DNA of 64,000 nt, from the IMG/VR virus record IMGVR_UViG_3300032240_001667, positions 1 to 64,000 of that record; one strand, 5' to 3'. The notes below the pieces were generated by a model. It was given only the letters and a program-made list of their open reading frames with translations. It was not told the DNA's origin and made no database searches. Numbering within the stretch: the first letter of the stretch is position 1; each line of letters opens with the position of its first letter. Positions 1 to 64,000 of the stretch are shown in pieces. The DNA comes from a virus. The position numbers and the translations under genes are program-made.

Positions 1-112
1 GGTCTAAAAATCCATTTGTTTTTGCCATTTGATAATCGAACCATCGAACGGCTTCATCTTGATCGCCTGCTTCTACTTCGATCTCTGTATAAAAAATATA
101 TTTGCTAGTCAT
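1..112 (-). CDS. Small hypothetical protein, runs off the left edge (MTSKYIFYTEIEVEAGDQDEAVRWFDYQMAKTNGFLD...)
   Basis: Manual translation; ATG at 112 overlaps the end of the 105..332 ORF. Confidence 0.6.
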   Translation of the reverse strand, partial: MTSKYIFYTEIEVEAGDQDEAVRWFDYQMAKTNGFLD

Positions 113-332
113 TTAATTCACTATCCAATCCTACATAAACTGTTGTCCAAAAATCCTCTGGAATAAATCTATGTCTTTCGGGATTATAGGTAGGGCGAAC
201 CTTGCAAGCAAACGCAAGATAACCTTCGGGTGTAGAGTGTCGCATATCCTTACGGAAATCTGCATATTGGATTATGCCTTGTCCTTTTGAGGACTTTACA
301 TATTTGCCTTCTAAGGCTTCTGAGATTAGCAT
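105..332 (-). CDS. Hypothetical early protein (75 aa)
   Basis: ORF track; RBS GAAGGT upstream; promoter at 371-399. Confidence 0.75.
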   Translation of the reverse strand: MLISEALEGKYVKSSKGQGIIQYADFRKDMRHSTPEGYLAFACKVRPTYNPERHRFIPEDFWTTVYVGLDSELND

Positions 333-370
333 ATTTGCTACCTTCTTTCTTTATTTAACTTGATACTAGT

Positions 371-411
371 ATCCTATCAGATACCACCGACATTATCAAC
401 ACGACACGCCG
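371..411 (-). promoter_or_regulatory. Leftward promoter TTGATA-17-TAGGAT with an embedded RecA-NDp/PafBC-type motif (TGTCGGTG-8-TAGGAT) and an upstream CGGCGTGTCG box
   Basis: Reverse complement reads cggcgtgtcgtg-TTGATA-aTGTCGGTGgtatctga-TAGGAT. Confidence 0.75.
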
Positions 412-453
412 TAACCGATAGAACTTTCTTTATTTAATTTTTCTTACTCTGTA

Positions 454-555
454 AGTCTATCCTATTAGTCTAAAAATATCAACTTACTAGCGAGTAGTCT
501 TAAATAATGAGACGCTCAACCTGTGTGATAAAAATCATAGTGTGGCGACACGCCC
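454..555 (-). promoter_or_regulatory. Leftward promoter module TTGATA-17-TAGACT with a 17-bp palindrome (497-513), a CRP-like site (524-539) and a CGACACGCC box (546-554)
   Basis: Motifs read directly; inverted homolog of 2412-2525. Confidence 0.7.
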
Positions 556-569
556 GAGTGCGACGTCGC

Positions 570-597
570 AAAAATGAGCAGTTTTTATTCTTGCTCA
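570..597 (-). terminator. Intrinsic terminator of the leftward early operon
   Basis: Hairpin TGAGCA-(11)-TGCTCA followed by a T run on the minus strand. Confidence 0.65.
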
Positions 598-609
598 GGA
601 ATTTTATTT

Positions 610-732
610 TTATTTAATTTGTGAATTTAAATTTTTATATTCTGTTTTGATATCAACATACATCCAATGTAGTCCAATCATTGCAGGAACAAACAAAATT
701 ATTTGCACGAGTGAAGTTATTAGTCTAATCAT
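610..732 (-). CDS. Small membrane protein (40 aa, MIRLITSLVQIILFVPAMIGLHWMYVDIKTEYKNLNSQIK)
   Basis: Manual translation; hydrophobic N-terminal half; start coupled to the upstream stop; GGAGG-type RBS. Confidence 0.6.
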   Translation of the reverse strand: MIRLITSLVQIILFVPAMIGLHWMYVDIKTEYKNLNSQIK

Positions 733-923
733 TATTTTACATCTCCTCCTTCATCATTTCCCCAGCAAGCCAACTCAAAACGATTTGGCGAGAAGTTCTT
801 ATTATCTGCAAAAAAGAAATCTGAGAAGTCAATTACTAGATCGTGAAATACATCTGAGTCAATTCGATTTCGATTTTCATTTAGAATATCTGCTACGCTT
901 ACATAGTCTTTACGGCTCATCAT
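732..923 (-). CDS. Hypothetical protein (63 aa, MMSRKDYV...)
   Basis: ORF track; GAGG RBS; coupled in the operon. Confidence 0.75.
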   Translation of the reverse strand: MMSRKDYVSVADILNENRNRIDSDVFHDLVIDFSDFFFADNKNFSPNRFELACWGNDEGGDVK

Positions 924-1090
924 TAGGCGTTTACCTCTTTCATCATTTCGATATTATTTTTAATCATTAGGTAAGCAGTTGCACAAGTGTAGCAATACTT
1001 TTCTGTCGGGATACCACCTAGCATAAAGGCATCTGTGCCACTATAAACTAAGTTTGTGTTTTCGCAATTTATTACTGAGCAGGTTTTCAT
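923..1090 (-). CDS. Small Cys-rich protein (55 aa; CxxxxC...CxxC)
   Basis: Manual translation MKTCSVINCE...KYCYTCATAY...; exactly fills the gap with 1-nt stop/start overlaps. Confidence 0.7.
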   Translation of the reverse strand: MKTCSVINCENTNLVYSGTDAFMLGGIPTEKYCYTCATAYLMIKNNIEMMKEVNA

Positions 1091-1281
1091 TATTCTAGTT
1101 CCACCTTTGCAAAAGTATTATTTTGATTTAATTTATTAAAGATATCCTCATTAAGAAGAAAAGACTCAAAAATCTTTGCAAGAAATTTCTCGGGATTTTC
1201 TAACGCAAGAATTTGTTTAGAAGTGCGATGGTTTTCGTCAAGGGTAGTAACGAGATTTATAGAGTGTTTAATTTGTACCAT
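1090..1281 (-). CDS. Hypothetical protein (63 aa)
   Basis: ORF track; stop/start overlaps with neighbours. Confidence 0.7.
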   Translation of the reverse strand: MVQIKHSINLVTTLDENHRTSKQILALENPEKFLAKIFESFLLNEDIFNKLNQNNTFAKVELE

Positions 1282-1472
1282 TAGTTAGACACCAACGCCT
1301 TTCCGTGAAGAATACCCGATACGCCTAGAGCGTCGCAAGATACACGGACTGAAATACCTACTGGCAACTTAGTAGGATACTGGCTAATGAACTGAGCCAC
1401 AGCACCCTTAGAGGGTAGAGGGATACGGGTTTCTGTTCCCGAGAAGTTTTCGATTTTTATAGTGTAAGTCAT
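1281..1472 (-). CDS. Hypothetical protein (start reassigned to MTYTIKIENF)
   Basis: RBS GAAAGGAAG precedes ATG at 1472; the longer track ORF overlaps the promoter. Confidence 0.75.
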   Translation of the reverse strand: MTYTIKIENFSGTETRIPLPSKGAVAQFISQYPTKLPVGISVRVSCDALGVSGILHGKALVSN

Positions 1473-1506
1473 TTTGACTTCCTTTCTTAGTTTTTTTATT
1501 AGGATT

Positions 1507-1529
1507 ATTTTATCAGTTAGCACCGACAT
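1507..1529 (-). promoter_or_regulatory. RecA-NDp/PafBC-type promoter (TGTCGGTG-8nt-TAAAAT) with no canonical -35
   Basis: Reverse complement aTGTCGGTG-ctaactga-TAAAAT matches the actinobacterial TGTCRGTG-N8-TANNNT motif. Confidence 0.7.
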
Positions 1530-1546
1530 TGGGCGGGGAATCTAGA

Positions 1547-1741
1547 TTACTTACCTAGAGTCCATTTAGAATAGACAGTACCTCTATCCTCATCATAGAA
1601 CGAGAACGATTTGATATTCTGTTCACATACTTCACAGAAGGTAAAGTAATCGGCAGAATAGAAGTCGTGTGCTACTACTGAGATAGCAGACTCATTAGGA
1701 ATATGCTTTTCGCATACTGTATTTTTTGTTAGTGTAGTCAT
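1547..1741 (-). CDS. Small putative Zn-binding protein (CxxH...CxxC)
   Basis: ORF track; RBS GAAAGGTGG supports the start at 1741. Confidence 0.7.
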   Translation of the reverse strand: MTTLTKNTVCEKHIPNESAISVVAHDFYSADYFTFCEVCEQNIKSFSFYDEDRGTVYSKWTLGK

Positions 1742-1796
1742 TTTGACCACCTTTCTTTAGTTAGTTATTTATTCTTATTTAATTGTTATGACTGTA

Positions 1797-1862
1797 AGTC
1801 TAGCATAGATACCCTGAAAAGTCAAGGCGACACGCCGTATCTAGAATGTGATTTAGATCACA
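1797..1862 (-). promoter_or_regulatory. Leftward promoter TTGACT-17-TAGACT with a CGGCGTGTCG box (1828-1837) and a perfect CRP/GlxR-type site TGTGA-N6-TCACA (1847-1862)
   Basis: Read directly from the sequence. Confidence 0.75.
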
Positions 1863-2086
1863 CCTAGAACCTTTAAGCGGAAGAAGTTATCCACATCTCT
1901 GAGGGTAACTGAGGACATATCCTGACAATTCGGACATCCAAATTGAATAGGTAGATCAGTGAGCGAGAACTCTAGATCAGTTTCTATGCTTACCTTACAG
2001 GTAGAGCAGATGGCAGATTCTAAATAGAATCCGTTAGGGCAATCAGTGTGAACTTCACACTTACCCATCTTTATTACTAGTGACAT
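1853..2086 (-). CDS. Small Zn-ribbon-like protein (CxxC...CxxC)
   Basis: ORF track; RBS GAAAGGA. Confidence 0.7.
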   Translation of the reverse strand: MSLVIKMGKCEVHTDCPNGFYLESAICSTCKVSIETDLEFSLTDLPIQFGCPNCQDMSSVTLRDVDNFFRLKVLGVI

Positions 2087-2136
2087 TTTATTGTCCTTTC
2101 TTGTTAATAACCTTTATTAACTTTCTTTATACTAGA

Positions 2137-2226
2137 ATAATAACACATTAAATCCCAAAAGTCAAACGACACGCCGTATTTCGCAGATGAACAGAAGATG
2201 AACAACAATGCACATAGTTATCCACA
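2137..2226 (-). promoter_or_regulatory. Leftward promoter TTGACT-17-TATTAT with a CGGCGTGTCG box (2167-2176), an 11-bp-period GTTCATC direct repeat (2186-2203) and a DnaA box TTATCCACA (2218-2226)
   Basis: Read directly from the sequence. Confidence 0.7.
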
Positions 2227-2261
2227 GGCGACGTGCAATGTCCGATTTGTACTATATGTCT

Positions 2262-2327
2262 TGTGGTATAGATCACATGCGACACGCCGTTCTAGGACTT
2301 GACTTTTTGACTAATGTATGTTAGTAT
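2262..2327 (+). promoter_or_regulatory. Rightward promoter P1, TTGACT(2299)-17-TAGTAT(2322), with a CRP-like site (2262-2277) and CGACACGCCG (2280-2289)
   Basis: Read directly from the sequence. Confidence 0.75.
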
Positions 2328-2379
2328 TACTACTATAAGAATTAAATATAGATAAAGGTTATTGAGCCTACCAAATAAA

Positions 2380-2395
2380 TCGAACAGATGTTCGA
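2380..2395. promoter_or_regulatory. Actinobacterial LexA SOS box TCGAAC-AGAT-GTTCGA
   Basis: Perfect match to TCGAAC-N4-GTTCGA. Confidence 0.65.
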
Positions 2396-2411
2396 GTGAG
2401 CGTAGCAAATA

Positions 2412-2497
2412 AGTGACCTAAATCACATAGTCTGAGCGTCTTAGATTATGAGATTACTAGTAAGTAACTTGATATTTTTGAGATATTCTGTTAGACT
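2412..2497 (+). promoter_or_regulatory. Rightward promoter P2, TTGATA(2469)-17-TAGACT(2492), with a CRP-like site (2412-2427) and the palindrome GTCTTA-N5-TGAGAT (2438-2454)
   Basis: Read directly; homologous to 454-540 on the opposite strand. Confidence 0.7.
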
Positions 2498-2658
2498 TAC
2501 GAAGTAAGAAAAATTAAATATAGAAATCCTAGTGAGCCTGTTGAGCCTACCAAATAAACCGATTATCGGGTGAGCGTAGCAAATAAACAGCAAATAACCT
2601 AGGCAAGGAAAAGCGGTAGACAAAGTGTCTATCTATTACAAAGAAAGGTGGTTCACAA

Positions 2659-2886
2659 ATGAACTACACTACATACTACAATGAAATCCGTAGCGATATT
2701 GCTAAGGAGTTTGGTCTAGAGGCTGCTGGTTATGCTCCTGCTCCTACTATGCTACCAATTAGAATTGCTCAACGCATTACTAACAAATATCCTAGCATAG
2801 ACAATGGTTCTCGCTGGGGTGCAACTAACCCTAAAGCGGTTCTAATCGCTAAGCGTTATATGTCCCTAGTGATGGGGGTTAAGTAA
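2659..2886 (+). CDS. Hypothetical early protein (75 aa)
   Basis: ORF track; RBS GAAAGGTGG. Confidence 0.8.
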   Translation: MNYTTYYNEIRSDIAKEFGLEAAGYAPAPTMLPIRIAQRITNKYPSIDNGSRWGATNPKAVLIAKRYMSLVMGVK

Positions 2887-3045
2887 ATGAATAAGATTAT
2901 TATTACTATTGCTATATCATTATTACCATTAGCAATCGTTACACCTAACGCTCACGCTAAGTCATGTGGTATTTACTATACATATCACACAAGCCATGTG
3001 TCGGGGCATACAACAATGCGACATGTCTATCGTTGTTCTAAATAA
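2887..3045 (+). CDS. Small secreted peptide precursor (52 aa): signal peptide plus a 28-aa two-Cys peptide
   Basis: Manual translation MNKIIITIAISLLPLAIVTPNAHA-KSCGIYYTYHTSHVSGHTTMRHVYRCSK; abuts the upstream stop. Confidence 0.65.
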   Translation: MNKIIITIAISLLPLAIVTPNAHAKSCGIYYTYHTSHVSGHTTMRHVYRCSK

Positions 3046-3057
3046 GGAGAATTAAAT

Positions 3058-3171
3058 ATGATTAACTCAATGTATGTTCACAAATGCGAATCATGTGGAG
3101 ACACTGGTCTAGTTTATTTTGGTGACAAGGAAATCCATATCGATCCATGTGCATGTCCACCAATTCAGTAG
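3058..3171 (+). CDS. Small Zn-finger-like protein (37 aa; CESC...CAC)
   Basis: Manual translation; RBS AAGGAG. Confidence 0.7.
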   Translation: MINSMYVHKCESCGDTGLVYFGDKEIHIDPCACPPIQ

Positions 3172-3192
3172 GTGGGTACTAGATAAATCTAA

Positions 3193-3227
3193 TGAGCACT
3201 CGATAAAAAAGTGCTCACTATTTTTTT
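3193..3227 (+). terminator. Intrinsic terminator of the rightward early operon
   Basis: TGAGCACT-(9)-AGTGCTCA followed by a T tract. Confidence 0.8.
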
Positions 3228-3331
3228 GGTTTTTATTTTTTAAATATGTGTATCATACATCTGGTAAAAATATTCAGATTTTCACAAAACCCAATTTTTA
3301 ATTTTTTTCAGATTTGAGGTATAATAAACAT

Positions 3332-3472
3332 ATGGGAATATTAGACAATTTAGAAAACTCAAATTTCGACTGGGACAAAGAATTAAACTTTGAATCCAAA
3401 CCTATTCAAGTAACAGATGCTATGGGTAGAGAAATTTTTTGGGAAGATCTAGGAAGACCTACTCAGCAATAA
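3332..3472 (+). CDS. Small acidic protein (46 aa, MGILDNLENS...), probably leaderless
   Basis: Manual translation; TATAAT just upstream of the ATG and no RBS. Confidence 0.55.
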   Translation: MGILDNLENSNFDWDKELNFESKPIQVTDAMGREIFWEDLGRPTQQ

Positions 3473-3680
3473 TTTCTTCTTCAACAACTTCATCAACAAC
3501 AATAACGCCATTGATTCTTAGTGTTTCATACATAATGTTATTAACAATATCCATTTGAGGGGTTGTTCCTTCAATCATTTGAGCAATCTCTTCATCTGAG
3601 ATATTTGCTTGCTTAGCCAAACCAACATTAAGATCAACAATTGTCTTTGTCATTAATGCAATTACTTCTTCTTTCTTCAT
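3459..3680 (-). CDS. Hypothetical protein (73 aa)
   Basis: ORF track. Confidence 0.7.
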   Translation of the reverse strand: MKKEEVIALMTKTIVDLNVGLAKQANISDEEIAQMIEGTTPQMDIVNNIMYETLRINGVIVVDEVVEEEIIAE

Positions 3681-3683
3681 TTT

Positions 3684-3896
3684 TCACCATTTCTCTATTG
3701 GGCATTTAGCCTGTGCTAGGGTTGATTTAAGTTTCATAAAACAACCACATTGTCTACATTTTGCTAATCGTTTATTAAACCATTCGCATTCATTACATAT
3801 TTTCAAACGGGATTCAATTAACTCTTGATCACTTCTTGGCTGATTAGGATCAAACAAATCAAAAAATGTAACATCTCTAGGTTTATCTTGATTCAT
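3684..3896 (-). CDS. Cys-rich small protein (CxxC...CxxCGC...CPxxKW; DUF6171-like), paralog of 10310..10516
   Basis: Cys pattern and pairwise similarity. Confidence 0.8.
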   Translation of the reverse strand: MNQDKPRDVTFFDLFDPNQPRSDQELIESRLKICNECEWFNKRLAKCRQCGCFMKLKSTLAQAKCPIEKW

Positions 3897-3905
3897 CAGC
3901 CATAC

Positions 3906-4676
3906 CTACTTCCACTCTATCTCCTGCTTATATGTAATAGAGTACTCACCTGTGAATATCTCTGCATATGAAAGTATATCAGATATATACCTCTTGACGG
4001 TATTTACACCTACTTTGTCTGACAAATATTTTTTACCGTCGATAATTGGTTTATGTACAATACCCTCAGAAATAAATGCATCATTAAGTGTTTGAATATA
4101 TCTTTCTTTGCCGAACCTTTTAGATGCAAACTCTTGTCGCAAATATTTTTCACGCATAGTGTTATCTAATTTTATAATTTCTTCCGTATTGGACAAAATA
4201 TAGGAAACACAATCATGCTCCATCCTAAGAGACCAATTTCGCATATTGTCTCCGTACTTTTGCATGTTTTGCAAAGTAGAGTCGGAGAAAGCCATGCGTA
4301 TTTTGTCATCAGGAGATGTTGGAACCTCTGTTGCAAACGAAATTAAAAACGCCGTTGCATATGGAAACTTTTCATAATACTTATCGACTTTATAGTGTTG
4401 ATTTGGATTAAAAGATTCTAATGAATTGTTATCTTCCAGTAATCGCATATGATTTCCAATTGAAACATATTCCGAACAATTCATATCTACATCGACGAAC
4501 AAACACTCTTCTGGATTTACCCCGTTGGCGAGACATAAAAGATTTTTATCATAAGTTCCAACTACTATCGAACCATTAAAGCGGTTAAGTAATTTTGCCG
4601 AAGTAAAACCATCCATATCTGGAGATATTATAATGTTTTTAGAAAACTCTAACGTATCTAATATTTCTGTTTTCAT
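3906..4676 (-). CDS. DHH-phosphoesterase-like protein (divergent)
   Basis: IIISPDMDG (motif I DxDG), FVD (motif II), GNH in place of DHH. Confidence 0.5.
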   Translation of the reverse strand: MKTEILDTLEFSKNIIISPDMDGFTSAKLLNRFNGSIVVGTYDKNLLCLANGVNPEECLFVDVDMNCSEYVSIGNHMRLLEDNNSLESFNPNQHYKVDKYYEKFPYATAFLISFATEVPTSPDDKIRMAFSDSTLQNMQKYGDNMRNWSLRMEHDCVSYILSNTEEIIKLDNTMREKYLRQEFASKRFGKERYIQTLNDAFISEGIVHKPIIDGKKYLSDKVGVNTVKRYISDILSYAEIFTGEYSITYKQEIEWK

Positions 4677-4708
4677 TTTTTAAAAACTCCTTGTATAATA
4701 ATACAGTT

Positions 4709-4996
4709 ATGAATACTCAAGACTGGCTTGGTGTAATACTTACTACACTATCAATTGTAGCACTAGTATGTGGAGCAATCAAGTGGTATATTGGAACCCA
4801 AGTAAAACCAGTTATAGAAGCAATTGAAGATATTCGTTCTGAAACAAAAACAAATGGCGGATCTTCAATGCGTGATGAAATTAGATCAATTAAAAAACAA
4901 CAAGAAATTGATTGTGTAATTAGACAAGATCAAAAAAATAAATTAGATCATATGTACGATATTCTTTTAGAATATATTTCTAAAAATTCTAAATAG
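4709..4996 (+). CDS. Single-TM membrane protein with a coiled-coil tail (possible holin-like)
   Basis: N-terminal TM; NGGSSMRD motif; TATAAT upstream. Confidence 0.55.
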   Translation: MNTQDWLGVILTTLSIVALVCGAIKWYIGTQVKPVIEAIEDIRSETKTNGGSSMRDEIRSIKKQQEIDCVIRQDQKNKLDHMYDILLEYISKNSK

Positions 4997-5232
4997 TTTT
5001 TACTATATATAATATATAAGATATAAACACTTTAAAGATAGTTCTTTTTTCTTATATATATTAAAGTATACACCATTGATTTTTATGCTTATTAATACAA
5101 AAGTATATAAAATGGACAAAAGGTATTGTAACAATTAGGTAAACTTTTTAAAAACAATAAAATTATGTCCGTTTTATACTGATATAGTATATATTTATTA
5201 ATATTTTAATAGGTGGTATAATAATTTGTATT
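4997..5232. other. Extremely AT-rich intergenic region with TA runs and an inverted repeat; candidate origin or regulatory region
   Basis: ATATATAAGA...TCTTATATAT; no ORF. Confidence 0.35.
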
Positions 5233-5619
5233 ATGACTAACTGTTGTGGACCTGAAGTTTTTGGTGCTGATCCCATTCACATTAAATGGAATGTTGTTAG
5301 AGGAGATAAAGCATCTATTCGTGTTGAATTTCTTGATAATGATGAAGTAACTTATTTTTCTATTGTTGATTGGACTTTTCAATCTTTTGCCTATGATCCA
5401 AAAGGAGATATCATTGATGAGTTATCTGTTATTCCTGGAAATGGTTATGTAGATATTGTTGCACCTTCTGATTTAACACAATATTGGGGAACTGGTTATA
5501 CTTCAGTTGTTGCAGAATTAACTTTTGATCTTCAAGTAACACTTGCAGACTCTACTGTATGGACACCAATTATAGGTGCTATAAGGGTCTTAGGAGATGT
5601 TTCAGGAGCAGGTCTATAA
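5233..5619 (+). CDS. Virion structural protein, BppU-N/Ig-like
   Basis: W-x-V-V-RGD N-terminal motif; similar to 6478 and 14074. Confidence 0.6.
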   Translation: MTNCCGPEVFGADPIHIKWNVVRGDKASIRVEFLDNDEVTYFSIVDWTFQSFAYDPKGDIIDELSVIPGNGYVDIVAPSDLTQYWGTGYTSVVAELTFDLQVTLADSTVWTPIIGAIRVLGDVSGAGL

Positions 5620-5706
5620 GTGGCTGTCATAAAAGTTTCCAACACCCCTAAACCTCTTCCAGCAATTATTCGTATTGGCAAAAAAGTATTTAAAATAAAT
5701 AAATAG
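5620..5706 (+). CDS. Short basic peptide (28 aa, MAVIKVSNTPKPLPAIIRIGKKVFKINK)
   Basis: Manual translation; GTG directly after the upstream stop; GGAG RBS. Confidence 0.4.
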   Translation: MAVIKVSNTPKPLPAIIRIGKKVFKINK

Positions 5707-5723
5707 TATGAGATAATACATCT

Positions 5724-6470
5724 ATGGCTGTTTCTAAATCTATGGAGTTCCCTGGTGTTCAAAAATCAAGTTATGCAGCACAAGTTCAACAAAGTCAGCC
5801 AAGTGATTATCAAGAAAACACCTTATCTTTTTTACCCGTACCTGGACCAGTAGGACCACAAGGCCCATCAGGCAGAGACGGTAAAGATGGTAAAGATGGA
5901 GTTCCTGGAGAAAAAGGACCAGAAGGACCACAAGGCAAACAAGGTCCAAAAGGAGAAAAAGGTGCTAATGGAAAAGATGGAGTCAGTTCATTATCTTCTG
6001 CTGGTCAACAAGCAGGTTGGGCATCTTATTTTAATAAATTAAAAAACATAACAAAACTTGGAGTTACTCAAGGTGATGACGGATGGGTTACAGTTTATAT
6101 AAATTCTGAAGGATCTGAAAATGAAACTTACTTACCAAAAGATACAGTAAGTCTATGGAATAACCATGCAAGAATGTTAAATTTTAAAGGCCTTAAAGAA
6201 GGTTCTCAAGTATTTATTACATATAATTTTGAGTTGACAACCTATACAAGTAATACTGAAGTTTGGATAAGAACACTTTTTGCAAATTCAAATAGAGAAA
6301 TCTCTCAATTTGTTGCATCACTTAAATATCAACATACGTATCCAATTTCTGTAACTCAACAGATATTTATTGAAGATCAAAAGATGTGGGGTAATGGGGC
6401 ATATCCACAAATTAGAACAGATTATGACTCTTCTGTTATTATGAATTCTATATATGTCAGCGTGGTATAA
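5724..6470 (+). CDS. Collagen-like (Gly-X-Y) fibre protein with a C-terminal globular domain
   Basis: GPVGPQGPSGRDGKDGKDG...GKDG triplet repeat. Confidence 0.85.
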   Translation: MAVSKSMEFPGVQKSSYAAQVQQSQPSDYQENTLSFLPVPGPVGPQGPSGRDGKDGKDGVPGEKGPEGPQGKQGPKGEKGANGKDGVSSLSSAGQQAGWASYFNKLKNITKLGVTQGDDGWVTVYINSEGSENETYLPKDTVSLWNNHARMLNFKGLKEGSQVFITYNFELTTYTSNTEVWIRTLFANSNREISQFVASLKYQHTYPISVTQQIFIEDQKMWGNGAYPQIRTDYDSSVIMNSIYVSVV

Positions 6471-6477
6471 TAAAACC

Positions 6478-6843
6478 ATGGCTTTTCCAGGAGAATTAAA
6501 TTTAAATTATTATAAGGGCGATACCCAAGAATTTGCTATTTATCCAAAACAAAATGATGGATCAGCATTTAATATGACTGGGTTTACTATTAAGTTTGCT
6601 ATTGCAGAAACTAGAGGAGCAACCTCATTAATTGAATGCTATGCAAGTATTGATTCCCAAGACCCATCTATTGGAAGATGTGCAATTACTCCAGCAAATG
6701 GTGCAAGTTTGATTGCTGGAAAACAATATGTTTACGATGTTCAAATTTCAAAACCCTCAACGCCATATCCTCTAGTTTATACAATTTTAACAGGAACGGT
6801 TTCTGTAACTGATCAAGTTGTTCGGTTTACCCCAGGTGCATAA
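6478..6843 (+). CDS. Virion structural protein, BppU-N/Ig-like (leaderless start)
   Basis: YYKGDT motif; TGGTATAAT 6 nt before the ATG. Confidence 0.65.
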   Translation: MAFPGELNLNYYKGDTQEFAIYPKQNDGSAFNMTGFTIKFAIAETRGATSLIECYASIDSQDPSIGRCAITPANGASLIAGKQYVYDVQISKPSTPYPLVYTILTGTVSVTDQVVRFTPGA

Positions 6844-7421
6844 TGACAAATTTATTATCTGTTGATCAAATAACTGTTTTAGGTGGTCCATCAACAATAG
6901 ATGTAAATTTAGATTTTGGTCCAACTGGTCAAAGAGGTAGTTTTTGGTTTGTTGGCAATGGAAATCCAAATTCACCATCAACAACAATTGGTCAAACACC
7001 CAAAATATTTGACATGTATATTAATTTAGATAATGCAGATACAGAATATTTGTCTTTGTATCAATATCAAAATGGTGTTGGATCTAATAGTTGGGTAAAA
7101 TTGGTTAATCTTATACCAAATATTTTTAGTAAAAATCTTGCTGTTGAATTTAATGCTGGTAATACATCTATAAAAATTCCTTTAATCAGTATCCTTCCAG
7201 AACAAATGGTTGGGTCTGCGGTAGTAACTAATTTTAATGTACAGCACTCAATTGTAAATTCAGTAAACCCAATCTCATCAACTTTAAATATTCTTAACAT
7301 TATAGAAGACAATGGAGTACTTTCTTTAAATATTAGTTTATCTGCAATTCAATATAATGGGTCATCATGGGAAAATCTAACAGGACAAAGAACAGTTCAT
7401 TTGTTTATTTCTGTGGTATAA
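6843..7421 (+). CDS. Putative virion structural protein
   Basis: ORF track; GPTGQRGS motif; beta-rich. Confidence 0.6.
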   Translation: MTNLLSVDQITVLGGPSTIDVNLDFGPTGQRGSFWFVGNGNPNSPSTTIGQTPKIFDMYINLDNADTEYLSLYQYQNGVGSNSWVKLVNLIPNIFSKNLAVEFNAGNTSIKIPLISILPEQMVGSAVVTNFNVQHSIVNSVNPISSTLNILNIIEDNGVLSLNISLSAIQYNGSSWENLTGQRTVHLFISVV

Positions 7422-7439
7422 TTTTGTGGGAGATAAATA

Positions 7440-7868
7440 ATGGCTGATGATATTAATTTAAATGGACCCTATAATACAAAGGTTCCAAGTTATAGTGAAA
7501 CTGCTGATATTCAGCAAGCATTAAAGTTATTTTTATATGGATCTTTAACTCTGCCAGCAAATCAATCTGAAATATCTTCTTCTTCCATTGCTGGTCATTT
7601 AAAGTATTTGCAAAATCAATTAGATATTTTAAATTCTGAAGGAATTGGATCTTCTATTTCAAATACAAGACCAACAGGTGTTGTAAGCGGACATATTTGG
7701 GTAGATGCAACTTCATCTGTTACTTCAACCCCTCTATATTCTGCTGCAACTTATAGATCATATGCACCAAATAGTCCAACTACGGGAACTTTGTGGGTTG
7801 ATTCAGACAGTTCTCCTTTAGCAATTTACGTGTGGTCAGGTACAGCATGGAGAAAAATAGGATTATGA
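7440..7868 (+). CDS. Putative minor tail/fibre-associated protein
   Basis: Repeated P-x-x-G-x-(I/L)WVD modules. Confidence 0.6.
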   Translation: MADDINLNGPYNTKVPSYSETADIQQALKLFLYGSLTLPANQSEISSSSIAGHLKYLQNQLDILNSEGIGSSISNTRPTGVVSGHIWVDATSSVTSTPLYSAATYRSYAPNSPTTGTLWVDSDSSPLAIYVWSGTAWRKIGL

Positions 7869-7993
7869 TTACTGATAACAATGTTGAAGAACAAAAACTG
7901 CGTGAAAGTGGTATTGCTAAATTAATTGCTACTACTGAAATTACAGAGGCAGAATTAAGAGCATTGGGGATAGTATCAAATGACAACAACTAA
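7865..7993 (+). CDS. Small helical protein (42 aa, ...SGIAKL...TEAELRALG)
   Basis: Manual translation; overlaps neighbours; GGAG RBS. Confidence 0.55.
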   Translation: MITDNNVEEQKLRESGIAKLIATTEITEAELRALGIVSNDNN

Positions 7994-8609
7994 CTCAGAT
8001 GGAAAACTTGCATATGTTTATAATCAAGCAAACGACACTTGGTATGCATTAGGTGCTGCAGTAAATACTGCTGCTTCATATACATGGAGTGCAGATCAAC
8101 ATTTTAATACAGCAGTAACTTTTGATTCAGTAATCAATGCAAAAGCAGGAATTAATAATTTTCAAAATCCAACTGCACGGACAGCAGCAATACCATCACC
8201 AACTAATGGCATCGTTTGTTTTATAAGACAAAAAGATGATGGAACAGTTATTAACCAACTTCAATATTATTCTAATGGTGAATGGAGATTCATCAATGAC
8301 TCAACAACTTTTCTTTTAAAAACAGGAAGTTATACAATAGCAAAAGAAGATGCTGGAAAAACAATTTATGTAACATCTTCTTCAGACTCATTAATAACAA
8401 TTCCAGCAAATAGTACAACACCATTTGTTATTGGACAAAAAATTGAAGTAATTAGAAATGGTTCTGGAAATGTTTCATTTGTTGGTGATGTAGGTGTAAC
8501 CATTAATAGTAAATTTTCTAATAAAAAAATTGCAGCACAATATTCTGGTGCAGTAATCGCAAAAATAGATACCAATACTTGGATTCTTATTGGCGATTTG
8601 ACGGCGTAG
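7980..8609 (+). CDS. Tail-fibre-associated protein; C-terminal domain shared with 19966..21726
   Basis: TIPANSTTPFVIGQKIEV...WILIGDLTA aligns with TVPTNATVAYPVGTSIDI...WVLYGDLSA. Confidence 0.7.
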   Translation: MTTTNSDGKLAYVYNQANDTWYALGAAVNTAASYTWSADQHFNTAVTFDSVINAKAGINNFQNPTARTAAIPSPTNGIVCFIRQKDDGTVINQLQYYSNGEWRFINDSTTFLLKTGSYTIAKEDAGKTIYVTSSSDSLITIPANSTTPFVIGQKIEVIRNGSGNVSFVGDVGVTINSKFSNKKIAAQYSGAVIAKIDTNTWILIGDLTA

Positions 8610-8616
8610 GTTTAAA

Positions 8617-10269
8617 ATGTTAAATTTTGGATCTTGGTCTTCAAAAGGAATGGTAAAGGTTCCAAATGTTTTTGGAATGTCAAGATCCGATGCCGTAGCA
8701 TTAATATCAAGTTTGGGTTTAATAGCATCAGATGGTGTTTCAACAAATACAAATATTCCATCTCTTGCAAATAAAATTTCTTCTCAGTTTCCAAATCCAG
8801 ATGATTTAGTTTACTATGAATCTACTGTTAGTTTAATTTATTATAATTATGTTCCAACTCCCACTCCTACTCCAACTACCCCCACCCCTACACCGACTAC
8901 CCCAACGCCAACTACACCAACTACACCAACTCCAACACTAACTCTTCCAACTCCAACTCTTTCAGTATCAGCAATGGGGTATTCTACATACCCACAAATG
9001 TATGCAAATATTACTGTAGGAAACTATAACTACTTAAATACATACTCTTCATCACTAGGAAGTCAAAATCAAGAATTTAAAGAAGAGTGGAACTTAAGTG
9101 GATTAACATTGGGACAATCTTATACAGTAACAATAACTTCTTCAAGAAATGGATATGCTTCTTCAAGTGCAACTATTACATTTGTTGCATCAACTTCACC
9201 AACGCCAACCCCAACGCCAACTCCTTTACCTACTCCATCTAACCCTATTTGGTATTGTTCTGGATTAGATTACATTGATGGTAATTTTCAATCAACAATA
9301 CAATCAGCAACAAATCCATCAACTAGTGTTTGCAATTCTTATATCATAAATTGTTCAACTTCTGGATATCCATCTTATCCTGTTACAATTCCATCATGTA
9401 CTCCAACACCAACTGCTACTCCAACACCAACTGCTACTCCAACACCAACTGCTACTCCAACACCAACTGCTACTCCAACACCTTGTGTTGCAAATTGTCA
9501 ACCAATAGCAGATTCAGCATATTGCCTTAATGTAAATGCACAAGGATATGGTGATGTTTATGAAAGACAAGAAGATGTTAATTATTGTGGAGGAACTTGT
9601 CCAGATCTATATCTAGGAAGATCATTCTGTGGTATTCCAGCAACTCCAACACCAACTGCCACGCCAACTCCTTCTGCAACACCTACACCATCTACGCCAA
9701 CACCTACAGATTCTCCTTCTCCATATAACTTTGCTGTTTATGGACAACCAGGATTTAAGTTTTCTGCTTCAATAAATGCAAATACTGAAATTTTAATGTC
9801 TACAGTTGCTGGTCAACCAGAAACACTAAAACGTGCAATAGATTTAAAGGTTGGAGATAAATTAACAGCATTAGACCTTGGGCCAACACCAGAAAATGGT
9901 GATTGGAGAACTTGGTCTATGGCAAACAGTATGAGTATATTAGATGCCAAAGTTGTTGAAACAGAAATTGTAAGTATAGACATTGTCCCAGAAACAACAT
10001 TTATTTATATTGATGGAGATTTGTTCTCACAAACTCACTGGATTTTAACTAAAAAAGATGGCATAGTTAAATTTACCAAGGCTACAGAAATAGATAATAC
10101 TTATCAAAGATATCACTATAAAGATAATGATTTTGTAGACATTATTCTTGTAGAAACTCTAGAATTACAAATGGATAAAGTTTCAATTAATTGTGAACCA
10201 TATGACAATTTCTTTACACAACAAATGCTTGTTAAGGACTACTACCAAAACAAAAAACCAATAGTTTAA
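8617..10269 (+). CDS. PASTA domain + Pro/Thr-repeat + Cys-rich + C-terminal Hint-domain protein
   Basis: VKVPNVFGMS...SQFPNP (PASTA); four (PT)n tracts; Hint SINANTEILM...LKVGD...SQTH...SINCEPYDNFF...LVKD. Confidence 0.8.
   Translation: MLNFGSWSSKGMVKVPNVFGMSRSDAVALISSLGLIASDGVSTNTNIPSLANKISSQFPNPDDLVYYESTVSLIYYNYVPTPTPTPTTPTPTPTTPTPTTPTTPTPTLTLPTPTLSVSAMGYSTYPQMYANITVGNYNYLNTYSSSLGSQNQEFKEEWNLSGLTLGQSYTVTITSSRNGYASSSATITFVASTSPTPTPTPTPLPTPSNPIWYCSGLDYIDGNFQSTIQSATNPSTSVCNSYIINCSTSGYPSYPVTIPSCTPTPTATPTPTATPTPTATPTPTATPTPCVANCQPIADSAYCLNVNAQGYGDVYERQEDVNYCGGTCPDLYLGRSFCGIPATPTPTATPTPSATPTPSTPTPTDSPSPYNFAVYGQPGFKFSASINANTEILMSTVAGQPETLKRAIDLKVGDKLTALDLGPTPENGDWRTWSMANSMSILDAKVVETEIVSIDIVPETTFIYIDGDLFSQTHWILTKKDGIVKFTKATEIDNTYQRYHYKDNDFVDIILVETLELQMDKVSINCEPYDNFFTQQMLVKDYYQNKKPIV
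9400..9482 (+). repeat. Perfect 18-bp tandem repeat ACTCCAACACCAACTGCT (about 4.6 copies; TPTPTA)
   Basis: Direct reading. Confidence 0.95.
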
Positions 10270-10309
10270 TTTTTTTTATGATATAATTTTTATAAAGAAA
10301 TGAGAAAAT

Positions 10310-10516
10310 ATGTCTAATGATAATCAAGTGAGGCCTTGGGATTTATTAAATCCAAATGTTCCAAGAGCAAGTGAAGACTTAGCAAATGAAAGGTATTCAA
10401 TTTGTAAAACTTGTCCAGAATTAATTAAACTAACATATCAATGCAAAAAATGCGGTTGTTTTATGAAAGCAAAAACAACACTTCAACAAGCAACATGTCC
10501 TTTAGGCAAATGGTAA
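10310..10516 (+). CDS. Cys-rich small protein (DUF6171-like; possible Zn or Fe-S binding)
   Basis: CKTC...CKKCGC...CPLGKW. Confidence 0.8.
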   Translation: MSNDNQVRPWDLLNPNVPRASEDLANERYSICKTCPELIKLTYQCKKCGCFMKAKTTLQQATCPLGKW

Positions 10517-11314
10517 ATGAAAAATAATAAACAACTTTATTTTTTACATATTCCTAAAACTGGAGGAACTTCGGTTAATGATCAAATAGAAAAATCATTA
10601 ATTGAAAACAATATAAAAATATATCCACCAACAAGTCCACCACATAAAAACAATATTAATGAGTACAACTATATAAAAGGTCATTTTGCAAGGTATCCAA
10701 TTAAAGAAATAAAAGATTTAGATGTTGCTTGTTTATTTAGAAACCCTATAGATAGAGCAATAAGCACCTTTTTATTCATATACGACAAAACTCTATATGC
10801 AAATCCTGAATACAAAAAAATACCAAACTTTGTTGATAAGTTAAGATATTATTTATTTGAAGATGATTATTATGTTAATCATAGAAATATACAATCTAAG
10901 TTTGTTTGCACTGAGCCAACAATAATAAAAATAAACAACGAAAGTAATAGTTGGTATAAAAAAATAAATAATAGTTGGGGCCTTGAAAATAATGAAATAA
11001 CTTTTGATTTAGCAAAAACTTTTGTTGACGAATTTAAAATAATAGGAATTACAGAAAATCATAAAGAATTTATGTATAAAATAAAAAAATGGTTTTTATT
11101 AAACTATAACATTAATATATTTGAAAATTTTAATAATATTGTGTCTAATAAATCTTTTGTTATATATGATAAAATTGAATATACAAGCAATACAATAAAA
11201 AACATGTTAACAGAAAATGATTTACAAAAATTTAAAAATAACAATTTAATTGATTTAGAACTTTATGAATATATATGTCAAAAATTAAAAATGGAGAAAA
11301 TAAAAAATGCGTAA
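10517..11314 (+). CDS. Sulfotransferase family protein
   Basis: FLHIPKTGGTS (5'-PSB loop) and RNPIDRAIS (3'-PB) motifs. Confidence 0.85.
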   Translation: MKNNKQLYFLHIPKTGGTSVNDQIEKSLIENNIKIYPPTSPPHKNNINEYNYIKGHFARYPIKEIKDLDVACLFRNPIDRAISTFLFIYDKTLYANPEYKKIPNFVDKLRYYLFEDDYYVNHRNIQSKFVCTEPTIIKINNESNSWYKKINNSWGLENNEITFDLAKTFVDEFKIIGITENHKEFMYKIKKWFLLNYNINIFENFNNIVSNKSFVIYDKIEYTSNTIKNMLTENDLQKFKNNNLIDLELYEYICQKLKMEKIKNA

Positions 11315-11891
11315 AATGGAATTAGCACCAGGAATAGTGGTTTATTCTGATGTACTTAGTAATTCAGAAGATCTTATTAATGACATTGAAGAAGGAATTG
11401 TTTCTGCACAATTAAAATGGTATTCAGCAGGAGTAAATGGTGGAGAAAATAAACAAATAAGAGATACAGACTCTATTGCAATTCCTTATATTGACCATAT
11501 TGATGAAAATTTTTTAGACCTTAAAGATACATTTAAAAAAACACTGTCTAATATTTTTTATTCAGAAATAGGACCTTTAGAAAAAGATTACATGATGTTT
11601 TATGGAGTTAATGCTTTAGAGCATGACTCCTATGAAATTTTAAGATATGGAAAAGGTCAACATTTTCTAAATCATATAGATGATGGCCCCATTTACCATA
11701 GAAGAATTTCTACAGTTTATTATTTAAATGATAATTACGAAGGTGGAGAAATTAATTTTCCAAGATTTAATATTTTTTATAAACCAAAAGCAAATGAGTT
11801 GCTTATATTTCCATCAACCTATGTATATCTACACTCAGTTTCTGAAGTGACAAGTGGAATAAGATATGCTGTTGTAAGTTGGATTAAATAA
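11307..11891 (+). CDS. 2OG-Fe(II) oxygenase, prolyl-4-hydroxylase-like
   Basis: HID...YLNDNYEGGE...FPS...HSV...G-x-RY motifs. Confidence 0.9.
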   Translation: MRKMELAPGIVVYSDVLSNSEDLINDIEEGIVSAQLKWYSAGVNGGENKQIRDTDSIAIPYIDHIDENFLDLKDTFKKTLSNIFYSEIGPLEKDYMMFYGVNALEHDSYEILRYGKGQHFLNHIDDGPIYHRRISTVYYLNDNYEGGEINFPRFNIFYKPKANELLIFPSTYVYLHSVSEVTSGIRYAVVSWIK

Positions 11892-12814
11892 TGGAAAAAA
11901 TATTTATTAATATTCCATGTTATCAAGATCCAGAAATTTGGGAAACAATTTCTAGTTTTTTAAATAATGCAGAACATCCAGAAAGAGTTTATTTTGGAAT
12001 AACAAATCAAACAAACAATTTTAAACTACATGAAGAAGTTTTAGAACGCTTTCCAAATGTTCAGATGCATCTTTTAGTTCCTGGAAGTTTGGCAGGTTGT
12101 CAACCAGCAAGACTCAAATCTCATGAGTTTTATAAAGAAGAAGAATATTATTTAAATATGGACTCCCACATGAGAGCAATTAAAAAATGGGATACTTTAA
12201 TTATAAAAGAATTAAATGACATTGATAAAGAATATGGTCCATCAGTTTTAACTGGTTATGTTGCAGCATACAATAAAGATAGTGAAGGAAATGATGTCGT
12301 AGAGAATGTAGACTATACAACAGTTTTTCATATGAATGAAAAAAATATAGAGCATTTTAAAAAAAATAATATTCCACAATTTATCTCGTATACTCATAAA
12401 ACAGACAAACCAATACCATCTCCATATATTTCTGGTCATTTTTTCTTTACAACAGGACAAGCATTAAAAGATGCACCATTTGTTAAAGATATATTATTTA
12501 CTGAAGAAGAAATTTTTATGGCTGTAAGATTTTTTACTGCTGGCTACAATTTATTTCAACCAACAAAAACTTATGTTTATCATAGATATGGAAGAAATGG
12601 AAGAAATTTGTTTTGGGAAGATTTTCCAGAAAATTGGTATAAAAAAAATGAAGAATCAAAAAATTTTGTAAATTATGTTTTTTTAAATGAAATAATAAAT
12701 AAAGAAAATGGACTGTTAAATAAAAGAACATTAACTGAATTTGAAGAATACTCTGGCATAAACTTTAGAAAAAATACATTATCAGAAGATGTTATTAAAG
12801 GTAAAATAAAATAA
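11891..12814 (+). CDS. Glycosyltransferase, GT60 / Skp1-hydroxyproline GlcNAc-transferase-like
   Basis: IFINIPCYQDPE...A-x-x-PERV-x-FG; G-x-x-x-AR; YYLNMDSH-x-R...WD; EE...RFFTAGY...H motifs. Confidence 0.8.
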   Translation: MEKIFINIPCYQDPEIWETISSFLNNAEHPERVYFGITNQTNNFKLHEEVLERFPNVQMHLLVPGSLAGCQPARLKSHEFYKEEEYYLNMDSHMRAIKKWDTLIIKELNDIDKEYGPSVLTGYVAAYNKDSEGNDVVENVDYTTVFHMNEKNIEHFKKNNIPQFISYTHKTDKPIPSPYISGHFFFTTGQALKDAPFVKDILFTEEEIFMAVRFFTAGYNLFQPTKTYVYHRYGRNGRNLFWEDFPENWYKKNEESKNFVNYVFLNEIINKENGLLNKRTLTEFEEYSGINFRKNTLSEDVIKGKIK

Positions 12815-12846
12815 CCCCAAGATAATGTCTTGAGGTCACTTTATTA
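12814..12846. terminator. Probable bidirectional terminator between convergent genes
   Basis: CCCCAAGA-TAATG-TCTTGAGG hairpin flanked by A and T runs. Confidence 0.5.
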
Positions 12847-12855
12847 TTTTTATAA

Positions 12856-13428
12856 TTATTTAGGAAATTTTTTCATCCATTTTTTTGTTTCGGCAGTTAA
12901 TCCATGCCAAGAAGACCAGTTTTTACCACCATCACTCATATAGTACGCTATTTGTGAATTTAATACGGGGTTTAAAAGATCAGCATTAAAATTAAGTCCA
13001 AAGAACTTTCTTCTGTCTGGACCTAAATCTCTAATCATATTAATTTGAAATAGTCCAAAAGATGAATCTCCTGTTTTGCCATTACCATTAAATGCCAATG
13101 GATTACCATGAGTTTCTTTTTTTGCTATAGCCCAAGCCTGAACTAAATGTGTTCCACTAAAGCCAACAGCCTTAAGAAGTTCTTTTAATTGTATATCTGT
13201 TAATTTTGTTGAATTCTGATACTTTAATAAAGTACCAGCATTTTTTGTTAAATGTGCAATATTTTTTGGTCTAGAAACCAAAAAAACCGCCTTAGCGGTT
13301 GTTGTAGCAGAAACACTAGTAATACTAAGATTATTTTCACTAGATAAAGCATTTGCTCTATTCATAATCATAGTAGCACCAAGTACAAATGCGAGTACCC
13401 CTATTAGAAACTTTTGATCATTTTTCAT
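12856..13428 (-). CDS. Secreted or membrane-anchored lysozyme-like transglycosylase
   Basis: AIAKKETHG (catalytic E), GLFQIN, GGKNWSSW; N-terminal signal/TM; RBS AAGGAGG; own TTGACT-17-TATACT promoter. Confidence 0.8.
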   Translation of the reverse strand: MKNDQKFLIGVLAFVLGATMIMNRANALSSENNLSITSVSATTTAKAVFLVSRPKNIAHLTKNAGTLLKYQNSTKLTDIQLKELLKAVGFSGTHLVQAWAIAKKETHGNPLAFNGNGKTGDSSFGLFQINMIRDLGPDRRKFFGLNFNADLLNPVLNSQIAYYMSDGGKNWSSWHGLTAETKKWMKKFPK

Positions 13429-13533
13429 AGTTTCCTCCTTAGAAAACAATAACACCCTGGTAGGTGTCTACTGACAAGTATAACACAATTTATTTTTAAA
13501 AGTCAAGTTACGATGATGGTATAATAAAGTATT

Positions 13534-14055
13534 ATGGCTACAGGAAATACTTCAGATGGATTGCTTAATCTTCCATACCCACTTTCAAATGATCCAGTTA
13601 ATGTTCATGGAGACATTGAGCAATTAGTATCAAGGTTGTTATTAATTTTACCACCTCTAGGTTTATCTCAATTTCATTTATCAGTTTTAAATAATAGTGG
13701 TCAATCTTTGCCTGCAGGAACACCAGTATATGCAACAGGATATAGTTCACAGTCATCAAAAACAACTATTGCAAAATCGCTTCCAAATACACAACATCCA
13801 ATTTTAGGTCTTTTAAAAACTTCTATGGAAAATAATACAGAAGGAGTAGTTGTTGTTGCTGGAGTTATGGATCACATAAATACATCAGGTTTTAATAATG
13901 GAGATGTTTTATATGTTGGTTCTGCTGGCGGTTTGTCTAATTTACAAAGCGGTGGAGCAGTTGGAATTGTTGCACATTCTTCACAAGATGGGGTAATTAT
14001 TGTCGCAGCAAAAGGAAATGGAACTTGGGGGGCACTTAAGGCTGGATTAGCCTAA
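13534..14055 (+). CDS. Putative virion structural protein
   Basis: LNLPYP...VHGD N-terminus; GTPVY...GDVLYV beta domain. Confidence 0.6.
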   Translation: MATGNTSDGLLNLPYPLSNDPVNVHGDIEQLVSRLLLILPPLGLSQFHLSVLNNSGQSLPAGTPVYATGYSSQSSKTTIAKSLPNTQHPILGLLKTSMENNTEGVVVVAGVMDHINTSGFNNGDVLYVGSAGGLSNLQSGGAVGIVAHSSQDGVIIVAAKGNGTWGALKAGLA

Positions 14056-14073
14056 TAGTGATATAATTATATA

Positions 14074-14478
14074 ATGGCAACTACAAGAGGTTCTCAATCA
14101 TCATACGATATAGGAAATAAACCACCCACTGTTCTTTGGACTGTTGTTCGTGGAGATACCTCTGGCTTTAAAGTATATGCAACTGATGATGCAAAACAAC
14201 CATTGCATATTCCTGATTGGGAAATTGCTATGAAAATAAAAAGACCAAATAGCCCTGCCAATCTTGGTATTATAACAGATGATGCCACAGTAATTATGCA
14301 TTTACATCCAAGACCAGATGATAATGATTTAATTGGTGAATTTACTGTTTGGCTTACTGCAGCAGAATCTGTACAACTTCAAACAGGAGACATTTTTGAT
14401 ATTCAGTTATCTGACTCAACAAGAGTTTGGACTGTTTGCCAGGGTAGCATGAAAATCCTTGAAGATGTAACAGATTAA
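14074..14478 (+). CDS. Virion structural protein, BppU-N/Ig-like
   Basis: WTVVRGDT motif; paralog of 5233. Confidence 0.65.
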   Translation: MATTRGSQSSYDIGNKPPTVLWTVVRGDTSGFKVYATDDAKQPLHIPDWEIAMKIKRPNSPANLGIITDDATVIMHLHPRPDDNDLIGEFTVWLTAAESVQLQTGDIFDIQLSDSTRVWTVCQGSMKILEDVTD

Positions 14479-14699
14479 TGGCAACAGCAATAATAATAAA
14501 TGAATTAAATCATAAAACTAAATTAATAAAATCATTTGACTATTCAATAACAACAATAAAAGATCCTCAAAGATTTGTTGAAATAAAAGAAATTCTTCCA
14601 TTTCGTGTAAAGTTTTCATCAGTTCAAATTCAAGATGTTCGTGGAATGATTCCAGCAATTCCATTGCAAGTTATTGGATATAGCAACTATATTCTTTAA
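14478..14699 (+). CDS. Hypothetical protein (73 aa)
   Basis: ORF track; coupled to the upstream gene. Confidence 0.65.
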   Translation: MATAIIINELNHKTKLIKSFDYSITTIKDPQRFVEIKEILPFRVKFSSVQIQDVRGMIPAIPLQVIGYSNYIL

Positions 14700-14733
14700 C
14701 TAAATAAATAAAAAGGGGTGTTATAATTACCAC

Positions 14734-15180
14734 ATGACTAAAATATCCGTTCCCGCAGTAAAAAGTCTATTTCAAACAGGTGATAGACCAACTCAAGGAA
14801 ATTACGAAGATTTAATTGATACACTGTCAGCCCAATCAACTGATTTGGGAACATCAGGAAATAATGAAAATACAATCAATGGTATAGAAAATTTAACTGT
14901 CGTTGATAATTTTGACGCTACAGTTTGGCGTATGGTTAAGTATATTGTTTCAATATCAAAAACCTCTGCAGGGGACAATAAATTCTATGCTACAGAGTTA
15001 ACAATTTTGGTTGATGGACAAAATGTGTCTGTCAGCGAATACGGCACTATCGACAATGATGGGAATATTGGCACCATTAATGTCTCTCGCACTGGAAATA
15101 CCGTGGCCTTAACAGTCACTCCAGACCCTGCGATCAAGCCAGTCACTGTACGTTTTGCACGTATGGGACTTAAGGCATAA
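14734..15180 (+). CDS. Tail-fibre-associated protein; domain shared with the C-terminus of 15197..17449
   Basis: FQTGDRPTQ-x-x-YEDLIDT N-terminal motif; SEYGTI vs TEYGIV alignment. Confidence 0.65.
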   Translation: MTKISVPAVKSLFQTGDRPTQGNYEDLIDTLSAQSTDLGTSGNNENTINGIENLTVVDNFDATVWRMVKYIVSISKTSAGDNKFYATELTILVDGQNVSVSEYGTIDNDGNIGTINVSRTGNTVALTVTPDPAIKPVTVRFARMGLKA

Positions 15181-15196
15181 ACAAGGAGATAAAAAA

Positions 15197-17449
15197 ATGG
15201 CAACAGTAAATAAAGATTTTAAAATTAAGAGTGGGCTTATCGTTGAAGGTACAACAGCGACAGTTAACGGATTTGACATTCTTACAAAAAAGCAGGGAGA
15301 CCAAGATTACATTGTTAATCTTATTGGTGGAACTGCTACATCAGCAAATACTCCAGATACCGTCGTAAAGCGTGATGAACTCGGTAACTTTGCTGCTGAA
15401 AATGTAACAGTAAATACACTTTATGTTGGTGGTTCAACAGAAAACGGTATTGATGTTGTTAATGGAGATACAGAGATTGGTTCTAATAATGGCATCCTTC
15501 TTTCTGCATCAGATGACATTTCACTTAACTCAGGCAATGGAGACATTGTTCTTAATCCAGATGGAACAGCATACTATGGTTCAAAGTCATCAGCAAATAT
15601 TATTGCAACACGCTCATATGCAGATGGAGTAGCAAACGATGCAACATCTTCTGCTAATACATACACAGATGCAAAAATTTCAGGAGAAGTTGCAGATAGA
15701 AATGATGCAATTGGTTATGCAATATCAAGCGAAGTTACAAGAAGCAATGATGCGATTTCAACTGCCAAGGTTGAGGCAATTGCTTCATCAAATAATTACA
15801 CAGATGGTGAAATTACAACAGCACTTTCAACCGCATCTTCTGATGCAACTACAAAGGCTAATGGTGCAAAAACCTATGCTGATGGATTAATTTCAACAGA
15901 AATCTCAAATCGTAACTCTGCAATTGCAACCGCAAAGGGCGAAGCAATTTCAGAAGCAGAAGGATATACAGATTCTGCAATCTCAACTGAAGTTTCAAAT
16001 CGCAACTCAGCAATTTCTTCTGCAATTACAGCATTAGATCTTTCAAATACATATGATGCAAAGGGTGCAGCAGCACAGGCTCTTGCTGATGCTAATACAT
16101 ACACAGATGGCGAGATCGCTGCTCTTGTAGATTCAGCACCAGAACTTCTTAATACACTTAATGAATTGGCTGCAGCAATTGCAAACAATCCAAATTATGC
16201 AACAGATGTTGCTTCTGCTGTTTCTGGTAGAGTAGCCAAGTCTGGCGACACAATGACTGGATTCTTAACACTTTCTGGTGCTCCAACACTAGATCTTCAT
16301 GCAGCAACCAAAGGTTATGTAGATACAACTGCAGCAACTGCTCAGGGTAATGCAGAAGATTATGCAGATGGAGAAATCACTACTGCTCTTTCAACAGCAC
16401 AAGGTTATGCTACAACTGCTCAAACAAATGCAGAATCTTATGCAGACGGAGTAGGAACAGCAGCAGTAACAACTGCTAACTCTTACACAGATGGTGAAAT
16501 CACTACAGCACTTTCTACAGCACAAGGATATGCAGATTCAGTAGCATCAGATCTTTCAGATCACGAAGCACTTTCTTCTGGAGTACATGGAGTAACTGGT
16601 TCAGTAGTAGGTACAACTGATTCACAAGATCTTTCAAATAAACGTTTTATTGATACAACATACTTTACAGATGGTGTAACAATTTCAAATGAAGGACAAA
16701 TTGCTGTTAATTCACCAAGTCATGAATTTGAAATTAAAGCAAATGTTGGTCCACTTGGACTTAAGTCTTACAATGATGACATTGTTCTTACACCAGGCTA
16801 TGGCAAGGATGTTAAATGGGGTGCAGATGTTTTGGCAACTCAGACTTATGTTGATAACCAAACAACATCTGATATAGAAGAAGGAACAAACCAGTACTTC
16901 ACAGATGCTCGTGCTAAGACTTCAGCAGCAGATCTTTTGACTGGTGCAAATCTTACAAATATTACAATTACAGGAACAGGTGCAGGACTCACTATTACCG
17001 CAGAAAATGGTGTAGCAGATTCTACAACTGATGATCTTGATGAAGGTACAACAAATAAATACTTTACACCACAAAGAGCAGTAGATGCTCTTGAAGCAGT
17101 TGTTCCAAACTTTACAGCAGTTGAGTTAAACTCAGTTGCTAAGCAAGTTGCAGCAACTTTATCAGCACCAACAGCAGGAATTCAGGTAGCACATTCTTTT
17201 GCAAAGGCTGACTACCGTTCAGCAGAATATCTTGTAAAGGTTGCTTACGGAACACACACTGAAATTTCAAAGGTTCTTTTGACACTTGATACTTCAGATA
17301 ATATTGCAATTACTGAATATGGAATTGTTGGAACCAATGGCTCAGCATCATCAATTTCAGCAGGTATTTCAGGATCAAATGTAGAACTTCAAGTAACAAC
17401 CTCTAACAATAACTCAACAGTTACTGTTGTTGGAACATTACTTGCTTAA
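15197..17449 (+). CDS. Long tail fibre protein with helical repeats
   Basis: RBS AAGGAG before MATVNKDFK; YTDGEITTALSTA repeats; APELLNTLNELAAA; TDDL-x-EG-x-NKYFT motifs. Confidence 0.8.
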   Translation: MATVNKDFKIKSGLIVEGTTATVNGFDILTKKQGDQDYIVNLIGGTATSANTPDTVVKRDELGNFAAENVTVNTLYVGGSTENGIDVVNGDTEIGSNNGILLSASDDISLNSGNGDIVLNPDGTAYYGSKSSANIIATRSYADGVANDATSSANTYTDAKISGEVADRNDAIGYAISSEVTRSNDAISTAKVEAIASSNNYTDGEITTALSTASSDATTKANGAKTYADGLISTEISNRNSAIATAKGEAISEAEGYTDSAISTEVSNRNSAISSAITALDLSNTYDAKGAAAQALADANTYTDGEIAALVDSAPELLNTLNELAAAIANNPNYATDVASAVSGRVAKSGDTMTGFLTLSGAPTLDLHAATKGYVDTTAATAQGNAEDYADGEITTALSTAQGYATTAQTNAESYADGVGTAAVTTANSYTDGEITTALSTAQGYADSVASDLSDHEALSSGVHGVTGSVVGTTDSQDLSNKRFIDTTYFTDGVTISNEGQIAVNSPSHEFEIKANVGPLGLKSYNDDIVLTPGYGKDVKWGADVLATQTYVDNQTTSDIEEGTNQYFTDARAKTSAADLLTGANLTNITITGTGAGLTITAENGVADSTTDDLDEGTTNKYFTPQRAVDALEAVVPNFTAVELNSVAKQVAATLSAPTAGIQVAHSFAKADYRSAEYLVKVAYGTHTEISKVLLTLDTSDNIAITEYGIVGTNGSASSISAGISGSNVELQVTTSNNNSTVTVVGTLLA

Positions 17450-17484
17450 TAAAAAATAAAAATAGTTGGAAGAGGGAGTAGTAA

Positions 17485-17934
17485 ATGGCAACAGTCGATA
17501 AAGACTTCAAGGTTAAGAATGGATTAGTCGTTGCAAACGGCGGTACATTCGGAGATGCAGTAACAGTAGGAGCACCAACTCTTGCTTCACATGCAGCAAC
17601 TAAAGACTATGTTGACTCAAGATCAATGGCTGTAGGCGTTAATGCTCCTTCTTCACCAACTAATGGAACACAATGGTTAGATACCTTAACAAATAGAGTT
17701 AATTTTTATTATGAAGGTTCTTGGTACACACAAGCAACTCTTGATGATACACATAATATTCCACAGCATATTCACGATACAGCAATTGATGGTACAGGCC
17801 TTATTGTAAGCATGTATGTTGAATCTGGTTTTCCAGATAGCCCAATGACATCTACTACTGATTCTGGAAATGCATTGGATACAGTTTTTACTTCTACCAT
17901 AGATGGTGGAATAGCAATAGATAATTTCAACTAA
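17485..17934 (+). CDS. Tail-fibre-associated protein
   Basis: N-terminus MATVDKDFKVKNGL shared with 15197; HAATKDYVD; C-terminal IDGG. Confidence 0.7.
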   Translation: MATVDKDFKVKNGLVVANGGTFGDAVTVGAPTLASHAATKDYVDSRSMAVGVNAPSSPTNGTQWLDTLTNRVNFYYEGSWYTQATLDDTHNIPQHIHDTAIDGTGLIVSMYVESGFPDSPMTSTTDSGNALDTVFTSTIDGGIAIDNFN

Positions 17935-17986
17935 AATTGATGTTATAATAAGATACATATGGGCAGCACCCATAAGGGGGAAATAA

Positions 17987-19903
17987 ATGGCAGTTAGACA
18001 ACAACAACGTAGAGGTACCGCAGCACAGTGGACCTCAGCAAATCCAATTCTTTCAGCAGCAGAAATCGGTGTTGAAATTGATACAAGTAAATTTAAGATT
18101 GGTGATGGAACTAATCGTTGGGCAGATCTAACTTATTTTACAACAGATGCTGCAACAGCAGTTACTGCAGAAGTTCAAACCGCAATTAATAATTTAATTG
18201 GTGGTGCACCAGGAATTCTAGATACCCTTAAAGAATTAGCAGACTCAATTGGAAATGATGGAAACTTTGTTGGCACCATCACATCCGATCTTGCTGCAAA
18301 AGCACCATTAGCAAGCCCAACCTTTACAGGAACTGTATCTGGCGTAACAAAATCAATGGTTGGTCTTGGAAATGTAGATAATACCTCAGACGCTAACAAG
18401 CCAGTGTCAACAGCAACTCAAACTGCCCTTGACCTTAAGGCCAACACAGCAGATATTACAGAACTTTCACAAGATGCTGTTAACTCAGCACTTACTGCGG
18501 GATCAGGTATTACAAAGACCTATAATGATTCAGCAAATACAATTACAGTTGCAGTAGACTCAACAATTGCAACAAAGACATATGCAGATGGTAAAGCATC
18601 TGACGCACAGACTGCAGCAGCAGCAGATGCAACCACTAAGGCTAATAATGCTAAATCAGGTGCAGAAACTACAGCAGCAACTGCTCTTGCTTCACATGAA
18701 GCAGATACAACAAATATTCATGGTATTGCAGATACTTCTGCTCTTGCAACAAAAACATATGCTGATAATGCAGCATCTAATGCAGTTTCAGGTCTTTTAA
18801 ATAATGCACCCGCAGCATTTGATACTCTAAAGGAAATAGCAGATGCTTTAACTGCAGACGAATCAGCAGCAGCAACACTTGCTACTTTGGTAGGAACTAA
18901 AGCCCCTATTGCTTCCCCAACATTTACTGGTACAGTTTCAGGTATTACAAAGTCAATGGTGGGATTAGGAAATGTTGATAACACAACAGATACAGCAAAA
19001 CCTGTTTCAACTGCACAACAAACAGCATTAGACCTTAAGGCTAATATTGCAAGTCCTACTTTTACAGGAACAGTTTCAGGAATTAGCAAATCTATGGTTG
19101 GACTTGGTTCTGTAGATAATACTTCAGATGTTAATAAACCTGTTTCAACTGCGACACAGACTGCTTTAGATCTTGAAGTTACAAACCGTAATTCAGCAAT
19201 AACTTCAGCAATTAATACAGAGGTTACAAACCGTAACTCTGCTATTGCGACAGCAAAATCTCAGGCAATTTCAACTTCTGAGGGGTATACAGATACAGCA
19301 ATTGCTAATCTTGTAAATTCTGCACCTTCTACACTAGATACACTTAAAGAACTTGCTGATGCATTAACCGCAGACGAAAGTACTGCAACAACTCTTGCAA
19401 CAACTGTTGGAACCAAGGCTCCTTCTGCTAATCCAACATTTACTGGAACAGTAGTATTACCTTCAACAACATCAATTGGAAATGTTTCGGCAACTGAAAT
19501 TGGGTATGTTGATGGTGTAACTTCATCAATTCAGACACAGTTAGATTCTAAGGCTCCAACCGCTTCCCCAACATTTACAGGAACGGTATCTGGAATAACT
19601 AAGTCTATGGTTGGATTAACAAACGTAGATAACACTTCCGATGCTAACAAGCCAGTATCATCAGCAACGCAAACAGCATTAGATGCTAAACTATCTACTT
19701 CAGTTGCAACATCAACTTATGAAACAATTTCAAATGTTTCATTAAAAGCACCACTATTATCACCAACATTTACTGGTACACCATTAGCACCAACTGCATC
19801 ATCTACAACTAATAACACTCAAATTGCTACAACAGCATTTGTAAAGTCTCAAATTACAAATATTTCAGACTTTAACTTAGTACTTGATGGTGGTGGAGTA
19901 TAA
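17987..19903 (+). CDS. Tail fibre protein with an Mtd-N-like N-terminal domain
   Basis: QQRRGTAAQW...NPIL...EIG...FKIGDG; repeated KAPLASPTFTG/VGLGNVDNTSD modules. Confidence 0.85.
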   Translation: MAVRQQQRRGTAAQWTSANPILSAAEIGVEIDTSKFKIGDGTNRWADLTYFTTDAATAVTAEVQTAINNLIGGAPGILDTLKELADSIGNDGNFVGTITSDLAAKAPLASPTFTGTVSGVTKSMVGLGNVDNTSDANKPVSTATQTALDLKANTADITELSQDAVNSALTAGSGITKTYNDSANTITVAVDSTIATKTYADGKASDAQTAAAADATTKANNAKSGAETTAATALASHEADTTNIHGIADTSALATKTYADNAASNAVSGLLNNAPAAFDTLKEIADALTADESAAATLATLVGTKAPIASPTFTGTVSGITKSMVGLGNVDNTTDTAKPVSTAQQTALDLKANIASPTFTGTVSGISKSMVGLGSVDNTSDVNKPVSTATQTALDLEVTNRNSAITSAINTEVTNRNSAIATAKSQAISTSEGYTDTAIANLVNSAPSTLDTLKELADALTADESTATTLATTVGTKAPSANPTFTGTVVLPSTTSIGNVSATEIGYVDGVTSSIQTQLDSKAPTASPTFTGTVSGITKSMVGLTNVDNTSDANKPVSSATQTALDAKLSTSVATSTYETISNVSLKAPLLSPTFTGTPLAPTASSTTNNTQIATTAFVKSQITNISDFNLVLDGGGV

Positions 19904-19965
19904 TAGTGTTAGGCATTAAAAATACAATGAATAATAAGTACGCAGCCCGTACAGAGGAGAAATAA

Positions 19966-21726
19966 ATGACAACAAGAATGCAACAACGTAGAGGAACTTC
20001 TACACAATGGACAGCAACAGATCCAATCCTTGCTGCTGGTGAAATTGGATTCGAATTAGACTCTGGTCAGTTTAAAATGGGCGATGGCGTAAATCATTGG
20101 TCAGATTTAGCATACTTTAAAGATATAAGTGATTTGGGTGCAAACTTAGATTCTTATCTATTAACAACAACTAGAGGTGCAGCAAATGGTGTTGCCTCAC
20201 TTGACGCAAGTGGTCAAGTTCCAATGTCTCAACTTACAAACTTAACCGCTGGTGCACCAGCAGCACTAGATACATTAAACGAACTTGCTGCTGCACTTGA
20301 TAATGATGCAAGTTTTTCTACTAAGGTGCTTGCATCTTTAGCAACAAAGGCTGCATCTACTGCACTTGTTTCACATGTAAACACAACAACTTCAGTTCAT
20401 GGAATTGCAGATACTGCAGAACTAGCAACAAAAACTTATGCTTCTAGTGTTGCAACAAATGCTCAAACTGCTGCAATTTCAAATGCTGCAACTGATGCAA
20501 CTAACAAAGTTTCTAATCACAACTCAACAACAACTTCGGTTCATGGTATTTCAGATACATCTGTATTAGAAACAGTAACTGGATCACAAGCAAAAGCAAA
20601 CTCTGCATCTGCTACAGCAGTAAGTAATCACAATTCCGCAACAACCAGTGTACATGGCATTGCTGACACATCAGCACTTGCTACAAAAACCTATGCTGAT
20701 TCAGCAGCAACAACTGCTGCAGCAGGAGTAACAAAATCATCTCTTGGTCTTGAAAACGTAACAAATACATCAGATGCCAATAAACCTGTATCAACAGCAC
20801 AACAAACTGCTTTAGATCTAAAGGCCAATTTGGCTTCTCCTACCTTTACTGGTACCGTTGGTGGTATTACAAAGGCCATGGTTGGTCTTGGTAACGTAGA
20901 TAACACTGCAGATACAGCAAAGCCAGTATCTACTGCACAGCAGACAGCACTTGATCTTAAAGAAACAGTAGTAAATGTTGCTCTTAAGGCACCACTTGCT
21001 TCACCAGCACTTACTGGTGTACCAACTGCTCCAACAGCAGCAGCAGCAACTAACACAACACAAATTGCAACTACTGCTTTTGTTAGAGGAGAAGTAACTG
21101 CTCTTGTAAATGGAGCAACTGCTGCACTAGATACTTTGGGAGAATTAGCAGCAGCACTTACTGCTGACGAAGCAACCGCAGCAACACTTGCTACTTTGGT
21201 AGGAACAAAAGCACCACTTGCTTCACCAACATTTACAGGAACAGTAACAATTCCTGCAGGTGCAAGCATATCAGGTTTTGCTCCACTTGCTTCACCAACA
21301 TTTACAGGTACAAATACTGTAGCAGCACTTACAGTATCTGGTTCTGGATTAATAACAGCATCTTCTGCTGGTATAGCATTTACAGACGGTACACAAACAA
21401 AGGAAGGCGTAGTCTCACGAACACCAATTGTTCAAAAAACAGCATCTTATACACTTTCAGCACTTACAGAAAGAGACTCTCTTATTGAAGTAGCCTCTGC
21501 ATCTGCAGTAACAATAACAGTACCAACAAATGCCACAGTAGCATATCCAGTAGGAACATCTATTGACATTCTTCAAACTGGTGCTGGACAAATTACTGTA
21601 GCAGGTGCTGGTGGAGTTACCGTTAACGCAACACCAGGATTAAAGTTAAGAACACAGTGGTCTGGAGCAACACTCTTTAAGAGAGCAACAGATACTTGGG
21701 TTCTTTATGGCGATCTTTCAGCATAA
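19966..21726 (+). CDS. Second tail fibre protein with an Mtd-N-like domain
   Basis: QQRRGTSTQW...GEIGFE...FKMGDG; same repeat modules. Confidence 0.85.
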   Translation: MTTRMQQRRGTSTQWTATDPILAAGEIGFELDSGQFKMGDGVNHWSDLAYFKDISDLGANLDSYLLTTTRGAANGVASLDASGQVPMSQLTNLTAGAPAALDTLNELAAALDNDASFSTKVLASLATKAASTALVSHVNTTTSVHGIADTAELATKTYASSVATNAQTAAISNAATDATNKVSNHNSTTTSVHGISDTSVLETVTGSQAKANSASATAVSNHNSATTSVHGIADTSALATKTYADSAATTAAAGVTKSSLGLENVTNTSDANKPVSTAQQTALDLKANLASPTFTGTVGGITKAMVGLGNVDNTADTAKPVSTAQQTALDLKETVVNVALKAPLASPALTGVPTAPTAAAATNTTQIATTAFVRGEVTALVNGATAALDTLGELAAALTADEATAATLATLVGTKAPLASPTFTGTVTIPAGASISGFAPLASPTFTGTNTVAALTVSGSGLITASSAGIAFTDGTQTKEGVVSRTPIVQKTASYTLSALTERDSLIEVASASAVTITVPTNATVAYPVGTSIDILQTGAGQITVAGAGGVTVNATPGLKLRTQWSGATLFKRATDTWVLYGDLSA

Positions 21727-21756
21727 AAATTTAAATTAAAAAAGGAGAAGAAAATT

Positions 21757-23298
21757 ATGGCAGTAAATAAGAAAATGGGTGGTCACGCACAAGGTGCTAA
21801 TGACTCACTAATGCCTTTTGCACCAACAATCGGAACAGCCACAAACGTAGGTTCTGGAAGAAATTATAATGATGGTCGAGCAGACATAACATTTACTGCT
21901 GCAGGTCCTTATGCAGCAACATCTTATACTGTAACTTCTTCTCCTGGTGGCTATACCGCTACAGGTGCCTCTTCTCCTTTAACAGTAACAGGTCTTCAGT
22001 CTGGCACTGCTTATACATTTACTGTAACTGCTACAAATTCATATGGAACTTCTGTTGCATCATCAGCATCTAATTCAATTACTGCAACAACTTTGCCACA
22101 AGCACCAACAATGGTTTCTGCAACAAACCAAGGTTCTAGTCGTCCATATAACCAGGGACAGGTTGCAATTGCTTTTTCTGCAAATGCTACTGGAGGTTCA
22201 GCACTTGATTCATATGCGGTAAATGCTTTTGATACAAATGGAAATTATTTAGCACAAGTAACAGGTTCAAGTTCTCCTTTAACCTTTACAACACTTTCAT
22301 CTGGAGGAGTTTATAAATTTGCTGCTTATTCTCATAACGCAAATGGTTATTCTGCAGCAAGTGCTTTTTCTGGAAATGTAACTGTTACTACTGTTCCAGC
22401 GACACCATCAGCACCATCAGCATCATCTCCTTCAGCAGGAACTGATACGGTTTCATGGTCTGCACCAGCAAATGGAGGATCTGCTATTACATCTTATTAC
22501 TTATACGATAATGGTGCAGCAGTTGGAAACGTTGGAAATGTTACATCTTACAATATTGGAGAAACACAAGGTTCAAATCACTATTTCCAAGTTGCAGCAA
22601 TTAATGCAAATGGACAAAGTGGAACATCTGCTGCTAGTGGAACTGTAACTACAACATTTTCATTTGCACCTTTTGGAGCATTTGGTGCTTTTAATTTCTT
22701 TGGAGCATTTGGTGCTTTTGGTGCTTTTGGTGCTTTTGGTGCTTTTGGTGCGTATAACTTTGCTGTTTATGGACAACCAGGATTTAAATTTTCTTCTTCA
22801 ATTAACGTAAACACAGAAATTATAATGTATTCAGTAGCAGGACAACCAGAATCAGTAAAGCCTGCTGGTCAACTTCAGGTTGGAGATAAATTGCTTGCAT
22901 TGGATCTTGGTCCAAAACCAACTAATGGTGACTGGAGATCTTGGCAATTACCTACAGGAACAGATATTTCAAATGCTAATTTAGTTGAAACAGAAATTGT
23001 TGACATTCAAATTGTTCCAGAAAATAAATTTATTTATATTGATGGAGATTTGTTCTCAGAAACTCACTGGATTTTAACTAAAAAAGATGGTCTGGTTAAA
23101 TTTATTAAATCAACAGATATAGATACAACATATCAAAGATATTCTTATAATAATAATGAATTTGTTGACATTATTTTAGTTGAATCATTAGACTTAGTAA
23201 TGGATAAAGTTTCTATTAACTGCGAACCTTATGATAACTTCTTTACTAGACAAATGCTTGTAAAAGATTTCTATGATAACAAACATCCATTAGTTTAA
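21757..23298 (+). CDS. Fibronectin type III repeats + (FGA)n + C-terminal Hint-domain protein
   Basis: Three FN3-like units (LTVTGLQSGTAYTFTVTATNSYG; WSAPANGGSAITSY); FGA repeat; Hint paralogous to 8617. Confidence 0.85.
   Translation: MAVNKKMGGHAQGANDSLMPFAPTIGTATNVGSGRNYNDGRADITFTAAGPYAATSYTVTSSPGGYTATGASSPLTVTGLQSGTAYTFTVTATNSYGTSVASSASNSITATTLPQAPTMVSATNQGSSRPYNQGQVAIAFSANATGGSALDSYAVNAFDTNGNYLAQVTGSSSPLTFTTLSSGGVYKFAAYSHNANGYSAASAFSGNVTVTTVPATPSAPSASSPSAGTDTVSWSAPANGGSAITSYYLYDNGAAVGNVGNVTSYNIGETQGSNHYFQVAAINANGQSGTSAASGTVTTTFSFAPFGAFGAFNFFGAFGAFGAFGAFGAFGAYNFAVYGQPGFKFSSSINVNTEIIMYSVAGQPESVKPAGQLQVGDKLLALDLGPKPTNGDWRSWQLPTGTDISNANLVETEIVDIQIVPENKFIYIDGDLFSETHWILTKKDGLVKFIKSTDIDTTYQRYSYNNNEFVDIILVESLDLVMDKVSINCEPYDNFFTRQMLVKDFYDNKHPLV
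22672..22752 (+). repeat. 9-bp tandem repeat TTTGG(T/A)GC(T/A) encoding (FGA)n
   Basis: Direct reading; 8 FGA units interrupted by FNF. Confidence 0.95.
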
Positions 23299-23335
23299 TA
23301 TTTAAACTATCAATAGAAAGTGATATACTGATTTT

Positions 23336-24082
23336 ATGAAAAAAAACAAACCTTCAAAGGTAACTTTTATAAACACGCTTCCAAAAATGAAAAATATTTT
23401 TCCTCAACCCGAACCATCTTTTAAAAATATTCCAAATTGGTATAAAAAATTAGAAAGTTTTTATGAAGGAGATCCAACTCCAGAAAATGGAAATCAAAAG
23501 TTAACTGCAAAAAGGTGTGTTGCGTTTTTAGATATTTTATCTAGTGGTTATATATTAAAATGCCCGTTTGATATTTATATTGATACCACTGAAGGAAAAC
23601 AAATATTTGATATTCCAGCAGCATTAAAACCTTTAACAGATATTGGAAGTAAACAATTTATTGGAAGTCATGATATAAAACAAGTTCAAGGGTACCCTTT
23701 TGATACAAATCAATATATAGAGTATTTATTTAGAATAAACATGGTATGGGTAGTAAAAACAGAACCAGGATATAGCACCCTTTATTTACCACTTCAACAC
23801 CATGAGATATCTCCTTTGTTTCCAATATCAGCAGTAATTGATTCAGATGAGTATCCATCAAATGGTTTATTATCATTTTTAGTTAAAAAAGATTTTAAAG
23901 GTTTTATTGCAAAAGGAACTCCATTAGTTCAAGTAATTCCTTTTAAAAGACAAGATTTTATTTCAGAGCATCTTGAAACACAAGAAGAGGTTGATAAGTT
24001 AAATTATATAGGTGCAAAGATTAGAACTGTTTTTAATTCAGGTTATAAAAAATTATTATGGCATAAAAAGTCTTATAGATAA
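23336..24082 (+). CDS. Conserved phage protein, beta-rich (possible cupin or dUTPase-like fold), function unknown
   Basis: IPNWYK...KRC..FLD...GY...GTPLVQVIPFKR pattern. Confidence 0.6.
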   Translation: MKKNKPSKVTFINTLPKMKNIFPQPEPSFKNIPNWYKKLESFYEGDPTPENGNQKLTAKRCVAFLDILSSGYILKCPFDIYIDTTEGKQIFDIPAALKPLTDIGSKQFIGSHDIKQVQGYPFDTNQYIEYLFRINMVWVVKTEPGYSTLYLPLQHHEISPLFPISAVIDSDEYPSNGLLSFLVKKDFKGFIAKGTPLVQVIPFKRQDFISEHLETQEEVDKLNYIGAKIRTVFNSGYKKLLWHKKSYR

Positions 24083-24182
24083 AGAATTTAAAAAACTCTC
24101 ATCTATAACTTTACATAGAGTTTTGTTTTTTATAAAACTCTGTTATACTTAGTACTATTCCGTTTTTGAAAGGACGATACAC

Positions 24183-26213
24183 ATGTCAGATTTTTTTAGT
24201 TTTAAACTTCCAGAAGATTTTGTAGAAAATTACAAAAACAAAGAAAATCCATTTGGTTTTAAAGATGCAGCAGAAAACTCACTTGGAGAAATTACTTTTA
24301 TTCGCACCTATTCTCGTGTAAAGGAAGATGGAACTAAAGAGCGTTGGCATGAAGTTTGTCGTCGTGTAATTGAGGGTATGTATTCAGTTCAGAAGAATCA
24401 TGCTAAAGAAAATCGTTTGCCATGGAATGATTACAAGGCTCAAAAATCAGCACAAGAAGCATTTCAAAGAATGTTTGAACTTAAGTGGACTCCGCCAGGA
24501 AGAGGTATGTGGACATTTGGAACTCCAATGACCATGGAAAAAAGAAATTCTGCAGCACTTCAAAATTGTGCCATGGTTTCTACCAAAGATCTTGACAAAA
24601 ATGATCCAGGAGCATTATTTGCTTGGGTTATGGATGCTCTTATGCTTGGCATTGGTGTTGGTTTTGATACAGTAGGACAGGAAAAGAATTTCTTAATCTA
24701 TACTCCCACAGAACCAGCAGCGATCTTTGATATTCCAGACACTCGTGAAGGTTGGGTAGAATCAGTTCGTATTTTGTTAAACTCTTATCTTCGTCAAAAT
24801 CAATCAATTCAAAAGTTTAACTATGACCTTATCCGTCCTCTAGGAGCACCAATTAAAGGCTTTGGAGGGGTCGCCAGCGGTCCAGCACCACTCATGCAAC
24901 TCCATGCACAGATCGAGAAAGTAATTGGCGGTAGAGCGGGAGAGACCCTAGATAGTCGTGCCATTACAGATATTATTAATCTTATTGGTACCTGTGTGGT
25001 ATCAGGAAATGTTCGTCGTTCTGCAACACTTGCTTTGGGTGCAGCAGGAGATGAAGATTTTATTAATCTTAAAAATGCTGAAGTATTCCCAGATCGTAAC
25101 TCATTTGATCCAGAAAACCCAGGATGGGCTTGGATGTCAAATAACTCAATTTCTGCAACAGTTGGAATGGACTATGAAAAGTACACCGATCTAATTGTTA
25201 ATAACGGAGAGCCAGGATTTATTTGGCTTGATGTTGCTCGTAACCATGGTCGTTTAGCAGATCCTGCAGATGGAAAAGACTACCGTGTTATGGGCTTCAA
25301 TCCTTGTGCGGAGCAGCCATTGGAGTCGTATGAACTTTGTACTCTTGTAGAAGTTCACTTAAATCGACATGAATCCAAGGAGGACTTCCTCAAGACATTG
25401 AAGTTTGCTTATCTTTATGGCAAGACTGTCACATTGCTTCCAACACATTGGCAGCAAACAAACGGTATTATGCAAAGAAATCGTAGAATTGGTACATCTC
25501 TTACAGGTATTGCATCATTTGCAGATCAAAAAGGTCTTCCAGCAGTCCGTGAGTGGATGGATGAAGGCTATCAAACAATTCGTAAATACGATCACTCTTA
25601 TTCTGAATGGCTATGTGTTCGTGAATCAATTCGAGTAACAACGGTTAAGCCATCGGGATCTGTTTCAATTCTTTCTGGTGCAACACCTGGAGTTCACTGG
25701 GGACCTGGAGGAGAATTCTTCCTACGTGCTGTAAGATTTGGTGATACAGATCCAATGCTACATTTGTTTAGAGCAGCCAACTATAATGTTGAAAAAGATG
25801 TTGTTTCAGCAAATACATCTGTTGTTTATTTTCCAATTAAGTCTGGACAAAAGCGTTCTGAAAAAGATGTAACATTATTTGAAAAAATTGCTCTTGCAGC
25901 AACTGCTCAAAAATACTGGTCAGATAATGGTGTTTCTGTAACACTTTCATTTGACAAGGAAACAGAGTCTAAGCATGTTGCTCCAGCACTTCACATGTAT
26001 GAAGGGCAACTAAAGGCTGTTTCATTCTTACCAATGGGAAATACTGTTTATCCGCAGCAACCATATACTCAAATTACTGAAGATCAATATACAAGTTATA
26101 TTGGTAAACTTAAGCACATTGACTTTAGTGCAATTTACGATGGTGTAGATAATTTGGAAGGATCTGGTGAAGCCTATTGCACTACAGATTATTGCGAAAT
26201 TAAAATTGGCTAG
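24183..26213 (+). CDS. nrdJ: Class II (adenosylcobalamin-dependent) ribonucleoside-triphosphate reductase
   Basis: PPGRG, LQNC, GNVRRSA, NPCAEQ, TTVKPSGSVS, C-terminal CTTDYC; no small subunit adjacent. Confidence 0.92.
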   Translation: MSDFFSFKLPEDFVENYKNKENPFGFKDAAENSLGEITFIRTYSRVKEDGTKERWHEVCRRVIEGMYSVQKNHAKENRLPWNDYKAQKSAQEAFQRMFELKWTPPGRGMWTFGTPMTMEKRNSAALQNCAMVSTKDLDKNDPGALFAWVMDALMLGIGVGFDTVGQEKNFLIYTPTEPAAIFDIPDTREGWVESVRILLNSYLRQNQSIQKFNYDLIRPLGAPIKGFGGVASGPAPLMQLHAQIEKVIGGRAGETLDSRAITDIINLIGTCVVSGNVRRSATLALGAAGDEDFINLKNAEVFPDRNSFDPENPGWAWMSNNSISATVGMDYEKYTDLIVNNGEPGFIWLDVARNHGRLADPADGKDYRVMGFNPCAEQPLESYELCTLVEVHLNRHESKEDFLKTLKFAYLYGKTVTLLPTHWQQTNGIMQRNRRIGTSLTGIASFADQKGLPAVREWMDEGYQTIRKYDHSYSEWLCVRESIRVTTVKPSGSVSILSGATPGVHWGPGGEFFLRAVRFGDTDPMLHLFRAANYNVEKDVVSANTSVVYFPIKSGQKRSEKDVTLFEKIALAATAQKYWSDNGVSVTLSFDKETESKHVAPALHMYEGQLKAVSFLPMGNTVYPQQPYTQITEDQYTSYIGKLKHIDFSAIYDGVDNLEGSGEAYCTTDYCEIKIG

Positions 26214-26235
26214 TTTATGGTAAAATAGAGTTATA

Positions 26236-29200
26236 ATGTCTACTCCATCTAACCTATATGCAGAAAAAGTTTTTTCCGAGCATCCAACTTCTTTGTGGGC
26301 TTTAGATGATGTAGCAGACTACATTTCTATTATATCTGAAGAGCAAAGATCTTTTGCAAGTTGGAATATTATCGGGGCAACAAAATCTATAATAAATTCA
26401 GATAGTAGTCCATTTTTAAATAGTGTAACAAATCAATTAACTGCAATTAAACCAGTTGGAGAAATTGGTCAAATAACTTGTGTAAGTCCAGATATTGTCA
26501 ATTTCTCTGATTTAAATCATTCTCTTAAAACATTTTCAATAGGAGGATATTTTTATTCTAATACTGCAGCAATTTCTAGTTTTGAAATTGGTTACGAGTA
26601 CTACGATGTTACTACAGGAACAGTTGTTCAAAAACTTAATCTTTTTAATTTGCCAATAAATAAAAAATGGGTGTTTCTTTCCGAAACTTTTGAAATTCCA
26701 AAAGATAATACAACAGCCAGAGTTGTTTTAAAAGTTAATTATTTTTATTCAGAAAACACTGAAGATGCGTATACATTTAACATAAATGGAATTACTTTTG
26801 GTCAGTGGTCAGAGGAATTTAATTCAACTTCTTTGGGTGTTCAAAAAACTTTAATACCAACTGGTATAGTATCAAATAGTAGTGAGTATGGAATACCAGC
26901 AGTTTCTTATGGACTTCAACAAAGCGTTGGCTATTATTTAGTTAACAACAATTCACTTGTTGCAAAAAATACTGGCATTCCATTGGTATATGGTGCATCT
27001 AGTATTACAAAACTTTCTCCAAATAATGGCAAGCCTTCTCTAATTATTCCTGGTCATGGTTTTTTACATGAAAATGGAAAATACAACAATTACACATTTG
27101 AAATGTGGCTAAGAGTAAATAATGACTCTTCAACCCCTAAAAGAATTTTTGGACCAATAGGATCTGAAAATGGAATTTATTTAGATGGACCATCTATTAT
27201 TTTAAAAATAGATAAATACATTGGAACATATTATGTTGGCGAATGGGGTAAGCCAATGCTGTTAAATATTATATATGGTAGCAATGGTGCAAGCATAGTA
27301 TTAAATGGAGAAAAGGTTTTATCTTTGCCATTTAATAGTTCTGACATATCTTTCACCTCAAACGCTATTGACTGGCTAGGGTTTTGGTCATATGAAGATG
27401 TTTCACCAATTGAGGTTGACTCTGTTGCAATTTATTCATATCAAGTTCCAGAAATAGTATCAAAAAGAAGATTTGTTTATGGACAAGGGGTGGAGTTTCC
27501 AGAAAATATTAATACTTCTTATAGTGGCTCTTCTGTTTTTATAGATTATCAATATGCAAATTATACAAACAACTATACATATCCAGATATTGGAAAATGG
27601 AATCAAGGTATAAAAAATAATTTAATTATTAAAAACAATATTCTATCAACTCCAGAATACACATTGCCATCTTTGATTTTGGAATCAGGAGACCCATCTG
27701 ATTTAACAAATATAATTTTTAATGATTCAGTGCAAACAGAAAAAGAAACATTTTTTACTTTTAAACCAAATAATTCTTGGACAAAAAATGGTTATCTTGT
27801 TTTTGATAATTTTAATTTTTTACAAGAGGAAATTAAAGCATTTTATGCCGTTATTAAAACATCAAAAGTTACAACTTCAGATGAAGTTTTGTTATACATA
27901 GAATCTCAAAGCACATCAAATTATTTTTCTATAGTTTTAAACGGTTCAAATATTGAATATAGATTGCATTATGGAAATAAAGATTATGTTGTTTATACTG
28001 CTACTGGTGTTACAGTTGGAGGAATTTTTCCAATAGGTTTGGATATTAATAAATTTGCAAATTATTTTGGACAAAATATTTTATCATTTTTTGGAAATAG
28101 AATAGATTTAAAGTTTTATATTGGTGGAAATAAAAAGTTTGATAAAAGTTTTCATGGAAAGTTTTATAAAGTAGGATTTTGTAATGCATCCAATCTTTCA
28201 GAAATACAAACATTTTTTAATGAAAGAGGTTGTGTTTTAGAATATGAAGATGTATTTTATTCTTACTTTGTTGAATCATTTTTTGATGCTGGACAATATA
28301 CAGGAATAAGTTCAAGTTATTGGTCGTCTACTCTGGATGGCGGTTCCCCATCTGAAATACAATCTACTAATCTTTTACAACATACATCAAGTTATACACT
28401 AATTACTAAAAAATATTTTAACTCATACTACTTTGATATTGCGGTAAAGTCTTCTTGGAAAGATTATTTGCCACTTACTTATTTTTCTGAATTAGTAAAA
28501 GATACAAATGGCGACTATTATTCGGACCTTGATTTTATTCAATTTAATATAGACTATCCATCGCCATCAAAATTTTTAGAAAAATCAACAAACCCTGTTC
28601 CGTGGAAATACGGAAGTCCAACTATTTTAGAAAATGGAGAAATTTTACCATCTTTGCTTGAAGAATACTCAAATCCAACACAAAAAACTTATTCTAATTT
28701 AGATAATAAACTTTATACAAAATTTAATAATTATGAAGATTTAAAAAATAAATCATTAAAATCTTATGTTTTTGATACATCAAATTCTTATGTTAAATCA
28801 TATGTTACTTTTGAATATATTTCAAATGGATCAAACTCAAATGATTTATATTTTACAAACATTGAAGCACCATCAAAAAATGGAATTGTGGATCCAAAAT
28901 TAAACTGGATAAACACAAAATATGAAGTAGTTGATAACATGATTATTTATCCACCATCTGATGACATAAAAGAATTATCTTTAGTTACAAGACTTGAATT
29001 TTTGGTAGATGGAATATTAACTCATAAAGTAAATGTTAAAACGCTAGAGTATGCCTCTCAAGCATTCAATGATTCATCACCTAATCCTGTTGGAACAAAG
29101 TTTGGAACTCCTATATATCCATATAAAAAATCTGGATACTATTACAACTATAAAGACAAAAACCCTTTTACAATTTATAAAAAAAGCACTCCTTATTTAT

Positions 29201-29946
29201 TTTTAAGCAGGTTTAGTGGTATAACTTTAAGGGGAGAGGAAAGTCAATCAGTAGATCGTGGACTTATGATTCCTATAAATCAAACATTGGCAGAAAATTA
29301 TAAAGTAATGGCAATGCAGGCAGCAATAAGATATGACCAAGATTTCTTTCCTTATGATCCAATTAAAATTTTTGAAATTGAATCAAAAGATCAGCATATA
29401 AAATTTTATTCTATTGCAAATAGTTCTGATGGAAATAGAGCAAAAATTTATGCAATAAATGCAAAAACTGGAAAACTTGAAAATGGCATTGCATTTTATT
29501 GGAATGGCAAACTAGTAAAAGAACCAATCATAACAATAAAAGAGTGGGGCTTTTTGGGAATATCTTTTTCTAATATTCTTGATTTTAAATATACAACAGG
29601 ATCTATTAAGATAACTGGACCAATTACATTTAATACAATTTCTTATTATCAAACTACAACTTTACAAGAAGTTCAACAAATAACAACTAGACCTTGGTTT
29701 AAGATTAAATATCAAGATTTTAATCCTTTAAATTGGAATTTTTGGAGTCCAGCATATAACTGGCAAAATGTTTTGGTTATATCTACAAAAAGTTATTATG
29801 GGGTAGAGCCAGACACTATTTATAATAGTTATGTAGGAACCAACAAAATTATCATTGATGACAGTAAAGTGTTTAAACTTGGTGGTTATGAGTACAACTT
29901 TTATCAAGATGCGTCATGGCAACAAAATACCGTAAGTGCTATCTAA
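26236..29946 (+). CDS. Large virion structural / minor tail protein (ConA/LamG-like beta domains)
   Basis: EHPTSLWALDD N-terminus; YTFEMWLR; 1236 aa. Confidence 0.6.
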   Translation: MSTPSNLYAEKVFSEHPTSLWALDDVADYISIISEEQRSFASWNIIGATKSIINSDSSPFLNSVTNQLTAIKPVGEIGQITCVSPDIVNFSDLNHSLKTFSIGGYFYSNTAAISSFEIGYEYYDVTTGTVVQKLNLFNLPINKKWVFLSETFEIPKDNTTARVVLKVNYFYSENTEDAYTFNINGITFGQWSEEFNSTSLGVQKTLIPTGIVSNSSEYGIPAVSYGLQQSVGYYLVNNNSLVAKNTGIPLVYGASSITKLSPNNGKPSLIIPGHGFLHENGKYNNYTFEMWLRVNNDSSTPKRIFGPIGSENGIYLDGPSIILKIDKYIGTYYVGEWGKPMLLNIIYGSNGASIVLNGEKVLSLPFNSSDISFTSNAIDWLGFWSYEDVSPIEVDSVAIYSYQVPEIVSKRRFVYGQGVEFPENINTSYSGSSVFIDYQYANYTNNYTYPDIGKWNQGIKNNLIIKNNILSTPEYTLPSLILESGDPSDLTNIIFNDSVQTEKETFFTFKPNNSWTKNGYLVFDNFNFLQEEIKAFYAVIKTSKVTTSDEVLLYIESQSTSNYFSIVLNGSNIEYRLHYGNKDYVVYTATGVTVGGIFPIGLDINKFANYFGQNILSFFGNRIDLKFYIGGNKKFDKSFHGKFYKVGFCNASNLSEIQTFFNERGCVLEYEDVFYSYFVESFFDAGQYTGISSSYWSSTLDGGSPSEIQSTNLLQHTSSYTLITKKYFNSYYFDIAVKSSWKDYLPLTYFSELVKDTNGDYYSDLDFIQFNIDYPSPSKFLEKSTNPVPWKYGSPTILENGEILPSLLEEYSNPTQKTYSNLDNKLYTKFNNYEDLKNKSLKSYVFDTSNSYVKSYVTFEYISNGSNSNDLYFTNIEAPSKNGIVDPKLNWINTKYEVVDNMIIYPPSDDIKELSLVTRLEFLVDGILTHKVNVKTLEYASQAFNDSSPNPVGTKFGTPIYPYKKSGYYYNYKDKNPFTIYKKSTPYLFLSRFSGITLRGEESQSVDRGLMIPINQTLAENYKVMAMQAAIRYDQDFFPYDPIKIFEIESKDQHIKFYSIANSSDGNRAKIYAINAKTGKLENGIAFYWNGKLVKEPIITIKEWGFLGISFSNILDFKYTTGSIKITGPITFNTISYYQTTTLQEVQQITTRPWFKIKYQDFNPLNWNFWSPAYNWQNVLVISTKSYYGVEPDTIYNSYVGTNKIIIDDSKVFKLGGYEYNFYQDASWQQNTVSAI

Positions 29947-29964
29947 TATGGTATACTGGTGGTT

Positions 29965-30369
29965 ATGAATATAGAAAATACAAAGAAAAACAGTAAACCG
30001 CTTCCCAAAATGAAAGGGCAAGTTGGTGAGTCCCGTGCAAAGATTATTGAAAAGCATTATGACTGGGGTCTATACGTTTATAAAAAGTCTAATGGAAAAT
30101 GGTTTACAGATGGAACTGGGTCAGTTTTAAACATCGAGTCCATGAAGGGTGATATTTTACAGATTGCAAAATTAAAACAAGCAGCAAAATATTATGGTGA
30201 TGAAGGCGATGGAGAATGTGTATTTGTTCCAGGACTTACAAGAATTACAGAAGAAGAATATTCAGAACAAAAAGAAAGACTTGCAGAAGGACTTATCCCA
30301 TCAATGAATGATCTTGGTGCTTGGAAGGCTGCACAGGATACATATAAGAAATATGGAAGTGATGAATAA
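29965..30369 (+). CDS. Conserved hypothetical protein upstream of the portal
   Basis: ORF track; TGGTATACT upstream. Confidence 0.7.
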   Translation: MNIENTKKNSKPLPKMKGQVGESRAKIIEKHYDWGLYVYKKSNGKWFTDGTGSVLNIESMKGDILQIAKLKQAAKYYGDEGDGECVFVPGLTRITEEEYSEQKERLAEGLIPSMNDLGAWKAAQDTYKKYGSDE

Positions 30370-31985
30370 TGTCAGTTGATAAAGAATACAGGGTTCCAGC
30401 AAGAATTGATGATTTACCAGAAATAGATGATACCTTTATTAAACAAGACCCTTTTAATAAAAGTTGGGATGATTTAAAAACATTTGAAGGTTTGGAAAAT
30501 AACTTTAAAAGAAGAGCAGCAAGAATGTCTAAGGTTGATGCCCCTCAATCATACATTGATAATGCTAGGGCAGAAAGCACTGGTATTGGTGGAGCAAAAT
30601 CAAAAGAGATTAATCCAGGCTTAATCTATAGAAATGGTTACGGCTTATTTGATGTTATAACTCCTCCATGGAATTTATATGAACTTGCAAATTATTATGA
30701 TACATCTTTTGCAAATCATGCTGCAATCGATGCTAAGGTAGAAAACATTGTTGGGTTAGGTTATGACTTTGAGGTTTCTTCAAGAACCATGTTAAAACTA
30801 GAATCATCATCTGATACAAATGCAGTTGATCGTGCTAGAAAAAGAATTGAAAGAGCAAAAATAGAAGTGCGTGATTGGTTAGAATCTTTAAACCAAGAAG
30901 ATTCTTTTACTGCTTCTATGGAAAAAGTTTTTACAGATTTACAGGCAACTGGTAATGGGTATTTAGAAATTGGAAGAACTATTAAGGGCGACATTGGATA
31001 TGTTGGACATATACCGTCAACAACAATAAGAGTTCGAAGATTGCGTGACGGCTTTGTTCAAGTTATTGCAAATAAGGTTGTTTACTTTAGAAATTTTGGG
31101 GCAACTAATGCAAACCCATTAGGAACAGATAATAGACCAAACGAACTTATTCATTTCAAATCATATTCACCATTAAATACATTTTATGGAGTTCCAGATA
31201 TTTTATCTGCAATAAATTCACTTTATGGCGATGCTCTTGCTTCACAATACAACATTGATTATTTTAGCAATAAAGCAGTTCCAAGATATGTTGTAACACT
31301 CAAGGGTGCCACCTTATCACAACAAGCAGAAGATAAACTTTTTAGATTCTTGCAAACTGGTTTAAAGGGGCAAAATCATAGAACTCTTTATATTCCTCTA
31401 CCTGCAGACAACGATACTAACAAAGTAGAATTTGATATGAAGCCAATTGAAAATGGAATTCAAGAAGGATCATTTAAAGAATATCGTAAACAAAATCGTG
31501 ATGATATTTTGGTTGCTCATCAAGTTCCTCTTTCAAAATTAGGTGGATCAGATTCTGCTGCAATAGCAGCAGCACTTGCACAAGATAGAACATTTAAAGA
31601 ACAAGTTGCAAGACCAGCACAAGATAAAATGAATAAAATAATTAATAAAATTATTCGTGAAAAAACAGATATATTAGATTTTAAATTTAATGAACTTACA
31701 CTTACTGATGAAATTGCTCAATCTCAAATTCTGGAACGCTATGTTAAAAATCAAATAATGTTGCCAAACGAAGCAAGAACTATTTTGGGCATGCCACAAA
31801 GAGAAGGCGGAGATCAACCATTAACTGTAAAACCAGAAAATACAAATAATGATGCTAATCGTGCCAGAGATGGGCAAAGATTAAATAATCAATCCGATGG
31901 GCCTGCAACACTTGCAGGAAGAAATCCAAAAGGAGAAGGAAGAAAATATGATGAAGTTGACAGTATTGCCGAATTGTCCGAATAG
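30369..31985 (+). CDS. Portal protein
   Basis: HAAIDAK, TGNGYLEI, NELIHFK, FYGVPD, AHQVP, PNEAR motifs. Confidence 0.92.
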   Translation: MSVDKEYRVPARIDDLPEIDDTFIKQDPFNKSWDDLKTFEGLENNFKRRAARMSKVDAPQSYIDNARAESTGIGGAKSKEINPGLIYRNGYGLFDVITPPWNLYELANYYDTSFANHAAIDAKVENIVGLGYDFEVSSRTMLKLESSSDTNAVDRARKRIERAKIEVRDWLESLNQEDSFTASMEKVFTDLQATGNGYLEIGRTIKGDIGYVGHIPSTTIRVRRLRDGFVQVIANKVVYFRNFGATNANPLGTDNRPNELIHFKSYSPLNTFYGVPDILSAINSLYGDALASQYNIDYFSNKAVPRYVVTLKGATLSQQAEDKLFRFLQTGLKGQNHRTLYIPLPADNDTNKVEFDMKPIENGIQEGSFKEYRKQNRDDILVAHQVPLSKLGGSDSAAIAAALAQDRTFKEQVARPAQDKMNKIINKIIREKTDILDFKFNELTLTDEIAQSQILERYVKNQIMLPNEARTILGMPQREGGDQPLTVKPENTNNDANRARDGQRLNNQSDGPATLAGRNPKGEGRKYDEVDSIAELSE

Positions 31986-32024
31986 TGATACTTTTGTAAA
32001 AAAGGGCTTATAATATATAATACG

Positions 32025-33461
32025 ATGACTATATCAAAAGCCCATTGGAATTCAGAGGGTGAGAACCTTCGTCTTTCCATGCCATTTAGCAAGGTAGATA
32101 AAGAAAGACGCACAGTCTCAGGTTTTGCGTCCCTAGATAATTTAGACAAGCAAATGGATATTGTCACAGCAGAAGCGTCTATGCAAGCATTTGCAAAGTT
32201 CCGTGGAAATATTAGAGAAATGCATCAACCATCAGCAGTTGGCAAAATGGTTAATTTTAAAGAAGATAAGTATTTTGATCCAGAAGCAAAAAAGTTTTAT
32301 AAGGGTGTTTATGTTTCTGCTTATATTTCAAAGGGTGCACAAGATGCATGGGAAAAAGTTTTAGATGGAACTTACACTGGTTTTTCAATCGGTGGAAAAA
32401 TGAATAAGTGGGATGACGCATATGATGAAAAGTCAGATTCACAAATTAGAATTATTAAAGAATATGATTTGGTAGAGTTGAGTCTTGTAGATTCACCAGC
32501 AAATCAATTTGCAAACATTGTTTCAGTAGAAAAGGTAGATGGTGTTGATATGGTTAAAGGCGATCAAACTGTTATAGAAAATGTTTTTTGGGATAAGCAG
32601 TCAGGAATTGTAACGGTATCAGAAAATGAATCAGAAATTAGTCCAGTATCTGGTGAACTAATGCAAAATATAGGGTTCGTTGAAAAAACGGATAGCGAAA
32701 AAATAAACATGATAAAATTCTTAGTTGATAGTGCTAAAGGCATTAATACTTCTAAGATTAACAAGGAGGTTAGTCCTATGACAGAAAATACAAATACAGT
32801 TGCGGAAGCAACAAAGTCAGAAGTCGCTCCAAAGGCAGATAACACTAATGAGGTTTTGAAGGCTTCAACATGTCCAGATTGTGGAATGTCTATGGACGCC
32901 TGCAAGTGCGATATGAAGGCTATGAAAAGCCCAGTAAAGGATGAAGCAGAATCTGCTGCTATGGCAGCAAAAGAAACTCCAGCAGACGAAGAAGCAGAAG
33001 CAAAAAAGGCTATGAAGCCAGTTGCAGATGAACAAGAGTCCGCTGCAGAAGCCGCTGCAGAAACCCCAGCAGATGAAGAAGCAGAGGCTAAGAAAAAGCC
33101 AATGTCTTCAAAATCAGACGAAGTAATTGTTGAGTCACTTGCTGAAATCAAGAATACTCTAACATCAGCCTTTAGCGATTTAGTATCAACAGTAAAGTCC
33201 CTACAAGCCGAAGTGGAATCACTTAAGGTTTCTAAGGTAGACGTAGATACAGTAAAAAGTTCATTTGATGCAGTTGCAAAAGATATTGCAGCAGTATCAA
33301 CTGGATTTAATGAGTTTGGAAAGAGAGTAGATGCTGTGGAAGCAGATACCGCTTTTCGAAAGTCTGGCGATCTCGGCGAGATTGTACAGGATCAGCCTGA
33401 AATGGTTGAAAAATCCCTATGGGGCGGTAGTTTCCTCAAAACAGCCGATCTATTAAATTAG
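32025..33461 (+). CDS. Prohead protease (HK97-like) fused to a scaffold domain
   Basis: REMH, GFSIGG, ELSLVDSPAN; acidic/coiled-coil C-terminal half. Confidence 0.88.
   Translation: MTISKAHWNSEGENLRLSMPFSKVDKERRTVSGFASLDNLDKQMDIVTAEASMQAFAKFRGNIREMHQPSAVGKMVNFKEDKYFDPEAKKFYKGVYVSAYISKGAQDAWEKVLDGTYTGFSIGGKMNKWDDAYDEKSDSQIRIIKEYDLVELSLVDSPANQFANIVSVEKVDGVDMVKGDQTVIENVFWDKQSGIVTVSENESEISPVSGELMQNIGFVEKTDSEKINMIKFLVDSAKGINTSKINKEVSPMTENTNTVAEATKSEVAPKADNTNEVLKASTCPDCGMSMDACKCDMKAMKSPVKDEAESAAMAAKETPADEEAEAKKAMKPVADEQESAAEAAAETPADEEAEAKKKPMSSKSDEVIVESLAEIKNTLTSAFSDLVSTVKSLQAEVESLKVSKVDVDTVKSSFDAVAKDIAAVSTGFNEFGKRVDAVEADTAFRKSGDLGEIVQDQPEMVEKSLWGGSFLKTADLLN
32778..33461 (+). CDS. Nested in-frame scaffold protein
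   Basis: Internal AAGGAGGT RBS 7 nt before the in-frame ATG at 32778. Confidence 0.6.
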   Translation: MTENTNTVAEATKSEVAPKADNTNEVLKASTCPDCGMSMDACKCDMKAMKSPVKDEAESAAMAAKETPADEEAEAKKAMKPVADEQESAAEAAAETPADEEAEAKKKPMSSKSDEVIVESLAEIKNTLTSAFSDLVSTVKSLQAEVESLKVSKVDVDTVKSSFDAVAKDIAAVSTGFNEFGKRVDAVEADTAFRKSGDLGEIVQDQPEMVEKSLWGGSFLKTADLLN

Positions 33462-33483
33462 AAAATCACTAGGAGGTGACAAT

Positions 33484-34644
33484 ATGTCGGAACAAAATAC
33501 AGAAATCGTAAAGAACCAACCAGGTACCACAGGTACAGGGCACATTGGAGGAACTGAGCCAGGACTCTACCAGGGTCAAGGTGCATTTGCTTCAGGTTCT
33601 AATGCAGGAGTAAACGTACCAGGTAACTACCTTAACGGTGCAGTACTCGGAAACATCCCTGCAGCAAATCTAGGTCTAACAGATGGACCAAACGCAGTAA
33701 ATCCTTCAGGTGAGGCTGGAAGCGGAATTCTTCGCCCAGAGCAGGCACGTCGTTTTATTGACTACGTGTGGGATGCTACAATCCTCGCCCAAGATGGCCG
33801 TCGTGTTACTATGAGAGCCAATACAATGGAACTCGAAAAGGTAAACGTCGGAGAGCGTGTTATCCGTGCAGCAGCACAAGCACTCGGAGATTACACAAAC
33901 GCAGGAGCAACATTTTCAAAGGTTGAATTGACTACCAAGAAGATTCGTCTTGATTGGGAAGTTTCTGCAGAAGCACTAGAAGATAATATCGAAGGTGCAG
34001 CACTTGAAGATCACATCGTACGTTTAATGACAAATGCTTTCGGTAATGATATCGAAGATCTTGCTATTAACGGAGATGGAGCAACAGGTAACTTCTTGTC
34101 AATCATGAATGGTTTCGTAAACCATGTTAAGACTGACGGAAATGCTCACGAAGCAGTAGTTACAGTTACAAATAGCAACTGGACAACTGATGCAATGCAG
34201 AAGATCATTCTTGCAATGCCACGTAAGTATCGTGCACTTAAGAACAACCTAAAGTTCTATGCTGGTACAGATGCATTCCAAGGAATTGTTAAGAACAACG
34301 GTACTCTTGCAGACGCAATTGCAGAGTCTTTTGGTCAATTAATTCCAGGAAGCACACAAGCAAACCGTCAACAATATCTTGACGGAACTGCACAGACATT
34401 CGGTGGAGCACGTACAACTCGTGTTCTCGGAATTGACGTACAAGAAGTTCCTTACTATCCTGCAGGTTATGTAGATCTTACATTCCCTCAGAACCGTGTA
34501 TGGGGCTTCCAGCGTGACATCACTGTTAACCGTGAGTACAAGCCAAAGAAGGACACTGTAGAATATACAGTCTTCGTTCGCTTCGGTATTCAATGGGAAG
34601 AACAAGATGCAATTGCTTGGGCCGATGCTGCAGCAGATGCATAA
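33484..34644 (+). CDS. Major capsid protein (HK97 fold)
   Basis: GILRPEQARRFID, LEDNIEG, EDLAINGD; strong RBS; position after the protease. Confidence 0.9.
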   Translation: MSEQNTEIVKNQPGTTGTGHIGGTEPGLYQGQGAFASGSNAGVNVPGNYLNGAVLGNIPAANLGLTDGPNAVNPSGEAGSGILRPEQARRFIDYVWDATILAQDGRRVTMRANTMELEKVNVGERVIRAAAQALGDYTNAGATFSKVELTTKKIRLDWEVSAEALEDNIEGAALEDHIVRLMTNAFGNDIEDLAINGDGATGNFLSIMNGFVNHVKTDGNAHEAVVTVTNSNWTTDAMQKIILAMPRKYRALKNNLKFYAGTDAFQGIVKNNGTLADAIAESFGQLIPGSTQANRQQYLDGTAQTFGGARTTRVLGIDVQEVPYYPAGYVDLTFPQNRVWGFQRDITVNREYKPKKDTVEYTVFVRFGIQWEEQDAIAWADAAADA

Positions 34645-34663
34645 TCTGTAAACAGTAAAATTT

Positions 34664-34699
34664 AGGGGGAGTAGGAGTTAATTCTCCTGCTCCCCTTAT
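34664..34699 (+). terminator. Strong hairpin after the capsid gene
   Basis: GGGGAGTAGGAG / CTCCTGCTCCCC stem; weak U tail. Confidence 0.7.
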
Positions 34700-34734
34700 C
34701 ACTTATAATGATATAATACTACAAGGAGGTAATT

Positions 34735-35205
34735 ATGGAAAATTTAAACAATCCAATTGAAGAAAAAAATGATGTTTTAATTGTTGAAGAAACTCCAGCA
34801 ACACCAGTTGTTGAAGAGGTACCAGTTGCAGAAACACCAGTAGTTGCAGCAACACCAGTTGTTGAAACAACACCAAATACAGAGTCTGCAGCAGAACCAA
34901 CAGCAATCAAAACATCAGATTTTGGTCGTTCAGTTTCAGAAAAACAACAAGTAGGTACAGTAGCAAACGGTGCTATTGGAGTTGCTCCAGCAGCCCCAGT
35001 CGCCCCAAAAAAGCCTACGACCAATAAAACCGAGAAGAAAGAAACTGTAGCAATACATTCTACAAAAAATGTAACTTGGGATGGTGTTGGAAAAGTCTAC
35101 ACTGGCTACAATATTGTTGAAAAGAAAGCAGCAGATAAATGGCTTACTCGTTCACATGTACGCCTTGCCACACCTGAAGAAGTTGCTAAGGAATTTGGTA
35201 AGTAA
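34735..35205 (+). CDS. Pro/Ala/Glu/Thr-rich head-associated protein
   Basis: ETPVVA repeats plus a C-terminal RLATPEEVA domain. Confidence 0.7.
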   Translation: MENLNNPIEEKNDVLIVEETPATPVVEEVPVAETPVVAATPVVETTPNTESAAEPTAIKTSDFGRSVSEKQQVGTVANGAIGVAPAAPVAPKKPTTNKTEKKETVAIHSTKNVTWDGVGKVYTGYNIVEKKAADKWLTRSHVRLATPEEVAKEFGK

Positions 35206-35208
35206 AAC

Positions 35209-36117
35209 ATGGAAGTAATGAGGGTTCCACCATATCCTTTAATAACAAAATGGACATTGCCTACTCCAAATTATGAGTATATTGTCTATGTTGAAGATTT
35301 GGTGGACCACTCAGTAACTGAAACAAATATTTTTTCAGATGAGAACGGCATTCTTGTTTATCAATTGCCATTATCTCAAGTTGAGTATGATCGCAAGTTT
35401 TTTATTAAGTTCTATGATACAACTCACACATATACAATTTATGAAGACAACTTAGATATTGTTCGACCTTATGTAAATATAAATGATTTAGCAACGACTG
35501 CAACAGAACTTACAGAATATAAAATGCATGAATTGCTTGCAAGATCAATAATTGACACATTAATGAATGGTGGATTTTATAACTATAAACAACTAGTTCA
35601 ATGTGTTGGTCAAGGAACTGATTATTTACCGTTATGGATTGATTGTTACAGGGTATTAAAAGTTTATGAAAACAATGTTTTAGTTTATGATGTTGAAACT
35701 CCAGAATCAAATGTTTATGACTACAGAATTACTTTAGATAACTCAGCAATCCAAAGAACTATTTCTGGAGAATATGATAGAAGCGAAATTGTTCCACCAA
35801 ATCTTCCAGTTGGTCGTGGAGATCTTGGTTATTATGGTTATAGATCTGTTGCATTTCCAAACGGATATGACTATACTTTAATTTTAGATGCTGGTGATAA
35901 AACAGTTCCAGCAGATGTAGAATATGCAACTAAACTTTTAATAGATGATATAAAATGTGGAAAACTAGACTATTTTACTAGATACGTAAAGTCATATCAA
36001 ACTGATCAATATACAATTCAATTTGATAAATCTGGTTTAGTAGGAAGTGGAAATATGTTAGTCGATAAAATACTTGGAAAGTATTTAAATACAATGACTA
36101 AACCTGGTATTTTATAA
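35209..36117 (+). CDS. Head-tail connector/adaptor protein
   Basis: VPADVEYATKLL motif; synteny. Confidence 0.65.
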   Translation: MEVMRVPPYPLITKWTLPTPNYEYIVYVEDLVDHSVTETNIFSDENGILVYQLPLSQVEYDRKFFIKFYDTTHTYTIYEDNLDIVRPYVNINDLATTATELTEYKMHELLARSIIDTLMNGGFYNYKQLVQCVGQGTDYLPLWIDCYRVLKVYENNVLVYDVETPESNVYDYRITLDNSAIQRTISGEYDRSEIVPPNLPVGRGDLGYYGYRSVAFPNGYDYTLILDAGDKTVPADVEYATKLLIDDIKCGKLDYFTRYVKSYQTDQYTIQFDKSGLVGSGNMLVDKILGKYLNTMTKPGIL

Positions 36118-36569
36118 TGATTTGCGAACAACCAGACTTTACCTTTCCAATGCAAGCAGATATTTTTTATCCTATCGTTGATCAAGGTGTTTATGGAAAT
36201 GTAAAGAAACAATGGGTTGTTGACAGAACCATCATTGGTAATTTTACTCCGCCGTCAAGAGTAAGTAAGGGCAGAGAAGAAATTACTCCAGATGTTAATA
36301 TTACACAAAAAGGAATTCTTATTGGAAGAGTAAAAAATGATATACGTATTTCTAGTAAAGAAAATGATAACTCAATAACAAACATAATAATTTCAAACAT
36401 TAAAGATAGATATTCTAATGAAGTATATATAGAAACTTCTGGACCAAGAAAAGGTAAATCAACTATTTATGAAGTTGCTACACAAGAACCATATATGGGT
36501 CCTTTTGGAAAAATTGAATATTATAATATTGTTTTAAGAAGATCAGAAAATCAGGCGGTGGATGCATGA
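36117..36569 (+). CDS. Putative head closure protein
   Basis: Synteny and size. Confidence 0.5.
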   Translation: MICEQPDFTFPMQADIFYPIVDQGVYGNVKKQWVVDRTIIGNFTPPSRVSKGREEITPDVNITQKGILIGRVKNDIRISSKENDNSITNIIISNIKDRYSNEVYIETSGPRKGKSTIYEVATQEPYMGPFGKIEYYNIVLRRSENQAVDA

Positions 36570-37240
36570 TTTCTTTAAGTTTTGATGCTATTGAATTTAA
36601 CAAAGAAATGAAAAATTTAATTGATTATTCTGTTGGATTTTTAGAGGGAATACCAGCAGGCAAAAAAGAATTATTTGATAACCTTGGACCATCAATTGCA
36701 GAGTATGCTTCTGAATTTATTGACTCTAATGCAAGGGTAGATCCACAAACACTTCATCATATTTATGAATGGTATCATGTTGGAGATGTAGATAATAGAC
36801 TATTTCAAATTACCTATCATGTAACTAATATAGGTTTATCTTTTAATTCTAACTTTTCTCAATCAAAAAGCATAAAAATGGGATCTACGGTTCCTTTCTA
36901 TGATAAAGCACAAATAATGGAGCAAGGTTCTTCAGTAATAATAAATCCAGTTAAATCAGATGTATTAAGGTTTGAAGTTGGAAATGAAGTTGTTTATACA
37001 AGAAAACCAGTTATAGTTTCAAATCCAGGTGGAAATACAAAAGGACAATTTGCACAAGTCTTTGATACATTTTTTAGCAAATATTTTACACAAGCATTTA
37101 TGAGATCAAGTGGGTTAAATAAATATTTTAATAACCCAACTGTTTACAAAGAAAATTTAAAGGCAGGTTTATCTACAGGAAAGTCTAAAGGTTATTCTAC
37201 TGGATACAACTGGGTAGCAAACGCTGGGAAGTTGATATAA
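36566..37240 (+). CDS. Putative neck / tail completion protein
   Basis: Synteny. Confidence 0.5.
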   Translation: MISLSFDAIEFNKEMKNLIDYSVGFLEGIPAGKKELFDNLGPSIAEYASEFIDSNARVDPQTLHHIYEWYHVGDVDNRLFQITYHVTNIGLSFNSNFSQSKSIKMGSTVPFYDKAQIMEQGSSVIINPVKSDVLRFEVGNEVVYTRKPVIVSNPGGNTKGQFAQVFDTFFSKYFTQAFMRSSGLNKYFNNPTVYKENLKAGLSTGKSKGYSTGYNWVANAGKLI

Positions 37241-37758
37241 TGTCAGAGTCTTTATTTAATACGCCAATGCTGTGGATCAACACATATTTAAAACAAAAGT
37301 TAGAATCAGATTTAGGATTTGATGCAATTCCGTTTTTTCCAGCAACTCCTTCTACCTTGGATGAATTAACTCAATTATTTCCAGATTCACAAATAATGTG
37401 TACTTGGGATAGAATGTTTAGAATGAGATCTAGACCATTTCCACATATAAAATCTGAACAAGCAATTTATTACTTTTATGCAAAAGGCGATGACCCAATT
37501 TTAAGAATGATTAGATTGCAAGAAAATGTTTTGCGTTTGTTAGATCGTGAAGATGAATCGGCAGAAGAGTTAAATAATTGGGCAAAAGGTAGAGTTATTG
37601 ATGGAATGACCTGTCAATTTTATTTTCATAGATTTAGGGTATTTCAACTTCAAGAGGTAAAAGATATTATTAATTTTGGAACTGCAAGAACTTACGCTGG
37701 AAATAAAGTAATTATTGATTTTGACTATCATCAATCTAATGCCATAGTAAATGGTTAG
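37240..37758 (+). CDS. Putative tail terminator protein
   Basis: Synteny, immediately before the tail tube. Confidence 0.5.
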   Translation: MSESLFNTPMLWINTYLKQKLESDLGFDAIPFFPATPSTLDELTQLFPDSQIMCTWDRMFRMRSRPFPHIKSEQAIYYFYAKGDDPILRMIRLQENVLRLLDREDESAEELNNWAKGRVIDGMTCQFYFHRFRVFQLQEVKDIINFGTARTYAGNKVIIDFDYHQSNAIVNG

Positions 37759-37857
37759 TCAGCATTTTACCATAAAAAATAACTAAAAAGGCTGTTATAC
37801 TTATGATTGAGGAAACACGCCTACAATTTCAATACAAAGAAAAAAGAGGTGAAATAT

Positions 37858-38481
37858 ATGGCATATACACGAGGTAGTAACGCTAACATTATCGTTGGTG
37901 CAGCAGCCCTCTTCACATACGAAGGTGGCACACTATCAGATACAGATCTTCCAGCATACGTTTCAGGAACATCCTTCAAGGATACCCTAACAGCAGATGC
38001 TGACTATCGCAATGTCGGTTATACAACTAATGGTTTGGAAATAGATTTCCAGCCAACATTTGGTGAAGTAACCGTCGATCAGGTATTAGACGTAGCAAAG
38101 TTGTTTAAGCAAGGCATGAAGGTCGAACTTAAGACAACATTCGTTGAGTCAACACTTGAAAATCTCCTGTTTTCATTAGCAGGTAAGAGTTCAGATCTAT
38201 CAATAATTGCTAACAACCCTACACTTAGACTTTCTGCTGGAGACATTGGCGAATGCCCAGTCGAACGTGGATTAGTTGCAGTTGGTCCAGGAACTGGCGA
38301 TTGTGCAGTAGGTTCAGAATTAGAAAGAGTTTATGTCGCATACCGTGCGTTGTCAATTAACAACGTTCAGGTAATGGCAAAGCGTGATGCAGCAACAGAG
38401 TTTGCTGTAACATTTAGACTTCTTCCAAATGACCATGCTTCATATGGTAAGATCGTAGATCGTACCGTTCCAGCAATGTAA
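37858..38481 (+). CDS. Major tail (tube) protein
   Basis: NIIVGAA, VGYTTNG, VDQ..D, TLENL motifs; RBS GAGGTG; followed by a terminator. Confidence 0.85.
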   Translation: MAYTRGSNANIIVGAAALFTYEGGTLSDTDLPAYVSGTSFKDTLTADADYRNVGYTTNGLEIDFQPTFGEVTVDQVLDVAKLFKQGMKVELKTTFVESTLENLLFSLAGKSSDLSIIANNPTLRLSAGDIGECPVERGLVAVGPGTGDCAVGSELERVYVAYRALSINNVQVMAKRDAATEFAVTFRLLPNDHASYGKIVDRTVPAM

Positions 38482-38497
38482 TAAAACTTAATATGAG

Positions 38498-38533
38498 AAG
38501 CCCAATCCTTTAGGGGATTGGGTTTTTCTTTTT
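38498..38533 (+). terminator. Intrinsic terminator after the tail tube gene
   Basis: AGCCCAATCC...GGATTGGGTT plus a T tract. Confidence 0.85.
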
Positions 38534-38547
38534 GGTATACTTATATA

Positions 38548-39231
38548 ATGGCAACAGAAATATATGAAACAAAAACTATAAAACTAATTGATGGAACAGA
38601 ATTAGAAATTTCACCATTAAAAATAAAGTATCTTAGACTTTTTATGGAAAAGTTTAAAAATGTTAAAATAGCAAAAGATGACTATGAAGCCATATCTGCT
38701 CTTGCTGAATGTGCAAGGGTATGTATGAAACAGTTTAAAACAGAACTATCAGTATCAATTGAGGCATTAGAAGATGCTATAGATCTTAAAACTATTTATG
38801 ATATTTTAGATATAGCAACAGGAATTAAAGTTAATGAAAAATCAGAAGAATCAGTAAAGAAACAGGCAGTTGATAGTGGATCTTCATGGGAAGATTTAGA
38901 TCTAGTTAAATTAGAATCAGAAGCATTTTTATTGGGAATATGGAAAGACTATGATGAACTAGAAAGATCTTTATGTATGCAAGAACTTACAGCGGTATTA
39001 AATATAAAAAGAGAAGAAGAGTACAATAATAAAAAGTTTCTTGCAGCAATGCAAGGAGTAGATTTAGATGAAAACAAAAAAGAAAATAATGCTTGGGAAC
39101 AAATGAAAGCCAGAGTTTTTAGCGGTGGACAAACAGATGATCCAAATGATATAGTTGCACTACAAGGACAAAATGCAGTTAATGCTGGATTTGGCATTGG
39201 ACTAGGCTTAACATATGAAAAAGTAGATTAA
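38548..39231 (+). CDS. Tail assembly chaperone, long (G-T-like) form
   Basis: N-terminal half homologous to 39284; lies between tail tube and tape measure. Confidence 0.75.
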   Translation: MATEIYETKTIKLIDGTELEISPLKIKYLRLFMEKFKNVKIAKDDYEAISALAECARVCMKQFKTELSVSIEALEDAIDLKTIYDILDIATGIKVNEKSEESVKKQAVDSGSSWEDLDLVKLESEAFLLGIWKDYDELERSLCMQELTAVLNIKREEEYNNKKFLAAMQGVDLDENKKENNAWEQMKARVFSGGQTDDPNDIVALQGQNAVNAGFGIGLGLTYEKVD

Positions 39232-39283
39232 AAAATAAGCCTGTTATGGTATAATTAACTAACAAAACCTATTGGAGGAAATA

Positions 39284-39601
39284 ATGTCAGAAAAGACAAA
39301 GGTAAAAAGCATCACATTATTGGACGGAACTTCTGTTGAAGTTAAGCCATTAAAGATTTCACTACTAAAGCCATTTATGAAAAGATTTCAAGATTTGGCA
39401 TCAGTAGCAGAAAACAATGATGCATCTATGGATGTTCTTTTAGATTGTGTAGAAATTGCATTTAAACAATACAAGCCAGAACTTGCAGAATCTCGTGAAG
39501 CACTAGAAGACAACATTGATTTGCCAACAGTTTATGAAGTCATTGACGCAGCATCAGGTATTCAACTTACTGATACTTCTTCGTTATTAACAACAAGATA
39601 A
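39284..39601 (+). CDS. Tail assembly chaperone, short (G-like) form
   Basis: LLDGT.VEVKPLKI..L..FM..F; RBS GGAGG. Confidence 0.75.
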   Translation: MSEKTKVKSITLLDGTSVEVKPLKISLLKPFMKRFQDLASVAENNDASMDVLLDCVEIAFKQYKPELAESREALEDNIDLPTVYEVIDAASGIQLTDTSSLLTTR

Positions 39602-39626
39602 AAAAGAAAATGGGGTGTTATGAAAA

Positions 39627-42600
39627 GTGTCAGATGTAAATGCTAATATTGGTATACATTTTGATACTGCCAACGCCCTTGCACAATTAAGACAGTTACA
39701 GGCTGGTCTTAGTAAGTTTAATCAATCCCTTACAGAGGGAAACATTGCTGCTGCAAATGCACAAAAAGGAATAAATGCACAACTAGTTCAGTCTATAAAT
39801 TCTACTGGACAGTTTGTAGCATCACAAAAATCAATTGCATCAAGTACTGCCTCTTTTACTGATGCACTTGAAAAAAATAAACTTAGCATGGGGCAATACT
39901 TTAGGTATACCTCTGCAGCAGCAACACTTAATAGCAATTCTCTTCAAGGCTTTTTTACAAAAGAAAAAGAAATTTTAACTCGTGCAAGTAAAGATAGAGT
40001 TAAAGCATTACAAAGTCAATACATTCAATTAAATAATGCAAATGGTGAATTTGTAAAAGTATTACAAGTTATGCCAAAACATCTTGCAACCGTAAATGGT
40101 CAATATGCAGACTATGCAACAAGAGTTCAGATGGCTGCACAACGCCAACAAATGCTTAATCAATTAATTCAACAAGGATCAACACAACTTCTTAATTTTG
40201 GTAAAAATACACAATGGGCTGGAAGACAGTTGATGGTTGGTTTGACTGTTCCACTTACAATCCTTGGCTCTACTGCAGCAAAAACATTTAGGGACATGGA
40301 ACAGGCAACTGTAGATTTCCAAAGAGTTTACGGAGATATGTTTACCAGCAATGGTGCAACAGATAAAGCAGTTGCAGACATTAGAGCACTAGGAAAAGAA
40401 TTTACAAAATTTGGTGTCGCAGCAACAGATACAATGAAGTTAGCAGCACAAGTTGCTGCAATGGGATTAACTGGTAGTGCATTAAATGCACAAGTTACAG
40501 CAGCAACAAAACTTTCTGTTCTTGGCCAAGTGTCACAACAAGATGCTCTTAACACAACTATTTCTTTGCAAAATGCATTCGGTATATCATCTGACGAACT
40601 TGCTAAAAAAATTGATTATCTAAATGCTGTAGAAAACCAAACAATTTTATCTATTCAAGATATGACTACTGCAATTCCAAAAGCAGCACCAGTTGTAAAA
40701 CAACTTGGTGGAAATGTTGAAGATTTGGCATTCTTCCTTACCGCAATGCGTGAAGGTGGAATTAATGCATCTGAAGGTGCTAACGCCTTAAAGTCATCTC
40801 TTGCATCTATAATTAATCCAAGCAAAAAAGCAACAGAGTTATTGTCGTCATTTGGAATTAGCATAAAGGGAATTGTTGATGCTAATGCTGGAAATCTCAA
40901 GGGAACTGTAATTGGACTTGCAAAAGCCTTAGATACACTAGCACCACTTGATAGAGCAAGAGCAATTGAAACAATGTTTGGTAAATTCCAGTTTGCTCGT
41001 ATTTCTACATTACTTCAAAATATTACTAAATCTGGATCACAAGCAGCAACAGCATTAAGTCTTGCAGGTGCTTCAACTGCGGAACTTGCAATTTTATCTC
41101 AAAGAGAAATGAGCAAAGTAGAAAATGCAGTAGGAGTAAAATTTCAAAAGTCAATTGAAAATATTAAAATTCAATTAATGCCAATTGGAAAAGCATTTTT
41201 ACAAGCAGTTACACCAGTTGTACAATTTGTTGGAAAAATATTGGAAAAGTTTAATAACCTTAGTGACGGTACTAAAAAGTTTGTTATTGGAACCATTGCA
41301 GTTCTTGGTGGAATAGCACCAGTTGTTTTGATGACAGTTGGTTTGATTGCAAACGGTGCAGCAAACCTTATGAAATTTTTTGGAATGCTTCGTGGAAGCA
41401 TGGCAAAGTTAAATGGTCAAAATTCTGTATTGGGTGGCGGTTTTGATTATTTAACACAAGCAGAAATTGAAAACCTTGCACAATCACAAGCATTACATAC
41501 ATCACATAAAGAATTAATATCAACATTTAATGTTGAAGCAGAATCTTTAAACCTTTTAGCAACAGCGTATGCAAATGCTGCATCTCAGGCAAGATCTCTT
41601 GCATCTGGATCACCAGGATTATTTAATGCAAAGCCTGGTGCAGCGGGTGCAGTTTCAAACTTGCCAAGAACTAAATTTGCAAATGGAGGCGTTGTTCCTG
41701 GTAGTGGAAACGAAGATACTGTTCCTGCAATGCTTACACCTGGAGAAGTTGTCCTTACAAAAGATACAGTTAATAATAACTCAGAACTTGTTTCAGCATT
41801 AATAAATGGAAAAATTAAAAAATATAGTCAGGGTCCAGGGAAAAAAACAATTGATGGAAGGCAGTCTCTTGCAGTAAGAGCGGCAACCATTCAAAGTAGC
41901 CTACAAATTCCTGGTGCAGAGGGATGGAATGGAAGAATTGAATCACTTGTTGCAGGAGTTCTTGCCGATGGAGAAAAGGCAACACAAAGAATTGTTCAAT
42001 TTGCAAAAGACTCTGGTAGAGATATTTCAGCAAGCCAACTAACTGCTTTAGAAGAAGAGCGTCATAAAATGCTTGATGCATTAGAGTCAGGTGCATCAGA
42101 AATTCTTAATGATAAAGGCACTGAAAAAGTTAAAAAGGCTAGTGCTAGTGTTGCTAAAAATTGGCTTAAACAAAAGGCTATTGCAGAAGGTGTTCCAGTT
42201 GAAGGAAATACAAATTTATTTAATGCTTTACTTCCACAGGGTAGGCAATCAGAAAATCCACAAGAAGGTCATCAAACATTAGCAAAAATTGTTCCATTAG
42301 ATCAGGTTGCTAAAGATATAAACATAGTTAAAGATGCTGCAGTAAAAGATTTAAATACAACTGTCGATGCACTTAAGGAGGCTGGTTATGGAAAACCAGG
42401 TGGACCTGCAATGCCGTCCACAAGAGTAGTTAGCCTTACAACCGCAGCAGAAACGGGTTCTGTAAATAGGCAACTTGCTGAAACCACACCAGAAGGACAG
42501 CAAGCATATTTAGCAGATTACTCATTAAAGACAGGGAAACAAACATCATCTATGGCAGTGCCATATTTAGAAGATGTTAAAACCCTCGGTCCAGAAAGAT

Positions 42601-45600
42601 GGAAAAATGTAACAAAGGCTATGGGTATTAAATTTGATACTGTAGCACAAGATTTTAAAAAGTTTGATGATGACTATGTTAGAAATGTTGAAGATTGGAT
42701 TTCTAAAAATCCTGGTGGATTTTTTAATGATTCTGTTAAAGAAGAAATTTTGTCTGCAACTCGTGCCAATGCTCCAAAATCTGTTCAAACAATATTAAAT
42801 GCCTCAGATCAAATTTTTGTTGCAATAAGAACATCCCTTGATGAAGTTACAAGAAAAATTATTACCGATTTTGCTAATAAAAATGGTTTAGATGTTCCCT
42901 CTATTGCAAGAGAAGGAGATAACAATCATGCTCGTTTAGGAAAAATTGAAGCAAGAACAGTTGGTTCTGCAGTAGGAAGCGTTGCTGGTACAACTCCATC
43001 TGAAATTAAAAAGAATACAAAGGCTGAAGTAGAAGCAATTATTTCAGCAAAGAAAGCAGGAGCAGAATTAGGATCGGCAGCAACAGATGGAATAAGAGGT
43101 CCATCAGGAACCGATGCAAAATCACCATCTAAAAAGGGCATCAATGCAGGTAAGGAAGTTGGCGATGGCCTTATTGTTGGAATGCAAGAAAAAGAACTTG
43201 AAGTTGCATCTCAAGCAGGCAAACTTGGAAAATCTGCAATACCCACAATGCAAGGCGATAAGGTAGATGTTGGTAATAAAGCATTCTATGATGAAATGAA
43301 TAATCCAGCAGATCGTGAAGAAAGGCAAGTCTTTAAATCAGAAGATAGACAGAGAAGAAAACTTGCAACTATAAGCAGTTCAAAACTATCAAAAATAGTT
43401 GAACAACATACAAAAGATCTTGCAAACTCTACAGAGTCTTCTGTTTTGACTCAACAAGAAATTAATAAGAATCTTAAAGAAAGTGCAATCGCTACAGCAA
43501 AAGCAAAAATAGCAGATCAAAAACTTGCATTGCAAAAAGAAGAGGCTGCATTAATTCCAAATGGATCACAGACTGGAAACATACCATCTACCTATGTAAG
43601 TAATTCTGAAGCACAAGATATTGCAGCAGATATTGCAAGAGACAAAAATGGTCAAATTATTATGGATCCTCAAACCAATTCTCCATATACTAAAAAACAA
43701 CTTAATGAAATTAAGCGGGGAATGCGTAGAGAAAGGGTTGGACAATTTTCTGGTAAAGCAGCAGGAGCATTAGGTGTTGCTACTATGGTATCTGGTGCAA
43801 TGGGAGCACCAGGACAAGTTACTGCTGGACTTGGAATTGCATCCACAGTAGCCTCATTAGCCCCAGCACTTGCAGGTATGGGACCTGTAGGAATAGCAGT
43901 AACATCAATAGCAGCAGCAGGTGCAGCAGCATTATATCTTAAAAATAAATTTGATGAAATGGTATCTGCACAAGTAAAATATGTTGAGTCTGTTTCTGCA
44001 ACAACAGAAAAAATGAAAAAAATTGGCGAAATAACTGGAAAGGTTGGAGCATCTGAACTTTATACAAAGTTAAGAGCAGAAGGGTCTTCAAACGCCTACA
44101 CATCTTCTTTTGAAAGAGGAAAGCAGCAATTTGGAACAGACTTTTTATCATCAGATGTAGGAAAAGCAATAAATAAAGGTTTTGTTTCAGATCTTGCAGT
44201 ATCTGGTTCAAAAAAAGCAGCAGAAACTTTAGCATTACAACTTTCAACATATATTTCTGACGGAGTTCTTAGTGCTGAACAAGCATATAGTGTTGCTAGA
44301 CAAATCGGATTAAATCTTGGAAACATGACACTTGGAACACAAATTCAAGGAAAAATTACAGAACTTGTTGGTCCAGATGGAAAAGATATTTTAAATAATC
44401 CATTAGATGTTAGAGTAAGAATAATTCAAGAAAAACAACAAAATAATGCTGTTACAGAACAATCTGCATTAAAGAGTAAAAATACAAGAACTTGGTGGCA
44501 GTACATACTTGGTCTATCAAATCAAGAGCAAGCACAACAGTTTGCAGCATTAAATGCATCTCAATCACAAACACTAGTTACAATTCAGGCACAAAGAGAT
44601 GCACAAAATAAAATGTATGATGATCAAGTCAGAGCACTTGAAGCACAAAAGGCTGCAACAACAGATAAAGCAAAACAACTTGAAATAGATAATAAAATTA
44701 AAACTGCAAGAAAACAACAAGCAGATGATGATGCTGTTTTTGCAAAAAAATCTGCAGAGCAAAGAAAGAAAATTTTAAAAGATTATAATTTAGCATTAAA
44801 AGAAGATAATAAAGGTCGTGAATGGGCAGAAATTACAGTAAATGCAAATGCAGTATTGCAAGCATCTGCTGCTTCTGTAAAGGCAAAATTTACTGGAGAT
44901 TCTGCCCCTATTGCAAATGCTCTTTTAGCAAAAACAAAAGACTTAAAATCACAAGCAATTGAGTTGCAAATAAATACTATGGTTGCTGGAGGAGATTTAG
45001 ATCCAACATCAGCAATTGCAATTTTGGATATGTTTGGTAAAGATGAAAAGGGTATGATGAAAACCCTTACAACTGCATTAGAATTACATGACCCAGGTAA
45101 AGTACAAGAATTAATTACATTAACACAGTCACTTGGTGGAAAACTTGGATTAAAAATATTAGTAGATCTTGGTGCAGAAAAAGATCCTGTAAAATTTGCA
45201 AATGAAATGAATACTTTGCAACTACTTTCTCAATTAGATAGCAAAGAAATTAATATAAAAGTATTTTTACAAAAATCAGGAAACCTAGAAAGCCTTAGTT
45301 CATTATTAGATAAAATTGATCAAAAAGTTGGAAAAAATGGAATTACCCTCAAAGTTCTTCAAGATGTTCAAAAGGTTGATCCAAATATGCCTGACCTTAG
45401 TGGGCTTATTGCTGATTGGCAAAAGTATAAAGACCAACCAGCATCTATTCAAAAATCTGTTTTATTAACTTATACCTCTATTTATAAAACAATTGGCACA
45501 GATGAAATTGCTAAATATAGAGCAGCACATCCAGAAATGGGTGATGCGAGTGATGCTGAAATACAAGGTAAAATTGCTGCTGATCTTGTTCCAAATAAAA

Positions 45601-48239
45601 TAACTGCACCAGTTATTTCAAAAGATCAAAAGAATCCACCACAAGACTCTGGAACTAAAAAAGTAGATCAAGCATTAATTGACATAAATAAAAGATTAAG
45701 AGATGTTCGTAACTCATCTATCCTTGCAACAGAAAGTATGGCAGAATTATCTGCAGCCCTTGCAAAAACTGGAAGCAAAGCAGTGCTTGATCGTTTTGAT
45801 GGATTGTCACAAAGACTACTTAAATTAGGAAAAACACAACAGTTTACAGATTTCCTTACAGGTTTGGACGAAACTGAATTAGCAAAATATGGAAAGCGTG
45901 TAGTTAAAAAGGGTGTAAATCCTCTTAATGATACAAAAGATAAAACTCTTGATGTTGGTGCTTTTGTATTAAATGATAGAGGTAAAAAGTTTGAGGCTGG
46001 AATTAATCAATCAATTTCTGGAGACTATAACAAAATACAACTTCAATCTTCTATTTCTCAACAACAAGAATTAGTTGCAAGAAAAAAACTTGTTGCACTT
46101 GGATTCAATCAAAAAGATATTCAAACAATGCTTGCAGATGAAAACTATAGAACTCTTATTGCAACTGGCAAAGTTACCAATGAACAAATTAGACAAAATG
46201 CTGTTTTAACACAACAAAATAGAATAGTTGCATCAATAAACTCTCTTTATCAAAGTCAAGTAGATGCACAAAAAGTTTCGGATAACCAACAAAGAATTCC
46301 AGAAGTTGTTAAAATGTTACAGCAGGCTGGAGTTAATGCAGAAAGTATTAAAGCAGCACTTTCAGATCCACAAATGCTTCAAACTTTAATTGACGGAATG
46401 GATAATTTTGCTACAGCCTCTGCAGAAGTTAGAGATAACTTTAATAAAACATTAGGATATATTGATCAAATTCCAGATAGAAAACTTGTTGAAATTGTTT
46501 ATACACAATCAGATGCAGAAAAAACCATTAATGGTGCAAATGCTGCTATGCAATTATTTGATGCATATAAAAAAATTGATGAAAACTCATTAAAAAATGC
46601 ACAAGGAAATACTTATGCTGGCTTGCAAACTCAAATGGAAAATCTAAATAATCAAGCCAAAATTGCACAAGATGCAATAAATATGACTCAATCAAAAATT
46701 GATACAATGCAACAAGAGGTCGATAAGGCTCAGAGAGATATAGAAACTAATTTTACTAGACCAATTGAAGCAAGACAAAGATCAATAGATTTACTAAATC
46801 GTCAAGTTGAAATAAATTATACAAGACCAATTCAGGCTATACAAGATAGATCAACAATTCTTTCTCATGACCTAGAGGTAATGAATCATGCTGCAGATGC
46901 AATTAATAAAAAATATGACGATCAACAAACAGCCCTTACAAAAATTGCAGAGATTAATAATCAAATTATTCAACAACAGCAACAACAACTTGGTCTTGCC
47001 GATGCCTTAACAAAGGGAGATATTTCTGCTGCTGCAAAGGCTGCCCAAGACATGAGGGCAACAGGTGCAGCAAATTATGCTCAAAACGCACAAGATGCAC
47101 TTCAAAAAGCAAGACAGAATGAAATTGATGCACTACGTGGTGGGATAAGTGGAAAATCAGCAAAAGATATTCAAGAAGAACAATATCAAAATGGATTAAA
47201 AACCTACGATCTAGAACAACAAAAGGCTGTTGTTGATAAACAAATTCTTGGACTTCAAGATGAAATTTATCAGTTAGAACAGTCTAGACTTGCAGCCCAA
47301 GATGCTATTCAAATTAAAACAGATGCAATTGCTAAAATTCAATACGGACTCCTTTTAGATCAACAAAATGCATTAAAGGCAATAAATGATTCTATATTGC
47401 CATTACAACAACAGAGCGATATATTGTTTAATCAAATTTCTATAAATGATCAAAATAGACAAATATCTGGAAAAACAAGAAAAGAATGGGATGATTTATT
47501 GGTTGCAGCAACTGCAACAAAACTACTTGCAGAAGGAGATCTTGCTAGAGCATTAGGTGCAGCAGACTCTGTATCTGGAAGTATAAAGTCAAGTTGGGAT
47601 AGCATATTAGATAGTTATAATAAAATTAAAAGCAAATCAATTGAAATAAAGCAAACAATTATAACTGACTATATAACTGGAACGAAAAAATCTTCTTCTG
47701 GATCTACCGCTCCAACAGGCAAAGCAAATGAACCCGATGCTGCTGGTTTAACATATGACCCTAACGGAGAAAAAGGTAAAACTGCTGAAGAGTTAAAGAA
47801 ATTTGATGATGCTGCAATAGCAAAATATGCAACAGGTGCAGAAGCGGCTGCAGCAGCAGCAAGATTAGCAGAAAAAGCACGACTCGATGCAATCGCAGCC
47901 GATGCAGCAATGTTCCCTGGAGGAAGAAGAGCAGGATATTCAATGGGCGGACTTGTACCTGCTTATTTTGCAACAGGTGGATACGCAATAGGAACTGATA
48001 CCGTTCCAGCAATGCTAACTCCTGGGGAATTTGTAATGAGCAAATATGCTGTAAACCAACATGGTGTTAATACATTAAGAGCAATGAACAACGGCTCTGC
48101 ATCAATAGGAGATTCAGTGTATAATTATAACCTTAACATAAATGTTAGGTCTGATTCAAGTCCAGATGAAATTGCACAAACAGTTATGGCACAAATAAAG
48201 CAAGTAGACTCACAAAGACTTAGGGGAAATAGATTATAA
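39627..48239 (+). CDS. Tape measure protein (2870 aa)
   Basis: TP901-like core (GINASEGANALKS), hydrophobic stretch, long coiled coil, two DTVPAMLTPGE motifs. Confidence 0.93.
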   Translation: MSDVNANIGIHFDTANALAQLRQLQAGLSKFNQSLTEGNIAAANAQKGINAQLVQSINSTGQFVASQKSIASSTASFTDALEKNKLSMGQYFRYTSAAATLNSNSLQGFFTKEKEILTRASKDRVKALQSQYIQLNNANGEFVKVLQVMPKHLATVNGQYADYATRVQMAAQRQQMLNQLIQQGSTQLLNFGKNTQWAGRQLMVGLTVPLTILGSTAAKTFRDMEQATVDFQRVYGDMFTSNGATDKAVADIRALGKEFTKFGVAATDTMKLAAQVAAMGLTGSALNAQVTAATKLSVLGQVSQQDALNTTISLQNAFGISSDELAKKIDYLNAVENQTILSIQDMTTAIPKAAPVVKQLGGNVEDLAFFLTAMREGGINASEGANALKSSLASIINPSKKATELLSSFGISIKGIVDANAGNLKGTVIGLAKALDTLAPLDRARAIETMFGKFQFARISTLLQNITKSGSQAATALSLAGASTAELAILSQREMSKVENAVGVKFQKSIENIKIQLMPIGKAFLQAVTPVVQFVGKILEKFNNLSDGTKKFVIGTIAVLGGIAPVVLMTVGLIANGAANLMKFFGMLRGSMAKLNGQNSVLGGGFDYLTQAEIENLAQSQALHTSHKELISTFNVEAESLNLLATAYANAASQARSLASGSPGLFNAKPGAAGAVSNLPRTKFANGGVVPGSGNEDTVPAMLTPGEVVLTKDTVNNNSELVSALINGKIKKYSQGPGKKTIDGRQSLAVRAATIQSSLQIPGAEGWNGRIESLVAGVLADGEKATQRIVQFAKDSGRDISASQLTALEEERHKMLDALESGASEILNDKGTEKVKKASASVAKNWLKQKAIAEGVPVEGNTNLFNALLPQGRQSENPQEGHQTLAKIVPLDQVAKDINIVKDAAVKDLNTTVDALKEAGYGKPGGPAMPSTRVVSLTTAAETGSVNRQLAETTPEGQQAYLADYSLKTGKQTSSMAVPYLEDVKTLGPERWKNVTKAMGIKFDTVAQDFKKFDDDYVRNVEDWISKNPGGFFNDSVKEEILSATRANAPKSVQTILNASDQIFVAIRTSLDEVTRKIITDFANKNGLDVPSIAREGDNNHARLGKIEARTVGSAVGSVAGTTPSEIKKNTKAEVEAIISAKKAGAELGSAATDGIRGPSGTDAKSPSKKGINAGKEVGDGLIVGMQEKELEVASQAGKLGKSAIPTMQGDKVDVGNKAFYDEMNNPADREERQVFKSEDRQRRKLATISSSKLSKIVEQHTKDLANSTESSVLTQQEINKNLKESAIATAKAKIADQKLALQKEEAALIPNGSQTGNIPSTYVSNSEAQDIAADIARDKNGQIIMDPQTNSPYTKKQLNEIKRGMRRERVGQFSGKAAGALGVATMVSGAMGAPGQVTAGLGIASTVASLAPALAGMGPVGIAVTSIAAAGAAALYLKNKFDEMVSAQVKYVESVSATTEKMKKIGEITGKVGASELYTKLRAEGSSNAYTSSFERGKQQFGTDFLSSDVGKAINKGFVSDLAVSGSKKAAETLALQLSTYISDGVLSAEQAYSVARQIGLNLGNMTLGTQIQGKITELVGPDGKDILNNPLDVRVRIIQEKQQNNAVTEQSALKSKNTRTWWQYILGLSNQEQAQQFAALNASQSQTLVTIQAQRDAQNKMYDDQVRALEAQKAATTDKAKQLEIDNKIKTARKQQADDDAVFAKKSAEQRKKILKDYNLALKEDNKGREWAEITVNANAVLQASAASVKAKFTGDSAPIANALLAKTKDLKSQAIELQINTMVAGGDLDPTSAIAILDMFGKDEKGMMKTLTTALELHDPGKVQELITLTQSLGGKLGLKILVDLGAEKDPVKFANEMNTLQLLSQLDSKEINIKVFLQKSGNLESLSSLLDKIDQKVGKNGITLKVLQDVQKVDPNMPDLSGLIADWQKYKDQPASIQKSVLLTYTSIYKTIGTDEIAKYRAAHPEMGDASDAEIQGKIAADLVPNKITAPVISKDQKNPPQDSGTKKVDQALIDINKRLRDVRNSSILATESMAELSAALAKTGSKAVLDRFDGLSQRLLKLGKTQQFTDFLTGLDETELAKYGKRVVKKGVNPLNDTKDKTLDVGAFVLNDRGKKFEAGINQSISGDYNKIQLQSSISQQQELVARKKLVALGFNQKDIQTMLADENYRTLIATGKVTNEQIRQNAVLTQQNRIVASINSLYQSQVDAQKVSDNQQRIPEVVKMLQQAGVNAESIKAALSDPQMLQTLIDGMDNFATASAEVRDNFNKTLGYIDQIPDRKLVEIVYTQSDAEKTINGANAAMQLFDAYKKIDENSLKNAQGNTYAGLQTQMENLNNQAKIAQDAINMTQSKIDTMQQEVDKAQRDIETNFTRPIEARQRSIDLLNRQVEINYTRPIQAIQDRSTILSHDLEVMNHAADAINKKYDDQQTALTKIAEINNQIIQQQQQQLGLADALTKGDISAAAKAAQDMRATGAANYAQNAQDALQKARQNEIDALRGGISGKSAKDIQEEQYQNGLKTYDLEQQKAVVDKQILGLQDEIYQLEQSRLAAQDAIQIKTDAIAKIQYGLLLDQQNALKAINDSILPLQQQSDILFNQISINDQNRQISGKTRKEWDDLLVAATATKLLAEGDLARALGAADSVSGSIKSSWDSILDSYNKIKSKSIEIKQTIITDYITGTKKSSSGSTAPTGKANEPDAAGLTYDPNGEKGKTAEELKKFDDAAIAKYATGAEAAAAAARLAEKARLDAIAADAAMFPGGRRAGYSMGGLVPAYFATGGYAIGTDTVPAMLTPGEFVMSKYAVNQHGVNTLRAMNNGSASIGDSVYNYNLNINVRSDSSPDEIAQTVMAQIKQVDSQRLRGNRL

Positions 48240-48898
48240 TGGCATCAGCAACATATATGACAGGAAGAAAAAAATATGGAAGACCTCAAGGTATTTTATT
48301 TTCAAATAATCCTGGCACATTAGTAAATGGTCTATATGTTCCAAATGGTCATGAAATAGGACAAGATCCAGGATCAGAAACAGATGCATCTATGCTAGAT
48401 CAGTTTATAATTTTGTCTGATCACAATCGTGGAGAGATAAAAATAGCGGGGCAAAGAATTGAAAAAAGATCAAGAATGATTAATGGAAATATGCGTTCAT
48501 ATCATATTGCAGATAAAGACACATATGACATTCAGTGGAATGCCCTTCCATCACGCTCTTTTAGTTCAAACCCACAGTTCAATGCATCAACTGGTAAAAG
48601 CAGCCTCACAGGCCTTTCTGGGCTACCTACAGGGGTTGATTCTGAGTATACTATAGATGGTGGTGCAGGAGCATCAGAACTATTGAACTGGTATGAAAAT
48701 CACAAAGGTTCATTTTGGATGTTTTTGGCATATGATAAATATAAAAATTTTGGTAACTCTGATTCTGCATATGGGCATTTAAATCAGTACAATCAAATTG
48801 TTGAAGTTTATTTTTCAAAATTTGATTATGGTATTACACAAAGAGGACAAACTACATTTGATCTTTGGAATGTTTCCATGACCTTGGAAGAAGTTTAA
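48239..48898 (+). CDS. Distal tail-like protein
   Basis: Position after the tape measure; RMING.MRSY...WNVSMTLEEV. Confidence 0.6.
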   Translation: MASATYMTGRKKYGRPQGILFSNNPGTLVNGLYVPNGHEIGQDPGSETDASMLDQFIILSDHNRGEIKIAGQRIEKRSRMINGNMRSYHIADKDTYDIQWNALPSRSFSSNPQFNASTGKSSLTGLSGLPTGVDSEYTIDGGAGASELLNWYENHKGSFWMFLAYDKYKNFGNSDSAYGHLNQYNQIVEVYFSKFDYGITQRGQTTFDLWNVSMTLEEV

Positions 48899-51800
48899 TG
48901 TTTAACAATTTAGAACTTCAACAACATCTTGAAGAATCTCAAACAATTAAAAGTCAGTCTGCAATTATTGCAGAGTGGAATATGAATATTCCTTCCAATA
49001 TTTTAAAAATTGGAAATTATCGTTATAGACCAACAGATAAAGATTCAAAATTTTATTTACTTCCAAACTCATTTGATAATGTAGATCTTGGTGGTTATTA
49101 TACTGGTGCAACAGATGCAGACATTGTAATTGATGGAGGATTTGATGATTCAGGACTTCCTACATTATTGACTGCAAACAAAGATAAACTTAAAACATTA
49201 TACTCTTTAGAAGATTGTTTTAAACAGTTTAGACCTAGGTCTGGAATTAATAAAGCAAAATATTTATCTGGATCTTTTTTACATCATGCAAATATGTCAA
49301 TGGCAAATAGACCTAGGTATTATATGCCAGACAAAGCAGATATATTTAAATACTGGACTTCTTTTAGAACTGAAAATAATGTTGAGTATGGCATAGCAAA
49401 CAAAACAATAAATAGTGAAAAAGTAATTGAAGATGCTGTTCCGTTTGTTGTTTATAATGAAGTTATTCCAACAAATAGAATTGTTATTAAGATGCAAACT
49501 CAAATTGGAACCGTTGACCTTGGAACATTTTATAATGCCTCAACAACATTTTTAGATCCTTTTTATGGTGATGCAAATAAATCAACACCATCAAAATGGA
49601 AGGTTCAGTGTTTAAAAGGAAATAATTGGGTAGATGCAATATCTTTTACATCACAATCTTTAAAGGCAGATGGTTCTCCATTAATTGGTCCAGATGGATA
49701 TGTTGAACTATCTTATGGATTGAAAGTTCCACAAAGATATAAGAGCAATTTTGCATTTGCAGAAAAACTTTCATCATCAAACTTGTTACCAGAAAAAAAT
49801 ATTGAAGGATATGCTTATTTAATTATTGAAAATCCAAATACAAATGGATTGTTTTATGTTTGGCATAATGGAATTTATGAAACATTTATTCCAGAATATA
49901 CTTGGCAAGTAGCAAATGAAGAAACAGATAGGCTAACAAATTTTGTTACAGATTTAACAAACCCAGACTACTATGGTTTATCAATAGATGGGTCTAAAAA
50001 ATACAGAGAGTTTGATTATATTAAGGGAATTAGAGTAGTAGTAGACTCTATGACTAAAACAAATGCAACATTTGATTTAATAGAATTATCTCCAAGACTT
50101 TCAGTTAATTTAACAGATAAAATTGAAAACTTTTCAATTACAAAAAGTGCTTCTGATTTAGGTCAAAGTGGTTTGCCAGTTGGACAATTATTGGCATCAA
50201 CTGGAAAAATAAAAATGTTTGACTACGATGATTCTTTTAATGAAAATAATAAACAAAGTATTATTTGTAATTATATAACAAGGCATATTCAATTTAAGTT
50301 TTATGAAATACTAGTTGATGTAGGTGGTTATGATTATTTTGTACCCATAAAAACACTTTACTCAGATAGTTTTCCATCTATATCTAATTCAGATAAGACA
50401 GTAGAATTAACCTTAAGAGATATGTTCTTTTATTTGGAATCAACCACAGCACCTCAAATTTTATCTACAAACGTTTCTCTTAGTTCTGCAATTTCTTTAC
50501 TATTAGATTATGTTGGTTTTTCTAATTATACATTTAAAAGAATTGCTGGAGAAACTGAAGTTATTATTCCATACTTTTTTGTTCCACCAGATACAAGCGT
50601 TGCAAAAATATTAGAAGATTTAGCAATATCGACACAGACAGCAATGTTCTTTGATGAATATAACAACTTTGTTATGATGACCAAAAATTATATTATGCCA
50701 TCAGAAACTGAAAGAGCAACAGACTTTGTATTATACGGAACACAAGAAATTGAAAAAAATGGAATTATAGAAAATTATAAAACAAACAAAAAATTATCAA
50801 ATATAGTTGAATTAACAAATCAAAATTCTCAGGTATATAATGATGGATCAATTAATTATAATACAAGATACATTCAGAGATCTATAGGATCTTTAAGGCA
50901 AGCAAGTTTAATTGATAATGAAAGAACTTGGATTTACAAGCCAGTTCTTTTGTGGGAAGTTTCAGGAACACAAAATACAAAATCAATAAATGAAGAAGTA
51001 GGAAATCAATCTTCTTATGTTTTGGCTGCTATTCCATTAAACTTAGATTTATCTAATGATGTTCCTATTGTTAAAAACAATATTTTAATTAACAATACCA
51101 TGAGTTTGGGAGAGGCTGTTTATTGGATAACAAGATATAATGGATATTTTTATGCAAATGGTGAAATTATAAAATTTGATGCAGTTGAATATAATATTTC
51201 TGGAATTGGAAATGTTTGGATATCTAGTGTACAAGAATATCAAAATTATTTTTCAAAATTGCCTTTTAATGGAAAAATTTATCCAACAGGTTCTATAAGA
51301 ATATTTGCAGAACCAAATTATGAAGAAATAGACGGAGTGCTAAAATTAAAAAATGGTCCAGTTGCAAAACATGGAAGAGGACAGTTTGGAACAGATGTTG
51401 TATATCATAATTCAGGATTAAATAATTATTGGTCAGACAATGCAAATATTCGTGGTGTAACAATGAAATCAGATATATTATTTAATACAATGTCTGTAGA
51501 ACTTCCAACATCCTCAGATGGATTATCTGTGGGTGCTGCTGGACAATCTTCATTTATTGACTTAGGTGTTCCTGCTACAGATAACCCACAAACAAGCAAT
51601 GTCATTGCACAAAAAACTACTAGAAACGGAATTATAAAAAACTTTCTTTCTTCTACATCTTTAGATCAGTCGACATTAAATTCATTAAAGAGTACACAAA
51701 CGGGAACAGTTCAATCTTCTGCTTTAGTTATGAATGGTCCATCATTAACAACTTATCCAAAAGCAGCAGATTTTATTTCATATGTTTATAAACCTTTAAC

Positions 51801-53229
51801 AGATAGTTTTAAACATTTTGGAACTAGAATGAGAGTTATTGGCAAAATTGAAAATAATTTAGATAGAGGTCAATCTGCAACGGGTGGAACAACATATTAT
51901 GTAGTTCCTGGAACAACACCAGATCAAAACATAAACATCTCTGCTGGAAGTGGTGGTTTAGCGGTAATGCTAAATTCAGAAACCAATAATGGTTATTATT
52001 TTGAAATAGCAGCACTTGGTTCTACAAGTCTTGCAAATACTGCAACTAGTAATGTAAACAATGTTTTCTTTTATAAATTATTAAAAGATAGTAAGGGTAA
52101 TGCTGTTCCAGTAAAACTTTGGGAAGGCCTATCAAACATAATTGTAGATGATGGAAACTTCACTGGACAATATAGGGTTGCTGCTGAACAAAATCCAACA
52201 GTATATGATTTGTCTGTAGAATATGAAAACATAGGAACATTAAGAAGATTTTATTTATATATTAATGAAACATTAGTTAAGATCGTTGATGACACAAATC
52301 CATTACCAGTTTATAATAATATGGCATTATTTGTTAGAGGCTCTTCAAGAGTAATGTTTGAAAATATTTTTGCACTTACAAATAATTATTCTCAAAATAC
52401 ATCTTTTGCTTTAGATACACCAGTCAATTCAATATTTGATAATAATGAAATAAATGTTAATGATTCTTTTAGAAAATATGCAATGAGTGGAATTATCCAG
52501 GGAACATATCTTAGTGGAATATCTTCAGTAGAACCATCTAAATATAAAATATACTTTGATGAGTTTGGAACAATAATGAGAGAAGCGTCATCATTTAACA
52601 TAAGGTATGATAAAGCCTATCCAGCGTTGTACGCAAAACTATCTCCAACATTTAATAGATTAAAGGGATACACTGTTTCTGGATTTAGAGCAGGTTCCTA
52701 TGGTGCAGAATTTTTAATTTTTAATGCTACGGATACGGCTCTCAGTCTTGATGAAACTACTGGAAACTATTTAAGAATTCAAGGTATTACGTTTACTCAG
52801 CAATCACCAAATGTTTTGCGTGTAGATGATTACTTTACAAAAAATTCAAATCTATCAGATCCTTTAATAAATAAAGATGTAGTAATACAATCACCAATGA
52901 AAATTGCAAAAGACTATGAAGATATTAAAATTAGCAGAATGACTTATGGTAAAAAAGACTTTAGTTTAAATGTTCCATATATTCAAACATCAGATGATGC
53001 AAACGATTTAATGAAATGGATTATATCAAAAATTATGAAACCAAGAAAGTCTTTAGGAATTAAAATTTTTGCTATTCCAACACTGCAACTTGGAGATATA
53101 GTAGAAGTTAAATATACTGAAAACGGTATAGATAAAGCAGGTACCTCTAGGTTTGTTGTATATAATATAGAATATTCAAAAGCCTTAGAAGGTCCAGATA
53201 TGACAATATTTGTAAGTGAGGTAGTGTAA
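48898..53229 (+). CDS. Large baseplate hub / tail tip protein
   Basis: QTAMFFDEYNNFV and PTLQLGDIVEV hub-like motifs; synteny. Confidence 0.65.
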   Translation: MFNNLELQQHLEESQTIKSQSAIIAEWNMNIPSNILKIGNYRYRPTDKDSKFYLLPNSFDNVDLGGYYTGATDADIVIDGGFDDSGLPTLLTANKDKLKTLYSLEDCFKQFRPRSGINKAKYLSGSFLHHANMSMANRPRYYMPDKADIFKYWTSFRTENNVEYGIANKTINSEKVIEDAVPFVVYNEVIPTNRIVIKMQTQIGTVDLGTFYNASTTFLDPFYGDANKSTPSKWKVQCLKGNNWVDAISFTSQSLKADGSPLIGPDGYVELSYGLKVPQRYKSNFAFAEKLSSSNLLPEKNIEGYAYLIIENPNTNGLFYVWHNGIYETFIPEYTWQVANEETDRLTNFVTDLTNPDYYGLSIDGSKKYREFDYIKGIRVVVDSMTKTNATFDLIELSPRLSVNLTDKIENFSITKSASDLGQSGLPVGQLLASTGKIKMFDYDDSFNENNKQSIICNYITRHIQFKFYEILVDVGGYDYFVPIKTLYSDSFPSISNSDKTVELTLRDMFFYLESTTAPQILSTNVSLSSAISLLLDYVGFSNYTFKRIAGETEVIIPYFFVPPDTSVAKILEDLAISTQTAMFFDEYNNFVMMTKNYIMPSETERATDFVLYGTQEIEKNGIIENYKTNKKLSNIVELTNQNSQVYNDGSINYNTRYIQRSIGSLRQASLIDNERTWIYKPVLLWEVSGTQNTKSINEEVGNQSSYVLAAIPLNLDLSNDVPIVKNNILINNTMSLGEAVYWITRYNGYFYANGEIIKFDAVEYNISGIGNVWISSVQEYQNYFSKLPFNGKIYPTGSIRIFAEPNYEEIDGVLKLKNGPVAKHGRGQFGTDVVYHNSGLNNYWSDNANIRGVTMKSDILFNTMSVELPTSSDGLSVGAAGQSSFIDLGVPATDNPQTSNVIAQKTTRNGIIKNFLSSTSLDQSTLNSLKSTQTGTVQSSALVMNGPSLTTYPKAADFISYVYKPLTDSFKHFGTRMRVIGKIENNLDRGQSATGGTTYYVVPGTTPDQNINISAGSGGLAVMLNSETNNGYYFEIAALGSTSLANTATSNVNNVFFYKLLKDSKGNAVPVKLWEGLSNIIVDDGNFTGQYRVAAEQNPTVYDLSVEYENIGTLRRFYLYINETLVKIVDDTNPLPVYNNMALFVRGSSRVMFENIFALTNNYSQNTSFALDTPVNSIFDNNEINVNDSFRKYAMSGIIQGTYLSGISSVEPSKYKIYFDEFGTIMREASSFNIRYDKAYPALYAKLSPTFNRLKGYTVSGFRAGSYGAEFLIFNATDTALSLDETTGNYLRIQGITFTQQSPNVLRVDDYFTKNSNLSDPLINKDVVIQSPMKIAKDYEDIKISRMTYGKKDFSLNVPYIQTSDDANDLMKWIISKIMKPRKSLGIKIFAIPTLQLGDIVEVKYTENGIDKAGTSRFVVYNIEYSKALEGPDMTIFVSEVV

Positions 53230-53726
53230 TGACTGTAGATGCTACAGCAAATCAACCAGCAACTGCTACTGCAAGTACAAGCACTCCAACAGTAAAGATT
53301 GCTACACCCGATCTATTTATTTTTAAAGACAGTGTTGTTCCAATTGAGGTAATGACAGATTTAATTTTTGAAGATATTGGTGGAGAAGAATTAATAAGTA
53401 TATCAAGAAACGATATTATTTCTGGTCAAACAATTTCGTATCAACCAATTAAAAATATTAGTCGTTTATATCTTCAATATAATCCACAAAATATTTTAAA
53501 TTTGCAAGATACATCTGCTACATTCTTTAAAAATTATCCAATTAAATTTGAAAACTGTATACCATCTAAAGGTACTGGTCCAAACGGAGAGATAGTTTAT
53601 CTTGACCCAATAACTGGAGATTTGATTATTAATGTTATCAATTTGGCAACTGATGAACAAGTTGATGTTCAAATTTTAACATCTGGATCAATACTTAATG
53701 GTACAATATATGAGGTGAAAAATTAA
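53229..53726 (+). CDS. Putative tail protein
   Basis: ORF track; synteny. Confidence 0.55.
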   Translation: MTVDATANQPATATASTSTPTVKIATPDLFIFKDSVVPIEVMTDLIFEDIGGEELISISRNDIISGQTISYQPIKNISRLYLQYNPQNILNLQDTSATFFKNYPIKFENCIPSKGTGPNGEIVYLDPITGDLIINVINLATDEQVDVQILTSGSILNGTIYEVKN

Positions 53727-54889
53727 TGATAACTAATACTGGAAAAAGCATTATTTCAAAATATTTGATAGGTCAGGCTCCAGCCTATGCCTCATATGTT
53801 GCTGTTGGCTGTGGGGTAAACCCATTAAACTTAACAGACACATTTCCTGACTTTTCTGAAAAAACTGCTTTAGATTTTGAAATGTTTCGTGTTCCTATAG
53901 TTTCTCGTGGATTTGTAAATGAAAACGGAATAAATAAAGTTGTATTAACAGCAGAACTGCCAACAGAAGAAAGATATGAAATTACAGAAATTGGAGTATA
54001 TTCAGCAGGATCAAACCCATCTGCTGGTGCTTATGACAGTAGAGTGCTTTATGCTTTTACACAAAATGAAAATTGGGAATATCATTCAAAAACTGCAGCA
54101 TCTGCAATAAATGCTGTATACACGCCACTAGATGGTTCAAATGAAGATAATATAATTGTTGAACAAGAAAAAGTTTTTCAAACAAATGCAGATAACAGAA
54201 TTTTTACAGATAGTGTAAGACTTAATAGAAATGAAAGATGCAGATTTTTAAATAATATAATTGTTTTATCTGGAGATTTGTCAAAAATAAATGTTTTACA
54301 AAATGAAAAATTAGATGTTGATTTATCTTGGGTGCAACAAGACACTGGAAGATCTTCAGAACATATTCACTTAAACGGTGTTACTGCAGACTTTAACAAG
54401 CAGTCTCCATTAGATGAACTTAAATTGTGTTTTTCTGTTATTAATAAAAATGGTCATGATGGAACAAGGCCAGATAAAATAAGATTAATTTTAGAGTTTG
54501 CAACTGATGATGCTTATAGTCAAGGACAATCTGCAAGATTTGAAGTAAACCTATCTCATATTGCTGGCGATCCAATTAAAGATTTTACATCAAACAGATA
54601 CTTTGTTGTTTCTAAACAACTACAAGAATTAACAAAAACACAAGCATTTTCTTGGGGATCTGCAAATATACTTAAGGTTTATGCGTCAGTAATTGACACA
54701 AGCGGAAATGTTTCTAGCAACTTTTTAGTTTGTCTAGATGCTCTAAGGATTGAAAATACATCTAGTCAAAATCCATTGTATGGACTTACTGGATATTCTG
54801 TTATTAAAAATACAAATGCTAGACCAATTGTTAAATCTGCAAATACCACCAACTTTATTGAATTTAGGTTTAATGTTGGTGTTTCATAA
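53726..54889 (+). CDS. Putative baseplate / tail protein
   Basis: MITNTGK...YVAVGCG...ITEIGVY pattern. Confidence 0.6.
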   Translation: MITNTGKSIISKYLIGQAPAYASYVAVGCGVNPLNLTDTFPDFSEKTALDFEMFRVPIVSRGFVNENGINKVVLTAELPTEERYEITEIGVYSAGSNPSAGAYDSRVLYAFTQNENWEYHSKTAASAINAVYTPLDGSNEDNIIVEQEKVFQTNADNRIFTDSVRLNRNERCRFLNNIIVLSGDLSKINVLQNEKLDVDLSWVQQDTGRSSEHIHLNGVTADFNKQSPLDELKLCFSVINKNGHDGTRPDKIRLILEFATDDAYSQGQSARFEVNLSHIAGDPIKDFTSNRYFVVSKQLQELTKTQAFSWGSANILKVYASVIDTSGNVSSNFLVCLDALRIENTSSQNPLYGLTGYSVIKNTNARPIVKSANTTNFIEFRFNVGVS

Positions 54890-55326
54890 TGTTAAATAAT
54901 ATAAAAAAAGTTGTTATTCCTAAAAATCAATTGCCAGCATTTAATGGAGAAGATCAAACATACATTGTTAGATATAGGATTGTATCTGAAGATAAAAATA
55001 GAACATCTCATTGGTCTCCGCAATATCATCTTGCAGCACCAACATCTCAAACTGTAGAATATGGAATTTCATTAGATCCTACTAAAAAAATAATAACAGT
55101 TGTTTGGACAGCACCCACAAATACTAATAATATTTTTGACATGTATGTTAAATGGGATAATCAGAGTTGGGAATATTTTGGTTCTGTTTCAACAACAATT
55201 TTTGCACTTGTTGCCAAGTCTGGTGCAACATCAGTAAAAGTATCTGCACAAGTTCCAACATTTCCTAAGAAAAAATTTACCAATGCAACAATATTTGAAA
55301 CACCAACAACGAGCCTAGTGGTATAA
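54889..55326 (+). CDS. Putative tail protein (FN3-like)
   Basis: YIVRYRIVSEDKNRTSHWS. Confidence 0.55.
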   Translation: MLNNIKKVVIPKNQLPAFNGEDQTYIVRYRIVSEDKNRTSHWSPQYHLAAPTSQTVEYGISLDPTKKIITVVWTAPTNTNNIFDMYVKWDNQSWEYFGSVSTTIFALVAKSGATSVKVSAQVPTFPKKKFTNATIFETPTTSLVV

Positions 55327-55332
55327 TAGATT

Positions 55333-55776
55333 ATGGCAAAAATTCCATTACCAGAGCGTGGTCAACCACTTGATGTATCTTATATTTATCAACTTGCAAA
55401 TGCAGTAAATGAATTATCAACACAGGTATCTCCAGCACTTTACAAATATGTAACAATTGATACTCCTGGTGTTGGTCAACAAAATGTAAAAGCCTCAGAG
55501 GCTAGGATTTTGGGCGGATATGTAGAAATCGTAAACAGTGCTTCAAAAACAAAAGGAGACACAGTTCCATTTTCTTATGCCTTTAGTACAGATTTTAAGT
55601 ATGCACCAATTGCAGTTGCTACGCCAGTAAACATTGGAAACACCCCTGCAGGTAAAAATGTTTCAGTTGTTTTAAAATCTGTAACAACATCAAAAGTAGA
55701 GGGTGTTGTTCTTTTTAATGAAACAGGTGATTTAACTGTAGCGGTAAACCTAGTAGTTATAGGAATACCAAATTAG
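55333..55776 (+). CDS. Putative tail-associated protein
   Basis: ORF track; beta-rich C-terminus. Confidence 0.55.
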   Translation: MAKIPLPERGQPLDVSYIYQLANAVNELSTQVSPALYKYVTIDTPGVGQQNVKASEARILGGYVEIVNSASKTKGDTVPFSYAFSTDFKYAPIAVATPVNIGNTPAGKNVSVVLKSVTTSKVEGVVLFNETGDLTVAVNLVVIGIPN

Positions 55777-55967
55777 TGATTAAATGCAACAAGTGTAAAA
55801 ACAACATGTTTGTAGATAGACAATATTCATCTGCAATGCATTTAGAAATTTATTGTATTATTTGCGGAAATAGAAAATTTTATAATCCACCACAGAATTC
55901 ATCGGAGGGAAGATGGCTCTTAGAAAAGGAAGCATTGAGAGCGAAGGCTACAATCTCGCCCCTGTAA
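55776..55967 (+). CDS. Zn-ribbon protein
   Basis: CNKC...CIICG. Confidence 0.7.
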   Translation: MIKCNKCKNNMFVDRQYSSAMHLEIYCIICGNRKFYNPPQNSSEGRWLLEKEALRAKATISPL

Positions 55968-56455
55968 TACCTGGCAATAAAAAAGTTTGGTTTTTAAATA
56001 AAGATTTGGTTAGGGTTTATCATTTAAATAAATCAAATGGAATAATGTCTGTTTATAACATTACACAAGATAGAATAGAAAGTTGTTTAATTGGTGATTT
56101 TAAAAGTAAAAGAGAACGAGCCTATACTGTTGGAGAGACTGCAATTCTTGTTAATAGACATAAAAAATATATGCCATCTTTAATGAAACGAGGAATTATT
56201 CCTTTTCCAACTGGATCACAAAAAGGTGGTGCAAGAGGTTTTAGAGTTAGATCTTATTATTCAGAATCTCAAGTTAGAGAGATACGTGATATACTTGCTA
56301 CTTACCATATTGGAAGACCAAGAAAAGATAATTTAATAACAAATGATATGACACCCAGCACTCAAGAGTTGACAAGACGCATGGGGGACGGTATACTTAA
56401 ATACGTAAGAACTGAAGATGGAAGATTTGTTCCAGTTTGGAATGAATCCATTTAA
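55913..56455 (+). CDS. MerR-like/excisionase-type HTH DNA-binding protein
   Basis: AYTVGETAILVNRH...RSYYSESQV. Confidence 0.6.
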   Translation: MALRKGSIESEGYNLAPVIPGNKKVWFLNKDLVRVYHLNKSNGIMSVYNITQDRIESCLIGDFKSKRERAYTVGETAILVNRHKKYMPSLMKRGIIPFPTGSQKGGARGFRVRSYYSESQVREIRDILATYHIGRPRKDNLITNDMTPSTQELTRRMGDGILKYVRTEDGRFVPVWNESI

Positions 56456-56468
56456 CGAAGGGCATAAA

Positions 56469-56672
56469 ATGGAAGAAACAAAGGTATCTGTAACATTAGG
56501 ATATACGCTTAACCTAGGTAATTTTCAATCTTTAAGACTAGATCTTGGAGTTATTGATTCAAAGCGTGAAGGTGAAAATACAGATCAGGCATTTGAGCGT
56601 GTATATAAGTTTGTTGAAGATAAGTTAACTGATAAAATTAAAGAAGCACAGACAGAAGCATCTGAGTCATAA
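56469..56672 (+). CDS. Conserved phage protein (TLNLGNFQSLRLD)
   Basis: ORF track; GAAGGG RBS. Confidence 0.7.
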   Translation: MEETKVSVTLGYTLNLGNFQSLRLDLGVIDSKREGENTDQAFERVYKFVEDKLTDKIKEAQTEASES

Positions 56673-56980
56673 TGGCTGAACGCAAAGACCGAATGGCTTT
56701 GCTTAGTAGATACAACAAACTGCATTTGCAAAGATACGAGCAAAAGTCTAACATGAATCTTAATGTAGAACAATGGGCTGCGGATGGCTTGGTTGAGTCA
56801 TATGGAATTTCTCAATGTTATGATTTATTAGATTATTATTTTAATATTGCACAAGATCCAAATTGGAATTTCTTTGCATACAATGCAGAAAAAATTCTTA
56901 ATGGTAAAATTGATAAAGAGCAAGATGATAAAGAACGAATAGAGCGTAGGAAAAAAGCAAAGGAGTGGTTAAATCAATAA
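56672..56980 (+). CDS. Hypothetical protein (possible helicase loader)
   Basis: ORF track; directly upstream of DnaB. Confidence 0.6.
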   Translation: MAERKDRMALLSRYNKLHLQRYEQKSNMNLNVEQWAADGLVESYGISQCYDLLDYYFNIAQDPNWNFFAYNAEKILNGKIDKEQDDKERIERRKKAKEWLNQ

Positions 56981-58193
56981 TACAGAGGCAAAGTTAATCA
57001 CTGCAGTTTTACAAGATAAACAGGTTCATGTATTGCTACAAGCAAACATTGAAAATTTGCTTAGAACGCATAGTGATATTTGGAATTTTATTAGAAATTA
57101 TTCTGAACACAATGGAACAGTCCCACCAGTATCTTTAGTGGTGGAAAAGTTTAGAGACTTTGTTCCAGTTGAAGGAATTGGTGCAACCAAGCATCATCTT
57201 GATGAGTTGCAAGTTGAATATTTAAACGATAGTCTTAAAGATATTATTAGAAATGCTGCAACTGAGATTCAAGGTGGAGAAGGTTCCAAAGCACTTGAAG
57301 ATTTAATTACAAAAACATCAGAACTCAAAAAAAATACATCTTCAATTCGTGATATTGATGCAACTGATATTGATTCTGCAATTGCATATTTTGAGAATGT
57401 AAAAAAACAACAAGCACTTGGACACATAGGAATTAAAACTGGTTTGCCAGGATTTGATAATTATTTGCCATCTGGAATTATGCCAGGACAGTTGGGCGTA
57501 TTTCTTGCATATCCAGGAATTGGAAAGTCTTGGCTTGCATTGTATTTTGCAGTACAGGCTTGGAAACAAGGAAAGACCCCATTAATTATTTCTCTTGAGA
57601 TGTCCGAAACAGAAGTTCGCAATCGTGCTTTTACAATTATGGGTGAAGGTCTTTGGTCGCATAGGAAATTAAGTAATGGTGAAGTTGAAATGGATATGCT
57701 TAAAAAGTGGCATGCAGACAAACTTCAAGGAAAGCCACACTTTCATATCATTTCAAATGATCAAGGTGGCGAAGTTACCCCCTCAGTTATTCGTGGAAAG
57801 ATTGATCAATATAAACCAGACTTTGTTATCGTGGACTACTTGCAACTTATGAGTCCAAATCAAAAATCAGATAATGAAACAGTACGAATGAAAAATCTTT
57901 CAAGAGAACTAAAACTTATGGCTATTAGTGAAGAGGTGCCGATCATGGCTATTTCCTCTGCAACCCCAGACGATGTAAAAGACTTAAGTACTGTTCCAAC
58001 ATTGGGTCAAACTGCATGGTCAAGGCAGATTGCATATGATGCTGATTGGGTTTTAGCACTTGGTCGTGGAACAAATAGCGATATTATTGAATGTGCGTTT
58101 AGAAAAAATCGTAATGGATTTATGGGTGATTTCTTAGTTCAATGTGATTTTGACAGGGGTTATTATAGATATAAAGATTTTGAAGATAAGTAG
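56973..58193 (+). CDS. dnaB: DnaB-like replicative helicase (start probably ATC at 56973)
   Basis: Walker A AYPGIGKS, SLEMS, VDYLQLM, YDADWV, KNRNG. Confidence 0.9.
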   Translation: MNNTEAKLITAVLQDKQVHVLLQANIENLLRTHSDIWNFIRNYSEHNGTVPPVSLVVEKFRDFVPVEGIGATKHHLDELQVEYLNDSLKDIIRNAATEIQGGEGSKALEDLITKTSELKKNTSSIRDIDATDIDSAIAYFENVKKQQALGHIGIKTGLPGFDNYLPSGIMPGQLGVFLAYPGIGKSWLALYFAVQAWKQGKTPLIISLEMSETEVRNRAFTIMGEGLWSHRKLSNGEVEMDMLKKWHADKLQGKPHFHIISNDQGGEVTPSVIRGKIDQYKPDFVIVDYLQLMSPNQKSDNETVRMKNLSRELKLMAISEEVPIMAISSATPDDVKDLSTVPTLGQTAWSRQIAYDADWVLALGRGTNSDIIECAFRKNRNGFMGDFLVQCDFDRGYYRYKDFEDK

Positions 58194-58207
58194 GTATAAT
58201 ATGAAGT

Positions 58208-58534
58208 ATGACACAGTTTCACCATAGGCAGATTAAACATTTTAATTTAAGTGGTATTATTCACGATGAATCTGCTATTGGAAGACTAAAAAATGAATAT
58301 ATAAGATTAATAACATCAGAAATGAAGTTTGCAGGATATGCTCCAAGGTTTGACTTAGAACCTGATTTTACTGTAGACTATGATGAAAAAAAGAAAATAT
58401 TTGAATTTGAATTAACAATATATGGAATATATGTAGGGAAAAGGAAGGCACAATGGATAGCAGGGGTAGACAGGTACAACGCAATACATATACAAAAGAA
58501 CAAATCAAAAGAGTTCTTACAGGAACAGGCGTAA
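58208..58534 (+). CDS. Hypothetical protein
   Basis: ORF track; TATAAT upstream. Confidence 0.7.
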   Translation: MTQFHHRQIKHFNLSGIIHDESAIGRLKNEYIRLITSEMKFAGYAPRFDLEPDFTVDYDEKKKIFEFELTIYGIYVGKRKAQWIAGVDRYNAIHIQKNKSKEFLQEQA

Positions 58535-59397
58535 CCATAGAGTCAGAAGTTGACTCTGACTATATTATCTTTTGTCCTTATCATAATAACAATAAAACCC
58601 CAGCAGGAGAAATTGATAAGTTTAATGGAACCTTTTTTTGTTTTTCTTGTCATCATATTGCAGATCTTGTAGAGTTTGTAATGCATATGTCAAATAGAAC
58701 TTATTTTGAATCTATAAGATATATTAAAAGCAAAGAAACAGAACAAGACCTAGAAAAAGATATTAATCAAAAACTTATTTCAAAACCAGATTTTATACAA
58801 TATGATGAATTAATTCTTAAAAGATTATATAATAATTTAACAATATCAGATAGAGCAAAAGACTATTTTAAATATAGAAAAATTACAACAAATTCTTGGA
58901 TTAAATTTTCTTTGGGTTATTCAGAAAAACAAGATATGGTTATTGTTCCTGTTCATAGTCCAGATGGTATTGCTGTTGGTTTTGTAGGAAGGTCTATTGA
59001 AGGAAAAGAGTTTAAGAATACTCCAGGTTTGCCAAAAGCAAAAACATTATTTAATTTAAATCGTGTTAAAACAGCAGACAAGGTTTATGTGGTAGAATCA
59101 TCTTTTGACGCTATTCGTTTAGATCAAGTTGGTTTTCCAGCAGTTGCAACCCTTGGTGCAAATGTATCAAACATACAAATAGAATTGCTTCAAAAATATT
59201 TCAATAATATTATTGTTATTGCAGATAATGATGAAGCAGGAGGAAACATGAAGACTAAGATAATTGAAAAACTTGGCTCTCGTGTATCCGTTATACAACT
59301 TAATAAAGAATATAAAGACATAGGCGATATGGATGATAAGTCAATTAAAGAACTAGAGTATCAGTTTGACAAATCAATACTATCCATGCTAAACTAA
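58453..59397 (+). CDS. dnaG: DNA primase (CHC2 Zn finger + TOPRIM)
   Basis: CPYH...CFSC; VVESSFDA; ADNDEAG; KDIGD. Confidence 0.9.
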   Translation: MDSRGRQVQRNTYTKEQIKRVLTGTGVTIESEVDSDYIIFCPYHNNNKTPAGEIDKFNGTFFCFSCHHIADLVEFVMHMSNRTYFESIRYIKSKETEQDLEKDINQKLISKPDFIQYDELILKRLYNNLTISDRAKDYFKYRKITTNSWIKFSLGYSEKQDMVIVPVHSPDGIAVGFVGRSIEGKEFKNTPGLPKAKTLFNLNRVKTADKVYVVESSFDAIRLDQVGFPAVATLGANVSNIQIELLQKYFNNIIVIADNDEAGGNMKTKIIEKLGSRVSVIQLNKEYKDIGDMDDKSIKELEYQFDKSILSMLN

Positions 59398-59420
59398 CAT
59401 ATACAATAAAAGGAGAAAAA

Positions 59421-60074
59421 ATGAGCATCATTAAAGGACTAAAAGATATCAGTGCAATACTTGACAAGCCAAAGTTTGAAAGTACAGGACAAAAGGTTCG
59501 TTGGGTAAAGTTGGCAGATGGACAATCTGCAAAAATTAGATTTGTAGAAGAGTTGGATCAAGATTCTGCAAATTATAATGAAAGTCGTGGACTTTCTGTT
59601 GTTGTTTCAGAACATACAAACCCAAAAGATTATAAGCGTAAGGCTGCATGCACAATGGAGTCAGAGGGCAGATGCTTTGGTTGTGAAATGGCAAAGAAGG
59701 AACCAAAGTCAGGCTGGCGAGCAAGACTTCGTTTTTATTGCAATGTTCTTATTAATGACGGAACAGAAGATGCATACATTGCTGTTTGGTCACAAGGCAT
59801 TTCAAAGCAATCAGCATTTAACAATATTCGTGAATATGCCCTTGACACAGGAAGCGTATCTAATCTTGAGTGGAAGTTAAAGCGTAATGGTCAGGGAACT
59901 GAAACAAATTACACACTTCTTCCAAGCAAGCCAGATTCAGAACCATTTAATTGGGAAGGTTTTGAATACTTCAACCTAGAAAAGGTTGTTCGTGAAGTTC
60001 CATATCCAGAGCAAGAAGCATTTTACTTTGGATTTGACACTCCATCTGTTACCAGCACAAATATTGACTGGTAA
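59421..60074 (+). CDS. Single-stranded DNA-binding protein (gp32-like, Zn-binding)
   Basis: H...C...CFGC; KRNGQGTETNY; acidic C-terminus ending in W. Confidence 0.7.
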   Translation: MSIIKGLKDISAILDKPKFESTGQKVRWVKLADGQSAKIRFVEELDQDSANYNESRGLSVVVSEHTNPKDYKRKAACTMESEGRCFGCEMAKKEPKSGWRARLRFYCNVLINDGTEDAYIAVWSQGISKQSAFNNIREYALDTGSVSNLEWKLKRNGQGTETNYTLLPSKPDSEPFNWEGFEYFNLEKVVREVPYPEQEAFYFGFDTPSVTSTNIDW

Positions 60075-60077
60075 TTG

Positions 60078-63000
60078 ATGAATTACGTAGGCTTACATGT
60101 ACATACCCATTACTCGTTATTTGACGGGATTGCTACTCCAGAAGAATACATTGACCGTGCAGTTGAGTTAGGGATGCCAGCAATTGCCATCACTGACCAC
60201 GGTACTTTATCTGGGCATAGGGAACTGCACCGTATTGCAAAAGCAAAAGGTATTAAGCCTATACTTGGTGTAGAAGGCTATATGTGTCAAGATAGATTTG
60301 ATACTAGAGATAAGTCTGAAAGAGACGGAGATCTAGATTTAATCTATAACCATATAGTCCTTCTCGCCAAGAACCAAATTGGTTTGGAAAATCTAAATAA
60401 GATTAATGAGATTGCATGGACAGAAGGATATTTTAAGAAGCCAAGGTTTGACTTTGAGATTCTTGAAAAGTATTCAGAAGGAATCATGGTTACTTCTGCT
60501 TGCCCAAGTAGTGTACTTGTAAAAGCACTTGAAAATAATGAATTTGCTATTGCTAAAAAACACATTGAATGGTTTAAGCGAGTCTTTAACGATGACTACT
60601 ATATTGAGGTAATGCCACATAACCCAGCAGAAATCAACAAACAACTAATTCAATTAGCAGATGAGTTTGCTGTACAAGTTGTTGTTACCCCAGACTGCCA
60701 TCACAGTTCAACTGATCAAAAAGAAATTCAAGAGTTTAAACTTCTGCTTAACACCCATGTAAAAATTGATAAAGAACATACTTTTGAAAAATCTAAAAAA
60801 CATACAGATATGATGAAGCGTCTTGATTATCTATACGGAGAAGATCGTCAGATTACTTTTAATAAGTTTGACATTCACCTTCTTTCTTATGAAGAGATGA
60901 AGACTGCCATGGAAGCACAAGGCATTGATCGTCCAGACATTTATTCCAATACATTACTTGTGGCTGACAAAGTTAAAGATTATGGAATTCAAGAAGGACT
61001 AGACCTCCTCCCAGTTCAATACAAAAACCCAGATGAAGAATTAAGGTCTTTGGCATTAGAAGGTCTTGTGTCTAGAGGCATTGAAGGAAAAAAAGAATAT
61101 CTAGATAGATTAGATGAAGAATTAAATGTTATAAAAGATAAAAAGTTTGCTCCATACTTTCTTGTTGTTCGAAGTATGATTAATTGGGCAAAAAAAGAAG
61201 ACATCATGGTTGGTCCAGGCCGAGGATCTGCTGCAGGTTCTTTACTGTGTTATGCACTTAACATAACGGATATTGATCCTATACAACATGGATTATTGTT
61301 TTTCCGTTTTATTAACCCAGAGCGAAATGACTTTCCAGATATTGATACCGATATTCAAGATTCTCGTAGAGAAGAAGTAAAAGATTATTTAGTTAGACAG
61401 TATCGACATGTTGCATCCATTGCTACATTTTTATCTTTTAAAGATAAAGGCGTAGTCAGAGATGTTGCAAGAGTTTTAAATATTCCTCTAACAGATGTAA
61501 ATAAAGTTCTTAAACTTGTGGACACCTGGGATGAATACTGTACATCAAAAACAACTCAAGAGTTTCGTGATAAATATCCAGAAGTAGAAATTTATGGAGA
61601 ACAACTTCGTGGAAGAATCAGAGGAACGGGTATTCATGCTGCTGGAGTTGTAACCAGTAAAGATCCAATTTTTAGATTTGCTCCAATGGAAACTAGATCT
61701 ATAACTGGTCAAGATGGAAGAATTCCAGTCGTAGCGGTTGACATGGAAGAAGCAGAGAGAATTGGATTAATTAAGATTGATGCTCTTGGACTTAAAACTT
61801 TATCGGTTTTAAAAGATGCATTAGACATAATTGAAGAACGAGATGGAAAAGTTATTGACCCATTAAAAATTCCAATGGATGATCCAAATGTATACGCAAT
61901 GCTTTCTGACGGATATACAAAGGGAGTGTTTCAGTGTGAAGCAGCACCATATACAAATTTATTAATAAAGATGCGTGTTAAGAGTCTTGAAGAACTTTCA
62001 GCATCAAATGCTTTAGTTCGACCAGGAGCAATGAATACAATTGGAAAAGATTATATTGCTATTAAACATGGTCGTCAAAATCCAGATTATAAACATCAAG
62101 TTATTAAATCATTTACGGAGGAAACCTATGGTTGTATTCTTTACCAAGAGCAAGTTATGCAAGCATGCGTACAACTTGGCGGTATGTCCATGTCGGAAGC
62201 AGATAAAGTTAGAAAGATCATTGGTAAGAAAAAAGATGCTAAAGAATTTGATGTATTTAAAGATAAGTTTGTTAAGGGTGCCTCTCAATACATTTCGCCG
62301 AATCAAGCCTTAGATTTATGGCATGATTTTGAGGCTCATGCAGGTTATTCTTTTAATAAATCTCATGCGGTTGCTTATTCTACATTATCATATTGGACAG
62401 CATGGTTAAAATATCATTATCCACTAGAGTTTATGTACTCATTATTAAAAAATGAAAAGGACAAAGATGCAAGAACTGAGTATCTTATTGAAGCAAAAAG
62501 AATGGGGATTAGCATTAAACTACCTCACATTAACGATTCCGATATTGATTTTAAAATTGAGGGTAAAGGCATTAGGTTTGGTTTATCGGGTATTAAGTTC
62601 ATTTCCGATAAGATTGCAGAAAGATATATTTCTGCTAGGCCTTTTAGTTCGTATTCTCAACTTGAAGAATTTACTTTTACAAAAGGAAATGGAGTTAACA
62701 GTCGTGCTTTACAAGCATTACGAGTTGTTGGTGCAGCAACATTTAATGATAATCCAAGAAATGAACAAGAGATTAAAGAAAACTTATACGAGTATTTAAA
62801 TTTGCCAGAGTTTAATATTTCTGTACCATCACACTATTATGCTTTTATTAATGATATTAATGACTTTGAAGAAAAGGGGTCATACATATTAATGGGAATG
62901 GTAAAATCTATTAAAAGAGGAACTGGTTGGTCTAGAGTAGAAGTTTTAGATAAAACTGGTAGTGTTGGAATTTTTGACGAAGAGCAGACTACAATTGAAA

Positions 63001-63350
63001 CAGGTTCTTCCTATATTATTCTTGCAAATGATAATAGAATTTTATCTGCAGTTCCAATTGATGAAATAAAAACATCTGGTACTGGCTTGGTTAAGTTTTT
63101 AAGTTATAAGCAATTACCATACAAAGATGAAGAAATGATGGTTGTTTCTTTTAAGCCAAGGACAACAAAGGCTGGCAAAAAGATGGCATCACTAACACTT
63201 GCAGACTCATCAAGAGATTTACATTCAGTAACCGTTTTTCCAACTCATTTTGCAAAAGCATATATGCATTTAGAAGAAGGAAAGGCTTATAAATTTTCTT
63301 TTGGTAAAACAAAAGATGGAACAATTACATTGGAGGATATAAATGCTTGA
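60078..63350 (+). CDS. dnaE: DNA polymerase III alpha subunit (family C)
   Basis: HVHTHYS, TDHG (PHP); GRGSAAGS; PDIDTD; GYSFNKSHA. Confidence 0.96.
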   Translation: MNYVGLHVHTHYSLFDGIATPEEYIDRAVELGMPAIAITDHGTLSGHRELHRIAKAKGIKPILGVEGYMCQDRFDTRDKSERDGDLDLIYNHIVLLAKNQIGLENLNKINEIAWTEGYFKKPRFDFEILEKYSEGIMVTSACPSSVLVKALENNEFAIAKKHIEWFKRVFNDDYYIEVMPHNPAEINKQLIQLADEFAVQVVVTPDCHHSSTDQKEIQEFKLLLNTHVKIDKEHTFEKSKKHTDMMKRLDYLYGEDRQITFNKFDIHLLSYEEMKTAMEAQGIDRPDIYSNTLLVADKVKDYGIQEGLDLLPVQYKNPDEELRSLALEGLVSRGIEGKKEYLDRLDEELNVIKDKKFAPYFLVVRSMINWAKKEDIMVGPGRGSAAGSLLCYALNITDIDPIQHGLLFFRFINPERNDFPDIDTDIQDSRREEVKDYLVRQYRHVASIATFLSFKDKGVVRDVARVLNIPLTDVNKVLKLVDTWDEYCTSKTTQEFRDKYPEVEIYGEQLRGRIRGTGIHAAGVVTSKDPIFRFAPMETRSITGQDGRIPVVAVDMEEAERIGLIKIDALGLKTLSVLKDALDIIEERDGKVIDPLKIPMDDPNVYAMLSDGYTKGVFQCEAAPYTNLLIKMRVKSLEELSASNALVRPGAMNTIGKDYIAIKHGRQNPDYKHQVIKSFTEETYGCILYQEQVMQACVQLGGMSMSEADKVRKIIGKKKDAKEFDVFKDKFVKGASQYISPNQALDLWHDFEAHAGYSFNKSHAVAYSTLSYWTAWLKYHYPLEFMYSLLKNEKDKDARTEYLIEAKRMGISIKLPHINDSDIDFKIEGKGIRFGLSGIKFISDKIAERYISARPFSSYSQLEEFTFTKGNGVNSRALQALRVVGAATFNDNPRNEQEIKENLYEYLNLPEFNISVPSHYYAFINDINDFEEKGSYILMGMVKSIKRGTGWSRVEVLDKTGSVGIFDEEQTTIETGSSYIILANDNRILSAVPIDEIKTSGTGLVKFLSYKQLPYKDEEMMVVSFKPRTTKAGKKMASLTLADSSRDLHSVTVFPTHFAKAYMHLEEGKAYKFSFGKTKDGTITLEDINA

Positions 63351-63660
63351 TGATTTAGCAATGCAGTTGCATGCTGTTGCAGTAGAAAAAGGTTTTTGGC
63401 CTGAAGAAGTAGATGATATTTTTATTGCTAAGCAATGCATGATGATTGTTTCTGAAGTTACAGAAACTATGGAAGCAATTAGAAAAGATAAAGGCGAAGA
63501 AGAAATAACAAAAGAGGTTGCAGATATCTTAATTCGAACTTTGGATTTGTATGCAGGATTAGTTGAAGCAGGGTATACTAAGTTATCACTTGATTATTCA
63601 CTTGAGGAAAAAACGCAGTTTAATAAAACTAGACCAGAGAAGCATGGAGTAAGATTCTAA
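63343..63660 (+). CDS. MazG-like nucleotide pyrophosphohydrolase
   Basis: SEVTETMEAIRK...EVADILIR. Confidence 0.8.
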   Translation: MLDDLAMQLHAVAVEKGFWPEEVDDIFIAKQCMMIVSEVTETMEAIRKDKGEEEITKEVADILIRTLDLYAGLVEAGYTKLSLDYSLEEKTQFNKTRPEKHGVRF

Positions 63661-64000
63661 TGACAGTAACAGTAGAAGAGGCATTAGCACAACTAGATCC
63701 AAAACTAAGAAAAAAGTTGGGTAACGGGGTTGGAGTAAATTATGAGTATCAACCAACACCTAGTTATGGTTTAAATCGTGCATTAGGCGGTGGGTTGCCA
63801 TATGGCAGACAGGTTCTTATATGGGGTTCAAAGTCATCCGCAAAGTCCTCTATGTGCCTTCAAATGATTGCTCTAGCACAAGCCGAAGGAAAGTTGTGTG
63901 CTTGGATTGATTCAGAAATGTCTTATTCAGAAGATTGGGCCAGAACTCTTGGGGTAGATCCAGAAAAATTAATTTATTCACAGGCAAGAACTATTAGTGA
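63660..64000 (+). CDS. recA: RecA/UvsX-like recombinase (truncated by the window end)
   Basis: Manual translation: LNRALGGGLPYGRQVLIWGSKSSAKSS...CAWIDSE...LGVDPEKL. Confidence 0.85.
   Translation, partial: MTVTVEEALAQLDPKLRKKLGNGVGVNYEYQPTPSYGLNRALGGGLPYGRQVLIWGSKSSAKSSMCLQMIALAQAEGKLCAWIDSEMSYSEDWARTLGVDPEKLIYSQARTIS

Follow-up and report, generated by a model that had tools for sequence, protein, structure and literature searches.

The divergent intergenic region analysed here almost certainly encodes two cis-acting structured leader RNAs, both on the plus strand behind the predicted promoters P1 and P2, and both built from one repeated block: an asymmetric internal loop, 5'-UGAGC-3' opposite 5'-CAAAUAA(N)-3', next to a short helix of the CUAG type. 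We conclude that this modular leader RNA is real, widespread and uncatalogued in Rfam; its structure is established by comparing homologues, and its function is one that we infer. Throughout, the window denotes the whole stretch of DNA that was analysed; it covers the initial 64 kb of an IMG/VR record that is 79 kb long and 73% complete.

The region spans 2087-2658 (572 bp), since the leftward small genes end at 2086 and the rightward ones start at 2659. A consensus scan predicts three promoters of one type in it, whose -35 hexamers are close to consensus, whose spacers measure 17 bp and whose -10 hexamers are TG-extended (2299-2327, 2469-2497 and, leftward, 2165-2137), and transcription is predicted from both promoter P1 and promoter P2. 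The first-pass annotation of this DNA described a duplicated box-hairpin-box arrangement behind the two rightward promoters, each copy preceded by an A-rich start, and all of its coordinates check out (Table 1). The two A-rich starts are 94% identical; the two palindromes differ in sequence and retain their pairing; and the second copy is bounded by CCTAG (2528-2532) and CTAGG (2599-2603). The box itself, GAGCSTASCAAATAA, is 15 nt long and occurs exactly at 2364, 2398, 2543 and 2572, always on the plus strand, with a fifth match, at two mismatches, at 56942. By chance 0.48 matches are expected in 64 kb, and five matches were reached in none of 100 shuffles.

That no plausible open reading frame lies here also stands. 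Only two ORFs in the ORF list overlap the region, both short, on the minus strand and with a TTG start (38 aa and 60 aa), and the 60-aa frame is found again in just 3 of 115 loci among the matches listed. No ORF separates the element of promoter P1 from promoter P2 in the window.

Table 1. Predicted features of the leader region and its surroundings, in window coordinates
Feature	Position	Strand	Sequence or basis
Leftward promoter (predicted), same type, element-less leader	2137..2165	-	consensus scan
Promoter P1 (predicted)	2299..2327	+	TTGACT, 17 bp, TG-extended TAGTAT; consensus scan
Second candidate promoter, overlapping promoter P1	2307-2336	+	TTGACT-18-TACTAT
A-rich leader start, copy 1	2337..2352	+	AAGAATTAAATATAGA; direct repeat D10/D11
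Element 1, two modules	2356..2419	+	MFE fold, model R1, covariation
Element 1, helix P1	2356-2362 with 2413-2419		
Element 1, box 1	2363-2378		
Element 1, helix P2	2368-2371 with 2402-2405		CUAC with GUAG
Element 1, P3 hairpin	2379-2396		
Palindrome, copy 1	2380-2395		TCGAAC-AGAT-GTTCGA
Element 1, box 2	2397-2412		
Promoter P2 (predicted)	2469..2497	+	TTGATA, 17 bp, TG-extended TAGACT; consensus scan
A-rich leader start, copy 2	2509..2524	+	direct repeat D10/D11, 94% identity to 2337-2352
Element 2, three modules	2528..2603	+	model R1 and three-module homologues
Element 2, helix P0	2528-2532 with 2599-2603		CCUAG with CUAGG
Element 2, outer loop	2533-2537 opposite 2591-2597		UGAGC opposite CAAAUAA
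Element 2, short helix, 4 bp	2538-2541 with 2587-2590		CUGU with ACAG
Element 2, box 1	2542-2557		
Element 2, helix P2	2547-2550 with 2576-2579		CUAC with GUAG
Element 2, P3	2558-2570		
Palindrome, copy 2	2559-2569		CCGA-TTA-TCGG
Element 2, box 2	2571-2586		
Three small genes behind the elements (75, 52, 37 aa)	2659..3171	+	ORF list
Hairpin with T-run closing the three-gene unit	3185..3225	both strands terminator-like	inverted repeat I11

In element 1, two loops mirror each other across the 4-bp core helix P2, between an outer helix and a terminal hairpin, so that the two-box form reads helix P1, loop, helix P2, flipped loop, P3: a pseudo-two-fold hairpin. The minimum-free-energy fold of 2334-2440 yields precisely this nesting, and the element scores 75.5 bits (E 5e-16) with the covariance model R1. 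Element 2 scores 64.9 bits (E 2e-13) and carries a third loop stacked outside the two-module core. Its single-sequence fold does not give the comparative nesting, which is drawn instead from homologues: 16 distinct three-module elements, with five versions of helix P0 and five of the inner short helix, all of them pairing, are present among the matches listed. These matches also include one locus with a single module and one with two modules in the same orientation. Because forms with one, two and three modules and a same-orientation form all occur, we regard the loop as a reusable module.

The comparison rests on a scan of IMG/VR viral contigs with the pattern TGAGCSTASCAAATAA, which returned at least 120 stretches. 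In the listed stretches and the window together, 115 sources hold at least 131 box pairs, 107 of them distinct. Three false elements, in which box 2 of an element had been joined to box 1 of its neighbour, were left out before counting, as were elements flanked by fewer than 14 nt. Among the matches listed, the box cores are CUAG/CUAG in 82 cases, a self-complementary pair, and CUAC/GUAG in 22; the three CUAG/CUAC cores are artefacts that bridge two neighbouring elements. Matching insertions among the covariance model matches add a fifth pair to helix P2 (CUAAG/CUUAG, CUUAG/CUAAG and CUAAU/AUUAG). Since the box cores are complementary, these insertions included, the middles of the boxes form helix P2. 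The boxes had been proposed to be free single strands, and in this respect the proposal fails: their central four nucleotides pair box to box, CUAC with GUAG. Similarly, the picture of boxes flanking a hairpin is right about the hairpin between them, but the remainder of each box belongs to the repeated internal-loop module.

The flanking helices vary much more. Among the matches listed, the outer helix P1 has about 60 sequence versions of 3-9 bp and the P3 hairpin has 55, and every version pairs. We used a structure-blind MAFFT alignment of 101 distinct elements among the matches listed, in which 84.7% of the cells of the proposed pairs are paired, versus 58.8% after shuffling; when the partners are slid along the alignment, only 24-46% of cells pair. 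The covariation score is 0.516, versus 0.124 for shuffled alignments, a value reached by none of 500 shuffles, and both sides change in 11 of the 14 pairs. The variable box-to-box pair of helix P2 illustrates the point: in the same 101 elements it is G-C in 79, C-G in 22 and unpaired in none. An alignment fitted to the model gives 88.1% paired cells and a covariation of 0.561, figures that lean towards the model. Thus covariation in three helices lends strong support to the suggestion that this is a structured leader RNA without coding function, and the search for homologues that had been proposed as a check finds the boxes conserved in related phage contigs.

The loops, by contrast with the drifting helices, hardly change. 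UGAGC is retained in both boxes of 101 of 101 elements among the matches listed, and CAAAUAA varies at positions 2 and 4 only, mainly in box 2. The energy of folding says less than the comparison does: copy 1 has z = -2.06, an energy that 9 of 200 shuffles equal or better, while copy 2 has z = +0.37 and a lowest-energy fold that differs from the comparative structure. A strand test by wobble pairs was uninformative (14 G-U versus 10 A-C inside helices). A GNRA tetraloop, however, caps P3 in 46 of 104 distinct elements among the matches listed when the plus strand is read, and in none of the 104 when the opposite strand is. Since these caps occur on the plus strand only, and since the element always lies in the sense direction behind a promoter-like site, we take the RNA strand to be the plus strand.

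In some elements the P3 hairpin is a palindrome of a kind familiar from DNA operators. Among the 104 distinct elements in the matches listed, P3 is CGAAC-N4-GTTCG in 7 and TGTGA-N6-TCACA in 19 others, with one further near match, so that 26-27 of them have an SOS-box or CRP-site type of palindrome. The SOS-type palindrome in P3 of the window is the sole such site across its 64 kb. This is the grain of truth in the earlier idea that the boxes flank an operator.

The loop carries the sequence signature of the UAA/GAN motif (UA_handle family), which is printed as ccUAAg/uGAagg in the relevant part of PMC2615604. As in that motif, UAA on one strand lies opposite GAG on the other, and on the outer side closure by a U·R or U·Y contact is possible, between the U of UGAGC and the nucleotide that follows UAA; this nucleotide is mostly G or A (alignment columns 12/63 and 29/46; 101 elements among the matches listed). 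The motif proper is closed by Watson-Crick pairs on both sides and forms a cross-strand A stack. The inner side here departs from it, with CAAA opposite a single C before the CUAG helix, and the loop is a candidate at most for the motif's fold. Readings of the loop as a K-turn, a sarcin-ricin loop or a tetraloop receptor were dropped by eye, the required G·A pairs or bulge geometry being absent.

Where, then, does the element lie in a genome? In the window and the remaining 19 kb of the record, model R1 finds no copies beyond these two. Among 12 related records it matches in 4. One relative that is 100% complete (115 kb) has two copies, at 11.1 and 12.5 kb, and another (112 kb, also 100% complete) has three, at 9.7, 11.0 and 11.2 kb. 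All copies of both genomes thus fall within 9.7-12.6 kb, on both arms of a divergent early hub, the rightward and leftward copies pointing away from each other. The other eight records, which are 41-76% complete, show no copies, and in these the region may simply be missing. The relative L089 has a third, leftward element that is absent from the window, as well as an element-less leader with a plain hairpin in the same position.

The same arrangement is seen on the leftward side of the window. In the leader of the promoter at 2137-2165 a plain hairpin (2103-2121) occupies the element's place, and model R1 has no match there; an inverted repeat of this leader (I13) and the leader of promoter P1 have ATAAAGGTTATT in common. 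At least four of the window's promoters of this type, all of them leftward, lack the element (2165-2137, 1825-1770, 482-431 and 399-352). Where the element does occur, among the matches listed, a promoter-like site lies upstream in most related loci, the orientation is always sense, and most loci have an anchor of the TTAAATA type 13-37 nt ahead of box 1. From promoter-like site to element start the distance is about 20-35 nt. The hairpin has about 20 nt of unpaired A-rich RNA in front of it.

The genes downstream are small and diverse. The family of the 75-aa product, which matches no Pfam family, comes after the element in 13 loci among the matches listed; other loci differ from the window, and over all loci the first gene downstream belongs to one of more than 10 unrelated small-protein families. 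Because this gene differs so widely, the element is not tied to one gene. Behind the three small genes of the window stands the hairpin at 3185-3225, which the terminator scan places on the minus strand; on the plus strand its T-run begins 3 nt past the stem, outside the rule of the tool. Canonical terminators are not enriched downstream of the element in general (19 of 86 elements among the matches listed have one within 1 kb, versus about 17 expected at a density of 0.2 per kb), a count made with a conservative finder that overlooked the window's own hairpin.

We scanned 122 of the 150 representatives of neighbourhood families against Pfam (the 28 left out are mostly the shortest), together with 20 further proteins. 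The families found include lysozyme, GP88, DUF932, a glycosyltransferase, RNR and several DUFs; neither an RNA-binding or antiterminator domain nor an N-like protein was identified among these 122 families and 20 proteins. A very basic 46-aa protein family occurs in 58 of 115 neighbourhoods among the matches listed, and is not present in this record, which is 73% complete.

The element has no counterpart in the collections that we searched. Nothing matching it is in Rfam 15, which had been named as a place to look: at gathering thresholds the whole window gives 0 matches, and with E up to 10 the interval 2280-2670 gives three chance-level matches, of 11-24 bits versus gathering thresholds of 59-94, none of them on the element's structure. 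A blastn search of the intergenic region against 50,697 phage records (E 1e-5) found nothing; with the common element and E up to 10 it found short chance matches in 46 records, none spanning both boxes. Model R1 has 0 matches in four cultured Stanwilliamsviridae genomes, a collection without a positive control. The two-box pattern gives five hits in 185,579 species genomes. Three are MAG contigs of 1.1-1.9 kb and one is a 9.7-kb MAG contig, which matches twice; all four are probably phage fragments. The fifth, a cyanobacterial dispersed repeat, was taken as chance, for it is missing the hairpin, so that no genuine bacterial chromosome among the 185,579 genomes carries the pattern. Among 8.4 million full texts, no relevant paper contains the exact box sequence. 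A catalogue of 2023 mined IMG/VR intergenic regions for covarying structures and reports 8,495 candidates of median length 65 nt; the main-text passages considered describe no motif like this element, which may nonetheless be among its unnamed DNAVirus_X candidates (PMC10690425).

The portal protein of the window shares 45-48% identity with its counterparts in Streptomyces phages that belong to the family Stanwilliamsviridae. It matches 252 records, of which 127 are Streptomyces phages, and IMG/VR has at least 596 stretches with a gene for a related portal. Given this kinship, and neighbour proteins of the Pfam families 'gene product 88' (GP88) and DUF932, the host is probably an actinobacterium. 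Judged from the sample series, most source samples look to be freshwater.

What might such an RNA do? We assign a probability of roughly 0.4 to the reading that it marks the head of an operon in the manner of lambda nut or HK022 put, in which a partner is retained and the transcribing complex is made resistant to pausing and termination. On this reading the RNA would emerge from RNA polymerase right behind the strongest early promoters, and a conserved partner would read the invariant loops; the candidates are the polymerase, an elongation factor of the host (NusA, for example) and a small protein of the phage. Whichever it is, it would remain on the elongating complex, and transcription would then pass signals such as the hairpin and T-run at 3185-3225. 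The helices would merely keep the loops at a fixed spacing, which would explain why they vary freely. Several facts taken together favour an operon-head signal, as opposed to a switch for one particular gene or an ornament of mRNAs in general: loops that are invariant in helices that vary freely, only 2-3 copies per genome of about 110 kb, a location at the heads of both arms, and independence of the gene that follows. The existence of at least four promoters of the same type without an element also counts for this reading.

In lambda, each early arm has a nut site in its leader, close to the promoter, with a short gene and a terminator behind it, as in the layout pR-nutR-cro-tR1. The order here is similar (promoter, element, a few short genes, terminator-like hairpin), and it counts for a lambda-like reading. 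The A/U-rich loop strand and leader start are also reminiscent of the A/U-rich nut spacer bound by NusA (PMC2724277). Unlike nut, however, the element contains no string like boxA as it is given in that part of the source (CGCUCUUA, PMC2724277), nor a boxB-type, GNRA-like pentaloop of fixed sequence, the loops of P3 not being fixed.

The put site of HK022, in the description excerpted from PMC9378689, is a cis-acting RNA of about 70 nt, present in two sense-oriented copies downstream of PL and PR, one on each divergent arm, which makes polymerase read through terminators independently of protein; it folds into two adjacent stem-loops with a triple helix and binds the zinc-binding domain of the beta-prime subunit of E. 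coli polymerase. Our element is placed like put, being 64-76 nt long, in the sense direction, and present in 2-3 copies per genome on both arms of the early hub. It differs in that it is a single hairpin interrupted by 1-3 copies of one loop, in showing no sequence likeness (put being known to us by description only), in its probable actinobacterial host, and in that its activity is only inferred. The earlier comparison with nut and put therefore fits with respect to placement, promoter-proximal and sense with 2-3 copies at a divergent early hub, but not with respect to architecture, which is unlike both.

Several observations count against antitermination: the unenriched terminators, the absence of RNA-binding or antiterminator domains among the neighbours, an architecture unlike the put stem-loops or boxA and boxB, the ORF-less leader of promoter P1, and the weak folding energies. 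So does the occurrence of 1-3 module copies, which a binding platform or decoy would fit at least as well. As to the partner, the KH domains of M. tuberculosis NusA bind extended RNA in which AUA is critical, and E. coli NusA prefers A/U-rich nut spacers, according to the corresponding parts of PMC2724277. The loop strand CAAAUAA includes AUA and the leader start is also A/U-rich. NusA is nevertheless a mere lead, a likeness over the three nucleotides AUA that could be chance. A bolder, joint claim is that the loop module, in 1-3 copies and either orientation, captures the actinobacterial polymerase or NusA unaided and that P3 serves as an operator slot; we think it unlikely that both parts hold.

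If the RNA does not act on the polymerase, it may be a multivalent decoy or binding platform, whose loops would titrate an RNA-binding protein of host or phage (a nuclease, a defence protein or a translational regulator can be imagined) or mark early mRNAs for later shut-off. We judge this somewhat doubtful, even though the objections to antitermination fit it nearly as well. Very strong early promoters would ensure the supply, as the near-consensus -35 and extended -10 hexamers suggest; the module is repeated within the element and tandem elements occur; promoter P1 drives an ORF-less element ahead of promoter P2; and the loops stay unchanged where the helices drift. The basic 46-aa family could be pointed to as a partner, but it is missing from this incomplete record, and the scanned neighbourhoods offer no RNA-binding domain or identifiable partner. 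The CsrB-like sponge suggested earlier is a possible reading that none of the present results favours. The CsrB and RsmZ sponges exist as free small RNAs and display GGA in many hairpin loops. Like them, the element repeats short conserved motifs on a structured and, by prediction, strongly transcribed RNA; unlike them, it has 1-3 internal loops, always sits inside the leader of an mRNA and is not consistently followed by a terminator. To our knowledge, moreover, Actinobacteria have no CsrA. Another role, which we hold to be improbable, is that of a 5' stabiliser or processing site: the compact hairpin would block decay that depends on the 5' end (RNase J or RNase E), or would itself be cut, as T7 early leaders are by a double-strand-specific RNase, and would so set the half-life of early mRNA. 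Element-less leaders of the same promoter type have a plain hairpin in this place (2103-2121, and in L089), and the modules accordingly resemble an elaborated version of such a generic hairpin; the two-fold pseudo-symmetry of the two-module form would moreover suit a dimeric enzyme. Yet invariant 12-nt loops are unnecessary for such a role, the one-module and same-orientation forms lose the symmetry, the hairpin begins only after about 20 nt of A-rich, unpaired RNA, and the element is found on only 2-3 of many early promoters.

Each loop might instead bind a small molecule or an ion that reports the state of the host, tuning early expression like a riboswitch. Invariant internal loops in variable helices would be in keeping with this, and tandem or two-domain riboswitches are precedents for repeated ligand-type modules. 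In one subclass the 3' strand of helix P1, GUGACCU, could even pair alternatively with a downstream UCAC, but this GUGA/UCAC pairing coincides with a DNA palindrome ahead of the next promoter. A conserved expression platform is absent, with neither a consistent terminator nor sequestration of a ribosome-binding site found, and the downstream genes are unrelated small ORFs of more than 10 families with no metabolic theme, so we consider a sensor very improbable. We give hardly any credence, finally, to a purely DNA-level element, in which the boxes would be direct-repeat protein sites, iterons or stoperator-like, around an operator palindrome. The stoperators of mycobacteriophage L5 are orientation-dependent sites, and here too the boxes have one orientation only relative to transcription; the operator-type palindromes of P3, including the window's single SOS-type site, point the same way. 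The proposal of iterons flanking operators is contradicted by the manner in which the boxes change: they are not identical copies, as iterons or stoperators would be, but vary in complementary fashion (CUAC/GUAG, CUAAG/CUUAG, CUAAU/AUUAG). The outer strands, 45-60 nt apart, covary as well, and the minimal GNRA-capped hairpins (46 of 104 among the matches listed) make sense only as sense-strand RNA.

The phages of abundant low-GC freshwater Actinobacteria are not yet culturable. The loops of the element are conserved letter for letter across at least 120 contigs, and are restricted to 2-3 sites of the early hub in genomes of 110 kb. The element therefore gives direct access to early control, since a 70-nt RNA could serve to fish out whatever partner recognises the loops. 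If that partner is the transcription complex, RNA-driven antitermination extends beyond the lambdoid phages. Were the joint capture claim true, the element would be a processive antiterminator that needs no protein and has no relation to put, the first such case among actinobacterial phages, and its terminal hairpin would also host SOS-type or CRP-type operators for host regulators at the DNA level. If the partner is instead a host defence or decay factor, the element would be a new RNA countermeasure. In addition, the loop module, repeated and reversible as it is, is a candidate for a new building block of RNA three-dimensional structure.

In element 1 of the window, the terminal hairpin between the two boxes (helix P3, 2380-2395) is a perfect TCGAAC-N4-GTTCGA palindrome, which we take to be of the same type as the actinobacterial SOS (LexA) box. 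When up to one mismatch is allowed, it is the only CGAAC-N4-GTTCG site in the 64 kb, where 0.18 would be expected; and the same SOS-type palindrome forms P3 in 7 of 104 distinct elements elsewhere, among the matches listed. P3 itself is TGTGA-N6-TCACA in 19 of the 104 distinct elements, with one additional near match, again among the matches listed. The RNA seems to use its free terminal hairpin as a slot for DNA operators.

Palindromes of the form GTGA-N6-TCAC, of the CRP-site type, occur at two places in the window, as listed in the table. They also constitute P3 of many loci (e.g. L006, L016 and L025).

Coordinates of features in the window and of one example from a related viral contig (L118)
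Feature	Position	Remark
Same-family promoter without element, AATTAAATA-type leader start	1770-1825 (- strand)	
Same-family promoter without element, AATTAAATA-type leader start	431-482 (- strand)	
Same-family promoter without element, AATTAAATA-type leader start	352-399 (- strand)	
Plain hairpin GTTAATAA-AGG-TTATTAAC in place of element	2103-2121	leftward leader
GTGA-N6-TCAC palindrome	2413-2426	overlaps 3' strand of helix P1, upstream of promoter P2
GTGA-N6-TCAC palindrome	1848-1861	upstream of leftward promoter at 1825
46-aa basic protein, example	L118:6131-6268	

Short palindromes are also formed by the -10 hexamer together with the first transcribed bases, both in the window (2322-2336 and 2494-2506) and in the promoters of related loci. 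Their sequence varies from promoter to promoter (in the window, TAGTA-TTAC-TACTA versus ACTT-ACG-AAGT), and perfect stems of at least 5 bp are present in 47% of 81 distinct promoters, among the matches listed, compared with 12% of shuffles. The window also has an exact 11-nt repeat, CGACACGCCGT (2167-2177 and 2280-2290). In many related loci its complement, ACGGCGTGTCG, directly precedes the -35 hexamer, and a TGTCAG or TGTCGG motif occurs in the promoter spacer. The repeat and the spacer motif are probably transcription-factor sites.

The leftward leader with the plain hairpin (- strand), whose promoter belongs to the same family, has a AATTAAATA-type start as well, and shares 12 nt with the leader of promoter P1. 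Over 29 nt, the start of the promoter P2 leader (2509-2537) shows 72% complementarity to 3213-3241, which takes in the T-run and 3' half of the 3185-3225 hairpin; this match may simply reflect A-rich against T-rich sequence.

The two-box pattern also matched an intergenic repeat (…TCTGAGCGTAGC…) of the cyanobacterium Dulcicalothrix desertica PCC 7102 (L129:7533-7579, from the species-genome scan), which we rejected as a chance match having neither hairpin nor outer helix.

Among the matches listed, 58 of 115 element neighbourhoods encode a very basic 46-aa protein (ELRRSNAA..NKKKYTRK). The family corresponds to no Pfam family, and was not found in the window's own record, which is 73% complete; it may be an arginine/lysine-rich RNA binder.

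To the right of the divergent early-promoter region (window 4691-64000), the long ORFs lie nearly all on the + strand, and their products include tail-fibre-like Mtd_N proteins, a class II ribonucleotide reductase, portal, protease, capsid and a 2870-aa protein. Thus, the element-bearing promoters stand at the head of a very long co-directional gene array.
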